NCBI GenBank assembly: GCA_049431945.1
Contig: JBMTDJ010000004.1
Span: 807-64,806, forward strand
DNA length: 64,000 nt
Origin: Candidatus Nanopelagicales bacterium
GTDB lineage: Bacteria; Actinomycetota; Actinomycetes; S36-B12
Direction: 5' to 3'
This document shows, one piece after another, positions 1 through 64,000 of the stretch (positions within the stretch are counted from its first letter, which is position 1; each line of letters opens with the position of its first letter). The position numbers were made by a program, and so were the translations under genes. The notes below the pieces were generated by a model. It made no database searches and was not told where the DNA came from. It was given only the letters and a program-made list of their open reading frames with translations.

Positions 1-1
1 C

Positions 2-2722
2 GGCATTGCGCGTCAGGTCAACGCGATCGAGGACGACTTCCTCGCCATGACCGATGAGGAACTGCGCGGCCTGACGGCGGAGTACCGCTCCCGCTTGGAA
101 GCCGGTGAGAGCCTTGACGAGATCCTCCCCGAGGCCTTCGCGACTGTGCGCGAGGCCGCGCGCCGCACCTTGGGGCAGCGTCACTACGACGTCCAGATCA
201 TGGGCGGCGCGGCCCTCCACCTCGGAAATATCGCCGAGATGCGCACAGGTGAGGGCAAGACGCTCGTGGCCACCCTCCCGTCGTATCTCAACGCGCTCAC
301 TGGAAAGGGCGTGCACGTCGTCACTGTCAACGACTACCTCGCGGAGCGCGATGCCGAGTGGATGGGGCGCATCCATCGGTTCCTCGGACTCAGTGTCGGA
401 GTGATCCTCGCCCACATGTCGCCTGCCGAACGACGCGAGGCTTACGCCGCCGACATCACCTACGGCACGAATAACGAGTTCGGGTTCGACTACCTCCGCG
501 ACAACATGGCCTGGTCCACGACAGAGATGGTGCAGCGCGGTCACAACTTCGCCGTGGTCGACGAGGTTGACTCCATCCTCGTCGACGAGGCACGCACCCC
601 CCTCATCATCAGTGGCCCCGCGGATCAGCCGACCAAGTGGTACGCCGAGTTCGCGCGGATTGCCCGGATCCTGCAGAAGGACGAGGACTACGAGGTCGAT
701 GAGAAGAAGAAGACCATCGGCGTCCTGGAATCGGCCATCGACAAAGTCGAGGACCAGTTGGGCATCGACAACCTCTACGACACCGTCAATACCCCGCTGG
801 TGGGATTCCTCAACAACGCGGTGCGCGCGAAGGAGCTCTTCAAGCGCGATCGCGACTACGTCATCCTCGACGGCGAGATCCTCATCGTCGATGAGCACAC
901 GGGGCGCCTCCTCAAGGGCCGTCGCTACAACGAGGGACTCCACCAGGCGATCGAAGCCAAGGAGGGCGTGGAGATCAAGGCCGAGAACCAGACCTTGGCC
1001 ACGATCACGCTGCAGAACTACTTCCGGCTCTACGACAAACTCTCAGGGATGACCGGCACGGCCATGACCGAGGCCAACGAGTTCCATCAGATCTACAAGC
1101 TCGGTGTCGTGCCTATCCCCACGAACCGTCCGATGGTGCGAGATGACGAGCCCGACCTCGTCTACCGCACCGAGGCGGCCAAGTACGTCGCCGTGGTCGA
1201 CGACATCGAGGAGCGCTACCAGGCGGGTCAGCCGGTGCTCATCGGCACGACGAGCGTGGAGAAGAGCGAGTTGATCTCCTCCGAACTCAAGAAGCGCGGT
1301 GTGCGGCACGAGGTACTCAACGCCAAAAATCACGAGCGCGAGGCTTCCATCATCGCCGAGGCGGGACGCAAGGGAGCCGTGACCGTAGCCACCAACATGG
1401 CCGGTCGCGGCACCGACATCATGCTCGGTGGCAACTCCGAGTTTCGCGCGGCGCAGGAACTCGAACGCCGTGGCCTGGACCCCGTCGAGGACCCGGAGGG
1501 CTACGAGAAGGCGTGGCCGGAGGCACTGGCTGCCGCCCAGGAGTCCGTGGCCGCGGAGCACGAGGCGGTCATCGCGCTGGGTGGCCTCTACGTGCTGGGC
1601 ACGGAGCGGCATGAGTCCCGCCGCATCGACAACCAGTTGCGCGGCCGCTCGGGTCGCCAGGGCGATCCGGGCGAGACTCGCTTCTACCTCTCGCTCGAAG
1701 ACGACCTCATGCGCCTGTTCAAGGCCGAGATGGTCGATGCCTTCCTGCGTCGTTTCAACGTGCCTGACGATGTGCCGATCGAGGCCAAGATGGTGACGAA
1801 CGCCATCCGCTCGGCACAGACCTCCGTCGAGGCGCAGAACTTCGAGATCCGCAAGGACGTCCTCAAGTACGACGACGTCCTCAACCGGCAGCGCTTGGTC
1901 ATCTATGACGAGCGCAGGCAGGTGCTCGAAGGCGCCGATATCCACGAGCAGGTGCGATCCTTCATGGACGACGTGGTCACCGGCTACGTCACCTCAGCGA
2001 CAGCGGAGGGGTACCCCGAAGACTGGGACCTGGACCAGCTGTGGACGGCGCTCGGCCAGTTGTACCCCGTGGGCATCACGGTCGCCGAACTCGAGGAGCA
2101 ATCGGGATCGGGGCGATCGGGTCTGACCGCCGAGTTCCTCACGGAGGAACTGACCAACGACATCCACCTGGCCTACGACCGTCGTGAGAGCGAACTCGGC
2201 GAGGAGGTCACCCGCGAACTCGAGCGACGGGTCATCCTGTCGGTCCTCGACCGCAAATGGCGTGAGCATCTCTACGAGATGGACTACCTGCGTGACGGCA
2301 TCGGCCTGCGCGCCATGGCGCAGCGCGACCCCCTCGTGGAATACCAGCGCGAGGGGTACGAGCTCTTCACGGCCATGATGGACGCGATCAAGGAGGAGAC
2401 CGTTGGCTACCTCTTCCATGTCGAGGTCCAGGCGCCTCCGGCCGTGAGCGACGAGGCGGAGGAGGCCGCTGCGGCCGTCACGGCGGCGCCCACCTCCGCG
2501 GCCGTTCAGGCCATTGCTGCCGCCGCCAAGTCCGCGCCGGCGGTCACGGCCAAGGGCTTGGGGCCTGCGCGCCCGCAGGTGCTCGAGTACTCCGCACCCT
2601 CTGCGGACGGCGGTGTGATGCACGAGACCTTGCAGGCGGACGGCGAGGAGGTCGAACTCGACCCCCATGCCAGCCGCGCCGAGCGTCGCCGTGCCGAGCG
2701 AGCCAAGCGCAAGCGCAAGTAG
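2..2722 (+). CDS. secA: Preprotein translocase ATPase SecA (5' end cut by window edge)
   Basis: Track ORF 47..2722 stays open in the same frame back to nt 2 ([24 protein letters not shown]). Motifs: [14 protein letters not shown] (Walker A), [44 protein letters not shown]. Confidence 0.97.
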
Positions 2723-2731
2723 TCCCGTCTC

Positions 2732-3130
2732 CTACGGCGCGGGGCTCGGGGGGCGTCCTAGGAGCCACCACGCCAGTGCTGCGGCAATCGCCGAGGTGGC
2801 GCCTCCGAGCAAGCCCCACCATGTGGAGGCGAGGAGTATGGCCAGGCCCGTGCCGATCACGACGTAAGCGATCGCGACGACTCGCGTGGAGCGGTGGCGC
2901 TGGGCGAGCGATACGGGACGCGTCAGGGCCAGGACGACGATGAAGCCCAGGGTTGCGATGGCCGCAATCGGGCCGAAGAAGAAGACGCCTGTCTGAAGCG
3001 TCGCAATGCCGTTGACCTCGTCCTCCGTAGAGGCACCGCGCGCGAAGACGGCCAGGACGAGGCCGACCAGGACAGCTGCCACCGCGAAGGAGGCTAGCCG
3101 CAGCAGCGCGACACCGGCCTGGGAGTTCAT
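2732..3130 (-). CDS. Small integral membrane protein (132 aa), function unknown
   Basis: Only the 3' third of track ORF 2732..3928 is used. ATG at 3130 (MNSQAGVALLRLASF...) forms an ATGA overlap with the stop of the upstream gene. Several hydrophobic helices are separated by short charged loops. Confidence 0.6.
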   Translation of the reverse strand: MNSQAGVALLRLASFAVAAVLVGLVLAVFARGASTEDEVNGIATLQTGVFFFGPIAAIATLGFIVVLALTRPVSLAQRHRSTRVVAIAYVVIGTGLAILLASTWWGLLGGATSAIAAALAWWLLGRPPSPAP

Positions 3131-4023
3131 GGTGTGGCCACGAGGTTGAGGGATCGCCGCAACTGCTCGATGAGGCGATCTCGCAGGAGGGCGCCCTGCT
3201 GACTGAAGTCGCGCTGGTACTCCACGTATTCCGCTCGACCTTCCGCTGTCTCGATGGGGATTGGCGCGTAGCCGAGCGAGGTGAAGTCGTACGGGGAGGC
3301 CCTCATGTCGACCGCTCGGACCCGGCGCGCCAGGTCGAAGCAGTCTGCGGTGAGATCGGCGCCCACGGCCGGATACGACCGGAAGCACCACTTGTAGAGG
3401 TCCATCGTGGCGTGGAGGCATCCGGGTTGCTCGAGGTCGATCTGCGTCGCACGGGTGGGCTGCACGGTATTGAGGGGTCGGGCCGGGTCGGTGTAGAAGC
3501 GGAAGGCATCGACATGCGTGCACCGCAGCGGCGACGACTCGACGACCGCTTCGACGGCTTGCTGGTCCACTCGCAGCGGCCACGACGAATGCCGCATCTC
3601 CTCGGGAGCCTGCCGGTAGACCATCGCCCACTCGTGACGCCCGAAGCAGTGGTACGCCGCGTGCCGAGCCGCAGTGGCTTCGAGGAGTCCCAGCGCGCCG
3701 CGCATGACGTCCACCGTCATCGTCGCGTGGTCGACTCGTGCGCCGGCCCCGTCGACCGCGTAGCCACGCACGCCTTCGAAGTCGCGGACGTCGCCGTCCA
3801 GGATGACGCCAGCTCCCGGGTGCCAGCGCGCGAGTTGTGCGGGTCGCCAGGAGTAGTAGTCGAAGAGGAAGTCGTCGACCGGATGCCGCTCGCCCTGCTC
3901 GCGTCGCGCCAGCCGGGGGGTGACCCACGGCTCGACACGCGCTGCGTGCTCAGCGACGCGCTGACGCCACTCGCGCTCGCTGAGCACGATGTCGCGCGTG
4001 TCGGGCTGGGTCAGGGACATCAT
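3127..4023 (-). CDS. Conserved actinobacterial protein of unknown function (a family I recall being auto-annotated as 3-methyladenine DNA glycosylase-like)
   Basis: Track ORF 3127..4158, trimmed to MMSLTQPDTRDIVLSEREW. Conserved-looking blocks: HPVDDFLFDYYSWRPAQLARWHPG, HCFGRHEWAMVYR, LHATMDLYKWCF. The functional label is from memory only. Confidence 0.7.
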   Translation of the reverse strand: MMSLTQPDTRDIVLSEREWRQRVAEHAARVEPWVTPRLARREQGERHPVDDFLFDYYSWRPAQLARWHPGAGVILDGDVRDFEGVRGYAVDGAGARVDHATMTVDVMRGALGLLEATAARHAAYHCFGRHEWAMVYRQAPEEMRHSSWPLRVDQQAVEAVVESSPLRCTHVDAFRFYTDPARPLNTVQPTRATQIDLEQPGCLHATMDLYKWCFRSYPAVGADLTADCFDLARRVRAVDMRASPYDFTSLGYAPIPIETAEGRAEYVEYQRDFSQQGALLRDRLIEQLRRSLNLVATP

Positions 4024-4034
4024 GATCGCGCGCC

Positions 4035-5168
4035 CTACGTGACCGCGACGAGTCCCATATCGGCGCAGCCGCGCTCGAGCACCTCGAGGCCGAAGGCATC
4101 CACAGGACCATGGGCGCCAGGTGGGATGTCGCGCGTTGCGGCCACCGCAGCGCCCCACGCGAGCAGTTCTGCCGTGAGGTCGTACGGCGACGGTCCTTCC
4201 ACGCGTACGTGGGCCAGCGGCCTGCCGACGGCGTCGAACGCCTCGGCCTGCACGACCGTGCGCGCCCGGGCTCTGCTCGCCGCGTCCGGGCCCTCACCCG
4301 TCGTGCGTCCCAGACGCCGGCGCAAGGCGCGCATGGCTCGGTCCCCAGCCCCGGGCACCGCTGCAACGGCACCGAGTGCTCCGCCGGCCATGGACGCGGC
4401 GGGTGTCCAGCGCCCCGCCCAGCCCAACCACACCTCGATATCGGAGATATCAGGATCAGTGAGGGGGAGGGCGAGATGCTCGGAGCCCGCGACGGGCAGT
4501 CCCTTCCAGACGCGGCCACGGCCCAGGTCGAATGATCGTGTGCGCCCGCCGGACGACCGCCGCTCCACGATGGTGCCGCCGCGTCGGGCGTAACTCGGCG
4601 CGAGCAGCACTCCGGCTGCGCTCGCGCGGGTGCCCGAACTGATTCCGAACGCACCGTCGATGAAGTAGCCGATGTCGAGGCGTGCAGCCGGGTGACCGGC
4701 TCGACGGCAACGCCGAAGTGCCAGAGCTCCAGCGAGATTGCCGGGCACGTAGTCGTAGCCGAATGCCGTGACCAGTCGCGCGCCCGTGTCGACTGCACGC
4801 GGACCGAAGTCGTCGAAGACGCGCCGGATGAAGGGAGGTTCACCGGTTGAGTCGAGGTACGCGGCACCGGCGTCGATGGCAGCCTCCACCGCGGTGTCCC
4901 CCCACTCCACGAACGGGCCGACGGTGGTCACGAGCACATCGGATGGGGACTCCAAGAGGCGGCGCACCGAGGCCGGATCGCCGGCGTCGGCGACGGCGAT
5001 GGTGGGCTCCGCGGCGGACGTGGGAGCGAGGGGTGCCAGGCGATCGGCGAGGCGGGCGACCGCGTCGTGCCGGCGACCGGCAAGGACCGGCGCCAGGCCG
5101 GCCCGCACCATCGCCTCCGCGGTGAGGCGCCCTGTGAAGCCGGTGGCGCCGAGCAGGACGATGCGCAT
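4035..5168 (-). CDS. Saccharopine dehydrogenase NADP-binding domain protein / enoyl-reductase-like oxidoreductase
   Basis: Track ORF 4035..5474, trimmed to MRIVLLGATGFTGRLTAEAMVRAG (Rossmann GxxGxxG at the N-terminus). The upstream extension is Arg/Pro-rich and non-coding-like. Confidence 0.8.
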   Translation of the reverse strand: MRIVLLGATGFTGRLTAEAMVRAGLAPVLAGRRHDAVARLADRLAPLAPTSAAEPTIAVADAGDPASVRRLLESPSDVLVTTVGPFVEWGDTAVEAAIDAGAAYLDSTGEPPFIRRVFDDFGPRAVDTGARLVTAFGYDYVPGNLAGALALRRCRRAGHPAARLDIGYFIDGAFGISSGTRASAAGVLLAPSYARRGGTIVERRSSGGRTRSFDLGRGRVWKGLPVAGSEHLALPLTDPDISDIEVWLGWAGRWTPAASMAGGALGAVAAVPGAGDRAMRALRRRLGRTTGEGPDAASRARARTVVQAEAFDAVGRPLAHVRVEGPSPYDLTAELLAWGAAVAATRDIPPGAHGPVDAFGLEVLERGCADMGLVAVT

Positions 5169-5191
5169 GGGAGTCACGCTAGCCTGCGCGC

Positions 5192-6595
5192 GTGGAGCAC
5201 GTGAACCCCGATCGCGTCGGCGCCGCCGATGGCGAGCAGACCAGGCTGTGGCATCCGTTCGCCGACATGGCGGCGGTTGCCGATTCTGGCGAGTTGGTGA
5301 TTGAGAGCGGCGCCGGAGCCTACGTCGTCGATGAGAGTGGTCGTCGATATCTCGATGCTTCCGCCGGGCTCTGGTACTGCAACGTCGGTCATGGTCGTCG
5401 GGAACTCGCGGACGCGGCGCAACAGCAGATGGCCAGGCTCGCTTCGTACTCGGCTTTCGGCGACCTTGCGACACGTCCCGCCATCGAATTGGCCAGCCGA
5501 CTTGCGGGCGTAGCCCCGATGGATGATGCGCGGGTATTCCTCACCAGCGGTGGGAGTGACGGGGTCGATACGGCGGTCAAGTTGGCCCGACGCTACTGGG
5601 CCGAGCTCGGACACGGTGACCGCACCGCAATCGTCACGCGCGAGCACGCGTACCACGGAATGCACCTCGCGGGGACGAGCCTTGCGGGTATCGACGCCAA
5701 CCGAGCCGGGCATGGTGACCTCGATCCTGCCGTCCTGCGCGTGCCGTGGGATGACGCCGAGGCCTTGGAGTCGCTGCTGTCGAGCAGGTCCGATGTCGGG
5801 GCCTTCTTCTGTGAGCCCATCATTGGCGCCGGCGGGGTCTACGCGCCTCCTCCTGCCTACCTGGAGCGCGTGCGTGAGATCTGCCGTGCCCACGAGGTCC
5901 TCTTCGTCGCTGACGAGGTGATCTGCGGCTACGGTCGCACCGGCCGGATGTTCGCCAGCGATCGCTGGTCCTTGGACCCCGACATCCTGCTCTCGGCCAA
6001 GGGGATCACCTCGGGATACGTGCCGCTGGGTGCGGTCATCGTGTCAGGGCGCGTGGCGTCCCCCTTCTGGTCGGGGGATCGCGGTCCTGTCGTGTGGAGG
6101 CATGGCTATACGTACTCGGCTCACGCGACGGCGTGCGCTGTGGCTCTGGTCAACCTCGACATCATCGAGCGGGAGCGGCTGATCGAGCATGTCGACCGCA
6201 TGCAACATCGCCTCGGCTCGGCCCTGGCACCCCTCAGCGCATTCGATGTCGTCGAGGAGGTGAGGGCCGGGGTCGGACTCCTCGCCGCGGTCGACTACAC
6301 GCCCGAGGCCAAGCAGTCCGGAGTGCCGGGGCTGGTCCTCTCTGGCCTGCGCGACCGAGGTGTGCTCACGAGAAACCTCGCGTCCGGAGCCCTGCAGATC
6401 TCACCGGCGTTCGTCGTCGACGACGCGGACATCACGCTCTTGGTGAGCGCGATTGCCGAAGCCATTGCCGCAGCCGGCGGTCAGCGCGCCCGCCCCGAGG
6501 CGAGCGATCTCCTACCGGACATCACCACCGACGAGGGGATCGACGCGTTCGACGATCGGCACTACCTCGATCAGCGGCCGCCGCACCACGGGTGA
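5192..6595 (+). CDS. Class-III (omega) aminotransferase, PLP-dependent
   Basis: 467-aa ORF. WHPFADM, YLDASAGLWYCNVGHGR, FFCEPIIGAGGV, LFVADEVICGYGRTG and a SAKGITSGYVPLG lysine block are typical of aspartate-aminotransferase-family class III enzymes. Confidence 0.9.
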   Translation: MEHVNPDRVGAADGEQTRLWHPFADMAAVADSGELVIESGAGAYVVDESGRRYLDASAGLWYCNVGHGRRELADAAQQQMARLASYSAFGDLATRPAIELASRLAGVAPMDDARVFLTSGGSDGVDTAVKLARRYWAELGHGDRTAIVTREHAYHGMHLAGTSLAGIDANRAGHGDLDPAVLRVPWDDAEALESLLSSRSDVGAFFCEPIIGAGGVYAPPPAYLERVREICRAHEVLFVADEVICGYGRTGRMFASDRWSLDPDILLSAKGITSGYVPLGAVIVSGRVASPFWSGDRGPVVWRHGYTYSAHATACAVALVNLDIIERERLIEHVDRMQHRLGSALAPLSAFDVVEEVRAGVGLLAAVDYTPEAKQSGVPGLVLSGLRDRGVLTRNLASGALQISPAFVVDDADITLLVSAIAEAIAAAGGQRARPEASDLLPDITTDEGIDAFDDRHYLDQRPPHHG

Positions 6596-6603
6596 TCGCG
6601 ACG

Positions 6604-7017
6604 TCAGTCGCCTTGCGTCGGCCTGCCATTGGCCTGCTCGCGAAGTAGGTCGCGAATCTCCTCGAGGAGCTTGACGTCAGCAGTGCGCGTATCGACGTCT
6701 CCCTGACCGGACAACTTCCGGTACTTGTTCATCGGTGCGACGAAGAAGAGGTAGAGCGCAGCGAGGGTGACGAAGAACGTGATCACGGCCCCGATGAGCA
6801 GTGCGACGTTGATCTCGTGGCCCGCCGAGAGCGTGATCGTGCCGCCGATGCTGCCGTCGGACCCGCCAAGGATGCTGAGGATCCAGCCGACAATGGGCTC
6901 GATGAGTGCCTGGGTCACGGCCGCAACGAGTGCGGCGAGGGCGGTGCCCACGGCGACCGCAACAGCGAGGTCGATGACATTGCCGCGGAACACGAACTCC
7001 TTGAAGCCCTTGATCAT
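6604..7017 (-). CDS. mscL: Large-conductance mechanosensitive channel MscL
   Basis: MIKGFKEFVFRGNVIDLAVAVAVGTAL... is the canonical MscL N-terminus. 137 aa with two TM helices. Confidence 0.95.
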   Translation of the reverse strand: MIKGFKEFVFRGNVIDLAVAVAVGTALAALVAAVTQALIEPIVGWILSILGGSDGSIGGTITLSAGHEINVALLIGAVITFFVTLAALYLFFVAPMNKYRKLSGQGDVDTRTADVKLLEEIRDLLREQANGRPTQGD

Positions 7018-7052
7018 GACGGTATTCCTCCGATCTCGTCGTCACGGACGGG

Positions 7053-7658
7053 TCAGCGCATCACGACTCCCAATCCAGGTTGCGCGCCCGCGGCCGCGAG
7101 TGTGACCGCCGTGCGTCGGTCGGCCGCGACGACGATGAGACTACCGGCGCGGCGCTGAGTACCGCCAAGACCGGTCGCACTCGCCGGTCGGGGCACGGTG
7201 ACGACTTGGACTGCCGCTGCGATAACTCGCCCGGACTGCTCTCCTTCGATGGCGACCAGGTCGATGGTCGTTCCTGGCGCCAGGAGATCGGCGGCCTCGG
7301 GGTCGGCGAGGCGGACCGGCACGACGTGCAGTCCGTCGGATCGCTCGCCGGTCGCGACGAGTCTGCCCGGAGTGATCGCCTCGCCCGCATCGACTCGCGA
7401 CGCGATGGTCCGCCCGACGGCCTCGGCCGGATCGACGAGTGCGCCAGGCGTGACGAAGTCGACAGGAATGCTGCGGAGGTCAAGGTCGTCGTTCGTGAGC
7501 GTCGCTCCCGCGGGAAGGTCGATGGCGGCGATGACGATATCGACGCGCTCAGGCTCACCCGGGCGTGCGGCAGTGACGATCACCAGCGCCGCCAGGCCCG
7601 CGCAGGCGGCCGCAAGAGGTCGACGGAATCGGTGGATGAACAGCCGTGCAGCGGTCAT
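7053..7658 (-). CDS. SAF-domain / CpaB(RcpC)-like protein with N-terminal membrane anchor
   Basis: 201 aa. An N-terminal hydrophobic anchor (LAAACAGLAALVIVTAA) is followed by a SAF-like beta domain (IDLPAGATLTNDDL...GEAITPGRL). It lies 72 nt downstream of ruc on the same strand. Confidence 0.7.
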   Translation of the reverse strand: MTAARLFIHRFRRPLAAACAGLAALVIVTAARPGEPERVDIVIAAIDLPAGATLTNDDLDLRSIPVDFVTPGALVDPAEAVGRTIASRVDAGEAITPGRLVATGERSDGLHVVPVRLADPEAADLLAPGTTIDLVAIEGEQSGRVIAAAVQVVTVPRPASATGLGGTQRRAGSLIVVAADRRTAVTLAAAGAQPGLGVVMR

Positions 7659-7730
7659 GCCGCGACGTTAGGCCCGAAAGGTCGGAAGATGCGGTGGGCT
7701 ATCCACAGGGAGCAGCGCCGTCCACAGGGG

Positions 7731-8054
7731 CTACGACGCGGATGTGGCTCCGGACGACCCCGAGGGAGAACTGCTCGTGGCGGACTCGCTCTTCGTCGAG
7801 CTGGCCGTGGTGGACTTGGTCGTATCCGACGTCGATGACGCTGTCGACGTGCCAGATGCGGCTGTGTCGGACGACGACGATCGCGAGTCGGTCCGATAGA
7901 AGCCCGATCCCTTGAAGACGACGCCTACGTTGCCGAAAAGCTTGCGCAGGCGCCCGCCGCACTCGGGGCAGGTCGTGAGGGCGTCATCGCTGAATGACTG
8001 CACGGCCTCGAGTTCGTGGCCGCAATCGTTGCAGGCGTACTGATAGGTGGGCAC
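7731..8054 (-). CDS. ruc: FmdB-family zinc-ribbon protein with disordered Ser/Thr-rich tail (Ruc/Rv0991c-like redox chaperone)
   Basis: GTG start. PTYQYACNDCGHELEAVQSF...CPECGG carries the CxxC...CxxC zinc ribbon. The C-terminal ~50 aa are almost only S/T/A/D. SD GAGGAGGA lies upstream and a CIRCE element 22 nt upstream. Confidence 0.85.
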   Translation of the reverse strand: MPTYQYACNDCGHELEAVQSFSDDALTTCPECGGRLRKLFGNVGVVFKGSGFYRTDSRSSSSDTAASGTSTASSTSDTTKSTTASSTKSESATSSSPSGSSGATSAS

Positions 8055-8076
8055 GGATCCTCCTCGCCTGGGGATG

Positions 8077-8103
8077 TTAGCACTCGGGTACCGGGAGTGC
8101 TAA
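8077..8103. promoter_or_regulatory. CIRCE element (HrcA operator), TTAGCACTC-N9-GAGTGCTAA
   Basis: The sequence ttagcactc gggtaccgg gagtgctaa is read directly. Both 9-nt arms match the CIRCE consensus perfectly. It sits in the divergent region between ruc (-) and the ABC ATPase gene (+). Confidence 0.9.
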
Positions 8104-8160
8104 TCGCGACGTGGGGACGACGCGGGGCTGGGCTCGGCAGCCGCGGGTAGTGTCGCCGTC

Positions 8161-9063
8161 GTGTCCATCCTCGTCGAGCACCTCGGCAAGACCTTCGGCA
8201 GTGTGCGCGCTGTCGATGACCTGTCTTTCACCGTCCCCGATGGAGTCGTCACCGGATTCCTCGGGCCCAACGGAGCGGGCAAGTCCACCACCATGCGCCT
8301 CATGCTCGGTCTCGACCGGGGCGATGGTCGCACTCTCTTTGACGGCAAGCTCCTGCGCGATCACGGGCACCCCAGTCGCGTCGTGGGCACGCACCTCGAC
8401 GCGCGACCCTTCCTTCCCGGGCGCACGGCGCGCGATCACCTTCGCATGCTGGCAACCGAGGCCAAGTTGCCAGCGGCCCGCATCGATGACGTGCTCGCCA
8501 TGGTGGGCCTCACCGATGTCGCCGACGATCGACCCAAGACGTTCTCGCTCGGAATGGCGCAGCGGCTCGGCCTTGCGGGGGCTGTCCTCGCCGAGCCTCA
8601 CGCACTCATGCTGGACGAGCCGGCGAACGGCCTTGATCCGCAATCGATTCAGTGGCTGAGGGAGTTCCTTCGTCATTACGCTGCCGAAGGCCGGGCTGTG
8701 CTCGTGTCGAGTCATCTGCTCAGCGAGATGCAGTTGATGGCTGACCACGTGGTGGTCATCGCGAAAGGGCGGCTGGTCGCGGACGGCACCGTGGACGACC
8801 TCGTGTCCCAGCGCAGCGACGTCTTCGTGCGGTGCACGGACCCTGGGCGACTTGCCGGCCTGCTCCGCGCGGCAGGGGGCTCGGTCACGGAGGAGGGCGA
8901 TGCTCTCAGTGTCGTCGATCTGACCACCGACCAGGTGGGCCACCTCGCCTTCGATGCCGAGGTGACGATCCTCGAACTCGCCACGCGCAAGGCGAGTCTG
9001 GAAGAGACCTTCATGCAGCTCACGGGTGACGATCAGCAGTACGCATTCGGGGAGGCATCGTGA
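8161..9063 (+). CDS. ABC transporter ATP-binding protein (ABC-2 exporter type)
   Basis: GFLGPNGAGKSTT (Walker A), FSLGMAQRLGLA (signature-like), LMLDEPANGLD (Walker B). Confidence 0.93.
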   Translation: MSILVEHLGKTFGSVRAVDDLSFTVPDGVVTGFLGPNGAGKSTTMRLMLGLDRGDGRTLFDGKLLRDHGHPSRVVGTHLDARPFLPGRTARDHLRMLATEAKLPAARIDDVLAMVGLTDVADDRPKTFSLGMAQRLGLAGAVLAEPHALMLDEPANGLDPQSIQWLREFLRHYAAEGRAVLVSSHLLSEMQLMADHVVVIAKGRLVADGTVDDLVSQRSDVFVRCTDPGRLAGLLRAAGGSVTEEGDALSVVDLTTDQVGHLAFDAEVTILELATRKASLEETFMQLTGDDQQYAFGEAS

Positions 9064-9809
9064 CCGGCGAACTCCGCTACGAATGGGTGCGCATCAGCAC
9101 CGTGCGTTCTACCTGGGCGCTCGTCGGCTTTGCCATGCTCGTCCCCGCAGGGCTCGCGCTCTTCGTGTCCTGGCTCGTGGGCAATCTCGGGCCCGACGGC
9201 GGTGGACCGCCCGACGGTGAGGCGGGAGGCCTGGCCGGATTCCTTCCCCTCACGGCCGCGATTCTGTGCGCCATCGGGGCGGCCGCCTTCGGTCAGGAGT
9301 ACCGACACGGGCTCATCCGCATCACCCTGGCGATCTTCCCTCGACGCACGCCGGTCTTCGTCGCCAAGACGCTCATGGTCGCTGCGGTCGTCGTCGTCGC
9401 CGCGATCCTCGCGATCGCCACGATCGTGCTCGCGCAGGCACTCGGAGGAGTGATCTCCGGCACCGGGGTCGTCTGGGACGAGACCGCCTGGGGAGCCTCG
9501 GGGGTGCGGGCCGTGATGTACGTCGTCCTGTTCGTGCTCATCGCCTTGGCCCTGACGGCTCTCACACGCAATCAGCCGCTCGGCGTCATCGGCCCGATCG
9601 TGCTGGCCGTCCTCATCGAGCCGATCATCGGCACCATCGCCTTCGTGCAGGGCTGGACCTGGATCGACTGGGTGCTGCCCTTCTCGGGGGGCGCCGCTGC
9701 TGTGTCAACCGATGGCGCGGAGGCGTGGGGGCACCTGGCGATCTTCGGGGGATGGTTCCTGCTCCTGGCGATTCCCGCGTGGCTGCTCTTCGTGCGCCGC
9801 GACGCCTGA
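9060..9809 (+). CDS. ABC-2 family transporter permease
   Basis: GTGA overlap with the upstream ATPase gene. 249 aa with about 6 hydrophobic helices. Confidence 0.8.
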   Translation: MTGELRYEWVRISTVRSTWALVGFAMLVPAGLALFVSWLVGNLGPDGGGPPDGEAGGLAGFLPLTAAILCAIGAAAFGQEYRHGLIRITLAIFPRRTPVFVAKTLMVAAVVVVAAILAIATIVLAQALGGVISGTGVVWDETAWGASGVRAVMYVVLFVLIALALTALTRNQPLGVIGPIVLAVLIEPIIGTIAFVQGWTWIDWVLPFSGGAAAVSTDGAEAWGHLAIFGGWFLLLAIPAWLLFVRRDA

Positions 9810-9812
9810 CCC

Positions 9813-10256
9813 GTGAACGTGCCGCGAAGCTTCCTTGCCGTTGCCCTCGGCGGCGCGCTCGGATCGCTCGCGCGCTATGCCGCGGGCGGCGCGGCCGAAG
9901 CAATGGGCGCCGAGTCGTGGTGGGCGACATTTGTCGTCAATGTCGTGGGTTGCCTGCTCATGGGCTTGCTTGTCGCCGCCGTGCTTGACCGCCCGGAGCG
10001 CTCGCGCTCGCTGGTGTGGCGACCGTTCCTCGCGGTCGGTGTCCTCGGCGGCTTCACCACCTTCTCGGCATTCGCCGGTGACGCCGTCCAGCTTGTTGAG
10101 AGCGGAGCCGCGATCGCGAGTGCGGCCTACATCGTCGGCACGCTCGTCATCACCCTTGCCGCGCTACGCCTCGGGCTCGCGCTCGGACGCGACCGACGGG
10201 GGCGGCCCGGCCGACCCGCCGGGCCGACCCCGGATCGCGAAGGCAGGACACCGTGA
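9813..10256 (+). CDS. crcB: Fluoride channel CrcB/FluC, subunit 1
   Basis: LGGALGSLARY...NVVGCLLMG...GGFTTFSAF are typical CrcB motifs. It starts 3 nt after the permease stop. The C-terminal ~25 aa are an Arg/Pro/Gly-rich tail. Confidence 0.88.
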   Translation: MNVPRSFLAVALGGALGSLARYAAGGAAEAMGAESWWATFVVNVVGCLLMGLLVAAVLDRPERSRSLVWRPFLAVGVLGGFTTFSAFAGDAVQLVESGAAIASAAYIVGTLVITLAALRLGLALGRDRRGRPGRPAGPTPDREGRTP

Positions 10257-10603
10257 CGGCGGCTCTCCTCGTGGCGCTCGGCGGCGCGATCGGCGCCAGC
10301 GCTCGCTACGGGCTCGCATCGACGTGGAGCGCACGCTTTCCCTGGGCGATCCTCGTCGTCAATCTCGTCGGATCATTCATCCTCGGGGTCCTGCTCGTCG
10401 AGGCTCGCGACGAAATCCTGCTCTTCCTCGGCGTGGGCTTTTGCGGGGCCCTCACCACCTTCTCCACATTCATCCTCGACACCTTCGCGCTCGTGCGGGA
10501 AGGTCGGCCCGGCATCGCGGGCGTCAACGTCGTCCTGTCGATGTCGGGGAGCATCGCGTCGCTTGCCCTCGGCCTGCTCGTGGCGCGCTCGCTTCTCAGC
10601 TAG
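10253..10603 (+). CDS. crcB: Fluoride channel CrcB/FluC, subunit 2
   Basis: LGGAIGASARY...NLVGSFILG...CGALTTFSTF. GTGA overlap with the first crcB gene. The heterodimer arrangement is common in actinobacteria. Confidence 0.9.
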   Translation: MTAALLVALGGAIGASARYGLASTWSARFPWAILVVNLVGSFILGVLLVEARDEILLFLGVGFCGALTTFSTFILDTFALVREGRPGIAGVNVVLSMSGSIASLALGLLVARSLLS

Positions 10604-11181
10604 CCGCGCCGCGTCGCGCAGTCGATGACGCGTGTTGGCGTGATGACGTAGTCGACGCGGCAGTCATGCGGCTCCACCGGCACATCGTCGATGACGTCAC
10701 CATCGTCGACGATCGCGGCGACGATGGGACGAGGGTCGCTGAGTCCGGCGAGCACCCGATCGTAGAAGCCACCGCCCTTGCCGAGCCGATCGCCCGCGGG
10801 GGTCACGGCGAGCGCGGGGATGAGCAGGGCGCGAACCGGTTCAAGATCCAGGACCGGCCCGGTGGGCTCGGCGATTCCCATCGCGGAGACCTCCATGCTC
10901 TCGTCCGCCAGCACCCACTCGATCCGATCATCAGCGACGCGCGGCAGCAGGACCTCGAAGCCTCGCTCGGCGAGCATGGAGCACAGGTCCACGGTGGGCG
11001 GCTCGGTCCCGTAGGAAGCGTACGCGGTGACCCGTCGCGGACCTGGGACCTGCTGGAGGAGGTCCCAGGATCGCTCGGCGATGAGGGTGCCGTCGGGTCG
11101 CGGCGCTGACCGGCGTCGGGCCCGAGCCGTGGCGCGCGCCGCTGCCTTGACCGCGGATGGACCGGTGTCGAGGGTGCTCAT
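10600..11181 (-). CDS. 5-formyltetrahydrofolate cyclo-ligase
   Basis: 193 aa. GKGGGFYDR motif and MTHFS-like topology. Same position as Rv0992c next to galU. Confidence 0.85.
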   Translation of the reverse strand: MSTLDTGPSAVKAAARATARARRRSAPRPDGTLIAERSWDLLQQVPGPRRVTAYASYGTEPPTVDLCSMLAERGFEVLLPRVADDRIEWVLADESMEVSAMGIAEPTGPVLDLEPVRALLIPALAVTPAGDRLGKGGGFYDRVLAGLSDPRPIVAAIVDDGDVIDDVPVEPHDCRVDYVITPTRVIDCATRRG

Positions 11182-11206
11182 CCCGGCATTCTCCTAGGGT
11201 GTCCCC

Positions 11207-12082
11207 ATGCGCGTGACAACGGCGGTCATCCCCGCGGCCGGGTTGGGCACACGGTTCCTGCCCGCCACCAAGGCGACGCCCAAGGAGATGCTGCCTGTGG
11301 TCGACAAGCCGGCCATCCAGTACGTCGTCGAGGAGGCCGTCGCCGCAGGGCTCGACGACATCCTCTTCGTCACCGGCCGTAGCAAGCGGCCGTTGGAGGA
11401 CCACTTCGATCGCAACCTCGAACTGGAGTCGGCACTCGAGGCCAAGGGAGATGTGGATCGGCTGCGCAGCGTGACGGCCTCCAATGACCTCGCGCGCATC
11501 CACTACGTGCGTCAAGGAGACGCACTCGGTCTGGGGCACGCGGTGCACGTGGCCGAGCAGCACGTCGGTGACCAGCCTTTCGCGGTCCTGCTCGGCGATG
11601 ACCTGATCGATCCACGTGACCCCGTGCTGCGCCACATGATCGACGTGCGCGAGCGCCTAGGCGGGTCCGTCCTGTGCCTCATGGAAGTGCCGCGTGAGCA
11701 GATCTCGCTGTACGGGTGCGCGGCCGTGGAGCCGTCCGACGCCGACGGAGTGGTGCGCGTGATGGACCTGGTCGAGAAGCCCGACGTCGCCGCGGCTCCG
11801 AGTTCGCTCGCCGTTATCGGCCGCTACATCCTGGATCCTGAGATCTTCTCCGTACTTGAGCGCACCCCCCCGGGGCGCGGTGGTGAAATTCAACTCACCG
11901 ATGCCCTGCGCGAACTCGCGCTCGCCGGCCGCGTCCACGGTGTGCTCTTCCGCGGCCGCCGCTACGACACAGGTGATCGGCTGTCATATCTCCAGGCGGT
12001 GATCCGCCTCGCATTGGAGCGCGAGGACCTCGGTCCTGCGCTGCGGGCCTGGCTTCCCGGGGCACTCGAGAGCGAGGGATGA
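11207..12082 (+). CDS. galU: UTP--glucose-1-phosphate uridylyltransferase
   Basis: AVIPAAGLGTRFLPATKATPKEMLPVVDKPAIQYVVEEA is the canonical GalU N-terminus. Confidence 0.96.
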   Translation: MRVTTAVIPAAGLGTRFLPATKATPKEMLPVVDKPAIQYVVEEAVAAGLDDILFVTGRSKRPLEDHFDRNLELESALEAKGDVDRLRSVTASNDLARIHYVRQGDALGLGHAVHVAEQHVGDQPFAVLLGDDLIDPRDPVLRHMIDVRERLGGSVLCLMEVPREQISLYGCAAVEPSDADGVVRVMDLVEKPDVAAAPSSLAVIGRYILDPEIFSVLERTPPGRGGEIQLTDALRELALAGRVHGVLFRGRRYDTGDRLSYLQAVIRLALEREDLGPALRAWLPGALESEG

Positions 12083-12083
12083 C

Positions 12084-13301
12084 ATGAGATCGGTCGAGGA
12101 TCACCAGCGCATCGTGCTGGGCGATGCCCGTCCCTTGCCGACTGAGCGCGTGCCGCTGCTCGGCGCGGAGGGTCTCGTGCTGGCCGAGGCCGTGTCGGCC
12201 GCCTGGCCACTGCCCGCGTTCGACAACAGTTCCATGGACGGGTACGCCGTGCGAGCGGCCGATGTTGCAGGTGCAAGCGACGGCACTCCCGTGCGCCTGC
12301 CCGTGCATGGTGATCTGGCGGCGGGTCAGGAATCGATTGACAGCCTCGATCCCGGCACTGCGGTGCGGATCATGACGGGGGCTCCCGTTCCCACGGGCGC
12401 GGACGCCGTTGTCCCGGTGGAGTGGACCGACGCGGCCACGGACGTCGTCGCGATCAACCAGGTCCCGGATGCCGGCGCCCATATCCGTCGCCGCGGGGAG
12501 GACGTCGCCGCGGGCGCGGTCGTTCTCGAGCCTGGGACACCCATCAATGCACGAGTGATCGCCATGCTCGCCGCTGTGGGCCTGCCCGACATCCCCGTGC
12601 ATCGTCGTCCCCGCGTCGCCGTCATCTCCACCGGCGACGAACTCGTCGACCCTGGAGTGGCCCCCGGCCCGGGGCAGATCGTCGACTCCAACAGCTACAT
12701 GCTCACGGCTGCAGTCCGCGAGGCCGGGGCGGAGGGCGTGCGCATCGGCCCGGTGCCGGACGATGAGGAGACCCTCGAGGCGATCCTGCGCGAGGAGGCC
12801 GCGCGCAGCGACCTCATCCTCACGTCGGGAGGCGTGAGCATGGGGGCGTACGACACAGTGAAATCGGTGCTCACGCGCATGGGAGGGGTGGACTTCGTCA
12901 AGGTCGCCATGCAGCCGGGGATGCCCCAGGGCTCAGGTAGCGTCGGCACGACGCCGATCGTGACGCTGCCCGGCAACCCGGTCAGTTCGTACGTGTCCTT
13001 CGAAGTGTTCGTCAGGCCCCTGATCCGTCGAATGCTCGGCCACGTCGTGATTGAGCGCCCTCGCCTCCACGCCATCTGCGCGCGAGAGTTCGGCTCTCCA
13101 CCAGGCAAGACCCAGTTCGCCCGCGTGAGACTCGACCTCCGCGATGGACTGCTCATGGCCGAACCGGAGGGTGGCCAAGGCTCGCACATCATCGGTGGGC
13201 TCTCGCGCGCCGACGGCCTTGCCGTCGTTCCCGCCGCCACGGATCGCGTGCACGTGAGTGACGAGCTCGTGGTCTGGGATCTTCGCGGAGGGATGCAATG
13301 A
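12084..13301 (+). CDS. moeA: Molybdopterin molybdenumtransferase MoeA
   Basis: 405 aa. PAFDNSSMDGYAVR, TGAPVP.GADAVVPVE, ISTGDELV and SGGVSMGAYD blocks. Confidence 0.94.
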   Translation: MRSVEDHQRIVLGDARPLPTERVPLLGAEGLVLAEAVSAAWPLPAFDNSSMDGYAVRAADVAGASDGTPVRLPVHGDLAAGQESIDSLDPGTAVRIMTGAPVPTGADAVVPVEWTDAATDVVAINQVPDAGAHIRRRGEDVAAGAVVLEPGTPINARVIAMLAAVGLPDIPVHRRPRVAVISTGDELVDPGVAPGPGQIVDSNSYMLTAAVREAGAEGVRIGPVPDDEETLEAILREEAARSDLILTSGGVSMGAYDTVKSVLTRMGGVDFVKVAMQPGMPQGSGSVGTTPIVTLPGNPVSSYVSFEVFVRPLIRRMLGHVVIERPRLHAICAREFGSPPGKTQFARVRLDLRDGLLMAEPEGGQGSHIIGGLSRADGLAVVPAATDRVHVSDELVVWDLRGGMQ

Positions 13302-13774
13302 GCGGAGAGTTCACGCACCTCGATGCCCGCGGTGCCGCGCGCATGGTCGATGTGAGCGGCAAGGACGTCACCGTACGCACGGCGACGGCATCGGGCCGGG
13401 TCGTCGTCTCCCCGGAGGTGATCGCACTCCTGCGCGGTGCCGGCGTTCCCAAGGGGGACGCCCTTGCGGTAGCCCGCATCGCGGGTATCCAGGCGGCGAA
13501 GCGCACACCCGAGCTCGTCCCCCTATGCCATCCCCTTGCCATCCACGGAGTCGATGTCTCCCTCGAGGTCGAGGACACCGAGGTGTCCATCGTGGCGACG
13601 GTCCGAACGGCTGATCGCACGGGAGTCGAGATGGAGGCCCTCACGTGCGTTGCCGTGGCAGGACTCGCCCTCATCGACATGGTGAAGGCCGTCGATCCTG
13701 CCGCGGTCATCTGCGACGTCCGCCTGGACGAGAAGACCGGAGGCAAGCGCGGACACTGGGTGCGGCCGTCGTGA
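13298..13774 (+). CDS. moaC: Cyclic pyranopterin monophosphate synthase MoaC
   Basis: ATGA overlap with moeA. THLDARGAARMVDVSGKDVT..., LCHPL, GVEMEALT and DMVKAVD motifs. Confidence 0.95.
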   Translation: MSGEFTHLDARGAARMVDVSGKDVTVRTATASGRVVVSPEVIALLRGAGVPKGDALAVARIAGIQAAKRTPELVPLCHPLAIHGVDVSLEVEDTEVSIVATVRTADRTGVEMEALTCVAVAGLALIDMVKAVDPAAVICDVRLDEKTGGKRGHWVRPS

Positions 13775-14421
13775 CGAAGGGGTGGCCGGCGCGACTGCGT
13801 GAGGGACGCGTGGAGTTGCGGCCGCTGCGACTTCGGGATGCCTCCGCGTGGCGTGAGGTGCGCACGCGCAATGCGCGATGGCTGCGTCGGTGGGAGGCCA
13901 CCCTGCCCCTGTCGGAGCACGATGCCCCGACGACGTACGCAGCCATGGTGCGCCGGCTGCGTGCCGAGGCGCGCGAAGGCAGGAGCCTGCCCTTCGCGCT
14001 CGTCGTCGACAGCGCGTTCGCCGGACAGGTGACCGTCGGAGGGATTTCCCGCGGCTCGCTACTGAGCGCGTACGTCGGATACTGGATCGATGAGCGCTTC
14101 GCGGGCCAGGGAATCATGCCGACGGCTGTCGCGATGACCACGGACCACTGCTTCCGCGATGTCGGTCTGCATCGAGTGGAGATCAACATCCGACCCGAGA
14201 ACGCCGCATCGCTGCGTGTCGTCGACAAACTCGGCTTCCGGCAGGAGGGGACCCGGGAGAGATACCTCCACATCGACGGCGACTGGCGCGATCACCTCAC
14301 CTTCGCCCTGTGCGCCGACGACGTGCCCGAGGGCCTTCTGGCGCGGTGGCGTGCATCGCTCGTGGCAGCGGGCCACGCGGCCCGGGTGCATCCGGATGGA
14401 GCCGGGGGACCGAGCGCCTAG
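13771..14421 (+). CDS. GNAT N-acetyltransferase (RimJ/RimL-like)
   Basis: Track ORF 13645..14421, trimmed to GTG 13771 (GTGA overlap with the moaC stop). LRPLRLRDASAW..., YWIDERFAGQGIMPTAV and HRVEINIRPENAASLRVVDKLGFR are acetyltransferase core motifs. Confidence 0.85.
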   Translation: MTKGWPARLREGRVELRPLRLRDASAWREVRTRNARWLRRWEATLPLSEHDAPTTYAAMVRRLRAEAREGRSLPFALVVDSAFAGQVTVGGISRGSLLSAYVGYWIDERFAGQGIMPTAVAMTTDHCFRDVGLHRVEINIRPENAASLRVVDKLGFRQEGTRERYLHIDGDWRDHLTFALCADDVPEGLLARWRASLVAAGHAARVHPDGAGGPSA

Positions 14422-14486
14422 ATCGATGACGGCATTCGCGGCAAGGCCGCGACACGCCCACGGTCGACGGGCCAGATCCCGCACTC

Positions 14487-15035
14487 TTGGCCCTTGTCCA
14501 CCTAACGTTCATTGATGTGACGGGTCTGATCTATGTGGCGATCATCGCACTGTGGGCCGCCGTCCTGATCCCCATGTGGCTGCGCCGGCACGACGACGAC
14601 CAGGCGCGCCGCGTCGAAAGGCATCGCGTGGCCATGGGCACCCTGGCTCGGATAGCTCGGGATCCCGAGGAGGTGCAGTCCGTCGCCGCCCGGCGTCGCC
14701 GTGTCATCGTTGCCGCGACGGCCACGATCGGCGCACTGGGCAGCGCCGCCTGGGTCGCCGGGCTCGTCCCAGGCCTTGTCGCGGGACTGGCCTGGCTTCC
14801 CCTCGTCGTCTTCCTCCCGGCAGTGATTCTGTCCGAGCGTCGTGCAGCGCGAGTAACTGCCGAACGAGCACTTGAGGAGCGGCGCGAACGGCGCGTCGCG
14901 CGGGCTCACCGCGGCACGAATGATCTCGCCGACCACAGCACCGACAATCGCGAGTTGTCGGACGCGCGCGAGGTTGTCGCACCCCCGCGCGTACACGATG
15001 TGCCGTGGGACGAGGTCTTCGATCAGACAGCCTGA
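14487..15035 (+). CDS. Membrane protein, function unknown (position of Rv0996)
   Basis: TTG start in the track. A GTG 30 nt downstream (VTGLIYVAIIALW) is an alternative. One N-terminal TM helix, two central TM helices and charged Arg/Glu linkers. Confidence 0.6.
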   Translation: MALVHLTFIDVTGLIYVAIIALWAAVLIPMWLRRHDDDQARRVERHRVAMGTLARIARDPEEVQSVAARRRRVIVAATATIGALGSAAWVAGLVPGLVAGLAWLPLVVFLPAVILSERRAARVTAERALEERRERRVARAHRGTNDLADHSTDNRELSDAREVVAPPRVHDVPWDEVFDQTA

Positions 15036-15176
15036 CGGCCAGGATCTAGGGGCTACGTACGTCCCGGTGCCGCGCCGCGATGTACGTCGGTCACCTGAGA
15101 GGTCGGACTCTGTCGTGCTGGTGTAGTGTCACGGCCTGTCCGAGGGGGACCTCGGCCGGTGGGGCCTTGGCCCCGC

Positions 15177-15250
15177 GGGGCTGTAGCGCAGTCCGGTAGC
15201 GCACCTCGTTCGCATCGAGGGGGTCAGGGGTTCAAATCCCCTCAGCTCCA
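15177..15250 (+). tRNA. tRNA-Ala (anticodon CGC)
   Basis: GGGGCTG-TA-GCGC-AGTCCGGTA-GCGC-A-CCTCG-TTCGCAT-CGAGG-GGGTC-AGGGG-TTCAAAT-CCCCT-CAGCTCC-A. It has the G3:U70 Ala identity pair. CCA is not encoded. Confidence 0.95.
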
Positions 15251-15376
15251 CATCCGCCACGGCCCTCGGGCCCGTGCGCAACCTGGGAATTTTCGCAGGC
15301 GATCCCCCCTGCTCCGCGGCGTCACCGTGCATCGCTCGCGGGCTCCACCTACGGTAGGTCGCCGAGGAGGTAGGTC

Positions 15377-15853
15377 ATGAGCCTGAAGTCACGGAGCGTG
15401 GGCGCGGCCCTCGCCGCTGCCGGAGTAGTGGCGAGTGCGTCGCTGCTGGCGCCGACAGCGGCCGCCGACGGCCCCGTGGCTGCGTGCCACTGGATCAACG
15501 GCGAGTATTACCAGACCTACAGTTGCGACGAGCCGACCGATGGCGTGGACACGCTCGACATCGTGGACTGCTGGAAGCTCCCGGTGTCCGATCGCAGCTT
15601 TGCGCAGGTGAAGACCACCGATGGCTGGTCGCGGTCGGCGGAGGTGACTGTCAAGGTCAGGGGCAGCAGGGGCTGTCCGGAGGGCTACCCGTATCGCACG
15701 GTGGTCTCGATTCCCGGATCCATGCTCGAGGAGATGGTCCCCACGCGCGTGCAACTCGTCATGCCGCGGACATCCGTGTCCAAGCGGATGAAGGAGACCT
15801 ACGTCGCGTGCCTCATGCCCGAGGGCTCCCTCGATTGGTGCCCGCGCCGGTAG
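15377..15853 (+). CDS. Secreted six-cysteine protein, function unknown
   Basis: Signal peptide MSLKSRSVGAALAAAGVVASASLLAPTAAADG. The mature part has 6 Cys. SD-like ggaggaggt lies 5 nt upstream of the ATG. No homolog recognised. Confidence 0.65.
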   Translation: MSLKSRSVGAALAAAGVVASASLLAPTAAADGPVAACHWINGEYYQTYSCDEPTDGVDTLDIVDCWKLPVSDRSFAQVKTTDGWSRSAEVTVKVRGSRGCPEGYPYRTVVSIPGSMLEEMVPTRVQLVMPRTSVSKRMKETYVACLMPEGSLDWCPRR

Positions 15854-15866
15854 GTGCGTCGGCGCC

Positions 15867-17441
15867 CTAGATCCAGGTCGGCATCCACATGCGCCACGTC
15901 CACTGCGTGTAGGGGATGACCTCCGCGGTCCAGACCGGGTAGAACCACCATGCCGCGACGACGACCATGAGCATGATGCCTGCCGCGACCCATGTGCCCG
16001 CCCTGCGGCGCTCCGCGCTGGCGTCCGGAGTCCCGACGAGGGCGCCGATCATCATGGCGAGCGCCATGGCGATGTACGGCAGGAATACGACCGAGTAGAA
16101 CGAGAAGATCGTCCGGTCCAGGTACAGCAGCCATGGCGCCCAGCCGGCAAGCACGGCGAGGAGGACCGCTCCGGACCGCCAGTCGCGACGGGCGATCCAT
16201 CGCCAGATGAGATAGAGCAAGGCGATCGACCCGATCCACCAGATGACCGGATTGCCCAGGGCGAGGACCTCCGCGGCACATGAGTCGGCTGTGCAACCGG
16301 ACTCGCCACCTTCCAGGCTCGACCAGTAGAACGACGTGGGCCGGGTCTGGACGAACCAACTGAGCGGATTCGACTGGTAGGAGTGGTCCCCGGTGAGCCC
16401 GACGTGGAAGTTCCACGCCTGCGAGTGGTAATTCCACAGGGCTCGCAGTGCGGCCGGTATCGGCGAGGGATCGTCGTCCGCCCACTGGCGCCCCCAGCCA
16501 CCGCTCGTGAGGAGCCAGCCGGACCAGCTCACCAGGTAGGTCACGGCCGCGGTGCCGACCATGGCGACAAAGGCGATCGGTGCGCTGCGCAGGAGTGACA
16601 CCGACCACGGCCGAGCCACGCCGAGGCGCCGGCGCAGGGAGACATCCCAGATGACGGTGAGCAGCCCGAAGGCGGCCAGGTACCACAGCCCCGACCACTT
16701 CACGGCGCAGGCGAGGCCGAGGGCCAGGCCCGCTGCCCATCGCCACGGCCGCGGCCCCAGCGCCGGACCCCACGCGTCGAGGGTGCCAGGCGGATGAGTC
16801 ACGAGGCGTTTTCGCACCTGGTCTCGGTCGATCAGCAGGCAGCCGAATGCGGCGAGCACCGTGAAGGAGAGCACCATGTCGAGCACCGCTGTCCGGCTGG
16901 TGACCAGGTGCATTCCGTCGAGTGCGACGAGTACGCCGGTGACGATGCCGACCAGGTCTGATCGTGTGAGTCGACGTGCGATGCGAGCCGCCATGAGAAT
17001 AGACAAGGTGCCAAGGACGGCTACGGCGAATCTCCAGCCGAAGGGTGTCACGCCGAAGAGCCATTCGCCGCTCGCGATGACCCACTTCCCGAAGGGTGGA
17101 TGCACGACGAACGCGGGGTCGTCCTTGAAGACGTCGATCGTGCGCCAGTTGCCGTCAGAGGCCAGGATGAGCTCGTTGGCGCTGTCGTCGAACTGTTGCT
17201 CGTGCCCATAGCGGAGCAGCGCAAGTGCGTCCTTGGCGTAGTAGACCTCGTCGAAGGCGAAAGCACTCGGGCGCCCGAGATTGACGAAGCGCAGCAGCCC
17301 TCCGACGACCATCACGGCGAGCGGCCCGATCCAGCCCCGCCATCCGAAGGAGGGCATGGGGGTCCAGCCTGACCCGGGCCAGAGCGACGGCTTGGCCGAT
17401 GTGGCCGTCGACGCTCTTGGGAGGGCGGTGGGCGCGGACAT
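15867..17441 (-). CDS. pmt: Protein O-mannosyltransferase (polyprenol-phosphate-mannose dependent, Pmt)
   Basis: 524 aa, polytopic. FAFDEVYYAKDA (the DE motif of GT-C/PMT loop 1). Same position as Rv1002c, divergent from rsmI. Confidence 0.9.
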   Translation of the reverse strand: MSAPTALPRASTATSAKPSLWPGSGWTPMPSFGWRGWIGPLAVMVVGGLLRFVNLGRPSAFAFDEVYYAKDALALLRYGHEQQFDDSANELILASDGNWRTIDVFKDDPAFVVHPPFGKWVIASGEWLFGVTPFGWRFAVAVLGTLSILMAARIARRLTRSDLVGIVTGVLVALDGMHLVTSRTAVLDMVLSFTVLAAFGCLLIDRDQVRKRLVTHPPGTLDAWGPALGPRPWRWAAGLALGLACAVKWSGLWYLAAFGLLTVIWDVSLRRRLGVARPWSVSLLRSAPIAFVAMVGTAAVTYLVSWSGWLLTSGGWGRQWADDDPSPIPAALRALWNYHSQAWNFHVGLTGDHSYQSNPLSWFVQTRPTSFYWSSLEGGESGCTADSCAAEVLALGNPVIWWIGSIALLYLIWRWIARRDWRSGAVLLAVLAGWAPWLLYLDRTIFSFYSVVFLPYIAMALAMMIGALVGTPDASAERRRAGTWVAAGIMLMVVVAAWWFYPVWTAEVIPYTQWTWRMWMPTWI

Positions 17442-17479
17442 CCGCCCATCGTAGGTTCGGACCCTGCCAGGATGGGCAG

Positions 17480-18343
17480 GTGTCCGCGCCCACCGGGGTC
17501 CTCATGATCGCCGCGACGCCCCTGGGCAACATCGGCGATGCCAGCGCGCGCCTCGTCGAGGCCCTGGCTCGCACGCCCGTCATCGCGGCGGAGGACACCC
17601 GGCGGCTGCACCGGCTCGCTCGGGATCTCGGCGTGACCTTGTCCGCCGAGGTGATCTCACTGCACGATGCAGTCGAGGAGAGCCGCACTCGCCGCGTGGT
17701 CGAACGCCTGCAGCGGGGGGAAGGGGTCCTGCTCGTGAGCGACGCCGGGATGCCCCTCATCAGCGATCCGGGCTATCGGCTCGTGCGCGCCTGCATTGAC
17801 GAGGGCATTCCCGTGACGGTGCTGCCCGGGCCGAGTGCGGTGCTCGCCGCGCTTGCCGTCTCGGGGCTCCCGGTCGATCGATTCTGCTTCGAGGGCTTCC
17901 TCCCACGCCGTGCTGGCGAACGCCGGCGCCGCATCGAGGATCTCGCTGATGAGCGCCGCACGATGGTCTTCTTCGAAGCACCGCACCGCCTGGTCGAGAC
18001 ACTCGACGCGCTGGCGTCGGGTCTCGGGCCGGAGCGTGCCGCGGCCATCTGCAGGGAAATGACCAAGACCTACGAGGAAGTACTCCGAGGATCTCTCGGC
18101 GAACTCGCTACGAGCATCCCCGAGCCGCGCGGCGAGATCACCGTTGTCGTCGCCGGAGCGACATCGACGCGAACGACGGGGGATCCGGCCGAGTGGGCGG
18201 CTGACGTAGCGAGTCTCGAGGCCGCGGGATCCGATCGCCGATCCGCGATCACCACCGTCGCACGGCGACGTGGCGTGGCGCGCAGGGAAGTCTTCGACGC
18301 GGTCGTGCAAGCCAAGGGTCGGGCGAGGGGGGACGGAAAGTAG
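17480..18343 (+). CDS. rsmI: 16S rRNA (cytidine1402-2'-O)-methyltransferase RsmI
   Basis: Track ORF 17399..18343, trimmed to GTG 17480 (VSAPTGVLMIAATPLGNIGDAS...). TPVIAAEDTR, LVSDAGMPLISDPG and FFEAPHR motifs. Confidence 0.92.
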   Translation: MSAPTGVLMIAATPLGNIGDASARLVEALARTPVIAAEDTRRLHRLARDLGVTLSAEVISLHDAVEESRTRRVVERLQRGEGVLLVSDAGMPLISDPGYRLVRACIDEGIPVTVLPGPSAVLAALAVSGLPVDRFCFEGFLPRRAGERRRRIEDLADERRTMVFFEAPHRLVETLDALASGLGPERAAAICREMTKTYEEVLRGSLGELATSIPEPRGEITVVVAGATSTRTTGDPAEWAADVASLEAAGSDRRSAITTVARRRGVARREVFDAVVQAKGRARGDGK

Positions 18344-18354
18344 GATCGCGCCCT

Positions 18355-19935
18355 ATGGCCGCCTACTACGTCACGACGCCGATCTACTACGTCAATGACG
18401 CACCCCACATCGGCCACGCCTACACCACGACCGCGGGGGATGTGCTCACACGGTGGCGCCGTCAGCGAGGTGACGATGTCTGGTATCTCACCGGAGTCGA
18501 CGAGCACGGCACGAAGGTCCAGCGGGCCGCGGATGCCGGAGGAGTCACTCCGCAGGCTTGGGTGGACCGGCTCGTCGATGATTCCTGGCGGCCAGTCCTC
18601 GCGACGATCGACGCCGCCAATGACGACTTCATCCGCACAACCGAGCCACGGCACAAGGAGCGTGTCCAGCACTTCTGGGAGACGGTGCGGGCCAACGGCT
18701 ACGTCTACGAAGCGGACTACGAGGGCCCCTATTGCGTCGGGTGCGAGGAGTTCAAACTCGCCGGAGATCTCGTCGCCGGACCGGATGGCAGCGATCTGTG
18801 CCCGGTGCACCAGCGTCCCGTCGAGATGCTCAAGGAGACCAACTGGTTCTTCCGGCTCTCGGCGTTCACCGACGCGCTGATCGCTCACTACGAGGCGCAT
18901 CCGGAAGCTGTCGAGCCGCAGAGTGCCTACAACGAGGTCATGTCCTTCCTGCGCCAGGGCCTGGTCGACATCTCGATGTCCCGCAGCAGCGTCGCCTGGG
19001 GGATCGGGCTCCCCTGGGACGAGCGTCAGGTCGTCTACGTCTGGTTCGATGCGCTTCTTAACTACGCCACGGCGGTTGGCTATGGAGCGCCGGAGGGAAG
19101 CGCCGATGCTGAGTTCTTCGCTCGGACGTGGCCTGCCGACGTCCACCTGGTCGGCAAGGACATCCTGCGCTTCCATGCTGTCTACTGGCCGGCCATGCTC
19201 ATGGCTGCCGGGTTGGAATTGCCGCGCAAGGTCTTCGCGCATGGCTGGCTTCTCGTCGGCGGCGAGAAGATGAGCAAGACACGACTCACCGGCATCGCCC
19301 CCGAGCAGATCGTCGGGCACTTTGGATCCGATGCGTTCCGCTACTACTTCATGCGGGCTATCCAGTTCGGCCAGGACGGCTCCTTCTCGTGGGAGGACAT
19401 GTCTGCCCGCTACACGGCGGAACTCGCCAATGGTCTGGGCAACCTCGCCTCACGCGCCACGGCGATGGTCCAGCGATATCGCGGTGGCGTCCTGCCTGCA
19501 CCGGGGGAGACGACGGCAGCGGAGGAACACCTGCACGCCCTCCTCGCGGAGGTCGTGCCGACGGCTGATGCCGCCATGTGCGCACTTGACTTCGCGTCGG
19601 GAATCGCATCCGTGCGCCGCTTCATCGACGCGGTGAACCTCTACGTCACCGAGCAGGAGCCGTGGGTCGTGGCCAAGGACGAGGCTCGCGCGCCCAGGCT
19701 CGACACGATCCTCTACACCGTCTGCGAGTCGCTCCGGGCCATCGCGACGCTGTACAACCCGGTCATGCCCAAGGCGATGAGCACCCTCTGGGAGCAGTTG
19801 GGTGCAGCGTCCTCTGTGGGTGAGCTTGCTCAACAGCCCGTCGCGAACGTGGCGACCTGGGGTCAATTGCCGCCGGGCTCGGCGGTGTCCAAGGGTGCCA
19901 TCCTGTTCCCGCGCCTCGAGGACGACACCGAGTGA
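18355..19935 (+). CDS. metG: Methionine--tRNA ligase
   Basis: YYVTTPIYYVNDAPHIGHAYTT (HIGH region) and KMSKT (KMSKS loop). 526 aa. Confidence 0.97.
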   Translation: MAAYYVTTPIYYVNDAPHIGHAYTTTAGDVLTRWRRQRGDDVWYLTGVDEHGTKVQRAADAGGVTPQAWVDRLVDDSWRPVLATIDAANDDFIRTTEPRHKERVQHFWETVRANGYVYEADYEGPYCVGCEEFKLAGDLVAGPDGSDLCPVHQRPVEMLKETNWFFRLSAFTDALIAHYEAHPEAVEPQSAYNEVMSFLRQGLVDISMSRSSVAWGIGLPWDERQVVYVWFDALLNYATAVGYGAPEGSADAEFFARTWPADVHLVGKDILRFHAVYWPAMLMAAGLELPRKVFAHGWLLVGGEKMSKTRLTGIAPEQIVGHFGSDAFRYYFMRAIQFGQDGSFSWEDMSARYTAELANGLGNLASRATAMVQRYRGGVLPAPGETTAAEEHLHALLAEVVPTADAAMCALDFASGIASVRRFIDAVNLYVTEQEPWVVAKDEARAPRLDTILYTVCESLRAIATLYNPVMPKAMSTLWEQLGAASSVGELAQQPVANVATWGQLPPGSAVSKGAILFPRLEDDTE

Positions 19936-20777
19936 GGGAGCGCCCCGGTTCGACGGAGCCACTGCCGCGGCCGGTCGTCGATACGCACTGCCACCTTGAC
20001 GTGACTGACCAGCACCTCGGCGAGACCCTTCCGCCCGACGTAGCGATCGCCCTTGCGCGTGAGGCTGGGGTGACACGGATCGTGCAGGTGGGATGCGATG
20101 TCGCCTCCTCCGAGAGGGCGGTCGAGATCGCGCGCGCGGCGCCGGAGGTCGTCGCCGCCGTCGCCCTCCATCCCAACGACGCTCCGCGCATCCGGGACCG
20201 CGAGGGTGCTGAGGGGCTCGATCGCGCTCTGGAGCGCATCGAAGCGCTGGCGGGTGACCCTCGCGTCAGGGCGGTGGGTGAAACAGGCCTGGACTACTAC
20301 CGCACCCGTGAGCCGGAGGACCGGGCCGTCCAGCACGAGTCATTCCGCCGGCACATCGACATCGCCAAGAGGCTCGACCGCACGCTGGTCATCCATGATC
20401 GCGAAGCTCACGATGACATTGTGCGCGTCCTCGACGATGAGGGTGCCCCGGAGCGCGTGGTCTTCCATTGCTTCTCCGGCGATGCCGCCCTGGCACGGCT
20501 ATGCGCTGACCGCGGCTGGTACTGCTCCTTTGCCGGCGTGGTGACATACAAGAACGCGGGGGAACTGCGCGAGGCGCTGGCTGTCGTGCCCCGCGACCTT
20601 GTCCTGGTCGAGACCGATGCGCCGTATCTCACGCCGGTGCCGCACCGAGGTGCCGTCAATGCGTCGTACCTCGTCCCGCTCACCGTGCGCGGGATGGCAG
20701 CGACGCGAGGCGAGCCGGTCGAGCGACTCTGCGGAGATCTCTGGGACAACGCCATGCGTGCCTTCGGTCAGTGGTAG
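19932..20777 (+). CDS. tatD: TatD-family metal-dependent DNase/hydrolase
   Basis: GTGA overlap with met[29 protein letters not shown] and LVETDAPYL motifs. Confidence 0.93.
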
Positions 20778-21631
20778 GCGACGTGCCGGACGAGCTCCTG
20801 GGCGCCTCGGAACTGCGGGCGATCGCGGCCCGCTGGGGGATTCGGCCCACCAAGCAGTGGGGGCAGAACTTCGTCGTCGATGCGAACACCGTCCGTCGCA
20901 TCGTGCGCCTGGCCGGCACGGAACCCGGAGACGAGGTACTCGAAGTCGGGCCCGGCCTGGGCAGCCTCACCCTCGGCCTGCTCGCGATAGGCGCGCACGT
21001 TACGGCGGTCGAAGTCGATCCAGTTCTCGCCAGCGCCCTGCCGGACACGGTGCAGCGGATGCACCCGGACTGGGCGGAGCGGCTCACGGTCATCGAGGGG
21101 GATGCCCTGCGCGTCGGATCGCTCCCGAGCCAGCCCATCGCACTTGTCGCCAATCTTCCCTACAACGTGGCCGTGCCCGTCGTGCTGCACCTGCTCGCGA
21201 CGCTCCCCTCCCTGCGCTCTGGTCTGGTGATGGTCCAGGCCGAAGTGGCCGACCGTCTGGTCGCGGCACCCGGCAGTCGCACCTATGGGGTCCCGTCGGC
21301 GAAGTTCGCCTGGTTTGCGCACGGGGAGCGTGCCGGATCCGTCCCCGCGAGCGTGTTCTGGCCCGTTCCGCGGGTGGAGTCCGGTCTCGTGTCATTCCAG
21401 CGGCACGAGCCGCCGGCGACCCTGGCGTCGCGGGCCGAGGTTTTTGCCGTCGTCGATGCCGCGTTCGCCCAGCGCCGCAAGACCCTGCGCGCAGCATTGG
21501 CGGGCTGGGCGGGCTCGGCTGCAGCGGCCGAGGAGATCCTGCTCCGCGCGGGTGTCGATCCGAGCGCGCGCGGCGAGAGCCTGGATATCGCCGCCTTCGC
21601 GCGAATAGCAGCCGCTCGCATGATCGCGTAG
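20771..21631 (+). CDS. rsmA: 16S rRNA (adenine1518/1519-N6)-dimethyltransferase
   Basis: [22 protein letters not shown] and [10 protein letters not shown] are KsgA signature blocks. 7-nt overlap with tatD. Confidence 0.95.
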
Positions 21632-21652
21632 TTCCGCCGATACGGTCATCAC

Positions 21653-22582
21653 GTGAGATCGGTGAGCACGTCGGCCAGTGCGGTTGCGCCGGCCAAGATC
21701 AACCTGAGCCTGCGAATCCTCGGGGTACGCGACGACGGCTACCACGAGATCTCCACTGTCTTCCACGCCGTGTCCCTCTGCGACGAAGTGCGCATCCGAC
21801 CCGGTGCCGTGGGCAGCGGCTGCTCAGTGAGCACGTCGGGTGACCGCATCGAGTCCGTTCCCACGGATGAGGGCAATATCGCCGTCCGCGCCGTGCGCGA
21901 ACTCGCGCGCTTCGCGGGCATCGATCAGGTCGATGTCGTCATTGAGATCACCAAGGTGATTCCGGTCGCCGCGGGAATGGCGGGCGGTAGCGCGGATGCC
22001 GCTGCGGCGCTCGTTGCGGCCCGTGCGATGTGGGGCGTTCCGGTCGACGACGATGACCTGCACGCGATTGCCGCCGGACTCGGCTCGGATGTGCCATTCG
22101 CGCTGATTGGCGGGACGGCGAGGGGCTTGGGTCGCGGCGAGGTGCTCGCGTCAGTGCTGTCGACCTCCTCGCTGCACTGGGTCATCGCGGTGAGCGACGG
22201 CGAGCTGTCCACGCCGGCTGTCTATGCCGAGTGGGACAGGCTCGTCGCCGCTGGAGACTGCCAGCCATCGGACGGTGCGGACGACAGGGACCTCCTTGCC
22301 GCGCTGAGAAGCGGGGTGGCCCCGGACATCGCGGTGCATCTGGTCAACGACCTGCAGCCGGCAGCGATATCGCTGCGGCCATCGCTGACCGATGTCCTCG
22401 CCGCCGGAACCGAGCTTGGAGCTCTCGCCGGCCTGGTGTCGGGCAGCGGTCCGACGTGCGCCTTCCTCGCGGCAGACCGCGACGAGGCAATCGGCCTCGC
22501 CGCCGAGCTCTCCGGGCTCGGACTTGTGCGAGCAGTGAGGTATGCCGTGGGCCCGCACCCGGGCGCCCGCGTCATGCCCTGA
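21653..22582 (+). CDS. ispE: 4-diphosphocytidyl-2-C-methyl-D-erythritol kinase
   Basis: APAKINLSLRILG.R.DGYHEI, KVIPVAAGMAGGSADAAAAL (GHMP kinase motif) and GSGPTCAFL. Confidence 0.95.
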   Translation: MRSVSTSASAVAPAKINLSLRILGVRDDGYHEISTVFHAVSLCDEVRIRPGAVGSGCSVSTSGDRIESVPTDEGNIAVRAVRELARFAGIDQVDVVIEITKVIPVAAGMAGGSADAAAALVAARAMWGVPVDDDDLHAIAAGLGSDVPFALIGGTARGLGRGEVLASVLSTSSLHWVIAVSDGELSTPAVYAEWDRLVAAGDCQPSDGADDRDLLAALRSGVAPDIAVHLVNDLQPAAISLRPSLTDVLAAGTELGALAGLVSGSGPTCAFLAADRDEAIGLAAELSGLGLVRAVRYAVGPHPGARVMP

Positions 22583-22588
22583 GATCTA

Positions 22589-23188
22589 CTACGCGGTCAC
22601 CGAACGCGGCTTGGGCTCCAGGTGGGCCAAGCCGTTCCACGCAAGGTTGACCAGGTGGGCGACGACCTCGTCCTTGCGCGGCTTGCGTGCATCAAGCCAC
22701 CACTGTCCCGTCAACGCTGTCATTCCGACGAGCATCTGCGAGTACATGGGCGCTAGTCGCGTGGGCAGACCGTGTGCTTTGAACTGCTCGGCCAGCAGGT
22801 ACTCGACCTGGCCGGCCACATCGACGATGAGGCTCGCGAACGAGCCCGTCTGCTGGGAGACGGGGGAGTCGCGCACGAGGATGCGGAATCCGTCCGGCTG
22901 GGACTCGATGTAGTCGAAGAGCGCCATCCCCGCCTGCTCGAGCAGTTGGCGGGGATGCGTGCCCTGAAGGGCGCCGCTGATCGTGGTGAGGAGCTGGTTC
23001 ATCTCCCGGTCCACGACGACGGCGTACAGTCCCTCCTTGCCGCCGAAGTGCTCGTACACCACAGGCTTGGAGACACCGGCGGTAGCGGCGATCTCCTCGA
23101 CGCTGACGGCCTCGAAGCCCTTGTCTGCGAAGAGTGTGCGACCGACGGAGATGAGCTGCTCGCGCCGTTCGCGCCCCGACATGCGCAT
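22589..23188 (-). CDS. TetR-family transcriptional regulator
   Basis: Track ORF 22589..23329, trimmed to MRMSGRERREQLISVGRTLFADKGFEAVSVEEIAATAGVSKPVVYEHFGGKEGLY (TetR HTH). 17 nt downstream of the desaturase gene on the same strand. Confidence 0.9.
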   Translation of the reverse strand: MRMSGRERREQLISVGRTLFADKGFEAVSVEEIAATAGVSKPVVYEHFGGKEGLYAVVVDREMNQLLTTISGALQGTHPRQLLEQAGMALFDYIESQPDGFRILVRDSPVSQQTGSFASLIVDVAGQVEYLLAEQFKAHGLPTRLAPMYSQMLVGMTALTGQWWLDARKPRKDEVVAHLVNLAWNGLAHLEPKPRSVTA

Positions 23189-23205
23189 GGGAAGTCCTCG
23201 CCGGC

Positions 23206-24209
23206 CTAGGCCGCGGGCGAGCTCGGGAGGGCGCTCCCGGCGGTGTCGAGATCGGGTGTCCATCCACGAATTCGTCGGCGGATCGCCGGATCCTGGACCT
23301 TGGCAGCGAGTCGTGCCGGACTCGGCCATCGCACGTCGCGGGCGAGGCGAAGCCGCTCCATCGTCCGGATGATTCCGGCGCTGATGTCGACCTGACCTTG
23401 CAGCACGCCGTGGCGCGCTGCGGTGGGTTCCGCGTGATGCAGGTTGTGCCAGGACTCGCCCAGCGAGGGCAGGGCGAGCCAGCGGTTGTTCGTCGAGTTG
23501 TCACGAGTGCGGAAGGGTCGCTGGCCGAAGACGTGGCAGATGGAGTTGATCGACCACGTGATGTGATGGACGAGGGCGATCCGGACGAGCCCAGCCCAGA
23601 AGAGAGCGGTGAGTGCTCCCTCCCATGACCAGGTGATGAGCCCGCCGAGGATGGCGGGGGCGATGATCGACGACGCCACGATCCACGGGAAGAGCCGGGA
23701 GACGCGGCGGAGTGCGGATTGGGATCTGATGTCCGGGGCGTACCGATCGATCGAACTCTGCTGTCCGTCGAAGAGCCAGCCGACATGCGCGAAGACCAGG
23801 CCCTTGGCGACTGCGCGGCGCGTGGTGCCGTAGCGCCACGGGCTGTGCGGATCGCCCTCCTCATCGCTGCGCGCATGGTGACGTCGATGGTCGGCGACCC
23901 ATTGATCGAGTGAGCCTTCGATCGCGGTCGATCCCGCGACCGCGAGCATCACCGAGACCCAGGTGGGTGCCTTGAACGATCCGTGAGTGAAGTGGCGGTG
24001 GAAGCCGACCGTGATCCCGGCCGCAGCGATGACGTAGAACACCCCGGCGAGAATGAGGTCAGTCCAGCCAAGCCAGCCGCCCCACGCCACGGGCACCGCG
24101 AGGGCGACCGCGAGTAGGGGTACTCCGACGAAGACGCCGATGGTCGTGCGCATCCCGCTGGCCATCGGCTCTGTCGCGGGCCGCGCGGGGGATGCGTCTG
24201 GCTCGACTA
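23206..24209 (-). CDS. Membrane acyl-CoA/acyl-lipid fatty-acid desaturase (DesA3/stearoyl-CoA delta-9 type)
   Basis: Track ORF 23206..24357, trimmed to MTAVVEPD (the extension would run into tRNA-Gln). Three His boxes are readable: HRHFTH, HRRHHARSD, HNLHH. Confidence 0.88.
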
Positions 24210-24236
24210 CGGCAGTCATGTGCTCTCCCTGGCCGG

Positions 24237-24263
24237 CGGCAAAACCTACGCAACCGTAACCTA
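24237..24263. promoter_or_regulatory. Inverted repeat TACGCAACCGTA-acc-TACGGCTGCGTA, candidate TetR operator
   Basis: 12-nt arms with 11/12 complementary. It begins 27 nt upstream of the desaturase start codon, and a TetR gene is co-transcribed with the desaturase. Confidence 0.45.
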
Positions 24264-24342
24264 CGGCTGCGTAACCTGTCCAGGACCGGGCGCGGGAAGG
24301 GAGCCTGGGAGACTTCTCGGTGGAGCCCCCACACGGGCACCA

Positions 24343-24413
24343 TCCCGGCTCGTCCAATGGCAGGACAAGAGACTTTGGATCTCTGAATGGGGGTTCGACT
24401 CCCTCGCCGGGAG
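24343..24413 (+). tRNA. tRNA-Gln (anticodon TTG)
   Basis: TCCCGGC-TC-GTCC-AATGGCA-GGAC-A-AGAGA-CTTTGGA-TCTCT-GAAT-GGGGG-TTCGACT-CCCTC-GCCGGGA-G. Full cloverleaf; CCA is not encoded. Confidence 0.93.
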
Positions 24414-24489
24414 CACGTGCGCCAGGGGGTAGGGTGCCGACGTCGGCTGCCCCGATCGGGGCGATCCTTCTCGTGGAGGTTCGTGAGCG

Positions 24490-25950
24490 GTGACGTCGCA
24501 GGGACCGATCGTCATCGTCCTCGCCGCGGGTGAGGGAAAGCGCATGCGCTCAGCCACCCCGAAGGTGCTGCATTCCATCGCGGGCCGGTCGCTCATCGGG
24601 CACGTGCTCGAAGCTGCATCCGCCGTGGATCCATCTCACGTCGTCGTCGTCATCGGATCCGGCGGCGACCAGGTGCTCGCGCACCTCGAGGAGATCGCAC
24701 CCTGGGTCGACACGGTCGTCCAGTCGGATCAACTCGGCACCGGACATGCGGTGCGTGTCGCCATGTCGGCGCTCGCTGCGGCACAGACCCTTCCCGCCGC
24801 ACCGATCGTCGTACTCAGTGGTGACACGCCACTGCTCACAGGGGCCACGGTGCGCCTGCTCGTGGACGGGCAGAACTCCAGTGGCGCGGCGGCCACGCTG
24901 CTAAGCGCCGTGCTCGACGACCCCGATGGCTACGGACGCGTCGTGCGCGGTCCGGATGGGTCCGTGGATGGAATCGTGGAACACCGCGACGCGGATCCCC
25001 AGGTGCGGCAGATCCGCGAGATCAACGCGGGGATGTACGTCTTCGACCCGATTCGGCTTCTTCCCGCACTCGACCGGCTAACGAGGGACAACGACCAGGG
25101 CGAGGAGTACCTCACCGACGTCATCGGATTGCTGCGAGCCGAAGGTGCCAGCGTCGCCGGCATCGTCGTGCCCGACTCGCAGGAGATCCTTGGCGTGAAC
25201 GATCGCGTACAGCTCGCCGAGGCGGCAGCCGTGATGCGCGATCGGATCAACGATCGATGGATGAGGGCCGGTGTCTCCATGCTCGATCCGTCGACGACCT
25301 GGATCGACGTCGACGTCGATATCGCTGAGGACGTCACGCTCCTTCCCCAGACCTCGCTGCTGGGGCCCACCTCCGTATCGAGAGGGGCGCGCATCGGACC
25401 AGGTACGACACTCACCTCATGCGAGGTCGGCGAAGGTGCGACGTTGATCCATGCCTGGGCCGAACTCGCAGTCATCGATGCTGGAGCGAGCATTGGCCCG
25501 TTCACCTACCTGCGGCCTGGATCGCGGATCGGTGAGCGTGCGCGCGCGGGTGCCTTCGTGGAGATGAAGAACGCCGATATCGGCGCGGGAGCCAAGGTGC
25601 CGCACCTGTCGTACGTGGGAGATGCCGAAGTGGGGGAAGGCTCCAATATCGGAGCGGCCACCATCTTCGTCAACTACGACGGCCAGGAGAAGCATCGGAC
25701 GGTGATCGGCCGACACGCGCGCATCGGAAGCGACACGATGCTCGTGGCCCCCGTGACGGTAGGCGACGGCGCCTACACGGCGGCTGGGTCGGTGATCACC
25801 GAGGACGTGCCGCCTGGCGCGATGGCGGTGGGAAGGGCTCGCCAGCGCAACATCACCGAGTGGGTGCAGCGCAAGCGGCCCGGAAGTGAATCGGCGCGTG
25901 CCGCCGACGAGGTCCACGATCAGCCCCCGACGAGCGAGGAGACATCGTGA
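24490..25950 (+). CDS. glmU: Bifunctional UDP-N-acetylglucosamine diphosphorylase / glucosamine-1-phosphate N-acetyltransferase
   Basis: [20 protein letters not shown]-terminus. The C-terminal left-handed beta-helix hexapeptide repeats are visible (IG.GA.V...). Confidence 0.96.
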
Positions 25951-26942
25951 GCGAGTTGAGAGTGCCCCCGAGCAAGCGCCTGGTGCTCCTCACGGGGCGA
26001 GCGCATCCCGACCTCGGCGAGGAGGTGGCTACTCACCTGGGCACCGACCTATGCCCGGTCAATGCATATGAGTTCGCCAACGGCGAGATCTTCGTGCGAT
26101 TCAAGGAGTCGGTGCGTGGCTGCGACGCGTTCGTGATGCAAAGTCACACGACTCCCATCAACACGTGGATCATGGAGCAGTTGATCATGGTGGATGCACT
26201 CAAGCGCGCATCCGCGAAGCGCATCACGGTCATCGCGCCCTTCTACGGCTATGCCCGCCAGGACAAGAAGCATCGTGGACGCGAGCCCATCTCGGCCCGT
26301 CTCATGGCCGACCTGTTCAAGGCTGCCGGGGCCGATCGCCTCATCACGGTGGACCTGCACACATCCCAGATCCAGGGCTTCTTCGATGGTCCCGTCGACC
26401 ACCTATTCGCCCTGCCGCTGCTTGCCGAGCACATCTCCGATCGCGTCGATCGTGACCGCATCACCGTGGTCTCGCCCGACGCCGGTCGCGTCCGCGTGGC
26501 CGAGAAGTGGACCGACATTCTCGGTGCGCCGCTCGCCATCATCCATAAGCGTCGCGATCCCGATACCCCCAATGAGGTGCGTGTCTTCGAGGTCGTTGGC
26601 GACGTACGTGACCGCGTGTGCATCGTCGTCGACGACATGATCGATACCGGTGGCACCATCGTGAAGGCCGCCGACACCCTCTTCGAGAATGGCGCGGCCG
26701 AGGTGATCGTCGCCGCCACGCACGCCATCCTCAGTGAGCCGGCAGCGCAACGGCTTCAGGATTCGCGCATCAGCGAGGTCGTTGTCACCAACACCCTGCC
26801 GATCCCTGAGGAGAGGCGCTTCGACAAGCTCACGGTCTTGTCCATCGCCCCACTCCTCGCCCAGGCAATCTACGAGGTCTTCACGGATGGGTCGGTCACG
26901 CGAATGTTCGAGACCCCCGAACACGTTCCCGCGACCCCCTGA
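25947..26942 (+). CDS. prs: Ribose-phosphate diphosphokinase
   Basis: GTGA overlap with glm[26 protein letters not shown] and [11 protein letters not shown] (PRPP-binding loop). Confidence 0.96.
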
Positions 26943-27086
26943 GGGGTCGGGGCCCGGCGTCGGCTAGAGTCTGCTCGCTCCTCGGCGAGGGTGCGCTCAG
27001 CACCGTGATCGACGTGGCCGCTGGCCGCACCGCGCCGTGGCTGCAGTGCCGGAGGACGTCTCCGGACACCGACGAGGAGGACGCAC

Positions 27087-27554
27087 GTGAACATCCGCCT
27101 GGACGCCGAGCCCCGCTCCGACTTCGGCAAGGGTGCGGCGCGCCGGTTGCGGCGCGCCGGGCGCATTCCTGTTGTTCTCTACGGCGGCGGCGCCGAACTC
27201 GTCCACCTCTCCCTTCCCGGTCACGATCTTGAGCAGGCGCTGCGCAAGCCCAAGGTGACCCTCGAGATCGTGAACGGGTCCTCGACTACCCTCGCCAAGC
27301 CGCGCGATGTCCAGCGTGACCCTGTGCGCCGCACCGTCGAGCACGTCGATCTCATCATCGTCACCGCGGCCGAGGCGCGCGAGCGTGCCGCCGAGGCGGA
27401 GATCCTCGTTGCTGAGGCGGCTGCCGCCGCGGAGGCCGCAGCCACAGCACCGGAACCCAAGGGCCCGGCCGCTGAGCCTGAGACCGCCGCCGATGCCGAG
27501 GCGACCGAATCGGACGAAGCCGGCGACGCCGACTCCGCGGACGACGGATCCTGA
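27087..27554 (+). CDS. rplY: 50S ribosomal protein L25 (single N-terminal domain plus Ala/Glu-rich acidic tail)
   Basis: FGKGAARRLRRAGRIPVVLYGGG....VQRDPVRRTVEHVDLIIV matches the L25/Ctc N-domain. Residues ~97-155 are low complexity (AAEAEILVAEAAAAAEAAATAPEP...SDEAGDADSADDGS). No Ctc C-terminal beta-domain is recognisable. Confidence 0.88.
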   Translation: MNIRLDAEPRSDFGKGAARRLRRAGRIPVVLYGGGAELVHLSLPGHDLEQALRKPKVTLEIVNGSSTTLAKPRDVQRDPVRRTVEHVDLIIVTAAEARERAAEAEILVAEAAAAAEAAATAPEPKGPAAEPETAADAEATESDEAGDADSADDGS

Positions 27555-27589
27555 GGCTCTTCCGGCGCGCTCGCGAGGACCGCGACGAC

Positions 27590-28162
27590 ATGCCTGCCTG
27601 GCTCGTCGTGGGTCTGGGCAATCCCGGACCGGAGTACGGCCGCACGCGTCACAACGTCGGTGCCATGGCCGTCGAGGCGCTGGCCGAGCGCTGGGGCGGC
27701 CGCCTGAAGTCCGATCGATACACCCGCTGCGACGTCTTCGACACGCGCTGGCAGGGACATCGAGTCGTCCTCGCCCGCGGACGGTCCTACATGAACGAGT
27801 CGGGGGGGCCGGTTCGGGCGCTGGCCGATCACTTCAACATCCCGGTCGAGCGCACGATCATCGTCCATGACGAGCTGGACATCCCCTTCGCGGCGCTGAG
27901 GGTCAAGCACGGCGGTGGCGACGGCGGCCACAACGGGCTCAGGAGCATCCGCCGCGTCGTCGGCAGTGGCGACACCATCCGTATCCGCATCGGCATCGGG
28001 CGCCCTCCGGGCCGTCAGGATCCTGCTGACTACGTGCTCAAGGCCTTCAGTGGCAGTCAGCGAGAGGAGCTTCCGGAACTTCTCGACCGTGCAGGCGATG
28101 CCATTGAGTGCGTGATCGACGACGGCGTCTCGGACGCTCAGAACAGGTTCAACTCAGACTAG
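27590..28162 (+). CDS. pth: Peptidyl-tRNA hydrolase
   Basis: WLVVGLGNPGPEYGRTRHNVG, SYMNESG and HDELD...G.GGHNGLRS motifs. Confidence 0.96.
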   Translation: MPAWLVVGLGNPGPEYGRTRHNVGAMAVEALAERWGGRLKSDRYTRCDVFDTRWQGHRVVLARGRSYMNESGGPVRALADHFNIPVERTIIVHDELDIPFAALRVKHGGGDGGHNGLRSIRRVVGSGDTIRIRIGIGRPPGRQDPADYVLKAFSGSQREELPELLDRAGDAIECVIDDGVSDAQNRFNSD

Positions 28163-28211
28163 ATTGGGTGCTCTTCGCTGAGTCAACCCCGCGGCCTCTG
28201 GAGGCACCGAT

Positions 28212-29051
28212 ATGACCGATCCCACCCTGGACGAGGCCGCCGACATGGAACTCTCGGCCCGCGTGGCCGCCGAGGCCGGTCAGCTCCTGCTCGAGCTGCG
28301 CGAGGCGGTCGGACCGGTCGAGGATCGTGACGCCGCCGACGCTCTGCGCAAGCGGGCCGATGCGACCTCTCACGAGCTGATCGCGTCCCGACTTGCGGCG
28401 GCGCGTCCGGACGACTCGGTTCTCAGCGAGGAGGGTGCGGATGACCCTTCACGGCTGCATGCCTCGCGCGTCTGGATTGTGGATCCCCTGGATGGCACAT
28501 GGGAGTACGGCCAGGGCCGGGCGGACTTCGCCGTCCACATTGTGCTGTGGCAGGCCGATGAGTCCGCGCCGGGCGGAGGCAGGCTGTCCGCGGGGACGGT
28601 TGACCTGCCTGCCCAGGGTCTGGCCCGCCGATCCGACGATGCACCGGTCGCCGTTCGCTCTCTTCCGGCCGACCGTCCGGCGCGGATCGTGGCCTCGCGC
28701 ACACGACCGCCAGCGGTTCTCGCGGATGTCGTCGCGGCACTGGATTCCGAACTGCGCGCGCAGGGACATGAGCACGGGGTCGAAGTCATCGACGTCGGCT
28801 CGGTCGGGGCCAAGGTCAACGAGATCCTCTCCGGACGTGCGGAGGCCTACGTTCACGACACGGGCTTCTATGAGTGGGATGTCGCTGCGCCCCTCGCCGT
28901 AGCTCACGCGCATGGGCTCGTCGCGTCGCACATCGATGGAAGGCACGTGAGCTTCAATCGCGAGCACCCGTACGTGACGGACCTCCTCGTGGGAATCCCA
29001 GACTTCGCCGAGAAACTGCGCGCGGCCATGCTGCGCGCGACGGGAGCGTGA
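28212..29051 (+). CDS. Inositol monophosphatase family protein (CysQ / 3'(2'),5'-bisphosphate nucleotidase-like)
   Basis: SEEG, WIVDPLDGTWEY and EWDVAAP motifs of the IMPase/FIG superfamily. Its stop overlaps the mfd GTG start. Confidence 0.85.
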   Translation: MTDPTLDEAADMELSARVAAEAGQLLLELREAVGPVEDRDAADALRKRADATSHELIASRLAAARPDDSVLSEEGADDPSRLHASRVWIVDPLDGTWEYGQGRADFAVHIVLWQADESAPGGGRLSAGTVDLPAQGLARRSDDAPVAVRSLPADRPARIVASRTRPPAVLADVVAALDSELRAQGHEHGVEVIDVGSVGAKVNEILSGRAEAYVHDTGFYEWDVAAPLAVAHAHGLVASHIDGRHVSFNREHPYVTDLLVGIPDFAEKLRAAMLRATGA

Positions 29052-32000
29052 CGCTCTCGGGCCTGAGTCGCGTCTTCGACGCGATCCCGGGCATCACGAC
29101 GGCGAGCGACCTCGCCGTCAAGGGCGTCGATGGAGTCCATGTCACGGCCATCCCCGAGGCCAGACCTGTGCTCGCCGGAGCACTCGGTGCGCACGCCCCT
29201 GCGGATCGCGTGCTGCTCGTCGTGACGGCCACGGCTCGGGAGGCCGAGGAGATCGCGGACGCTGTCGCGGACCAACTGGGTGAGGGCAGTGCGGTGGTCT
29301 TCCCCTCCTGGGAGACCCTGCCGCACGAACGTCTGAGTCCTGCCGCGGATACCTCCGGTGGACGCGTGCAGGTCCTGCGGCGTATCGCTCACCCCGAAGC
29401 CGGTGATCCTCTCCGTGTCGTCTGCGCACCCGTCCGATCGGTCCTGCAGCCGCTGGTCCGGGGCCTCGCCGACGTCGAGCCGATCCTTCTCGAGGAGGGG
29501 ATGGACATCGACCTCGATGACCTGGCGGCGCAGTTGGTCCTCAGGGGATATCAACGGACTGATCTCGTCGAGCGGCGGGGGGAGTTCGCGCTTCGCGGGG
29601 GCATCATCGACGTGTTTCCCACGACGGCCGATCAGCCGGCCCGCGTCGAACTGTGGGGAGACACGATCGAGGAAGTTCGCGACTTTTCGGTGACCGACCA
29701 GCGCTCGCGTCACCATATCGGCCGCACCATGCTCGAGCCGGCCCGCGAACTCCTCCTTACGGCGGATGTTCGCGCCCGGGCTGCGGCCCTCGCGGCTGCC
29801 CACCCGGGGGCTGCCGATGTGCTCGGCCGTGTCGCCGAGGGCATCGCCGTCGAAGGGATGGAGGCCTTCGCCGGCGTGCTGGCCGAGGGCATGGAGCTCC
29901 TCGTCGACATCCTCCCGCGGGGGTCGGTGGTGCTGCTGTGCGATCCCGAGCGAATCCGATCGCGCGCGGACGACCTGGTCCGGACGTCCCAGGAGTTCCT
30001 CGAGGCCTCGTGGCACGGGGCCGCTGCGGGAGCAGCCTCGCCCCTGACGGTCGATGACCTCGATCTCGCGGCGGCGGCGTATCGCTCCGTCGGCGAGGTG
30101 GAATCCGCAGCACGGGCTAGGGGGGCTGTCTGGACGACAGACACCTTCGCGCGCGAGGGTGACGATGTCACCATCGACGCCAGGCCACTGCCGGACCGTC
30201 GGGGCGGACTGGCAGAGGTCCTCGCGGACATCCGCGGATGGCTGGAGTCCGGACGCCGTGTCGTGGTGCTCGCCGACGGACCCGGCTCAGCCGAGCGCAT
30301 CGCTACCTCGCTGTCCGACGAGGGCATTGCCGCTGTGCTCTCGCACGATCTGAGCGCTGCGCAGGGAGTGGCAGTCACCTCGGCCCGGTGGCGCGGCGGC
30401 TTCGACTCCCCAGGCGCGGGCGTGGTCCTCATCACGGAGGACGATCTCTTCGGCCAGCGGTCGCCCGTGCGCGATGCGGCGCGTATGCCCTCGCGCAGGC
30501 GACGCACGATCGATCCGCTTCAGCTCGTCCCCGGAGACTTCATCGTCCACGAGCAGCACGGCGTCGGACGGTATGTCGAGATGATCCAGCGCACCGTGGG
30601 CTCGGCCACGCGCGAGTATCTCGTCATCGAGTACGCCGCTTCCAGGCGCGGTCAGCCGCCGGACCGGCTCTATGTGCCGAGTGATCAGCTCGACCAGGTG
30701 ACACGGTACGTCGGCGGGGAGGCTCCGTCGCTGAGCAAGCTCGGGGGGTCGGACTGGCAGCGCACGAAGGCGCGCGCTCGACGAGCGGTGCGCGAGATCG
30801 CCGATGAGCTCGTGCGCCTCTACGCGGCAAGGCAGGCCACGTCGGGGTACGCCTTTGGTCCGGATACTCCGTGGCAGCACGAATTGGAGGAGGCCTTCCC
30901 CTACGTGGAGACGCCTGATCAACTCGCGAGCATCGACGAGGTCAAGGCCGACATGGAGCGCGCCATCCCCATGGATCGGGTCATCTGCGGGGACGTGGGC
31001 TACGGCAAGACCGAGATCGCCGTGCGTGCGGCCTTCAAGGCCGTGCAGGACGGCAAGCAGGTGGCCGTCCTTGTCCCGACCACCCTGCTCGTCCAGCAGC
31101 ATCTGCGCACATTCAGTGAGCGCTATGCGCCCTTTCCCCTGCGCGTTGCCGCCCTCTCTCGCTTCCAGACCGATGCCGAGGCCAAGCGCACTCTCGAAGG
31201 TCTCGCCGACGGCACTATCGATGTGGTGATCGGGACTCATCGCATGCTCACGCCGAACGTGCGGTTCAAGGATCTCGGACTGCTCATCGTCGATGAGGAG
31301 CAGCGATTCGGCGTCGAGCACAAGGAGCACATCAAGGCGTTGAGGACCTCTGTGGACGTGCTCACCATGTCTGCGACGCCGATTCCGCGAACCCTCGAGA
31401 TGTCGCTGACCGGCATCCGGGAGATGTCCACGATCCAGACTCCCCCGGAGGAGCGGCATCCCATCCTCACCTATGTCGGGGGGTATGACGACAAGCAGGT
31501 GGCCGCGGCGATCCATCGCGAACTCATACGAGATGGACAGGTCTTCTTCATTCACAATCGCGTGGAGTCGATCGACCGCGTCGCCAGTCGCCTGCGCGAC
31601 CTGGTCCCCGAAGCGCGAGTCGCCGTGGCCCACGGTCAGATGAACGAGCATGAGCTCGAACGCATCGTGTTCGACTTCTGGGAGCGACGCATCGACGTGC
31701 TCGTGGCCACCACGATCGTCGAGAACGGGATCGACATCCCGAATGCCAACACGCTCATCATCGACCGCGCCGATGCGCTCGGTCTCTCCCAGCTTCACCA
31801 GTTGCGAGGCAGGGTGGGACGGGGTCGTGAGCGTGGCTACGCGTACCTGCTCTATCCGCCGGAGCGACCGCTCACCGAGACGGCGTACGCGCGGTTGTCC
31901 ACCGTCGCCCAGCACTCCGATCTCGGCTCAGGCATGCAGATCGCCCTCAAGGACCTGGAGATTCGTGGCGCCGGCAACCTCCTCGGCGGTGAGCAAAGCG

Positions 32001-32542
32001 GCCACATCGCGGAGGTCGGGTTCGACCTTTACGTCCGGCTCGTCGGAGAGGCCCTCGCCCAGGCGAGAGGAGACGACTCGGCAGCGCCCCTGGAGGTCAA
32101 GATTGAACTTCCCCTCGACGCGCACATCCCGCACGACTACGTGCCCGAGGAGCGCCTGCGGCTCGAGGCGTATCGCGGCATTGCGGCTGCCATGACCGAC
32201 GCCGACGTGGATTCCGTCGCCGAGGAACTCATCGACAGATTCGGAGCGCCGCCGGCACCCGTGGAGATCCTCCTCGCCGTGGCCCGCCTCCGTGTGCGGG
32301 CTCGCGCTGCGGGCGTGGGCGAGATCGTGCTGGCTGGGCAGCGCGTGCGCTTCCACCCCGTGGACCTCGCCGAGTCACGTCAACTGCGCCTCACGCGGCT
32401 CTACCCGGGGACCCTGGTGAAGCCGGCGGTCCGTACGATCCAGGTGCCGCGCCCGACCACCGGCTCGACCAGCGACATGGATCTGGTGGACTGGGTGCGG
32501 GACGTGCTCGATGTCCTCGATCCGTCGGAGGACGGTTCGTGA
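29048..32542 (+). CDS. mfd: Transcription-repair coupling factor Mfd
   Basis: Track ORF 28874..32542, trimmed to GTG 29048 (GTGA overlap). RNAP-interaction region ([12 protein letters not shown]), helicase motifs ([42 protein letters not shown]) and a TRG-like region. Confidence 0.96.
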
Positions 32543-32582
32543 TGAGCACACATGTGATCGGGCGCGAGGAAGCAGGAGAATC

Positions 32583-33236
32583 GTGAAGGTGCAGTCCGGG
32601 AGCGGAGCGGTGCGAGCGGCACGACGTCTCGTCGTAGCGGCGGTGGCCATCCTCGCGCTAGCGGGTTGCTCCGGCCTCGGGCAGGCCGGAGCGGCGGCCG
32701 ATGTCGGTGCCGTCCAGATCTCGACAGAGACCCTCGCCGGCGATGTCGCAGCGGTGCAGGAGCAGCGGGGCGTGGCCGCGGGCACCGCGGATACGGCGCT
32801 CACCTTGAGCGTGCTCCAACGCTTGATCATCACCGAACTTGTCGACCAAGCCACCTCCGCGCAGGGCGTCACGGTGACGCAGGGCCAGATCGATGCCGCG
32901 AAAGCTCAGCTCGAGGCGCAGTTCGGCGGACCTGACGCACTCGTTGCCGCCTACCTTGACGCTGACGTGCCTGTCTCGGGGATCTTGCGCCAGGTCGAAC
33001 TCTCGCTCCAGGTGCAGCAACTCGGCGCCACGCTCGTTCCGGATGCGGACCCCACGGGTCAGCAGCAGGCGGTGCTCCAGTACGTCACCGGCTTCGGGAT
33101 TCAGGAGGGAATCGCCGTCAGCCCGCGCTTCGGCACGTGGGATGCGGGCGCCCTCAGGATCGGGCCGCTGCCGAGCGACCTCTCCACCGCGGTCGAGGTC
33201 GCAGATCCCCTCGCTGAGCTGGTCCCGGCTCCGTAG
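32583..33236 (+). CDS. Lipoprotein with SurA-N/PpiC-chaperone-like helical domain
   Basis: Track ORF 32511..33236, trimmed to GTG 32583. Signal peptide with lipobox LALAGC. The remainder is helical and Gln/Ala-rich. Confidence 0.7.
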   Translation: MKVQSGSGAVRAARRLVVAAVAILALAGCSGLGQAGAAADVGAVQISTETLAGDVAAVQEQRGVAAGTADTALTLSVLQRLIITELVDQATSAQGVTVTQGQIDAAKAQLEAQFGGPDALVAAYLDADVPVSGILRQVELSLQVQQLGATLVPDADPTGQQQAVLQYVTGFGIQEGIAVSPRFGTWDAGALRIGPLPSDLSTAVEVADPLAELVPAP

Positions 33237-33245
33237 GCTCGCGCC

Positions 33246-33896
33246 ATGGCGGAGTCCGGGGACGGTGTCGTCGAACTCATCGAGGTCATGGACCGGCTCC
33301 GGTCGCCCGGAGGATGCCCGTGGGATGCGCGACAGACGCACCGCAGTCTCGTCGAGTACCTCCTCGAGGAGGCCTATGAGACGGCGGAAGCGATCGAGGT
33401 CGGCGACCGAGACGACATGCGCGAGGAGCTCGGTGACCTGCTCCTCCAGGTCGTTTTCCATGCCCGAATAGCCCAGGAGCATCCCGATGATCCCTGGGAC
33501 ATCGATGACATCGCGCGCGGAATCTCGGCGAAGTTGGTACGTCGCCATCCGCATGTCTTCGACGATGCGTCCGGCGCGCTGACGTCTGCGGAGCAGGTCG
33601 AGTCGCAGTGGCACGACCTCAAGGCGCAGGAGAAGGGCCGAGCCTCGGTGACCGAGGGCATCCCGGAGGCGCTGCCCGCGCTGCTGCGGGCCGCCAAGGT
33701 CCTCTCGCGAAGCGAGCGGCTTGATGTGGCCGTGCCCGGGGCTCCGGTGCCCGACATCGCAGACGAGGAGGCGCTGGGCGACATTCTGCTGGCGATCGTG
33801 GCGGCAGGACGTCGGCGGGGCTGGGACGCTGAGGCTGCGCTTCGTGATGCGGTACGCCGTCAAGTGCAGCGCATCCGCGACGCGGAGGGCGCGTGA
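33246..33896 (+). CDS. mazG: Nucleoside triphosphate pyrophosphohydrolase MazG
   Basis: LRSPGGCPWDARQTH.SL..YLLEEAYE..EAIE and ELGDLLLQVVFHA are MazG EExxE motifs. Confidence 0.93.
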   Translation: MAESGDGVVELIEVMDRLRSPGGCPWDARQTHRSLVEYLLEEAYETAEAIEVGDRDDMREELGDLLLQVVFHARIAQEHPDDPWDIDDIARGISAKLVRRHPHVFDDASGALTSAEQVESQWHDLKAQEKGRASVTEGIPEALPALLRAAKVLSRSERLDVAVPGAPVPDIADEEALGDILLAIVAAGRRRGWDAEAALRDAVRRQVQRIRDAEGA

Positions 33897-35515
33897 GCGC
33901 ATCTGACGATCTCAGCACGGTGGCGGCGCGGGCACGCGACGTCATCTTTGACTTCGACCCCGTGCGTGCCACGTCCTCGGGAGTGCATGATCGCGACAGT
34001 CTCCTTCCGGACTTCGGACGCGACTCCGTCGATGCGCACGTGCGAGCGGTCGACGACGTCCTCACGGCCATCGACGGCATCGACGATCTTGACTTGGCGG
34101 TCGATGAGCAGGTGGATCTGGAGATCCTGCGCGGGCACCTCGTCGCGAGAGCGTTCGATCTCACCGAGATCGCCCGCCATACATGGGATCCACTGACATG
34201 GGATCCGGCCAGCGGTCTGCACGCCTTGGCGATTCGCGACTTCGCCCCCGCCTCCGATCGCCTGGCAAGCGCGAACGCTCGGCTCGCAGCGGTGCCGGAG
34301 TTCCTCGACATGGCCGAGAGGACCCTCGGCGAGATGTCGGCTGTCCACGTCGAGACGGCCATGCAAAGGCTCAGTGGATTCGATGCCGTCCTCGACGAAC
34401 TCAGCGACCTTGGGCCGCTCGACTCCGATGCGGTGGACGCGGCGCGCACTGCCGTTGCTGTCCATGGACGGTGGCTCTCGGACCGTCTGTCGGCGGCTCG
34501 GCGTGATCCTCGGTTCGGAGTGCGGCTCTATAGCGCTTCGGTGTGGCACCACCTGGACGAGGAGATCGCCCCCGTTCAGGTGCTCGAACGTGCCGAGGCC
34601 CACCTCGACCATGTCACCGCTCGCCTGCGGGAGGTCTCCGCGGAGTACCTGGATGAGTCTGGACGTTCGCCTGATGTCGTACGCCGTGCGCTCGCCCGAG
34701 CAGCCGTCGTCGATGCTGACGATGTCGTGCCCGCCATCGAGTCGGCCCTGAAGCGGGCTGAGCAATTCGTCAGGGACCACGACCTGCTCACGGTTCCACA
34801 CGAGGTGATCCGGGTCGGGGACATGCCGCGGATCCACCGCGGCGTTGCCGTGGCCTACTGCGACGCCCCGGGCCCCTTGGAGCCCGTCGGCGCCCCGACC
34901 TACGTGGCCGTCGCTCCGCCCCCTGACGCCTGGTCAGCCGATCAGGTCGCGTCGTTCCTGCGCGAATACAACGCCGATCTCCTCCACGACCTCACCGTCC
35001 ACGAGGCAATGCCCGGTCATGCCGTCCAGCTCGCGCGCGCACGCCTGTCCACGTCGTCGTCGTTGGTCCGTCGGATTGCCCCGTCTGGTGTGTTCATCGA
35101 GGGGTGGGCGGTCTACGCCGAGGAGCTCATGGCGGATCGCGGCTATCTCCCGGACGACCAGCCCGGTGCTGACCTCCGGCTACGGCTCCAGCAACTCAAG
35201 ATGCAGGCGCGCATGACCCTCAACGCGATCCTCGATGCGCGAGTCCATGGCGGTGACATCGATGAGGTCGGGGCGATAGAACTCCTTCGCCGTCGGGGCT
35301 TCCAGGAACAGTCCGAGGCGGCCGGCAAGTGGCGTAGGGCCCTGCTTACCGCGGGGCAGTTGCCCACCTACTTCGTCGGCTGGTGGGGCGTTCGAGAGCT
35401 CATCGACGACCTCAGGGTGCTGCACCCGGACTGGACTGATCGCGCGATCCATGACCTCGTGCTCGATCAGGGATCCATCGGTCCACGCCACCTGCGGGCC
35501 ACCCTGGGACTGTGA
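33893..35515 (+). CDS. DUF885-domain protein (putative metallopeptidase-like)
   Basis: GTGA overlap with mazG. 540 aa. HEAMPGHAVQ (HExxGH-like), EGWAVYAEELM and a C-terminal block typical of DUF885. Confidence 0.82.
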   Translation: MSASDDLSTVAARARDVIFDFDPVRATSSGVHDRDSLLPDFGRDSVDAHVRAVDDVLTAIDGIDDLDLAVDEQVDLEILRGHLVARAFDLTEIARHTWDPLTWDPASGLHALAIRDFAPASDRLASANARLAAVPEFLDMAERTLGEMSAVHVETAMQRLSGFDAVLDELSDLGPLDSDAVDAARTAVAVHGRWLSDRLSAARRDPRFGVRLYSASVWHHLDEEIAPVQVLERAEAHLDHVTARLREVSAEYLDESGRSPDVVRRALARAAVVDADDVVPAIESALKRAEQFVRDHDLLTVPHEVIRVGDMPRIHRGVAVAYCDAPGPLEPVGAPTYVAVAPPPDAWSADQVASFLREYNADLLHDLTVHEAMPGHAVQLARARLSTSSSLVRRIAPSGVFIEGWAVYAEELMADRGYLPDDQPGADLRLRLQQLKMQARMTLNAILDARVHGGDIDEVGAIELLRRRGFQEQSEAAGKWRRALLTAGQLPTYFVGWWGVRELIDDLRVLHPDWTDRAIHDLVLDQGSIGPRHLRATLGL

Positions 35516-36838
<1,323 letters not shown>

Positions 36839-36850
36839 GAGCATGGACGG

Positions 36851-37228
36851 GTGTCCGCGACCCGTCCTGCCCTCACTGGGCGCGCGGCCATCCTCGTCCT
36901 CGTGCTGGCCGCCCTCGTGGTCACGCTCGCCATTCCCCTGCGGGCCTGGCTGGCCCAGCGCTCGGAGATCGCCGCCCTCGAGGCCGATGTCGCGGCAGCG
37001 CACGAGCGGGTGGCTGACCTGGAAGCCGAACTCCAGGACTGGGAGGACCCGGCCTTCATCGTCGCCCAGGCGCGCAGCCGACTGCACTTCGTCTTCCCGG
37101 GCGAGGTGGGTTACGTCGTGCTGGGCGAAGATGATCGTCCCGTCGTCGCGAGCGAGACCGAGTCGACAGACGCCACCCCCTGGTATTCGCGACTGTGGGA
37201 GTCCGCGCGCCAGGCCGATCGCTCGTGA
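36851..37228 (+). CDS. ftsB: Septum formation initiator FtsB/DivIC family protein
   Basis: N-terminal TM helix followed by a coiled coil (IAALEADVAAAHERVADLEAELQDWEDPAFIVAQAR). Same position as Rv1024 after eno. Confidence 0.85.
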   Translation: MSATRPALTGRAAILVLVLAALVVTLAIPLRAWLAQRSEIAALEADVAAAHERVADLEAELQDWEDPAFIVAQARSRLHFVFPGEVGYVVLGEDDRPVVASETESTDATPWYSRLWESARQADRS

Positions 37229-37719
37229 TTGACCAGACCGACCTCGAGGCGATCACGCAGCAACTCGGACGCGAGCCGCGTGACATCGTCCGTGTCGCGC
37301 ATCGATGCCCCTGCGGACGACCGGACGTCGTGGTCACCGCGCCGAGATTGTCCGACGGCACTCCCTTCCCGACGACCTACTACCTGACATGTCCACGTGC
37401 CGCCTCGGCGGTGGGTCGACTCGAGGGAAGTGGTGTCATGCGACAGATGGAGGCGGGGCTCGAGGCGGACCCCGACCTGCGAGAGGGGTATGCGGCCGCG
37501 CACATGGACTATCTGGCGGCCCGCGACGTGCTTGGCGACGTACCTGAGATCGCCGGTATCTCCGCCGGTGGCATGCCCGATCGGGTGAAGTGCCTCCACG
37601 TCCTGCTCGCCCACGCCCTTGCCGCCGGCCCGGGTATCAATCCGCTGGGAGATCGGACTCGTGAACTCGTAGGGGAATGGTGGCAGGGCCACTCCTGCGC
37701 AGAGGACGGAGCGGGATGA
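37225..37719 (+). CDS. DUF501-domain protein
   Basis: Trimmed to GTG 37225 (GTGA overlap with ftsB). CPCGRPDVV...FPTTYYLTCP and KCLH motifs. Same position as Rv1025. Confidence 0.82.
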   Translation: MIDQTDLEAITQQLGREPRDIVRVAHRCPCGRPDVVVTAPRLSDGTPFPTTYYLTCPRAASAVGRLEGSGVMRQMEAGLEADPDLREGYAAAHMDYLAARDVLGDVPEIAGISAGGMPDRVKCLHVLLAHALAAGPGINPLGDRTRELVGEWWQGHSCAEDGAG

Positions 37720-38636
37720 GGGTCGCGGCAATCGACTGCGGAACCAACAGCATCCGTCTGCTCATCGCCGACGTGGAGGGATCGGCCTTGACGGAGGTTG
37801 TGCGCGAGATGACCGTCGTGCGCCTGGGTGAGGGGGTTGATCGCACCGGATCGTTCTCGTCGGCTGCACTCGAGCGCACCTTCGTCGCCTGCGACGACTA
37901 TGCGCGCACGATCGAACGAGCCGGCGTCGAGCGACGAAGATTCGTCGCGACCAGTGCCAGCCGCGATGTGAGCAATCGAGCCGAGTTCGTCGCGGGCGTC
38001 CTCGACAGGCTCGGTGTTGAACCCGAGGTCATCAGCGGAGGTGAGGAGGCCCGCCTGTCCTTCCGTGGGGCGGTCGAGGGACTCAACAGCGCCGCGCTGG
38101 CGCGCCCCCACCTCGTCGTCGATATCGGCGGAGGATCGACGGAGTTCGTCCTCGGGGACGCCAATCCCACGGCGGCTGTGTCGGTGAACATCGGTTGCGT
38201 GCGCATGACCGAGCGCCACCTGCACACCGACCCCCCGACGGACGTCGAGATCGCACGCGTCGAGGCCGACATCGCCGACGCCCTGGACCAGGCTGCGCGC
38301 GACGTAGCCCTGAACGATGCCCGCTCCCTCATCGGGGTCGCGGGGACCGTGACCACCGTCGTGGCGATCGTGCACGACCTACCGGCCTACGACCCTGCGC
38401 TCATCCATGGACTGCGCGCCGATCTGGATCAGGTCGAGGCTGTGACCGCCCGGTTGCTGGCCATGTCCAGGGCGGAGCGGGCGGGCATGCCGGTCATGCA
38501 TCCGGGCCGGGTGGATGTCATCGGCGGGGGAGCCCTCGTTCTCCGCGCCATCATGCGACGCACGGGCCTGCCCGTGGTGGCCAGCGAGACCGACATCCTT
38601 GACGGAGTGGCCAGGTCCCTGGCCGACGGCAACTGA
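37716..38636 (+). CDS. ppx: Exopolyphosphatase / guanosine pentaphosphate phosphohydrolase family (Ppx/GppA)
   Basis: Trimmed to ATG 37716 (ATGA overlap). VAAIDCGTNSIRLLIA, ATSASRD and VVDIGGGSTEFV are ASKHA-fold motifs. Confidence 0.93.
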   Translation: MRVAAIDCGTNSIRLLIADVEGSALTEVVREMTVVRLGEGVDRTGSFSSAALERTFVACDDYARTIERAGVERRRFVATSASRDVSNRAEFVAGVLDRLGVEPEVISGGEEARLSFRGAVEGLNSAALARPHLVVDIGGGSTEFVLGDANPTAAVSVNIGCVRMTERHLHTDPPTDVEIARVEADIADALDQAARDVALNDARSLIGVAGTVTTVVAIVHDLPAYDPALIHGLRADLDQVEAVTARLLAMSRAERAGMPVMHPGRVDVIGGGALVLRAIMRRTGLPVVASETDILDGVARSLADGN

Positions 38637-38654
38637 ACCGAGTCGCCCTGCGCC

Positions 38655-38686
38655 GATTCCGCCCTGCGTCGATTACGGGCGGAATC
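38655..38686 (+). terminator. Stem-loop GATTCCGCCC-(12 nt)-GGGCGGAATC downstream of ppx
   Basis: Perfect 10-bp stem read directly, 18 nt after the ppx stop. There is no U-tract, as is common for actinobacterial terminators. Confidence 0.5.
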
Positions 38687-38727
38687 CATGCACCACCCCG
38701 TTCGGCGAGCCGGGGCGGCCGAATTCG

Positions 38728-38741
38728 TGTAAGCGATTGCG
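38728..38741. promoter_or_regulatory. LacI/cre-like operator candidate TGTAAGCGATTGCG
   Basis: Matches 9 of the 10 fixed positions of the generic LacI-family pattern TGnAAnCGnTTnCA. It lies 113 nt upstream of the LacI-family gene start. Symmetry is imperfect. Confidence 0.35.
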
Positions 38742-38853
38742 GGACCCTCGTCGTGCGCCGTACACTCCAGATCCAGTCCGGTTCCGGTTCGTGCCGGAGC
38801 GTTGCAGTATCCGACCTTGCCGTTTCCTGACGGACGCGGAGCGGAGGGGAAGC

Positions 38854-39870
38854 GTGTCGATCACCATCCGCGATGTCGCCCAGGCGGCCGGCGTCTCTAC
38901 GGCGACCGTGTCGCGGGCACTGCGCGGACTGCCCCACGTGGACCCGGAGACGCGTGAGAGGGTCCGCAAGGTTGCGGCCGAGCTCGACTACGTCGTGTCG
39001 CCCAGCGCCTCCCGCCTCGCCAGCGGCCGGACGGGCACCGTCGCAGTGATCACGCCCTTCATCGACCGGTGGTTCTTCTCCACCGTCCTCTCGGGCATCA
39101 GCGACGTACTCCAGGAAAGCGACGTAGATCTCCTGGTGTACGAAGTCGGCGATCCGGCGACGAGCCCGGGGCTGCCTGCGGAGCGACGGCTGCGTGGCCG
39201 AGTCGACGGCGTCATCGTGGTGACTCTGCCCACCGATGCGCCACGAATCGCCGACATGCTCGAGATTGGCCTTCCCACGAGCTTCATCGGCGTCCGCTGG
39301 CCCGGTGTGCCGTCCGTCTGCATCGACGACGCCGCCGCGGGCCGAATGGCGACCCAGCACCTGATCAACCTCGGGCACGAGCGCATCGGGATCATCTCCG
39401 GACGTCCGCATGCCTCGACCTCCCAAGCCAGCCGTGCCCAGGGGTACCTCGTGGCGATGCAGGGGGCCGGGCTCGTCCCGGACGAGATCCTCGAGGCGTA
39501 CGGCTACTTCACCGTCGCGGGTGGCGAGGCAGCCATGACGTCGTTGCTGTCGCAGCCGCGGCCGCCGACCGCCGTGTTCGCGATGTCGGACGACATGGCA
39601 TTCGGCGCCATTCGAGCGCTCCAACGTCACGGCATCAGGCCCGGATCGGATATCGCCATTGCCAGCATCGACGGCCACGAGCTCTCTGAACTCCTCGACC
39701 TCACGACGGTCGGGCAACCGGTCGCCCAGATGGGGCGGATGGCCGCGGAGGCTCTGCTCACCCGCATGCTCGGTCAGGACGGGGACACCACGGAGGAGAT
39801 CACCGTGCCCACGACCCTCGTCGTGCGCGGGAGTACCGTCGCGACGGATCGGGGATCTTCGCCCATCTGA
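38854..39870 (+). CDS. LacI-family transcriptional regulator
   Basis: Track ORF 38515..39870, trimmed to GTG 38854 with SD GGAGGGGA upstream. ITIRDVAQAAGVSTATVSRALRG (HTH) followed by a periplasmic-binding-protein-like sugar-binding fold. Confidence 0.92.
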   Translation: MSITIRDVAQAAGVSTATVSRALRGLPHVDPETRERVRKVAAELDYVVSPSASRLASGRTGTVAVITPFIDRWFFSTVLSGISDVLQESDVDLLVYEVGDPATSPGLPAERRLRGRVDGVIVVTLPTDAPRIADMLEIGLPTSFIGVRWPGVPSVCIDDAAAGRMATQHLINLGHERIGIISGRPHASTSQASRAQGYLVAMQGAGLVPDEILEAYGYFTVAGGEAAMTSLLSQPRPPTAVFAMSDDMAFGAIRALQRHGIRPGSDIAIASIDGHELSELLDLTTVGQPVAQMGRMAAEALLTRMLGQDGDTTEEITVPTTLVVRGSTVATDRGSSPI

Positions 39871-39882
39871 CGCGCGTAGGCT

Positions 39883-40584
39883 GTGACCATGCCTAGCGTC
39901 GATATACCCAGCGGCACAGATGGTCTCACCGGGTATCTTGCGACTCCCGCGTCCGGACGCGGCCCGGGAGTGGTGCTCATCCAGGAATGGTGGGGCATCG
40001 TGCCGCACATCGAGTCCGTCGCCGATCGCTTGGCGGGCGCCGGATTCGTTGCGCTCGCTCCTGACCTCTTCCGCGGACAGCACACCACCGAGCCGGACGA
40101 GGCCGGCAAGCTCATGATGGGGCTTCGCGTGGAGTCCGCGGGATCGGATATTGCTGCCGCGGCCAACCACCTCGTGCGCAGCGGCCTGCTCACGAGTGCG
40201 CAGGCGGGCTGCGTCGGCTTCTGCATGGGCGGCGGCCTCGCGCTACTCGCTCCGACGGTGAGCCCGGACATTGACTGCACCGTTGGCTTCTACCCGGCGA
40301 TGCCCTGGCCCGACTACCACCCCGACTGGGCGCGCTATGCAGGCAAGGAGGCGCTGATCCACCAGTGCGAGGCCGATCTGCCGTCGACCGGTCCCGACAT
40401 CACGCGGTACGCCGAGGAGATCGCTGCACATGGCGGGGTCGCGGTCGTCGAGAGCTATCCCGGCACTCTGCACGCGTTCTTCAACGATGACCGGCCGGAG
40501 GTGCACGACGCCTCTGCATCGGCTCTTGCCTGGGCTCGCACCGTGGACTTCCTGCATCGTCGACTCGACGGACCCTTCCGCTGA
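39883..40584 (+). CDS. Dienelactone hydrolase family protein
   Basis: 233 aa. [23 protein letters not shown] (nucleophile-elbow Cys variant) and a C-terminal His block. Confidence 0.88.
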
Positions 40585-40664
40585 CCGTCGGTGCAGCCAC
40601 TCCCGCCGCTGTACGACGTGCCGCGGATCGAGCGAGCGATCTCGCCGAACTCGATGCGGCGATC

Positions 40665-41309
40665 GTGCAGTGCCGCGCCTGTCCGCGGCTCGTGCGCTGG
40701 TGCGAGCAGGTGGCGCGCGAGAGACGTGCCGCCTACCGGGACGAGGAGTACTGGGCGCGGCCGATCACCGGGTTCGGCGACCCGCGTCCGGGCGTGCTCA
40801 TCGTCGGGCTGGCGCCTGCGGCGCACGGGGCCAACCGCACGGGGCGGGTATTCACCGGCGATCGCAGCGGCGACTGGCTCTTCGCCTCGCTGCACCGCGT
40901 CGGTGCTGCCGCGCTGCCGACGTCGATCTCAGCCGATGATGGGCAGTGGCTCGACGACGTTCGCATCACGGCCGCGGTGCGCTGCGCACCACCCGGCAAT
41001 GCACCGACGCCGAAGGAGCGCGACACCTGCGCTCCGTGGCTCGTCCGCGAGATCGCGCTCACGGCGCCGCGCGTACTCGTCGCGCTCGGAGGATTCGCGT
41101 GGCAGTCCGTCCTGCGGGCACTCGCCGATCTGGGGGAGCCGTTGCCCTCACCACGACCGAAGTTCGGCCATGGTGTGTCGGCGCAGGTGCGCGACAGGTG
41201 GGTCCTGGGCTGCTACCACCCGAGTCAGCAGAACACGTTCACCGGACGGCTCACCGAGTCCATGCTCGACGAGGTCCTCGCCCGAGCCCGCGAACTCGCC
41301 GCGCCCTAG
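40665..41309 (+). CDS. udgB: Uracil-DNA glycosylase, family 5 (UdgB-like); the true start is probably upstream
   Basis: CRACPRLV.W...VA...R.A...[38 protein letters not shown]...RCAPPGN.PT..E...C.PWL and [16 protein letters not shown] match my recollection of Rv1259. The frame is open upstream, but 40665 is the first ATG/GTG/TTG. Confidence 0.85.
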
Positions 41310-41316
41310 GCGATCC

Positions 41317-41334
41317 GGTCGCGCCGCCGCGACC
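41317..41334. terminator. GC hairpin GGTCGCG-ccgc-CGCGACC between convergent udgB and the tRNA gene
   Basis: Perfect 7-bp stem read directly, 7 nt after the udgB stop and 34 nt beyond the 3' end of the tRNA. Confidence 0.4.
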
Positions 41335-41368
41335 GTCGCCGGGAGGGCCCGTGCCACCCGGGTAACGG

Positions 41369-41442
41369 TGCCTCCGGAGGGGATCGAACCCTCACTGGAC
41401 CGGGTTTAAGCCGGGCGTCTCTGCCAATTGGACTACGGAGGC
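41369..41442 (-). tRNA. tRNA with UAA anticodon (nominally Leu/UUA) but class-I architecture (5-nt variable loop)
   Basis: Reverse complement: GCCTCCG-TA-GTCC-AATTGGCAG-AGAC-G-CCCGG-CTTAAAC-CCGGT-CCAGT-GAGGG-TTCGATC-CCCTC-CGGAGGC-A. The acceptor stem is 7/7 paired and the T arm 5/5. GG is present in the D loop. The anticodon stem has 4 GC pairs plus C27/U43. Only CC of CCA follows. Confidence 0.8.
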
Positions 41443-41609
41443 CCTCCAAGCCTAGGCGCCTACGCACAGGGTGCTCCGACCCCGGATCGCGGGGCGCCCC
41501 GCTCGTGGGGATTGCTTCCGGGCCCGAATCGGTTAACGTGGAGAGGAAGCGGGCGAGTGCCCGCTCCACGGGGCGGGGATACCTGCCCCGCCACCGCAGG
41601 AGGAGAACC

Positions 41610-42518
41610 ATGCAGACGGCCAACCCCGTCCTCGCCCGTATCGACCGCGACGCCGCCCAGGCCAGCCGCTCAGGGGCCGGGTTCGCCTACGAGGAGGGCC
41701 GCAGTGCGGTCGCCTCGGCCCAGTTCGGTGCCGCCGCCCCCGAGCCAACGCCGGCTCCGGCCCCCGTGCGGGGGGCGGGTGACGCGGGCATCTATACCGG
41801 CGTACAGATCCCGGCGCCAGCCGGCCAGCGGGTGACCTACGCCGACGTCATGGTCAAGTCCGCGATCCTCTTCGGCATCGCCGTCGTCATGGCATTCGCG
41901 GGCTGGACGATCACCGAAGCGATGCCCGGTGTCGGCACGCTGATCGTCTTCGGTGCGCTCATCGGCACGCTCGTCCTCGGCCTGGTCAACGCCTTCAAGC
42001 GGAAGGTCAGTCCGCCGCTCACGATTCTCTACGCCGCCGTCTCCGGCATCATGCTCGGCGCCGTGAGCTACTGGTACAACCAGCTCGCGCTCGCTTCCGA
42101 CTACGAGGGTCTGGTCCTCCAGGCGGTACTCGCGACCTTCACCACCTTCGGCGTCATGCTCCTTCTCTTCGGCACGGGCATCGTCAAGGTCACCAACAAG
42201 TTCGTGAAGTTCATGATGGTGGCGATGGTGTCGTACTTCTTCATCGCCATCGCTTCCCTCGTGGCCGCGATGTTCGGCGTGGGTGGCGGATGGGGCTTCT
42301 ACGGCGTCGGCACCCTCGGCCTGCTCCTGTGCGTCTTCGGCGTCGGCCTCGCTGCCTTCAGCCTGATGCTCGACTTCGAGGCGATCAAGCAGGGCATCGC
42401 GATGGGACTGCCCGAGCGCGAGTCGTGGCGGATGTCCTTCGGTCTGCTCGTCACGCTGGTGTGGCTCTACCTGGAGTTCCTGCGCCTCTTCGCGCTTATC
42501 GCTGCCGGTCGCGAGTAG
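41610..42518 (+). CDS. Bax inhibitor-1 / YccA family membrane protein
   Basis: Track ORF 41505..42518, trimmed to ATG 41610 with SD AGGAGGA 5 nt upstream. A soluble N-terminal ~70 aa is followed by 7 hydrophobic helices. The C-terminal block is LDFEAIKQG....WRMSFGLLVTLVWLYLEFLRL. Confidence 0.88.
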   Translation: MQTANPVLARIDRDAAQASRSGAGFAYEEGRSAVASAQFGAAAPEPTPAPAPVRGAGDAGIYTGVQIPAPAGQRVTYADVMVKSAILFGIAVVMAFAGWTITEAMPGVGTLIVFGALIGTLVLGLVNAFKRKVSPPLTILYAAVSGIMLGAVSYWYNQLALASDYEGLVLQAVLATFTTFGVMLLLFGTGIVKVTNKFVKFMMVAMVSYFFIAIASLVAAMFGVGGGWGFYGVGTLGLLLCVFGVGLAAFSLMLDFEAIKQGIAMGLPERESWRMSFGLLVTLVWLYLEFLRLFALIAAGRE

Positions 42519-42520
42519 CC

Positions 42521-42832
42521 GTGATCGATGACGTGAGTGTCGAGTTGGCCCGCGTCGTCGATCGGCTGCGGTCGATGCCACTGGCCCGGCTGTCTCGTCC
42601 GTCGGGTGAACACTCATCACTCGCCGAAGGCGCCCGGGCGCTGGCTCAGCGGTTGGCGGATCAGGCTGTGAACATCGGCGGATGGCCACGACATGAGGTC
42701 CCCGATGTTGGTGATGCTGCGGTCGGGGATCAGGTAGCCGTGACAGGCCGGGATCTGCTGGGCCTATCGCCGGGCGATGACGTTCTCGCGGGCGCTGCCG
42801 CAGACCTGAGGGCGTTCCGTCTCAGTATGTGA
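42521..42832 (+). CDS. Hypothetical protein (103 aa)
   Basis: GTG 2 nt after the BI-1 stop. Codon usage looks coding and no homolog is recognised. It overlaps the 3' end of the convergent SGNH gene by 11 nt. Confidence 0.45.
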   Translation: MIDDVSVELARVVDRLRSMPLARLSRPSGEHSSLAEGARALAQRLADQAVNIGGWPRHEVPDVGDAAVGDQVAVTGRDLLGLSPGDDVLAGAAADLRAFRLSM

Positions 42833-43637
42833 CGTCGCTGTCCGTGGTGAGCGCGGGAAGGATCTCGCCCTCACCGCCGAGCCGCCAGGCTGCGATGACC
42901 TCGGGTAGCAGGGCCTGAGCGGCCGCGGCGTACCCCTCGGTCGAAGGGTGGAAGCGATCCTCAGCGAACATCACATCCGGTCGCTCATCGAACTCCGGGC
43001 CCAGACGTGAGCCGAGCGACACCGGGCGCCCGCCCTCGGCCAGGGTTGCATCGGCTTGGGCCGCAGCGAGCTTGCGGGATGAACGACGCATAACGGTGCG
43101 GAGAGGCTGGGGGACGGGTTTGACGGTGCCGAGATCCGGGCAGGTGGCGACGACAACCTCGGTCCCGCTGTCGCGCAGCCGGGCTACGGCTTGCCTCAGC
43201 CGGCGAGCCGAGATGGCTCGCGGCACGAGGTGGGTGACGTCGTTAGCGCCGATCATGACGACGGCCACATGGGGTCGGGTCCACAACGCCCGATCTATCT
43301 GCCCCTGGAGATCAGCAGTCTGCGCGCCAATCACTGCATGATTGCTCAAGGTCACCGTCCGCCCGGACACCTCGGAGAGGGCGACTGCCAGGATGGCACC
43401 CATCGTGTCTTCGGGGCGCGCAGCACCCAGTCCCGCGGCACCGGAGTCGCCGAGCACTGCCAGTCGGATGGATGTGCCGGGGCCGCTGCCGTACCTGCCA
43501 TCGGCGTACGGAGCCGTCGTGGTTCTCGGTCCGATGCGCCGCCTGGCCTCGAGCGCCTGGGCGGTGAGCAGGCCGGCAGCGGCCACAGCGGTGGCTCCCG
43601 CAGCGGCGGCAGCGCGGGTGAGGGGTCCGGTGCGCAT
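42822..43637 (-). CDS. SGNH/GDSL hydrolase family esterase (Rv1075c-like)
   Basis: Track ORF 42822..43991, trimmed to MRTGPLTRAAAAAG (signal/anchor). LAVLGDSGAAGLG (block I GDS), IGANDV (block III) and DRFHPS (block V DxxH). Confidence 0.88.
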   Translation of the reverse strand: MRTGPLTRAAAAAGATAVAAAGLLTAQALEARRRIGPRTTTAPYADGRYGSGPGTSIRLAVLGDSGAAGLGAARPEDTMGAILAVALSEVSGRTVTLSNHAVIGAQTADLQGQIDRALWTRPHVAVVMIGANDVTHLVPRAISARRLRQAVARLRDSGTEVVVATCPDLGTVKPVPQPLRTVMRRSSRKLAAAQADATLAEGGRPVSLGSRLGPEFDERPDVMFAEDRFHPSTEGYAAAAQALLPEVIAAWRLGGEGEILPALTTDSDVTY

Positions 43638-44359
43638 TAGGTGGTCCGTGAGGCCCTGGCGAGGAAGCTGCGCACCTGCTCTCGCGCGTTGTCGCGGATC
43701 TCGGGACCGTGGGTGAAGGCGGCCATTGAGTAGTCGATCTCTCCTAGCACGTGGGCCGTATGCACGTTCTGCCGGAAGGATGTGCACGCGAGTTTCGTCG
43801 GCCAGGACATGCGCGCGTTCATATTGAAGATGCTGTCGCCGGTGATCAGCAGTCCACTCGACTGATGGAGCAGTGAGATGTGTCCGGGAGTGTGGCCGGG
43901 CGTGTGCAGCACGCGCACCCCGCCGGCGATGGGTAGCTCCTGCCCATCGTGCAACTCCTGGCTGACAGTGGTCGACCGGAAGTCGCCCCACGGCGCTCGC
44001 CCGAGCAGGCGACCGGCGGTCGAGGTTGAATCCCCTGGGGGTCGTGTGCCGGACCTTACGAAGCCTGCGTCGTCAGCGTGCACGTCAATGCCTGTAGCGG
44101 ATGTCTCATCGACCATCTGGGCCGCGCCGCCAGCATGATCGAAGTGCGCGTGGGTGAGCACGATCCGCTGCACGTCGCGCGGGTGCTTGCCGATCGAATC
44201 GAGGGCGTTGACGATGCGCTTGGGGGCGCGTTTGAGACCGCAGTCGACAAGGGTGACTGACCCGTCGCCCTCGATGAAAGCGAAGGAATTGATGAAGTCG
44301 CCCATCGTCGGGATGCGGTAGATGTTGTCGGCGAGGGCGACGGCGGGTGTGCGGGCCAC
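43637..44359 (-). CDS. MBL-fold metallo-hydrolase
   Basis: Track ORF 43637..44908, trimmed to GTG 44359 (VARTPAVALADNIYRIP). THAHFDHAGG (HxHxDH) and HTPGHTPGH motifs. The stop shares one nt with the SGNH start (TAATG). Confidence 0.85.
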   Translation of the reverse strand: MARTPAVALADNIYRIPTMGDFINSFAFIEGDGSVTLVDCGLKRAPKRIVNALDSIGKHPRDVQRIVLTHAHFDHAGGAAQMVDETSATGIDVHADDAGFVRSGTRPPGDSTSTAGRLLGRAPWGDFRSTTVSQELHDGQELPIAGGVRVLHTPGHTPGHISLLHQSSGLLITGDSIFNMNARMSWPTKLACTSFRQNVHTAHVLGEIDYSMAAFTHGPEIRDNAREQVRSFLARASRTT

Positions 44360-44383
44360 GGGCCCAGCGTAGGCTCTCCTGCC

Positions 44384-45748
44384 ATGCGCGTGGTCGACTC
44401 CGTGGTGGAACTCATCGGCGGTACCCCTCTGGTCAGGCTTCACCGGGTCGCCGAGGGCATCGCCTGCCCCGTCTACGCCAAGGTCGAGTACCTCAATCCG
44501 GGTGGGTCCGTGAAGGATCGGATCGCAACGCGCATGATCGAGGCCGCGGAGCAGGAGGGCCTCATCGGCCCGGGTGGCACGATCGTGGAGCCCACGAGCG
44601 GCAACACCGGGGTGGGTCTGGCGATCGTCGCGCAGCAGAAGGGGTATCGCTGCATCTTCGTGTGCCCCGACAAGGTGTCCAAAGACAAGCAGGACGTCTT
44701 GCGTGCCTACGGCGCTGAGGTCATCGAATGCCCGACCGCTGTAGACCCGGAGGACCCGCGCTCGTACTACTCGGTGAGCGATCGCCTGGCTCGCGAGATC
44801 CCCGGGGCCTGGAAGCCCGACCAGTACTCCAACCCCAACAACCCGCGCTCGCACTACGAGACCACGGGCCCGGAGATCTGGGAACAGACCGACGCGCGCG
44901 TGACGCACTTCGTCGCGGGGGCGGGCACCGGGGGCACGATCACCGGTGTCGGGCGATACCTCAAGGAGGTGTCCGACGGGCGTGTGCGCATCATCGCCGC
45001 CGACCCTGAGGGCTCGGTCTACTCCGGCGGCACCGGGCGGCCGTATCTCGTCGAGGGCGTCGGCGAGGACTTCTGGCCGGCGACGTACGACGCCACCGTT
45101 GCCGACGAGGTGATCGCGGTGAGCGATCGGGACTCATTCGAGATGACCCGCCGTCTGGCGCGCGAGGAGGGGCTGCTCGTCGGTGGATCCTGCGGCATGG
45201 CAGTCGTGGCGGCACTCGACGTGGCTCGCAGGGCGGGCGCCGACGACATGGTCGTCGTACTCCTGCCTGACAGTGGTCGCGGCTACCTCTCCAAAGTCTT
45301 CAATGATGAGTGGCTCGCGTCCTACGGATTCGGCGCACCGGTGAGCGATCGCACGGTGGGCGACGTCCTGCGGGGCAAGTCGGGCGACCTGCCGCACTTC
45401 GTCCACGCGCATCCGACCGAGTCGGTCCGCGAGGCCATCGACACGCTGCGCGAGTTCGGGGTCTCCCAGATGCCCGTCGTCCGCGCTGAGCCACCGATCA
45501 TGGCCGCTGAAGTCGTCGGCTCCGTCGTCGAGCGCGACCTGCTCGATGCGCTCTTCGCCGGAAAGGCATCCCTCGCCGACACGCTGGATCAGCACATGTC
45601 CGCGAAACTGCCACAGGTGGGAGCGGGCGAGCCGGTGTCTGCCGCCGTCGCGGCGTTGGAGTCCTCCGACGCCATCCTCGTGCTCGATGACGGCAAGCCC
45701 GTAGGTGTGCTCTCCCGCCAGGACCTGCTCGGCTACCTCGCGGGTTGA
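44384..45748 (+). CDS. cbs: Cystathionine beta-synthase (PLP domain plus C-terminal CBS pair)
   Basis: KVEYLNPGGSVKDRIA, EPTSGNTGVGLA and GTGGTITG motifs. The C-terminal ~120 aa form a tandem CBS-domain region. Same position as Rv1077. Confidence 0.93.
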   Translation: MRVVDSVVELIGGTPLVRLHRVAEGIACPVYAKVEYLNPGGSVKDRIATRMIEAAEQEGLIGPGGTIVEPTSGNTGVGLAIVAQQKGYRCIFVCPDKVSKDKQDVLRAYGAEVIECPTAVDPEDPRSYYSVSDRLAREIPGAWKPDQYSNPNNPRSHYETTGPEIWEQTDARVTHFVAGAGTGGTITGVGRYLKEVSDGRVRIIAADPEGSVYSGGTGRPYLVEGVGEDFWPATYDATVADEVIAVSDRDSFEMTRRLAREEGLLVGGSCGMAVVAALDVARRAGADDMVVVLLPDSGRGYLSKVFNDEWLASYGFGAPVSDRTVGDVLRGKSGDLPHFVHAHPTESVREAIDTLREFGVSQMPVVRAEPPIMAAEVVGSVVERDLLDALFAGKASLADTLDQHMSAKLPQVGAGEPVSAAVAALESSDAILVLDDGKPVGVLSRQDLLGYLAG

Positions 45749-45766
45749 TGTCCCGCTAGCCCCGAC

Positions 45767-46111
45767 TCAGAAGTACAGGCGGCGTACCTCCTGCGGCCAG
45801 CCGCAGGCGACCGCCACCTTGCCCGCCCACATCCGGGCTTCCGAATCATCGGCGACGTCGACGATCGTGAGTCCGCCGATGTACTCCACGCCGGTGCGGT
45901 AGGGGCCGTCTGAGATGACCAGCTCCCCGCTCGTGTCATCGGCGTGCCCGGCCTGCGTGAGATCCTCGTCGACCCCGCCCGCGACGACCAGGACACCGGC
46001 TTCGCGCATTTCGTCCACCACAGCGTGTGCGAGCGGGGCGCGGCTGGCGTACCACTCCTCGGGGTGATCGCCGACCCACTGCTGGTTGAAGTAGATGATG
46101 TAGTGCGGCAT
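45767..46111 (-). CDS. YCII-related (DGPF) domain protein
   Basis: Trimmed to MPHYIIYFNQQW with SD GAGGAG upstream. The DGPY/F core (SDGPYRTGVEYIGG) is typical of YciI-like proteins. Confidence 0.75.
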   Translation of the reverse strand: MPHYIIYFNQQWVGDHPEEWYASRAPLAHAVVDEMREAGVLVVAGGVDEDLTQAGHADDTSGELVISDGPYRTGVEYIGGLTIVDVADDSEARMWAGKVAVACGWPQEVRRLYF

Positions 46112-46127
46112 CTGCTGCTCCTCGTCG

Positions 46128-46793
46128 TTAGAGGGCCGGGAGTGCAAGGCCGGTGTTGGCGTGGCAGCGGTATCCGTTGGGGACCTTGTAGAGGTACTGC
46201 TGGTGGTATCCCTCGGCGAAGTAGTACGGCCACTCGGCCGCGGGAGCGACCTGGGTCGTGATCTCGCCGTATCCGCGCTCAGCGATCACCCCGGCGTACG
46301 CCGCTGACGTCCGCTCGACCATGTCCCGCTGCTCATCGGTGGTGTAGTAGACGGCGCTACGGTACTGCGTGCCGGTGTCATTGCCCTGGCGGTATCCCTG
46401 AGTCGGATCGTGGCTCTCCCAGAAGTGCTTAAGCACGTCGTAGGTGGAGATTTCATCCGCGCGATAGGCGATGCAGACGGCCTCGGTGTGGCCGGTCCGG
46501 CCCGTGCACACCTCCTCGTACGTCGGATGCGGCGTGAAGCCGCCCTGGTACCCGACCGAGGTTGTGTAGACGCCGGGCAGGCGCCAGTAGATCTCCTCCG
46601 CGCCCCAGAAGCAGCCCATGCCGAGGTAAATCACTGAGAGATCGCCGGGCCACGGCGTCTCGGGCAGGTTGCGCAGGGGAGTCCCGAGCACCGCGTGGTC
46701 CGCCGGGATCTCGAACGGGTAGTGGTCCCTGCCCGGTAGGGCGGCATCGGGCGTCACCATCTGCGACTTGGCGGAGGAGAAGAGGAAGGCCAT
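46128..46793 (-). CDS. msrA: Peptide-methionine (S)-S-oxide reductase MsrA
   Basis: Trimmed to MAFLFSSAKSQ. GMGCFWGAE catalytic motif, GY.GG.TP.PTYEEVC.G.TGH.E and YHQQYL. Confidence 0.94.
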   Translation of the reverse strand: MAFLFSSAKSQMVTPDAALPGRDHYPFEIPADHAVLGTPLRNLPETPWPGDLSVIYLGMGCFWGAEEIYWRLPGVYTTSVGYQGGFTPHPTYEEVCTGRTGHTEAVCIAYRADEISTYDVLKHFWESHDPTQGYRQGNDTGTQYRSAVYYTTDEQRDMVERTSAAYAGVIAERGYGEITTQVAPAAEWPYYFAEGYHQQYLYKVPNGYRCHANTGLALPAL

Positions 46794-46845
46794 GGCCCTG
46801 AGTATGCCCCTTGCCACCCGGCAGCGCCCCTGGGAGCATCGAGGG

Positions 46846-47217
46846 ATGACGAATCCGATCACCCTCTCGGCCGAGTGGCTCGCTCCCGGTGCGGTCGACG
46901 CCGTGTCGACGATCATCGAGGGATCGCTCGCCCAGCAGGGAGGTCACGTCCAGGGACTCGATGCCGACTTCGGCAGCGCGATCAAGATGCGCCTGCTGGG
47001 CACGATGTTCTCCGGCACGGAGGACAACCTGCCCTTCCATCTGCACATCGACGTGCGCCCTGGATCAGGGGTCGACGAAGCTCATGTGCGCGTGGATATG
47101 CGCTCGACCGAAGGCTGGTACGCGTTCCGCTTCGGATTCGTCGATGACCAGTACCGCCAGCGCTTCGACGAGGTCGTAGGCCGCCTCCGTGCCGCGACCG
47201 GAGAGGTCTCCGCCTAG
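46846..47217 (+). CDS. Hypothetical protein (123 aa)
   Basis: Track ORF 46768..47217, trimmed to MTNPITLSAEW so that it does not overlap the msrA start. No homolog recognised. Confidence 0.5.
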   Translation: MTNPITLSAEWLAPGAVDAVSTIIEGSLAQQGGHVQGLDADFGSAIKMRLLGTMFSGTEDNLPFHLHIDVRPGSGVDEAHVRVDMRSTEGWYAFRFGFVDDQYRQRFDEVVGRLRAATGEVSA

Positions 47218-47226
47218 GCTCATCCC

Positions 47227-48378
47227 ATGACGTCCTGGGATGAGGCCGGCTTCGAGACGCGCGCGATTCACGCGGGCCAGGAGCCCGACCCCCAGACCGG
47301 CGCGGTCGTTCCCCCGGTCTACCAGGTCTCGACGTATGCCCAGGACGGAGTGGGGGGCCTGCGCGGGGGCTACGAGTACTCGCGCAGTGGCAATCCCACG
47401 CGCACGGCGCTCGAGGAGTGCCTGGCCTCGCTCGAGTGTGGTGCACGCGGGCTCGCCTTCGCCTCCGGCCTGGCTGCCGAGGACACCCTTCTGCGCACGG
47501 TGGGTGCACCTGGCTCGCACGCGATCATCGGCAATGACGCATACGGCGGCACCTATCGGCTCTTCGCCAAGGTGGCCGAGCCGTGGGGGCTGAATCACAC
47601 TCCCGTCGACCTCACGGATCTCGATGCTGTGCGCTCGGCTGTGTGTGGTGGCACTCGCATCATCTGGGCCGAGACGCCGACGAATCCGCTGCTCACCGTT
47701 GTGGACATCGCGGCGCTGGCCGAGATCGCTCACGACGCGGGCGCGCTGCTCGTCGTCGACAACACCTTCGCATCGCCGTACCTCCAGCAGCCGCTCGTGC
47801 TCGGGGCGGACATCGTCGTCCACTCGACGACGAAGTACCTCGGCGGCCACAGCGATGTCGTCGGGGGCGCGCTAGTCGTGGCGGACGCCGAGTTGGGGGA
47901 TCGCCTCGCCTATCACCAGAATGCGATGGGGTCCGTACCTGGCCCGTGGGACTCGTGGCTGGTGCTCCGGGGGATCAAGACGCTCGGGGTGCGCATGGAT
48001 CGGCACAGTGCCAACGCGCGAGCGATCGTGGAGCTGCTCACGGGGCATCCCCGTGTCACACAGGTCTTCTACCCGGGACTCGAAGGACATCGCGGTCACG
48101 ACATTGCGAGTCGGCAGATGCGCGACTTCGGCGGCATGGTCTCGTTCAGGGCAGCAGGCGGTGAGCAGGAGGCCGTCGATATCTGTGCGCGAACCAAGGT
48201 CTTCACGCTCGGCGAATCCCTCGGTGGTGTCGAGTCGCTTATCGAGCACCCCGGTCGCATGACCCATGCGTCGGCCGCCGGCAGTCCGCTCGAGGTTCCC
48301 GCTGACCTGGTGAGACTGTCGGTCGGCATCGAGTCGATGGACGATCTTGTCGCTGACCTCAAGCAGGCGCTCGGATGA
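47227..48378 (+). CDS. metB: Cystathionine gamma-synthase / gamma-lyase (Cys/Met PLP family)
   Basis: YSRSGNPTR, VVDNTFASPYLQQPL and HSTTKYLGGHSDVVGG (PLP lysine). Same position as Rv1079. Confidence 0.94.
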   Translation: MTSWDEAGFETRAIHAGQEPDPQTGAVVPPVYQVSTYAQDGVGGLRGGYEYSRSGNPTRTALEECLASLECGARGLAFASGLAAEDTLLRTVGAPGSHAIIGNDAYGGTYRLFAKVAEPWGLNHTPVDLTDLDAVRSAVCGGTRIIWAETPTNPLLTVVDIAALAEIAHDAGALLVVDNTFASPYLQQPLVLGADIVVHSTTKYLGGHSDVVGGALVVADAELGDRLAYHQNAMGSVPGPWDSWLVLRGIKTLGVRMDRHSANARAIVELLTGHPRVTQVFYPGLEGHRGHDIASRQMRDFGGMVSFRAAGGEQEAVDICARTKVFTLGESLGGVESLIEHPGRMTHASAAGSPLEVPADLVRLSVGIESMDDLVADLKQALG

Positions 48379-49763
48379 CCTCCAGCGCACCCGCATCGCT
48401 CGAGTGGACAGCGACGGGAATCGCAGATGACGTCCGGTCGGGTCGTTGCACGGCAGTCGATGCGGTATCCGAATCGCTCACGCGCATTCGCGAGTTCGAC
48501 AGCGATGTCGACGCGTTCCAGGTCGTGCGCACGGAAAGTGCGCTGGCCGAGGCGGCGGCGGTGGATGCTCGATCGGATCGAGCGGCGCTGCCGCTCGCGG
48601 GAGTCCCGGTCGCCATCAAGGACAACGTGCCGGTCGCGGGCGAGCCGATGCGCGTCGGGTCCGCAGCCTCCTCGGATGCTCCGCAGCAGTCAGATCATCC
48701 CGTGGTGGAGCGCATTCGCGCTGCTGGCGGCGTGGTTGTCGGGCTCACCCGCGTGCCAGAACTCTGTGTCTTCGGTGCGACGGACTCCGTCTACGGCATC
48801 ACCCGCAATCCCTGGGACCTGTCGCGCACGGCGGGTGGTTCGAGCGGAGGCTCCGCCGCCGCGGTCGCGTCCGGCATGGTTCCTGTGGCGCACGGCAACG
48901 ACGGGATGGGGAGCGTGCGAATCCCCGCCGCCTGCTGCGGGCTGGTGGGCATCAAGCCCGGGCTCGGCGTCGTGCCGGCGCAACTCGGGTCCACCGATTG
49001 GTACTCGATGAGCGAGAACGGCGCGCTCGCCACGTCGGCGGGTGATGCCGCACTGCTTTTGTCGGTGATGGCAGGCGATCCCACCCTCGCGCGGGTCGGC
49101 TCACTCGACGAGCGCTTGCATGTCGCGGTGTCCTTCCGGCCACCTGTCGCGGGTGTGCCGGTCGATGCCGCGTGGGCAGCAGCGGCGGATTCGCTCGCGT
49201 CCCTGCTCCGCCGCGCGGGTCACGAGGTGCGTCGGGCAGATCCGCTCTCGGCCACCGATCCCACGGCCAACGCGGCAGCGATCGCGGGCCTGGTGCGGTG
49301 GTTCGCGGGTACGGCGGCAGACGCCGATGAACTGGACGCGGCGCAACTGGAGCCGCGCGTGCGGCGCCATGCCCTGCTCGGTCGGCTCGTCCGTCGTACA
49401 CCGCTCATGAGCGAGCGACTGCGCGATTCATGGATTGCTCACGCCGATGCGTTCCTCAGCGAGTACGACGTCCTCGTGACCCCTGCGCTCGCGCAGCCGC
49501 CGATCAATGCACGTCGGTGGTTCGGCGGTGGCTGGTCATCGACGATGCTGGCGAATATCCGCTACGCACCGTTCGCCGCGCCGTGGAACGTCGCGGGTAT
49601 GCCGGCCATCGTGATCCCCATGGGCGTGCATCCGCAGGCGGGCACACCGGTCGCGGCGCAGGTTGTTGCTCGGCGCGGATGCGAGTCCCTGCTGCTTGCT
49701 ATCGCCGGTTGGGTCGAGCATGTGCGACCGTGGCGACGCACCGCCCCCGGCTTCCCCGACTGA
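48375..49763 (+). CDS. Amidase (amidase-signature family)
   Basis: ATGA overlap with metB. GVPVAIKDN and GGSSGGSAAAVA are AS-family signature motifs. Confidence 0.9.
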   Translation: MTSSAPASLEWTATGIADDVRSGRCTAVDAVSESLTRIREFDSDVDAFQVVRTESALAEAAAVDARSDRAALPLAGVPVAIKDNVPVAGEPMRVGSAASSDAPQQSDHPVVERIRAAGGVVVGLTRVPELCVFGATDSVYGITRNPWDLSRTAGGSSGGSAAAVASGMVPVAHGNDGMGSVRIPAACCGLVGIKPGLGVVPAQLGSTDWYSMSENGALATSAGDAALLLSVMAGDPTLARVGSLDERLHVAVSFRPPVAGVPVDAAWAAAADSLASLLRRAGHEVRRADPLSATDPTANAAAIAGLVRWFAGTAADADELDAAQLEPRVRRHALLGRLVRRTPLMSERLRDSWIAHADAFLSEYDVLVTPALAQPPINARRWFGGGWSSTMLANIRYAPFAAPWNVAGMPAIVIPMGVHPQAGTPVAAQVVARRGCESLLLAIAGWVEHVRPWRRTAPGFPD

Positions 49764-49816
49764 GTTCGGTTACGCGCGTCGTGCAGGTGAGCGAGGCTTT
49801 TCGGGCGCGATAAGTC

Positions 49817-51073
49817 TCATGTGCGTGTGCGACGCAGGGTCTCGGGCATCGCCAGAACGAAGAGCAGGGCGATTGCGCTGACCGCCGCGCCGAAGGCGAA
49901 GGCCCAGTCGAAGCCGTAGAGGTCGAGCAGCAGGCCGCCGAGAAGCGGGCCGATCACCGCACCGATATCCGACACCATCTGGAATGCCGCGACGACGCTT
50001 CCGCCCTGGCGGCCGCCCATGATGTCGCCGACCACGGCTGACGGTGCGGACCCGAGGAAGGCGGATCCGATGGACATCACCACCATGCTGAGGAAGAACA
50101 CGACGAGGGCGACCGAGAGCGAGCCTGTCGCCAGATCGTCAATGACAAGCATGAGCATGCCGACGATGGTGGCTATCGTGCCGATGATCATCGCGGGCCT
50201 GCGTCCGCGCAGATCGGTCAGGCGACCAGCTGGCAGCAGGATCGCGGCCTGGACCACAGCGGCTACGAGGAACGCCCAGCCGGACAGGCTCGGCCCCTGC
50301 TGCAGTGCCTGAACGACGAAGAGCGGGATGAGCGCGCTGCGCAGGCCGAAGACGGTGAGGCCGGTGGTGAGATTGACGGCGAGGGCTGCGCGATACGCAC
50401 CGTTGCGCAGAGCCCCACGGAGCTCGGCCCAGCCCCCGAGGCGAGGTGGTTCTACCTCGGCGGGTTCGGTCGCCACGACCGCCGCCTCCCGTGCGGCCAG
50501 GCGCTTGGGCGAGAGGAATACCAGTGCGATCACGGTGGCGATCGCGAGGGTGCCGGCGTAGAAGAAGAACGGCGCTCGGATCGAGACGGCGAGCAGGATC
50601 CCGCCGATCGCGGGACCTGCCACGCCGCCAACGAGGAAGCCGCCCTGCCAGGCCGCGGACGCGCGTCCGCGCTGGTCGGCGTCGACGACTCGCAGAAGCA
50701 GTGCCATGGCGGACACGGTGAACATCGCTGAGCCGATGCCTCCGATCGCGCGCAGCACGAGCAACTGCGGATAGCTCTGGGAGAGTCCGGCAAAGAAGCT
50801 CGAGACGGCGACGACGGCGAGCCCGGTAGCCAGCACATTGCGCTCGCCGAAGCGGTTGGTCCAGGCTCCGGCAAACGGCGAGGACACGAAGCGCATGAGA
50901 GCGAACGCCGACACGACCGCCGAGGCGGCCAGGGCGGATACGCCGAAGGAGTCGGCGAAGATCGGGATCGACGGGATGACGATGCCGAAGCCGAGCGCGA
51001 CGAAGAAGGCGATGCTCGCCAGTACCGCTACCTCGACCGGCAGGTCCTTGAGCAGGGGCAGGCGGCTACGCAC
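49817..51073 (-). CDS. MFS transporter
   Basis: 418 aa with about 12 TM helices. A GRLTDLRGRRP motif A-like loop lies between TM8 and TM9. Confidence 0.88.
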   Translation of the reverse strand: MRSRLPLLKDLPVEVAVLASIAFFVALGFGIVIPSIPIFADSFGVSALAASAVVSAFALMRFVSSPFAGAWTNRFGERNVLATGLAVVAVSSFFAGLSQSYPQLLVLRAIGGIGSAMFTVSAMALLLRVVDADQRGRASAAWQGGFLVGGVAGPAIGGILLAVSIRAPFFFYAGTLAIATVIALVFLSPKRLAAREAAVVATEPAEVEPPRLGGWAELRGALRNGAYRAALAVNLTTGLTVFGLRSALIPLFVVQALQQGPSLSGWAFLVAAVVQAAILLPAGRLTDLRGRRPAMIIGTIATIVGMLMLVIDDLATGSLSVALVVFFLSMVVMSIGSAFLGSAPSAVVGDIMGGRQGGSVVAAFQMVSDIGAVIGPLLGGLLLDLYGFDWAFAFGAAVSAIALLFVLAMPETLRRTRT

Positions 51074-51165
51074 GATCCTCGAGCCTACGCAGCCGAGGCG
51101 TGTCCACGGTGGTCGCCCTGGGGGACAGGGGGAGGGTCACGATGCACGGCTCGAGGCAAGCAGGA

Positions 51166-53142
51166 TCAGGCGGAGCGGCGTCGACCCTTGCGGGATCGCA
51201 CGTAGTCGGTGACGACGTAGTCGCCGAGTCGGTCGCCGTCAGCGGCGAAGACCCGACCGCCATTGCGTCTGGCCATCGCATCGAGGAATCGGGCCAGACG
51301 CGGCTCGTCGCCAAGCCGGAACCACGAGATGGGTACTCCTCGGCGGGTGAGGCGATCGACGCCCGCGACTGTCAGCTCGACCGTCTCGCGATCGGGGGGC
51401 CAGTTGAACCACCAGTCCGGCCTCCCGAGGGGCCCGTCGACGAGGTGGGCGGTGGGCTCGCCATCGGTGACGACGAGGCAGATCCGCTCCGCGTCGCGAT
51501 GGCGGTCGAAGAATCTCTCGGCGAGCAGCAGCGCATGGTGGAGGTTTGTGCCCTGGATGTCGGAGGCGGCCAGGTCGACGAGTTCGTTCGGTTGGACCGT
51601 GCGCGCGAGGTTGGCGAAGGCGATTATCTCGATCGCATCCAGCGGGAATGCCGAACTCGCGAGGGATTGCAGTGCGAGTGCCGTCATCTTGGCGGGACGC
51701 CAGGTGTCGTTCATCACCATGGAGAACGACTGATCGACGAGAAGCGCGACCGCCGCGCGCGTGCGCGTCTCGGTCTCGCGCACCTCGAAGTCCTCGGCTG
51801 AGAGGCGCAGTCCCGAACCGGACCGGGCGGACTGGCTCTCGGACAGGGAACGGCGCACGGCATTGCCGACCGTGCGGATGACATCAAGGGGTTGCTCGTC
51901 ACCGAACTCCCACGCGCGCGTCTGGCCGGTGAGCTCGCCTGAGGCGCCGGATGCTCGTACGTCGTGATCACCCCGGGCGCCGGCCTGCATGTCGGCGAAG
52001 ACGCGACGCAAGGCTGTGCGCCCGATGCGACGGATCGCCTTGGGTGACAGTTCCATCCGCTCGGTGAGGTAGCCCTGCTCCCGCAGATCTCGCTCGATCT
52101 CGCGCAGCCGCTCGACATCGTCGACGGCGGAGCGACCGAGTGCTCGCTCGAGGGCATCGAGGTCGATGTCGTCGAGTGCGGCCCCGGCGTAGTCCTGCCC
52201 GAGCTGCTGCTCCAGCGCCTCGAGATCGGCCATCTCGGCCAGCGCCTCGGTGGCGTCGGGTAAGCCGAGCCCCGCCTCGCCGGTCATGCGCTGCCGGCCG
52301 CTCCACGGCAGATCCGGTCGTAGTGCACGCAGATGCTCCTGCAACTGCGCCATCTCGCTGGCCAGGTCGAGGTCCTGCCACGCCTGCGCCATGAGGCCGG
52401 CCAGTTCCTCGCGCTGATCTGGACTGAGCGAGTCGAGCATGCGCTGCATGGCCGCCGCCCGGCGAGCCAGATCATCGAGCAACTCCTCCAGTGTCTCGGG
52501 GGAGTCGGGGAAGAGATCGCCGTGCTTGTGCATGAACTCGGCGAAGTCCTCGGTCGTGTCCTCGCCACGGCGGTGCTTGTCGAGCATCCGGTTGAGATCG
52601 GCCATCATGTCCTTGACCGCCTGCTGCGCCGCCGGATCTCCCGGATTCTTCAGCGCCTGGGACATCTGCCGGAATTGCTGATCGAGCACATCGCGCTTGA
52701 GCAGGTCCTTGATCGCCTCGTACTCCGCGCGCGCTCCGGCCGACGTCCAGTCATAGTCGGAGAGTTCGCGGACGGCGCGCGATGTGTCCTCGGGGAGCAT
52801 GTCGAGCATCGCCTCGCGGAAGCGCGCGTCGTCGGAAGGGTCCGGGAAGAGCGCGGTGCGCTCATGCTCGACGGCGCGGTCGAGGTGCTCGCGCACCTGC
52901 TCGAGCAGGCCATCCAGTCGACCCGACTTCTGAAGTTCGCGCCGTCGTTGCGCAAGGCGCTGACGCCACTCGTCGAGGCCTCGAGCGCCGTCCATCCCGC
53001 GCCGCATGAGATCGCGCAGCGCTTCGCGCACGCTGGCGCCATCCAGCAGTCGATCGCCCAGAGCGTCGACAGCCGCACCCGCGTCGACCGGATCCGCGAG
53101 CGGGTCAGGGCCGCCGTGGAAGGCGCCGTAGCGGTAGCGCAC
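51166..53142 (-). CDS. VWA-domain protein with long acidic helical N-terminal region (Rv0959-like)
   Basis: 658 aa with a GTG start directly abutting the stop of the upstream ATPase gene. The C-terminal VWA domain has an intact MIDAS (LLVDQSFSM = DxSxS, GTN, VTDGEPT). The N-terminal ~430 aa are helical and rich in D/E/R/L. Confidence 0.88.
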   Translation of the reverse strand: MRYRYGAFHGGPDPLADPVDAGAAVDALGDRLLDGASVREALRDLMRRGMDGARGLDEWRQRLAQRRRELQKSGRLDGLLEQVREHLDRAVEHERTALFPDPSDDARFREAMLDMLPEDTSRAVRELSDYDWTSAGARAEYEAIKDLLKRDVLDQQFRQMSQALKNPGDPAAQQAVKDMMADLNRMLDKHRRGEDTTEDFAEFMHKHGDLFPDSPETLEELLDDLARRAAAMQRMLDSLSPDQREELAGLMAQAWQDLDLASEMAQLQEHLRALRPDLPWSGRQRMTGEAGLGLPDATEALAEMADLEALEQQLGQDYAGAALDDIDLDALERALGRSAVDDVERLREIERDLREQGYLTERMELSPKAIRRIGRTALRRVFADMQAGARGDHDVRASGASGELTGQTRAWEFGDEQPLDVIRTVGNAVRRSLSESQSARSGSGLRLSAEDFEVRETETRTRAAVALLVDQSFSMVMNDTWRPAKMTALALQSLASSAFPLDAIEIIAFANLARTVQPNELVDLAASDIQGTNLHHALLLAERFFDRHRDAERICLVVTDGEPTAHLVDGPLGRPDWWFNWPPDRETVELTVAGVDRLTRRGVPISWFRLGDEPRLARFLDAMARRNGGRVFAADGDRLGDYVVTDYVRSRKGRRRSA

Positions 53143-54564
53143 CTACTCCGCCCCCACCGCTTCGTAGCGGGCTCCGCCCTCGGACTCGTCCTTGTCGATG
53201 CGGCGAGTCAGCCAGAGCCCCTCGAGGGCGAGCTCGACGCTGGCCGCGGCAATGCCTGCCGTGGGCTCCGCATCGGGACCCTCGACCGCGGCGACAAGTC
53301 GGCCCAGTCCTTCCCAGGCGCCTGCGGCCTGCAGGAGGTCGGTGGATGTCACGAGGTCGCCGATCTCGATGACGCCGCCCTCGTCGAGGACCTCGATGAG
53401 CGGTGTGAGGTCGACACCCCCGAGGTGACGCCGGAACACCTCGGCGGTGGCTTTGCGCGCGAGGTGCTGCAGCACATCGTCCTCGCGCCCCTCCTCGCTC
53501 ACTTCGAACTCCACTTTGCCCCGTAGCGACGGGACCACTCCTGCGAGGTCGCCGATGCGTGCGACGGCCTCGTCGCCAGTGATGGCCGAACGACGCAGTG
53601 CAGCACCTGCGAGCGCCTCGGCTGCGGCGATCGCGAAGCGCGCTGAGACACCGCTGCGCTGATCGACGGCTCCGGACTCGCGCACCAGGCGCGTGAAGCG
53701 AGCGATGACCTCCATGAGGTGCAGGGGGACGACAGCGACGAGGTCAGCCTCCTGTGCGATGAGGTCGACCTCATGCTGTACGTCGTAGGGGTAGTGGGTG
53801 GTGATCTCCGCGCCGAAGCGGTCCTTCATGGGCGTGATGATGCGACCACGGTTGGTGTAGTCCTCCGGATTGGCGCTCGCCATGACGAGTAGATCGAGGG
53901 GGAGGCGCAGGGTGTAGCCGCGAACTTGGATGTCGCGCTCCTCGAGCACGTTGAGCAAGGCGACCTGGATGCGTTCGGCGAGATCAGGAAGCTCGTTGAT
54001 CGCGAAGATTCCGCGATTGGTGCGCGGCACGAGCCCGAAGTGGATCGTCTCCGGATCGCCCAGTGTGCGTCCCTCCGCGACCTTGACCGGATCGACATCG
54101 CCCACGAGGTCGCCGACCGACGTGTCCGGCGTCGCCAGCTTCTCGCCGTATCTCTCGCTGCGGTGCTTCCAGGTCACGGGGGTGTCGTCTCCGCGCTCAT
54201 CGACCAGGCGCCGCCCGTAGGCGCTCACCGGTGACAGCGGATCGTCGTTGACCTCGGATCCCTCGATGATGGGCGTCCATTCATCCAGGAGACCGACGAG
54301 CGTGCGAATGAGTCGAGTCTTGCCCTGGCCTCGCTCGCCGAGCAGAACGATGTCGTGACCGGCCAGGAGCGCGCGCTCCACCTGGGGGATGACCGTCTGC
54401 TCGAAGCCGACGATCCCCGGCAAAGTGGGCTCCCCAGCGGCAAGGCGCGCGGCGAGGTTTGCTCGGATCTCCTCCTTGACGCTCCTCGACTCGTAGCCGC
54501 TCGCTCGTAGGGCCCCGAGCGTGCGAGGAAGGTCGTCGGGCGGAGGGGGAGCCAGAGACGTCAT
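53143..54564 (-). CDS. AAA+ ATPase of the ChlI/Mg-chelatase-like group (Rv0958-like; often mislabelled as a sigma-54-interacting regulator)
   Basis: Track ORF 53143..54615, trimmed to MTSLAPPPP. Walker A LLGERGQGKT, Walker B-like GIFAINELPDL, sensor-1 MASANPED and PMKDRF (Arg finger region). Confidence 0.88.
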   Translation of the reverse strand: MTSLAPPPPDDLPRTLGALRASGYESRSVKEEIRANLAARLAAGEPTLPGIVGFEQTVIPQVERALLAGHDIVLLGERGQGKTRLIRTLVGLLDEWTPIIEGSEVNDDPLSPVSAYGRRLVDERGDDTPVTWKHRSERYGEKLATPDTSVGDLVGDVDPVKVAEGRTLGDPETIHFGLVPRTNRGIFAINELPDLAERIQVALLNVLEERDIQVRGYTLRLPLDLLVMASANPEDYTNRGRIITPMKDRFGAEITTHYPYDVQHEVDLIAQEADLVAVVPLHLMEVIARFTRLVRESGAVDQRSGVSARFAIAAAEALAGAALRRSAITGDEAVARIGDLAGVVPSLRGKVEFEVSEEGREDDVLQHLARKATAEVFRRHLGGVDLTPLIEVLDEGGVIEIGDLVTSTDLLQAAGAWEGLGRLVAAVEGPDAEPTAGIAAASVELALEGLWLTRRIDKDESEGGARYEAVGAE

Positions 54565-54583
54565 GCACCGACGGTACGTCAGG

Positions 54584-55888
54584 ATGGGGGGTATGGCTCC
54601 CGGAGGCCCGAGCAATGCCCGGTGCTCCGTTGCCCTGCGCCGCGGGCTCGATGCTGCGGTCCCGGACGCGGTACGCGCGGCCGTGAACGATCTGGGCGCT
54701 GCCCCTCACCTCGCCATTGTCGAGGTCAGCGCCCCGGGTGAGCCCCTTTCCGCGGGTCGCGCCCTGGCGCAGGCGGCGGCCCTCATCGACGAGGTCGTCC
54801 CCGGATGCCTGGTGATCGGTTCGAATGCGCACGGCGTCATCGGTGAGCTTGCCTCGGTGGAGATCGAACCGGCCATCTCGGTGTGGCTTGCCCACCTGCC
54901 GGGGGCGCGACTGCGCGGGTTCCGGCTTGCGACCGTTCCCGCGCCGCATGGGGGTCGGGCGTTGACCGGGCTCCCGGAACTCGCGGACGACGACCGGCTC
55001 GCACTGCTGCTGGCCGATCCGTGGACCCTCCCGGCCGACGAGGTCGTGGCCGCCTTCTCTCGCGTCGACGGCCCGCTGCCGGTCGTGGGCGGTCTCGTCT
55101 CGGGTGGTCGCGCCCGTGGGCAGTCCCGGCTCCTCCTGGATGGCGCGGTGTTCGACAACGGGGGCGTGGGCGTTGTCCTCGACGCTGAATCACCCGTGCG
55201 CGTCGTCGTGAGCCAGGGGTGCCGACCGGTCGGCGACCCGATGACGGTGACCGCGGCGGACGGCACCACCGTCCATGAGCTCGCCGGTCGCCCGGCGCTG
55301 GAGCGCCTGCGTGATGTCGTTGCGGGCCTCGATGCCGACGACCAGGCCCTTGCGGTGCGCGGCCTTCACGTGGGCATCGCGCGCGATCATCGGGTCGATG
55401 GCGGGCATGCGGCCGACTTCGTCATCCGCGGGATCCTCGGCGTCGATGCCCAGAGCGGCGCAGTGTCGGTCGGCGATGACGTCGAGATCGGATCGCTCGT
55501 TCGACTCCATCTGCGCGATGCCGACTCTGCTGACGCCGACCTGCGCACCGTGGTGGGACTCGCCGGCCGCGACAGTGCCGCTGTGGGGGCCTATCTCTTC
55601 ACGTGCAATGGCCGTGGCGGGGCGATGTTCACGAGTTCGGATCACGACGCGTCGATCGTGCGGGAAGGGCTCGGCACCGTGGCCGTGGGCGGCTTCTTCG
55701 CCGCGGGAGAGATCGGCCCCGTGGGTGGTGACAACCACCTCCACGGCTTCACCGCCGTGCTCCTCGTGGTGGAGCCCAGGCGGGTCGACGGCGCACCGGT
55801 CGAGGTGAGTCGGCCCGCGGACTGGGACGTGGAGTTCGACGTAGCGCGCCTCGATGCTGAGCTGCGCGACCTCTTCGGGTCGGAGTGA
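54584..55888 (+). CDS. FIST-domain sensor protein (FIST_N + FIST_C)
   Basis: Track ORF 54521..55888, trimmed so that it does not overlap the divergent ATPase gene. ATG 54584 and ATG 54593 are both possible starts. YLFTCNGRGGAMF and GFFAAGEIGPV are typical FIST_C blocks. Confidence 0.78.
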   Translation: MGGMAPGGPSNARCSVALRRGLDAAVPDAVRAAVNDLGAAPHLAIVEVSAPGEPLSAGRALAQAAALIDEVVPGCLVIGSNAHGVIGELASVEIEPAISVWLAHLPGARLRGFRLATVPAPHGGRALTGLPELADDDRLALLLADPWTLPADEVVAAFSRVDGPLPVVGGLVSGGRARGQSRLLLDGAVFDNGGVGVVLDAESPVRVVVSQGCRPVGDPMTVTAADGTTVHELAGRPALERLRDVVAGLDADDQALAVRGLHVGIARDHRVDGGHAADFVIRGILGVDAQSGAVSVGDDVEIGSLVRLHLRDADSADADLRTVVGLAGRDSAAVGAYLFTCNGRGGAMFTSSDHDASIVREGLGTVAVGGFFAAGEIGPVGGDNHLHGFTAVLLVVEPRRVDGAPVEVSRPADWDVEFDVARLDAELRDLFGSE

Positions 55889-55917
55889 CCTCATCATCCA
55901 CAGACTCCCGCGCGGCA

Positions 55918-55948
55918 TTGACCATGATGCTCGTTCACGAATTACGGT
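55918..55948 (+). promoter_or_regulatory. Candidate promoter TTGACC-N19-TACGGT, possibly giving a leaderless transcript
   Basis: A -35-like TTGACC (55918..55923) and a TAnnnT-type -10 TACGGT (55943..55948) lie in a locally GC-poorer spacer. The GTG at 55955 is 7 nt after the -10. The 19-nt spacing is long. Confidence 0.3.
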
Positions 55949-55954
55949 GTCCAG

Positions 55955-56461
55955 GTGATGGCCAGGGACCAGCATCGCTCCGCGGTCTACGCCGCTGAGG
56001 AGCAGTGGGCACGACAACTCGCGCGCGGGGGTGCGATCGACTTCTTCGGGTCGCCCCTTCAGGTGCCCACCGAGCGTCGATTTGCCGACATCGCCTCAGT
56101 CCAGGCCTACGTCGATGCCGTTCTCGGGCTTATCGGCATCATCACTCACTGGCCAGGTGCGGGGCCCGTGCGTGTGCGTGAGCGACGCGGCGCGGGTCGA
56201 GCCCACTACGTCGATGGCGTCATCGCACTACCGATCACCGGAGCCGTCGGCGAGCGCTGGGCCGCACGTGAAACGGTCGTTCTCCACGAGCTTGCGCACC
56301 ACCTTGTCGCCCGGTCCCATCCAGGTGCGGTCGCGCACGGTCCGGAATTCTGCGGGGATGAGCTGCGCCTGGTCGAGATCGTTCTCGGCCCTGAGGCGGC
56401 CCTGCTCCTGCGAGCGGCATTCGACGGTGCGGGCGTGCCTGTCGCGGAGCGGGTGCGATGA
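55955..56461 (+). CDS. Putative zinc metallohydrolase with HExxH motif (TIGR04338-like / SprT-like)
   Basis: 168 aa. VVLHELAHHL...GHGPEF is an HExxH plus downstream His pattern. The family assignment is from memory. Confidence 0.75.
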   Translation: MMARDQHRSAVYAAEEQWARQLARGGAIDFFGSPLQVPTERRFADIASVQAYVDAVLGLIGIITHWPGAGPVRVRERRGAGRAHYVDGVIALPITGAVGERWAARETVVLHELAHHLVARSHPGAVAHGPEFCGDELRLVEIVLGPEAALLLRAAFDGAGVPVAERVR

Positions 56462-57270
56462 GGCACCTCGACACCATTGCCGCCCTCCTGGTCAAGGCCG
56501 AGCGCAGCGACAATCCCCATGAGGCTGAGGCCTATCTCGCGAAGGCGCAGGTCCTCGCGACCCAGGCCAGCGTGGACCTGGCGGTGGCCCGAGCGCTCAC
56601 GGCCAAGCGCGAGGCCCGCGAGCAGCCGACCAGCGTCACCATCACCATCGGCGAGCGGGGCAAGCGAGCCAACACCCATCTGGTGACACTTTTTGTCGTC
56701 GTGGGACGGTGCAACTCGATCCAGGTCGATATCGCGCACAACTCCACCTATGTCATTGCGTATGGGATGCCCAGCGACATCGAGCTGGTCGAGGCGCTCT
56801 TCGGTTCGTTGGCGACCCAGATGACGGCGTCAGCCACGACATGGCTGGGAGCAGGGGAGTGGAAGGGCGACTCGTACGTCGCACGCGACGGCCAGCGCAA
56901 GCCTCACACCGCTCAGACCGCTCGAGCGGCGTTCTACCGAGCCTTCATCGATCGCATCGAGGATCGCCTGCAGGAGGCACGCGAGGAGGTACTCGCCGAG
57001 GCCGAGAGACAGCGGGTCGACATTCCGGCGGAAGTCCCGGGTGGCAAGGCCGTGGCGACGACGGGTGCGCTGGTCCTGCGCAGCAAGGAGTCGGAGGTGC
57101 GCAGTTTCTATCGCAAGTCCTCCACGGCTCGCGGGAGATGGTCGGGCTACTCGGGTGCGGTCAGCCGGCGTGCTGGCAGTGCTTCGCGCGCCGGGCGAGA
57201 CGCGGCCGATCGAGCACGCACCACGAGCGCCAAGGGGATTGCAACCAAGGGCCCTGGGCTCAGCGCCTAG
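56458..57270 (+). CDS. DUF2786-domain protein
   Basis: ATGA overlap with the metallohydrolase gene. N-terminal IAALLVKAERSDNPHEAEAYLAKAQVLA matches the DUF2786 helix pair. The rest is helical, with a basic Ser/Arg-rich C-terminus. Confidence 0.75.
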   Translation: MRHLDTIAALLVKAERSDNPHEAEAYLAKAQVLATQASVDLAVARALTAKREAREQPTSVTITIGERGKRANTHLVTLFVVVGRCNSIQVDIAHNSTYVIAYGMPSDIELVEALFGSLATQMTASATTWLGAGEWKGDSYVARDGQRKPHTAQTARAAFYRAFIDRIEDRLQEAREEVLAEAERQRVDIPAEVPGGKAVATTGALVLRSKESEVRSFYRKSSTARGRWSGYSGAVSRRAGSASRAGRDAADRARTTSAKGIATKGPGLSA

Positions 57271-58697
57271 CGACGCCGGAGCGTCATCGGCATGCCAGCG
57301 CGAGGGCGCAGTGTCACTGCAGGCATGGGCTCGATGCTGATCCCCGGGACGAGCTGGGGGGACCAGCGCTGCGCCAGCGTCGCGAGGACGAGGATCGCCT
57401 CGGTCCACGCGAACTGCTCGCCGATGCAGCGGCGATTGCCCCATCCGAAGGGGAACCATGCACCCCGCGGCTGGCCGGGTGCATCCTCGCTGAAGGAGCC
57501 CTCTGCGCCAATCCAGCGCTGTGGCCTGAACATCAGGGCTGCCTCCCACCACCGGGGGCTTCGGTGCAGGGCGAACTGGCTAGCGAACGCGAGCGCTCCG
57601 CGGGGGATCATCCAGCCGCCCACCTCGATGTCAGCGAGCATGCGGCGTCCTTGGAGCCACGCGGGTGGGTAAAGGCGCATGGCCTCCGCAATCACCGCGC
57701 GGGAGCGGGGAAGTTGCCCCATGTCCTCCATGGTCGGGGTGCGTCCGCTGAGCACCGCATCGAGTTCCTCATGCAGCCATTCGGCGCGCTCGGGATGCTG
57801 CGAGAGCAGCATCCAAGTCCAGGTCAGCGCCATGGCCGTGGTCTCGTGACCCGCGAGGATCAAGGTGACCGCCTCATCGCGGACTTGGTCGTCGCTGAAT
57901 CGGTGCCCATCCTCCTGTGCCTCAAGGAGCAGGCTCAGCATGTCCCCTGTGTCGCCCTGTGCGCGGTGCTCGTTGATGATGCGGTGCACGATCTGGTCAA
58001 TGCGCGTGGAAGCGGCGAGGGCACGGCTGCGCCCGGGTGCCGGCACGCTCAGGACCCGTGGCCCCAGTGCCAGATAGCGGCCCATGCCGTCGAGGAGCGC
58101 GCTCAGGGATTCGCCGACTTCATGCGCATCACCGGTGAGGTCCGATCCGAAGAGAGTGCGACCGACTATCGCCAAGGTGAGGGTGGACATGTCTGACTGC
58201 ATGTCGAGTGTCTCGCCATCGCGCCAGGTCTGTTCGTGCTCGTCGGTGAGGGCAGCCATCTGCGCGGCATACGAGGCAACGCGATCCCGGTGGAAGGCGG
58301 GCTGCACGAGGCGACGGTGGCGCAGATGCACGTCACCGTCACTTGTGAGCAGGCCGTTGCCCAGGACGGCCTTCGCGCCTTGCAGACCGCGACCCTTCAT
58401 CGTCTCGCGCCCGTGGGAAATGAAGACCTCGACGATCGCCTCAGGGTCCGTCAGCGCGTAGATGTGGTCACTCATGAGGCGCATGTGAGCCATTGGCGTG
58501 TACTCGCGCTCCATGTCGACCATGAACCGCGGGGCCGCGCCGGCCTTCGTCATGCCACGCAAGGCCTGCAGGCGATTCGGTCCCGGCGGGCGAGCTACGT
58601 CGCGACGCCGGTCGCGCGGTATCGGAACATCAGAGTGGTAGACGCGCTCGCGGGCCAGGCGTGCTGCCGCCCGAATGTCGGGTTCGGTCGATGTCAC
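57267..58697 (-). CDS. Cytochrome P450
   Basis: Track ORF 57267..58844, trimmed to GTG 58697. I-helix ILAGHETT, K-helix EAMR and heme loop FGWGNRRCIGEQFA. Confidence 0.92.
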   Translation of the reverse strand: MTSTEPDIRAAARLARERVYHSDVPIPRDRRRDVARPPGPNRLQALRGMTKAGAAPRFMVDMEREYTPMAHMRLMSDHIYALTDPEAIVEVFISHGRETMKGRGLQGAKAVLGNGLLTSDGDVHLRHRRLVQPAFHRDRVASYAAQMAALTDEHEQTWRDGETLDMQSDMSTLTLAIVGRTLFGSDLTGDAHEVGESLSALLDGMGRYLALGPRVLSVPAPGRSRALAASTRIDQIVHRIINEHRAQGDTGDMLSLLLEAQEDGHRFSDDQVRDEAVTLILAGHETTAMALTWTWMLLSQHPERAEWLHEELDAVLSGRTPTMEDMGQLPRSRAVIAEAMRLYPPAWLQGRRMLADIEVGGWMIPRGALAFASQFALHRSPRWWEAALMFRPQRWIGAEGSFSEDAPGQPRGAWFPFGWGNRRCIGEQFAWTEAILVLATLAQRWSPQLVPGISIEPMPAVTLRPRAGMPMTLRRR

Positions 58698-58763
58698 GCA
58701 ATCAGTCTCGCCCAGGGGGCGGTTGCCGGGGTCTACGGGGCTGGGATCTGCCAGGATGCGGTC

Positions 58764-59978
58764 GTGGCCGACAAGGTAACTCTGGCTGACATCGAGACCG
58801 CTGCGAGCAGACTCGACGGTGTCGTGCGCAACCTCCCCGTGCACTCGGCGCGCTGGCTGTCCGATCGCGTCGGCGGGCCAGCCTGGCTCGCGACGGAGAA
58901 CCTCCAGCGGGCCGGTTCATTCAAGATCCGTGGGGCCTATAACCGGCTCAGCCAGCTCACGGAAGACGAGCGGAGTGCCGGCGTCGTTGCGGCTTCTGCG
59001 GGCAATCACGCTCAGGGGGTCGCCCTGGCCGCGTCGATGCTCGGCATCCAATCCACGATCTTCATGCCGCGATCAGCCAGCATGCCCAAGGTCATAGCGA
59101 CCCGGGATTACGGCGCGGATGTGCGGTTCCATGGCTCGACCCTCGACGAGGCCATAGTCGAGGCGCGTGCCTTCGCCGATCAGACTGGCGCACTCTTCAT
59201 CTCACCCTTCGACCATCCCGACATCGTGGCGGGCCAGGGGACACTCGGCCTGGAGATTCTCGAGCAGGTCCCGGATGTGCGCACGATCGTCGTCTGCACA
59301 GGTGGCGGTGGCCTGCTCGCGGGTATCGCTCTCGCTGTGGCCTCCAAGCGACCGGATGTGCGCGTCATTGGAGCGCAGGCGGCAGGCGCGGCGGCGTACC
59401 CGCCCTCGCTGCTTGCTGGCCATCCGGTCCCTCTGCGCACCATGCGCACCATGGCCGACGGCATCGCCGTGGGCCGTCCCGGAGACGTGCCCTTCGAGAT
59501 TATTCAGCGCTACGTCAGCGATATTCGCGTGGTGAGCGAGGACATGCTCGCCAGGGCTCAGCTCCTGCTCCTCGAGCGCTCCAAGCTGGTGGTGGAGCCG
59601 GGCGGGGCCGCAGCCGTCGCGGCCATCATCGACGATCCGAACTCCTTCGAGACGCCCGTGGTCGCTGTCCTCTCGGGTGGCAACGTTGACCCGCTCGTGA
59701 TGATGCGGGTGATCCGCCACGGCCTCACCGCCGGAGGCCGTTTCACGCAGATCACCGTCCATGTGCCGGATCGACCCGGCTCGCTCGCGGGACTTCTCGC
59801 GGAGATCGGCGGCCTGGACGCCAACGTCGTCGATGTGTCGCACCTGCGCACGAATCCGCGGTTGGCCGTGGACGAGGTCGAGATCACCATCGATCTGGAG
59901 ACTCGGGGCGCTGAGCACCGCGAGCAATTGCTCGGTCATCTGCGCGACAAGGGGTACCGGATCACCGAGGTGCAGTAG
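58764..59978 (+). CDS. ilvA: Threonine ammonia-lyase (short IlvA with a single C-terminal ACT-like domain)
   Basis: Track ORF 58236..59978, trimmed to GTG 58764 (VADKVTLADIETAASRL). ENLQRAGSFKIRGA (PLP lysine), ASAGNHAQGVA, GGGGL and a C-terminal regulatory domain. Confidence 0.9.
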   Translation: MADKVTLADIETAASRLDGVVRNLPVHSARWLSDRVGGPAWLATENLQRAGSFKIRGAYNRLSQLTEDERSAGVVAASAGNHAQGVALAASMLGIQSTIFMPRSASMPKVIATRDYGADVRFHGSTLDEAIVEARAFADQTGALFISPFDHPDIVAGQGTLGLEILEQVPDVRTIVVCTGGGGLLAGIALAVASKRPDVRVIGAQAAGAAAYPPSLLAGHPVPLRTMRTMADGIAVGRPGDVPFEIIQRYVSDIRVVSEDMLARAQLLLLERSKLVVEPGGAAAVAAIIDDPNSFETPVVAVLSGGNVDPLVMMRVIRHGLTAGGRFTQITVHVPDRPGSLAGLLAEIGGLDANVVDVSHLRTNPRLAVDEVEITIDLETRGAEHREQLLGHLRDKGYRITEVQ

Positions 59979-59999
59979 TCGGGACTAGCGTTATCCCTC

Positions 60000-60953
60000 G
60001 TGTCCGACATCATCGAGGCTCGTGGCCTCGTCAAGAAGTATGGCGATGTCGTCGCCCTGGACGGTCTTGATCTCAGTGTCCCCGAGGGCACCGTGTACGG
60101 CCTTCTCGGCCCCAACGGTGCTGGCAAGACGACGACGGTTCGCATCCTCACGACCTTGCTCAAGCCGGATTCCGGGATGGCGAAGGTTGATGGGATAGAC
60201 GTCGTCCGCAAGCCCAATGCGGTGCGTCGAATCATCGGTCTCACGGGTCAGTATGCCGCGGTGGACGAGTACCTCACCGGTCGCGAGAACCTCCGGATGT
60301 TCGGTGACCTCTACCACCTGCCATCGGCGTACGTTAAGGAGCGCAGCCAGGAGCTCCTCGAGCGCTTTGATCTCGTCGATGCTGCCGATCGGTCGCTGCG
60401 CACCTACTCCGGGGGAATGCGCAGGCGCCTTGATCTTGCTGCGAGCCTCATCGCGAAGCCGCGAGTGCTCTTCCTCGATGAGCCGACCACGGGACTGGAT
60501 CCGCGGTCGCGCCTGGGTCTGTGGGAGGTCATTACCGACCTGGTGGCTGATGGCACGACCGTGCTGCTCACCACGCAGTATCTCGAGGAGGCCGACCAAT
60601 TGGCCGAGCAGATCGTGGTCATCGATCACGGCAGGGTGATCGCGCAGGGGACATCCGACGTCCTCAAGGACCAAGTGGGCGGGGACCGCCTCGAGGTCGT
60701 CGTCTCCGACCCTGCTCAGGTGCAGGCAGCGGCGCAGGCCCTTCACCCCGTGTCGACGGGCGACATCACGATCGACGCGGAGGACTCGCGTGTGGTCGCG
60801 CCCGTGGTCGGCGGATCACTCACCCTCGTCGAAGCCGTGCGGGCCTTGGACGCAGCGCATGTGGCCATCGCCGACGTCGCACTGCGGCGCCCGACCCTGG
60901 ACGATGTGTTCTTGACCTTGACCGGCCATGCGGCCGAGGAGGAGCAGGCATGA
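60000..60953 (+). CDS. ABC transporter ATP-binding protein (DrrA/daunorubicin-resistance type)
   Basis: GLLGPNGAGKTTT, YSGGMRRRLDLA, LFLDEPTTGLD and the C-terminal domain typical of DrrA-like ATPases. Confidence 0.93.
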   Translation: MSDIIEARGLVKKYGDVVALDGLDLSVPEGTVYGLLGPNGAGKTTTVRILTTLLKPDSGMAKVDGIDVVRKPNAVRRIIGLTGQYAAVDEYLTGRENLRMFGDLYHLPSAYVKERSQELLERFDLVDAADRSLRTYSGGMRRRLDLAASLIAKPRVLFLDEPTTGLDPRSRLGLWEVITDLVADGTTVLLTTQYLEEADQLAEQIVVIDHGRVIAQGTSDVLKDQVGGDRLEVVVSDPAQVQAAAQALHPVSTGDITIDAEDSRVVAPVVGGSLTLVEAVRALDAAHVAIADVALRRPTLDDVFLTLTGHAAEEEQA

Positions 60954-61840
60954 GCGCCCCCGCCGTACCCGCGCGGGGGGATGGTGCAGCCGTCCCTGCC
61001 GTGCCCACTCGCAGCCGCCCGATTCTCGGCTGGAGCCTCCATGATGGACTGGTCGTCGCGCGACGCAATCTGATCCAGACCATTCGCGTCCCCGAGTTGC
61101 TCTTCTTCTCCATCGTGCAACCGGTGATCTTCGTGCTCCTCTTCGCTTTCGTCTTCGGTGGCGCGATCCCGATCCCCGGATCCGATCCGACGACCGCGCC
61201 GGACGCGAGCGTGTACCGCCAGTACCTCATGCCGGGCATCTTCGGTCAGACCGTTGCCTTCGCCTCGGCGGCAGCGACGGTGGGTCTGGCCGAGGACATG
61301 AAACGCGGCATCATCGATCGCTTCAGGTCATTGCCCATGGCATCCGGCGGAGTGCTTATCGGCCGGACCTTTGCCGACGCGACTCGGCAGATCCTCGTGC
61401 TCTTCGTCCTCAGCGTGACCGGGCTCATCATCGGCTGGCGGATCAATGACGGAATCCTCAACGCGATCTACGCCTACGCTCTCCTGTTGCTCTTCGCCTA
61501 CACCGTCTCGTGGATCGGCTCATGGATCGGCCTATACATGCCCAATCCCGAGACGGCCAATACCGCCGGACTCGTGTGGCTATTTCCGCTGACCTTCTTG
61601 TCCAATGCGTTCGTGCCGATCACATCGATGCCGGCATGGCTGCAGCCGATCGCCCAGTGGAACCCGATCTCGTCGCTTGTCCTGTCGACACGCGAGCTCT
61701 TCGGCAATCCCACCGGGATCGTGGGAGAGGCATGGCCCCAGCAGAATCCGATCGCCTACACGCTCATCTCGTGCGCGGTGCTCATCGCGATCTTCGCTCC
61801 GCTCGCCGTGCGCCGCTACCGGACGTCGACGAGTCGCTAG
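60950..61840 (+). CDS. ABC-2 type transporter permease (DrrB-like)
   Basis: ATGA overlap with the ATPase gene. 296 aa with 6 TM helices. Confidence 0.85.
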   Translation: MSAPAVPARGDGAAVPAVPTRSRPILGWSLHDGLVVARRNLIQTIRVPELLFFSIVQPVIFVLLFAFVFGGAIPIPGSDPTTAPDASVYRQYLMPGIFGQTVAFASAAATVGLAEDMKRGIIDRFRSLPMASGGVLIGRTFADATRQILVLFVLSVTGLIIGWRINDGILNAIYAYALLLLFAYTVSWIGSWIGLYMPNPETANTAGLVWLFPLTFLSNAFVPITSMPAWLQPIAQWNPISSLVLSTRELFGNPTGIVGEAWPQQNPIAYTLISCAVLIAIFAPLAVRRYRTSTSR

Positions 61841-62325
61841 CCTGCGTAGGGCTGTGCGCCTACGACTTCGACCGAGACACTCTTGCCATTCGCGAGCTGG
61901 TAGGAGACGGTGTCACCAACCCGGGACCCCATCACCGCCTGACCCAGCGGAGAGGTCGGCGAGTAGACCTCGACTGATGCGTGCGCGGCTTCCTCGCGCG
62001 ACCCGAGCAGGAACGTCTCCTCGTCCCCGAAATCGACGAACCGCACCGTGACGACCTTGCCCGGAGCCACCTCGTCGTGCTCTGCCTCAGGGGCACCCAC
62101 GCGGGAGTTCTCCAGGAGCTGCTTGAGCTGGCGGATGCGAGCCTCGTTCTTGCCCTGCTCCTCCTTGGCGGCGTGGTAGCCGCCGTTCTCCTTCAGATCG
62201 CCTTCCTCGCGAGCGGCCTCGATGCGCTTGGTGATTTCGCTCCGGCGGGGTCCCGAGCGCTCTTCGAGTTCGGCCTCGAGGCGGTCATAGGCATCCTGGG
62301 TGAGCCAGGTGATGTCGGTACTCAT
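61837..62325 (-). CDS. greA: Transcription elongation factor GreA
   Basis: Trimmed to MSTDITWLTQDAYDRLEAELE. GDLKENGGYHAAKEEQG motif and a C-terminal FKBP-like domain. Confidence 0.95.
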   Translation of the reverse strand: MSTDITWLTQDAYDRLEAELEERSGPRRSEITKRIEAAREEGDLKENGGYHAAKEEQGKNEARIRQLKQLLENSRVGAPEAEHDEVAPGKVVTVRFVDFGDEETFLLGSREEAAHASVEVYSPTSPLGQAVMGSRVGDTVSYQLANGKSVSVEVVGAQPYAG

Positions 62326-62342
62326 CGCATCAGGGTACGCGG

Positions 62343-62819
62343 CTAGGGAGTCCAGGGCTGCTCGGGCGGCACGACGCCGGGCGGGAACTGAGGCGGCACG
62401 ACTCGCTCGGGAGGGGACCCCGCCTCGCACGCGAGGACCTCGACGATGTAAGCCGGAGCGAGCGTCCTCAGTGAGTAGGTCACCTGCTCGTACGTCGTAC
62501 CGCGGGGGATGGCGACGACGGTGTAGGCGACGTCAGCACGCGACTCGTCCTGGGCGCGCAGCACGCAGTAGACATCCCACTCCGCCGCCCTGCGGACCTC
62601 GAAGGTGATATCGACGCGGTCCGCGGACACATCGCGCCAGGCGAGCACCTGGTACTTCACTGTCGGCGAGAGCAGGTTCGCCGTGACGAAGGCGAGGGCG
62701 ACAACAAAGACGGCGATCGCCGCGACCCCGGCGATGATCGCCGGCCACGGTCGCCGTCCCACGCCGTAGCGCGCCTGGAGGTCGGGAGGGAGCGTGCGGC
62801 CGTCGATGGCGCTGCCCAT
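62343..62819 (-). CDS. DUF4307-domain membrane protein (Rv1081c-like)
   Basis: Trimmed to MGSAIDGRT. A single TM helix (PAIIAGVAAIAVFVVALAFV) followed by a beta-rich domain. Conserved position between greA and mca. Confidence 0.8.
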   Translation of the reverse strand: MGSAIDGRTLPPDLQARYGVGRRPWPAIIAGVAAIAVFVVALAFVTANLLSPTVKYQVLAWRDVSADRVDITFEVRRAAEWDVYCVLRAQDESRADVAYTVVAIPRGTTYEQVTYSLRTLAPAYIVEVLACEAGSPPERVVPPQFPPGVVPPEQPWTP

Positions 62820-62865
62820 GACACCTCCCGTCGCGCGGTCGAACAACCCTTGCGAGACTATCGGG

Positions 62866-63729
62866 GTGTCCGAACCCCTGCGCCTCATGGCTGTCCACGC
62901 ACATCCTGATGACGAGTCCAGCAAGGGTGCCGCGACCCTCGCCCACTACGTCAAGGAGGGCGTGCACGTGATGGTCGTCACCTGCACCGGGGGTGAGCGC
63001 GGCGACGTGCTCAATGCCGCCGCCCAAGCGGATGTGGATGCTCTGGGCCTCGCGGAAGTGCGCCGCCAGGAGATGGCCGAAGCTGTGAGGATCCTCGGGG
63101 TCCAACACGCATGGCTCGGCTTCGAGGACTCCGGCTTCCCCGAGGGCGAGCCGAAGCCGCCGCTTCCCGAGGGTTGCTTCGCCGATCTGCCTCTGGACGT
63201 CGCATCTGCTCCCCTCGTGCGCCTGGTGCGCGAATTCCGTCCGCACGTCATGACGACGTACGACGAGAACGGCGGCTACCCCCACCCTGACCACATCCGC
63301 TGTCACGAGGTGGCGATGGAGGCCTTCACCAAGGCGGCGGATCATGAGGCGTATCCGGAGGCGGGATCCCCGTGGCAGCCCCAGAAGCTCTACTACAACA
63401 TGGCATTCACGCGAGATCGCGTGGTGACCTTCCACGATGCCCTGGTCGCCGCCGGCCTGGAGTCCCCGTACGCGGACTGGCTCGAGGACTGGGACGAAGG
63501 CGAGGAGGATCGCGTGACGACACGCGTCCACGTCGACGACTACTTCACCGTGCGCGATGACGCCCTGCGGGCGCATCGGACACAGGTGGACCCTGAGGGC
63601 ATGTGGTTCGCGGTTCCGTTGGAGATGCAGCGCACGCTGTGGCCCACCGATGACTACCATCTGGCGATCTCCCATGTGGATACCGAGGTTCCGGAGTCGG
63701 ATCTCTTCGCGGGCATACGGGAGGGATGA
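62866..63729 (+). CDS. mca: Mycothiol S-conjugate amidase Mca (LmbE/MshB family)
   Basis: Track ORF 62794..63729, trimmed to GTG 62866 (VSEPLRLMAVHAHPDDESSKGAATLA). FRPHVMTTYDENGGYPHPDHIRCH is nearly identical to my recollection of Rv1082. Synteny with greA supports the call. Confidence 0.9.
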   Translation: MSEPLRLMAVHAHPDDESSKGAATLAHYVKEGVHVMVVTCTGGERGDVLNAAAQADVDALGLAEVRRQEMAEAVRILGVQHAWLGFEDSGFPEGEPKPPLPEGCFADLPLDVASAPLVRLVREFRPHVMTTYDENGGYPHPDHIRCHEVAMEAFTKAADHEAYPEAGSPWQPQKLYYNMAFTRDRVVTFHDALVAAGLESPYADWLEDWDEGEEDRVTTRVHVDDYFTVRDDALRAHRTQVDPEGMWFAVPLEMQRTLWPTDDYHLAISHVDTEVPESDLFAGIREG

Positions 63730-64000
63730 TGGTGACCGTGAACTGGTCCCTCGCGGTCATCTCCTTCGAGGAGAGCCCGCTTCCGAGCCCTTTGCCGACT
63801 GAGCCTCCGATCGACCCGTCCCGTGTCACGCCGGGTCTGCTCGCGCTGATCTCCGTTCTCTTCCTCGTCATCGCGATCGTGCTCCTCTACCGGTCCATGC
63901 GAAAGCAGATCGCCAAGGTCGATCCCTCACTCCCCGAGGGTCCCGGTGATGCCGAGCGCGCCGAGGACGCGGAGCTCACCGAAGAGGCCGAGGAGCGCGG
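63726..64000 (+). CDS. Small membrane protein, 3' end cut by the window edge (position of Rv1083)
   Basis: Not in the ORF track because it has no stop in the window. ATGA overlap with the mca stop. Translation: MMVTVNWSLAVISFEESPLPSPLPTEPPIDPSRVTPGLLALISVLFLVIAIVLLYRSMRKQI..., with one clear TM helix and then an acidic tail. Confidence 0.6.
   Translation, partial: MMVTVNWSLAVISFEESPLPSPLPTEPPIDPSRVTPGLLALISVLFLVIAIVLLYRSMRKQIAKVDPSLPEGPGDAERAEDAELTEEAEER

Follow-up and report, generated by a model that had tools for sequence, protein, structure and literature searches.

A class-I tRNALeu with anticodon UAA beside BaxI in Candidatus Nanopelagicales-type actinobacteria

Introduction

A stretch of 64,000 nucleotides of actinobacterial DNA (the window) contains a tRNA gene with the leucine anticodon UAA and a variable loop of five nucleotides. 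Bacterial tRNALeu is commonly assumed to be a class-II tRNA, which has a long variable arm. The locus raises the question of whether this gene encodes a working tRNALeu, what the codon UUA means in this organism and its relatives, and from which gene the tRNA descends.

A sequence-only reading of the window had taken every bacterial tRNALeu to be class II. This common assumption needs correcting. A natural type-I tRNALeu(CAA) of Streptomyces coelicolor has the five-nucleotide variable loop A44-C45-A46-G47-C48 (Fan, Huang, Ji & Wang 2019, NAR 47:6369; PMC6614811), and short tRNA-Leu genes with anticodons CAA, UAA and UAG are present on actinobacterial plasmids and phages. S. coelicolor also has four class-II tRNALeu isoacceptors, among them bldA (UAA), and its single LeuRS (ScoLeuRS) charges both types, with kcat/Km values of 6.25 s−1 μM−1 for the type-I tRNALeu(CAA) and 14.2 s−1 μM−1 for the bldA tRNA (PMC6614811). 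The minimum for efficient leucylation is a five-nucleotide loop that includes nucleotide 48; loop length and U8:A14 are critical for type-I charging, C74 matters, and A73 does not (PMC6614811). Type-I charging is conferred by LeuRS's leucine-specific domain (LSD), with L732/G733 beside KMSKS in ScoLeuRS (PMC6614811). A bldA tRNA without its variable stem can still be charged in vitro, and ScoLeuRS does not charge human mt-tRNALeu(UUR) (PMC6614811). SpurLeuRS is unable to charge type-I tRNA. The remark in the sequence-only reading that the variable arm is dispensable for LeuRS thus agrees with published biochemistry.

As cited in PMC6614811, Pettersson and Kirsebom (2011, Mol Microbiol 79:1602) found that tRNALeu(CAA) takes the place of bldA in vivo once its anticodon is UAA. 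On that citation, the kind of molecule seen here has an experimental precedent, since an engineered class-I leucine body with UAA did the work of bldA. The type-I tRNALeu case goes unmentioned in a 2023 review of tRNA identity, and our literature search returned no paper combining "Nanopelagicales" and "tRNA-Leu". The type-I tRNALeu of actinobacteria is already known; the gene described here departs from it in anticodon, locus and lineage-wide fixation.

Results and Discussion

The tRNA gene in the window

The gene and its diagnostic parts are as follows.

41369..41442, minus strand: class-I (type-I) tRNALeu(UAA) gene, 74 nt (ARAGORN, Rfam RF00005, class-I CAA model, covariation)
41406..41408, minus strand: anticodon U34 A35 A36 (5'-UAA-3'), direct sequence
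41394..41398, minus strand: five-nucleotide variable loop C44 C45 A46 G47 U48, direct sequence
41367..41368, minus strand: encoded C74 C75 (sequence and ARAGORN)

Among the four tRNA-like genes that ARAGORN detects in the window is a tRNA-Leu(taa), on the minus strand at 41367-41442. The Rfam model RF00005 is spanned in full by 41369-41442 on the same strand, with a score of 53.0 bits (E=1.5e-8) and a gathering score of 29. Numbering is the standard 1-73 with one additional D-loop nucleotide. The 5' half reads GCCUCCG-UA-GUCC-AAUUGGCAG-AGAC-G-CCCGG-CUUAAAC and the 3' half CCGGU-CCAGU-GAGGG-UUCGAUC-CCCUC-CGGAGGC-A, followed by CC and then G. Since this next base is G, A76 is absent from the gene and the CCA end must be completed post-transcriptionally; the full CCA is encoded in the tRNA genes of some relatives.

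The acceptor stem has seven Watson-Crick pairs out of seven. The T arm is GAGGG/CCCUC with the loop UUCGAUC, the anticodon loop is C-U-UAA-A-C, and G18G19 and the discriminator A73 are present. The only non-canonical pairs are C13.A22 and C27.U43, both flagged in the Rfam match. All structural claims of the sequence-only reading were confirmed by ARAGORN, RF00005 and the sequence itself. The features of a leucine tRNA that are retained include U8:A14, A15..U48, G18G19 within the D loop AAYYGGCAG, A73 and C74; U8:A14, G18G19, A73 and C74 are invariant across the alignment of class-I UAA genes. The anticodon reads UUA and, depending on the modification of U34, UUG as well.

Single-sequence thermodynamic folding gave an unremarkable z of −1.55, and the cloverleaf is not the minimum-energy structure, a result that we set aside in view of the covariation described below. 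A scan for a consensus promoter and terminator around the gene yielded nothing useful, and neither did a search for inverted repeats flanking it. The GC content of the window is 64-71% throughout, with no anomaly near the tRNA gene.

Conservation of the locus

The tRNA gene lies between two protein-coding genes, which had been named as udgB and BI-1 on first reading and are confirmed as such by their Pfam matches.

40665..41309, plus strand: uracil-DNA glycosylase (UDG) family gene, the syntenic anchor 3' of the tRNA (Pfam PF03167, E=6e-27)
41610..42518, plus strand: BaxI_1 (Bax inhibitor-1/YccA-like), divergent from the tRNA and the anchor for orthologous loci (Pfam PF12811, E=1.4e-69)

The order UDG/tRNA/BaxI is the same in six loci (L001-L006). 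Close homologues of the BaxI protein number in the hundreds in metagenomes, freshwater and other, and the few with a label are MAGs of "Actinomycetota" or "Candidatus Nanopelagicales". A short tRNA(UAA) lies just upstream of BaxI in orthologous contigs whose BaxI proteins are 91%, 71% and 66% identical to that of the window.

Genomes were scanned by BaxI alignment with one genome per GTDB species, which gave 80 loci. Their labels are mostly Ca. Nanopelagicales or Actinomycetota/Actinomycetes MAGs, and the GC content of the loci ranges from 52 to 74%. In 72 of the 80, ARAGORN detected a tRNA whose anticodon is UAA, mostly within about 250 bp upstream of BaxI, and the anticodon is TAA in all 72 of these BaxI-linked tRNAs. 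In 68 loci the tRNA is class I, with a length of 74-77 nt. Four loci (L047, L075, L084 and L086) carry a canonical class-II tRNALeu(UAA) of 84-86 nt in the same position beside BaxI; these are outgroup MAGs, one labelled Micrococcales and one Ca. Nanopelagicales. No tRNA(UAA) was detected in the remaining eight, most of which end close to BaxI. The sequence-only reading had listed, among the findings that would refute it, that class-I Leu(UAA) tRNAs prove to be routine in this clade already. At 68 of 80 species-level loci, this is largely the case. Class I prevails at the BaxI site in a large lineage that consists mostly of uncultured Ca. Nanopelagicales MAGs, many of them from lakes and rivers.

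The variable loop has five nucleotides in 35 of 36 distinct class-I UAA sequences and is ACAGU in most relatives. Pairing in the cloverleaf amounts to 91.9% over 33 distinct class-I sequences, and both sides vary in 13 of the 21 stem pairs, which is the pattern of compensatory change that a comparison of the udgB/BI-1 region had been proposed to look for. None of 500 column shuffles matched the observed covariation, and sliding the 3' partners abolished the signal. Pair 27:43, which is C27.U43 in the window, is G.U, A-U or C-G in relatives. The C13.A22 mismatch is invariant among the class-I sequences compared. The class-II tRNALeu genes recovered here have a counterpart in G13.A22, so the mismatch looks like a feature of the family rather than damage. 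The tRNA gene of the window is real and under structural selection.

The meaning of UUA

We assembled 23 ortholog families from 88 syntenic loci, keeping ORFs conserved in at least five loci and dropping overlapping shadow ORFs. Each codon was then scored by the majority amino acid at well-occupied conserved columns, with sequences sharing that codon excluded. TTA falls on leucine-majority columns in 227 of 247 cases (92%). The corresponding shares are 92% for TTG, 90% for CTA, 89% for CTT, 84% for CTC and 85% for CTG. Valine (7), phenylalanine (5) and tyrosine (4) lead the non-leucine TTA columns, and no amino acid besides leucine exceeds 3%. Of the 247 TTA codons, 246 are found outside the four class-II loci. 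Since TTA sits on leucine columns as often as TTG does, UUA is read as leucine in the clade and recoding or programmed mistranslation is rejected. The genetic code is unchanged, and the tRNA has no consequence for it.

Within the window, codons were counted in 45 stop-to-stop ORFs that passed a GC1>GC2 filter (16,449 codons). TTA is the rarest codon, with three occurrences. In our judgement two of the three are upstream of the true start codon; the TTA in the BaxI reading frame overlaps the tRNA gene on the opposite strand. With two of the three upstream of a start, a single credible in-frame TTA remains, about 1 in 16,000 codons.

52261..52263, minus strand: the only credible in-frame TTA of the window, within a protein of 658 aa that matches VWA_2 weakly, in the context G-L-G-L(TTA)-P-D

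The local avoidance of UUA that had been noticed from spot checks is thus real. It is not special to this tRNA. The frequency of TTA per 1000 codons is 5.8 in loci below 57% GC, 1.0 at 57-65% and 0.19 above 65%, and the same class-I tRNA is present in all three groups; the rate of 5.8 is that of relatives with 52-56% GC, and lower-GC relatives have TTA in housekeeping genes. Because the rarity of TTA tracks GC content, it reflects ordinary GC bias.

Homology of the tRNA body

Backbone identity was computed without the anticodon arm and the variable region. On this measure the window tRNA shares 76-82% of its positions with class-I tRNALeu(CAA) genes and 59-63% with the class-II tRNALeu(UAA) genes at the BaxI locus. 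Taken over every class-I UAA sequence in the comparison, these values span 76-96% and 53-75%, respectively. Class-II bodies are 82-94% identical to each other regardless of their anticodon. The two classes differ at three places.

Acceptor stem: class I GCCCCCG/CGGGGGC; class II GCCCGGA/UCCGGGC
Positions 8-9: class I U8-A9; class II U8-G9
D stem: class I G(U/C)CC..AG(A/G)C; class II GCGG..ACGC

A covariance model built from 20 class-I CAA genes alone served as a stand-in for an isotype-specific model. It scores the window tRNA(UAA) at 84.9 bits, compared with about 96 for its own training members and 61-86 for most class-I leucine genes of phage, plasmid and metagenomic arrays. The class-II Leu(UAA) genes at the BaxI locus reach 45-57 bits, the top non-leucine tRNA in the searched loci 58, and the tRNA-Gln and tRNA-Ala of the window 41.8 and 36.0. 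The D loop and A73 had been called leucine-like despite the short arm, and both are among the leucine-type features retained in the gene. The body of the window tRNA is homologous to class-I tRNALeu(CAA) and unlike the class-II bldA type. A short tRNA with a leucine anticodon should not be counted as suspect by annotation and isotype pipelines when it is found in actinobacteria.

A blastn search of the 74-nt tRNA against annotated plasmids and phages matched short tRNA genes exclusively. All phage matches are annotated as tRNA-Leu; the plasmid matches are unannotated there and are called tRNA-Leu by ARAGORN. A tRNA-Leu(CAA) on "plasmid 5" of Tsukamurella tyrosinosolvens, adjoined by an integrase, is 76% identical over the full length. 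The tRNA array of Mycolicibacterium pTY66_01 includes a class-I Leu(UAA), and phages of Streptomyces, Gordonia and Mycobacterium gave matches to Leu(UAG) or Leu(UAA) genes of 74-77 nt. The UAA copy of the plasmid array is 73% identical to the window tRNA, slightly less than the PdtaR-linked CAA genes described below (76-82%).

When metagenomes were scanned for this D arm combined with anticodon CAA, 74 contigs matched, about 27 of them single-tRNA and high-GC. A PdtaR-type gene (Response_reg+ANTAR) adjoins the class-I CAA tRNA in at least 18 contigs, mostly of this single-tRNA, high-GC kind. The remaining contigs hold arrays of 5-31 tRNAs in which class-I leucine genes occur with every leucine anticodon. 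The class-I CAA genes were never found beside BaxI or UDG, and PdtaR is absent from the 64-kb window and from loci L001-L087. In a separate protein search, PdtaR gave 120 matches at 83-99% identity, of which one carries a label, Micromonosporaceae.

Origin of the gene

We conclude, with a probability of roughly 0.8, that the gene is a functional actinobacterial type-I tRNALeu(UAA) which is charged by LeuRS and decodes UUA, and which is likely an anticodon-shifted class-I gene. The first of the earlier readings, a UUA-decoding leucine tRNA with an unusual body, was essentially right: the codon falls on leucine at 92% of its columns and the body is of the class-I leucine type. By analogy with the S. 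coelicolor biochemistry, the tRNA would be charged with leucine by the ordinary LeuRS of the cell. It would decode UUA and probably, by wobble, UUG.

The site is that of the UAA isoacceptor and the body is that of a CAA-type class-I tRNA, so an anticodon shift followed by replacement is the simplest account. A copy of a class-I tRNALeu gene may have undergone a single C34-to-U34 transition (an isoacceptor anticodon shift), and the shifted copy could then have taken over the BaxI-side site of the class-II tRNALeu(UAA), perhaps by gene conversion. To have a CAA-type gene at the exact locus of the old UAA gene, gene conversion or replacement is required. We infer the direction and mechanism of this replacement; the promoter, terminator and inverted-repeat scans at the BaxI locus found no molecular trace of it.

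In a neighbour-joining tree of BaxI, all tRNA-bearing loci of a large clade that includes the window are of one type, Ia, with the D arm GUAGUCCAA..., and this uniformity fits vertical inheritance after one event. Type Ib class-I tRNAs, with the D arm GUAGCCCAA..., are closest to the Tsukamurella CAA gene; among the outgroups of the tree they occur interspersed with the four class-II loci. The orientation of the tRNA relative to BaxI flips several times.

The window tRNA is most likely the UUA decoder of its genome, and synteny and parsimony suggest that it may be the sole decoder of UUA (or UUR). A broader proposal is that the whole clade switched class, a CAA-derived class-I gene with the C34-to-U34 change having replaced the class-II bldA-type gene on site to become the only reader of UUA and UUG. 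We put this forward tentatively, at rather less than even odds. Should the tRNA prove to be the sole UUR reader, the clade would offer a natural experiment in how tRNAs switch class and how LeuRS co-evolves with its tRNA. A clade-wide switch, if true, predicts a matching adaptation of the leucine-specific domain of LeuRS, and it would provide a natural system in which to ask why the class-II architecture persists elsewhere.

Alternative explanations

Two alternatives agree that the gene is a working tRNALeu and differ on its descent. The short tRNA could have arisen in situ, the class-II bldA-type tRNALeu(UAA) beside BaxI having lost its arm by deletion and converged on class-I CAA. Class-I and class-II tRNA(UAA) genes do occupy the same BaxI-adjacent site, class-I CAA genes are never found there, and a bldA tRNA with its variable stem deleted is chargeable in vitro (PMC6614811). 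However, even outside the variable region the acceptor stem, position 9 (A instead of G) and the D stem set the class-I UAA genes apart from the class-II genes of the locus, and in all of these they match CAA genes. Their identity to class-I CAA (76-96%) against class II (53-75%) argues in the same direction, as do the similar variable loops, NCAGU in UAA genes and CCAGU or ACAGC in CAA genes. We regard arm deletion as unlikely. Alternatively, a class-I tRNALeu(UAA) from a phage or plasmid may have landed at this site and taken the place of the host gene. Arrays commonly hold class-I tRNA-Leu genes with UAA, UAG, CAG, GAG and CAA (pTY66_01, Sixama, JXY1, and metagenomic arrays of 5-31 tRNAs), and the repeated flips of orientation across the tree likewise count in favour of this route. 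Yet no integrase, repeats or other signs of a mobile element flank the gene, the GC content around it is unremarkable, and the window tRNA is nearer to the PdtaR-linked CAA genes than to the plasmid UAA copy. The uniform type Ia of the large BaxI clade also fits vertical inheritance after a single event. This route seems about as improbable as arm deletion in absolute terms, or slightly more so. Compared with the anticodon shift, in-situ arm deletion is much less likely and mobile capture somewhat less likely.

The other two alternatives deny that the gene is an ordinary tRNALeu. Its identity might differ from its anticodon, so that another amino acid is charged and UUA is recoded or mistranslated, as the earlier reading had also considered. 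The body is unusual, and the anticodon is not read by LeuRS, SerRS or AlaRS. Streptomyces does have tRNAs that mistranslate deliberately. Against this, TTA lies on leucine at 92% of the 247 columns, like the other leucine codons, and a second amino acid accounts for at most 3%. The tRNA has neither the G3:U70 mark of alanine nor the long arm that marks serine, and its body is of a known leucine-accepting type. A changed identity is very improbable. Still less weight goes to the idea that the gene is a decaying or silent copy. It could appeal to the two non-canonical pairs, the incompletely encoded CCA, the lack of a consensus promoter or terminator in our scan and the unremarkable folding energy. 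But the anticodon, the nucleotides of tertiary interactions and C13.A22 are invariant in 68 species-level genomes of 52-74% GC, compensatory changes affect 13 of 21 stem pairs, C13.A22 has its parallel in the class-II G13.A22, and the gene is also present in relatives with 5.8 TTA per 1000 codons. We discard the suggestion of a pseudogene.

Relation to known systems

The closest described relative is the type-I tRNALeu(CAA) of S. coelicolor. Both are actinobacterial chromosomal genes with a five-nucleotide variable loop (ACAGC there, CCAGU in the window, ACAGU in the relatives), and both have U8:A14, G18G19, A73 and C74. The S. coelicolor tRNA was compared by its variable loop; body homology was measured on the Tsukamurella and metagenomic class-I CAA genes. 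The window tRNA differs in its anticodon UAA and in its lineage of Ca. Nanopelagicales-type MAGs. Described and metagenomic class-I CAA genes adjoin PdtaR, whereas the window tRNA adjoins BaxI and UDG. The sole biochemically studied case, the S. coelicolor tRNALeu(CAA), is here extended to the UAA isoacceptor and to a large lineage of mostly Ca. Nanopelagicales MAGs.

With bldA, the class-II tRNALeu(UAA) of Streptomyces, the window tRNA has in common the anticodon, the codon and the setting, UUA being the rarest codon at about 68% GC as it is in Streptomyces. Unlike bldA it has a class-I body, with different acceptor and D stems, a five-nucleotide loop and no long arm. Lower-GC relatives use the same tRNA for a commonly used codon, so the rarity of UUA is not intrinsic to it. 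The engineered tRNALeu(CAA) with a UAA anticodon, as cited in PMC6614811, amounts to the same molecule in essence: UAA on a class-I tRNALeu body, reported to decode UUA as leucine in vivo. That tRNA was made in the laboratory; the window tRNA occurs naturally, has become fixed in a large clade and sits at a UAA-gene locus.

Outside bacteria, the replacement of one mitochondrial tRNALeu isoacceptor by another through duplication and anticodon change is documented as "remolding". Animal mitochondrial tRNALeu(UUR) is likewise a class-I tRNALeu with anticodon UAA (PMC6614811). It belongs to a separate genetic system with a dedicated mitochondrial LeuRS, and no homology is implied.

Many tRNA arrays of phages and plasmids contain the class-I leucine body, which occurs there with all leucine anticodons. 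Gordonia phage Sixama (Leu(taa) and Leu(tag)), Streptomyces phage JXY1, Mycobacterium phage CELFI and pTY66_01 carry short tRNA-Leu genes of 74-78 nt, some with UAA, which have D-arm and variable-loop signatures in common with the window tRNA; most of them score 52-86 bits with the class-I leucine model. These arrays are mobile, hold many tRNAs and are more divergent, whereas the window gene is single and chromosomal and lies in conserved synteny. Among the metagenomic contigs with a class-I CAA tRNA, those of the L164 type resemble phage genomes of about 250-300 kb.

Both classes of tRNALeu in one genome

The class-I tRNALeu, with its short variable loop, and the usual class-II form are found together on a metagenomic contig (L104, 69% GC), where the two genes are separated by approximately 475 bp:

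L104:436-521, class-II tRNALeu(CAA), 86 nt
L104:996-1070, class-I tRNALeu(CAA), 75 nt

A single genome can therefore hold class-I and class-II tRNALeu of identical anticodon (CAA). The pair adjoins a gene for a LivJ-like periplasmic binding protein. The pairing also applies to L157 and L112.

Class-I tRNALeu in mobile elements and chromosomes

Large tRNA arrays, with up to 31 tRNAs per 14 kb and GC contents from 30% to 68%, hold class-I tRNALeu genes with CAA, UAA, UAG, CAG, and GAG anticodons (L099, L107, L118, L151, L111, and other array loci). Four contigs of around 240-306 kb (L121, L155, L162, and L164; approximately 50% GC) encode mostly hypothetical proteins, and in these the class-I tRNALeu(CAA) adjoins a tRNA-Ile(UAU). 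They look like jumbo phages. From the arrays and these phage-like contigs, we conclude that the class-I Leu body is widely distributed in mobile elements, reaching far past the high-GC actinobacteria.

On chromosomes, the class-I tRNALeu(CAA) gene is accompanied by a conserved neighbor, a PdtaR-type response regulator (Response_reg and ANTAR domains), observed at L149, L153, L160, L166, L110, L152, and no fewer than 12 other metagenomic loci. The regulator gene could act as an anchor to locate the tRNALeu(CAA) gene in the genome of any actinobacterium.

Variation at the BaxI locus

The orientation of the tRNA relative to BaxI switches several times between 'opposite' and 'same' on the BaxI tree (L001-L087). 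'Opposite' is the state of the window's subclade; in L022, L027, L029, and L031 the tRNA is flipped inside a clade that is otherwise 'opposite'. Two relatives (L005 and L006) show a two-gene insertion (ACT-domain protein and peptide deformylase) between the uracil-DNA glycosylase gene and the tRNA. No inverted repeats flanking the tRNA gene were seen in the window. One member of the class-Ia BaxI clade is a complete chromosome:

OZ257127.1, 2382903-2395727 (L071), BaxI locus on a 3.68-Mb chromosome

As no tRNA was found within 6 kb of BaxI here, the tRNA(UAA) has been moved or lost.

Pair 4:69 of the acceptor stem is U4-A69 in the window tRNA and C4-G69 in other relatives. It is mismatched in a close relative (BaxI 91% identical):

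L001:9796-9872, minus strand, class-I tRNA

Its acceptor stem, GCCCCCG/CGGAGGC, has a C4·A69 mismatch, which looks like an intermediate between the other two states.

Probably spurious tRNA calls

Two ARAGORN predictions are doubtful:

Window 17388-17475, plus strand, 'tRNA-???', 88 nt, two-base anticodon 'gg'
L076:4249-4340, plus strand, 'tRNA-Val(gac)', 92 nt, at a BaxI-linked locus of 72% GC

Rfam gives the former no hit that reaches the gathering threshold, so it is almost certainly a false positive. It lies in the divergent region where two ORFs overlap at their N-terminal ends:

Window 15867-17501, minus strand, PMT-family mannosyltransferase
Window 17285-18343, plus strand, TP_methylase

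The L076 call is probably also false, since its sequence resembles coding DNA.
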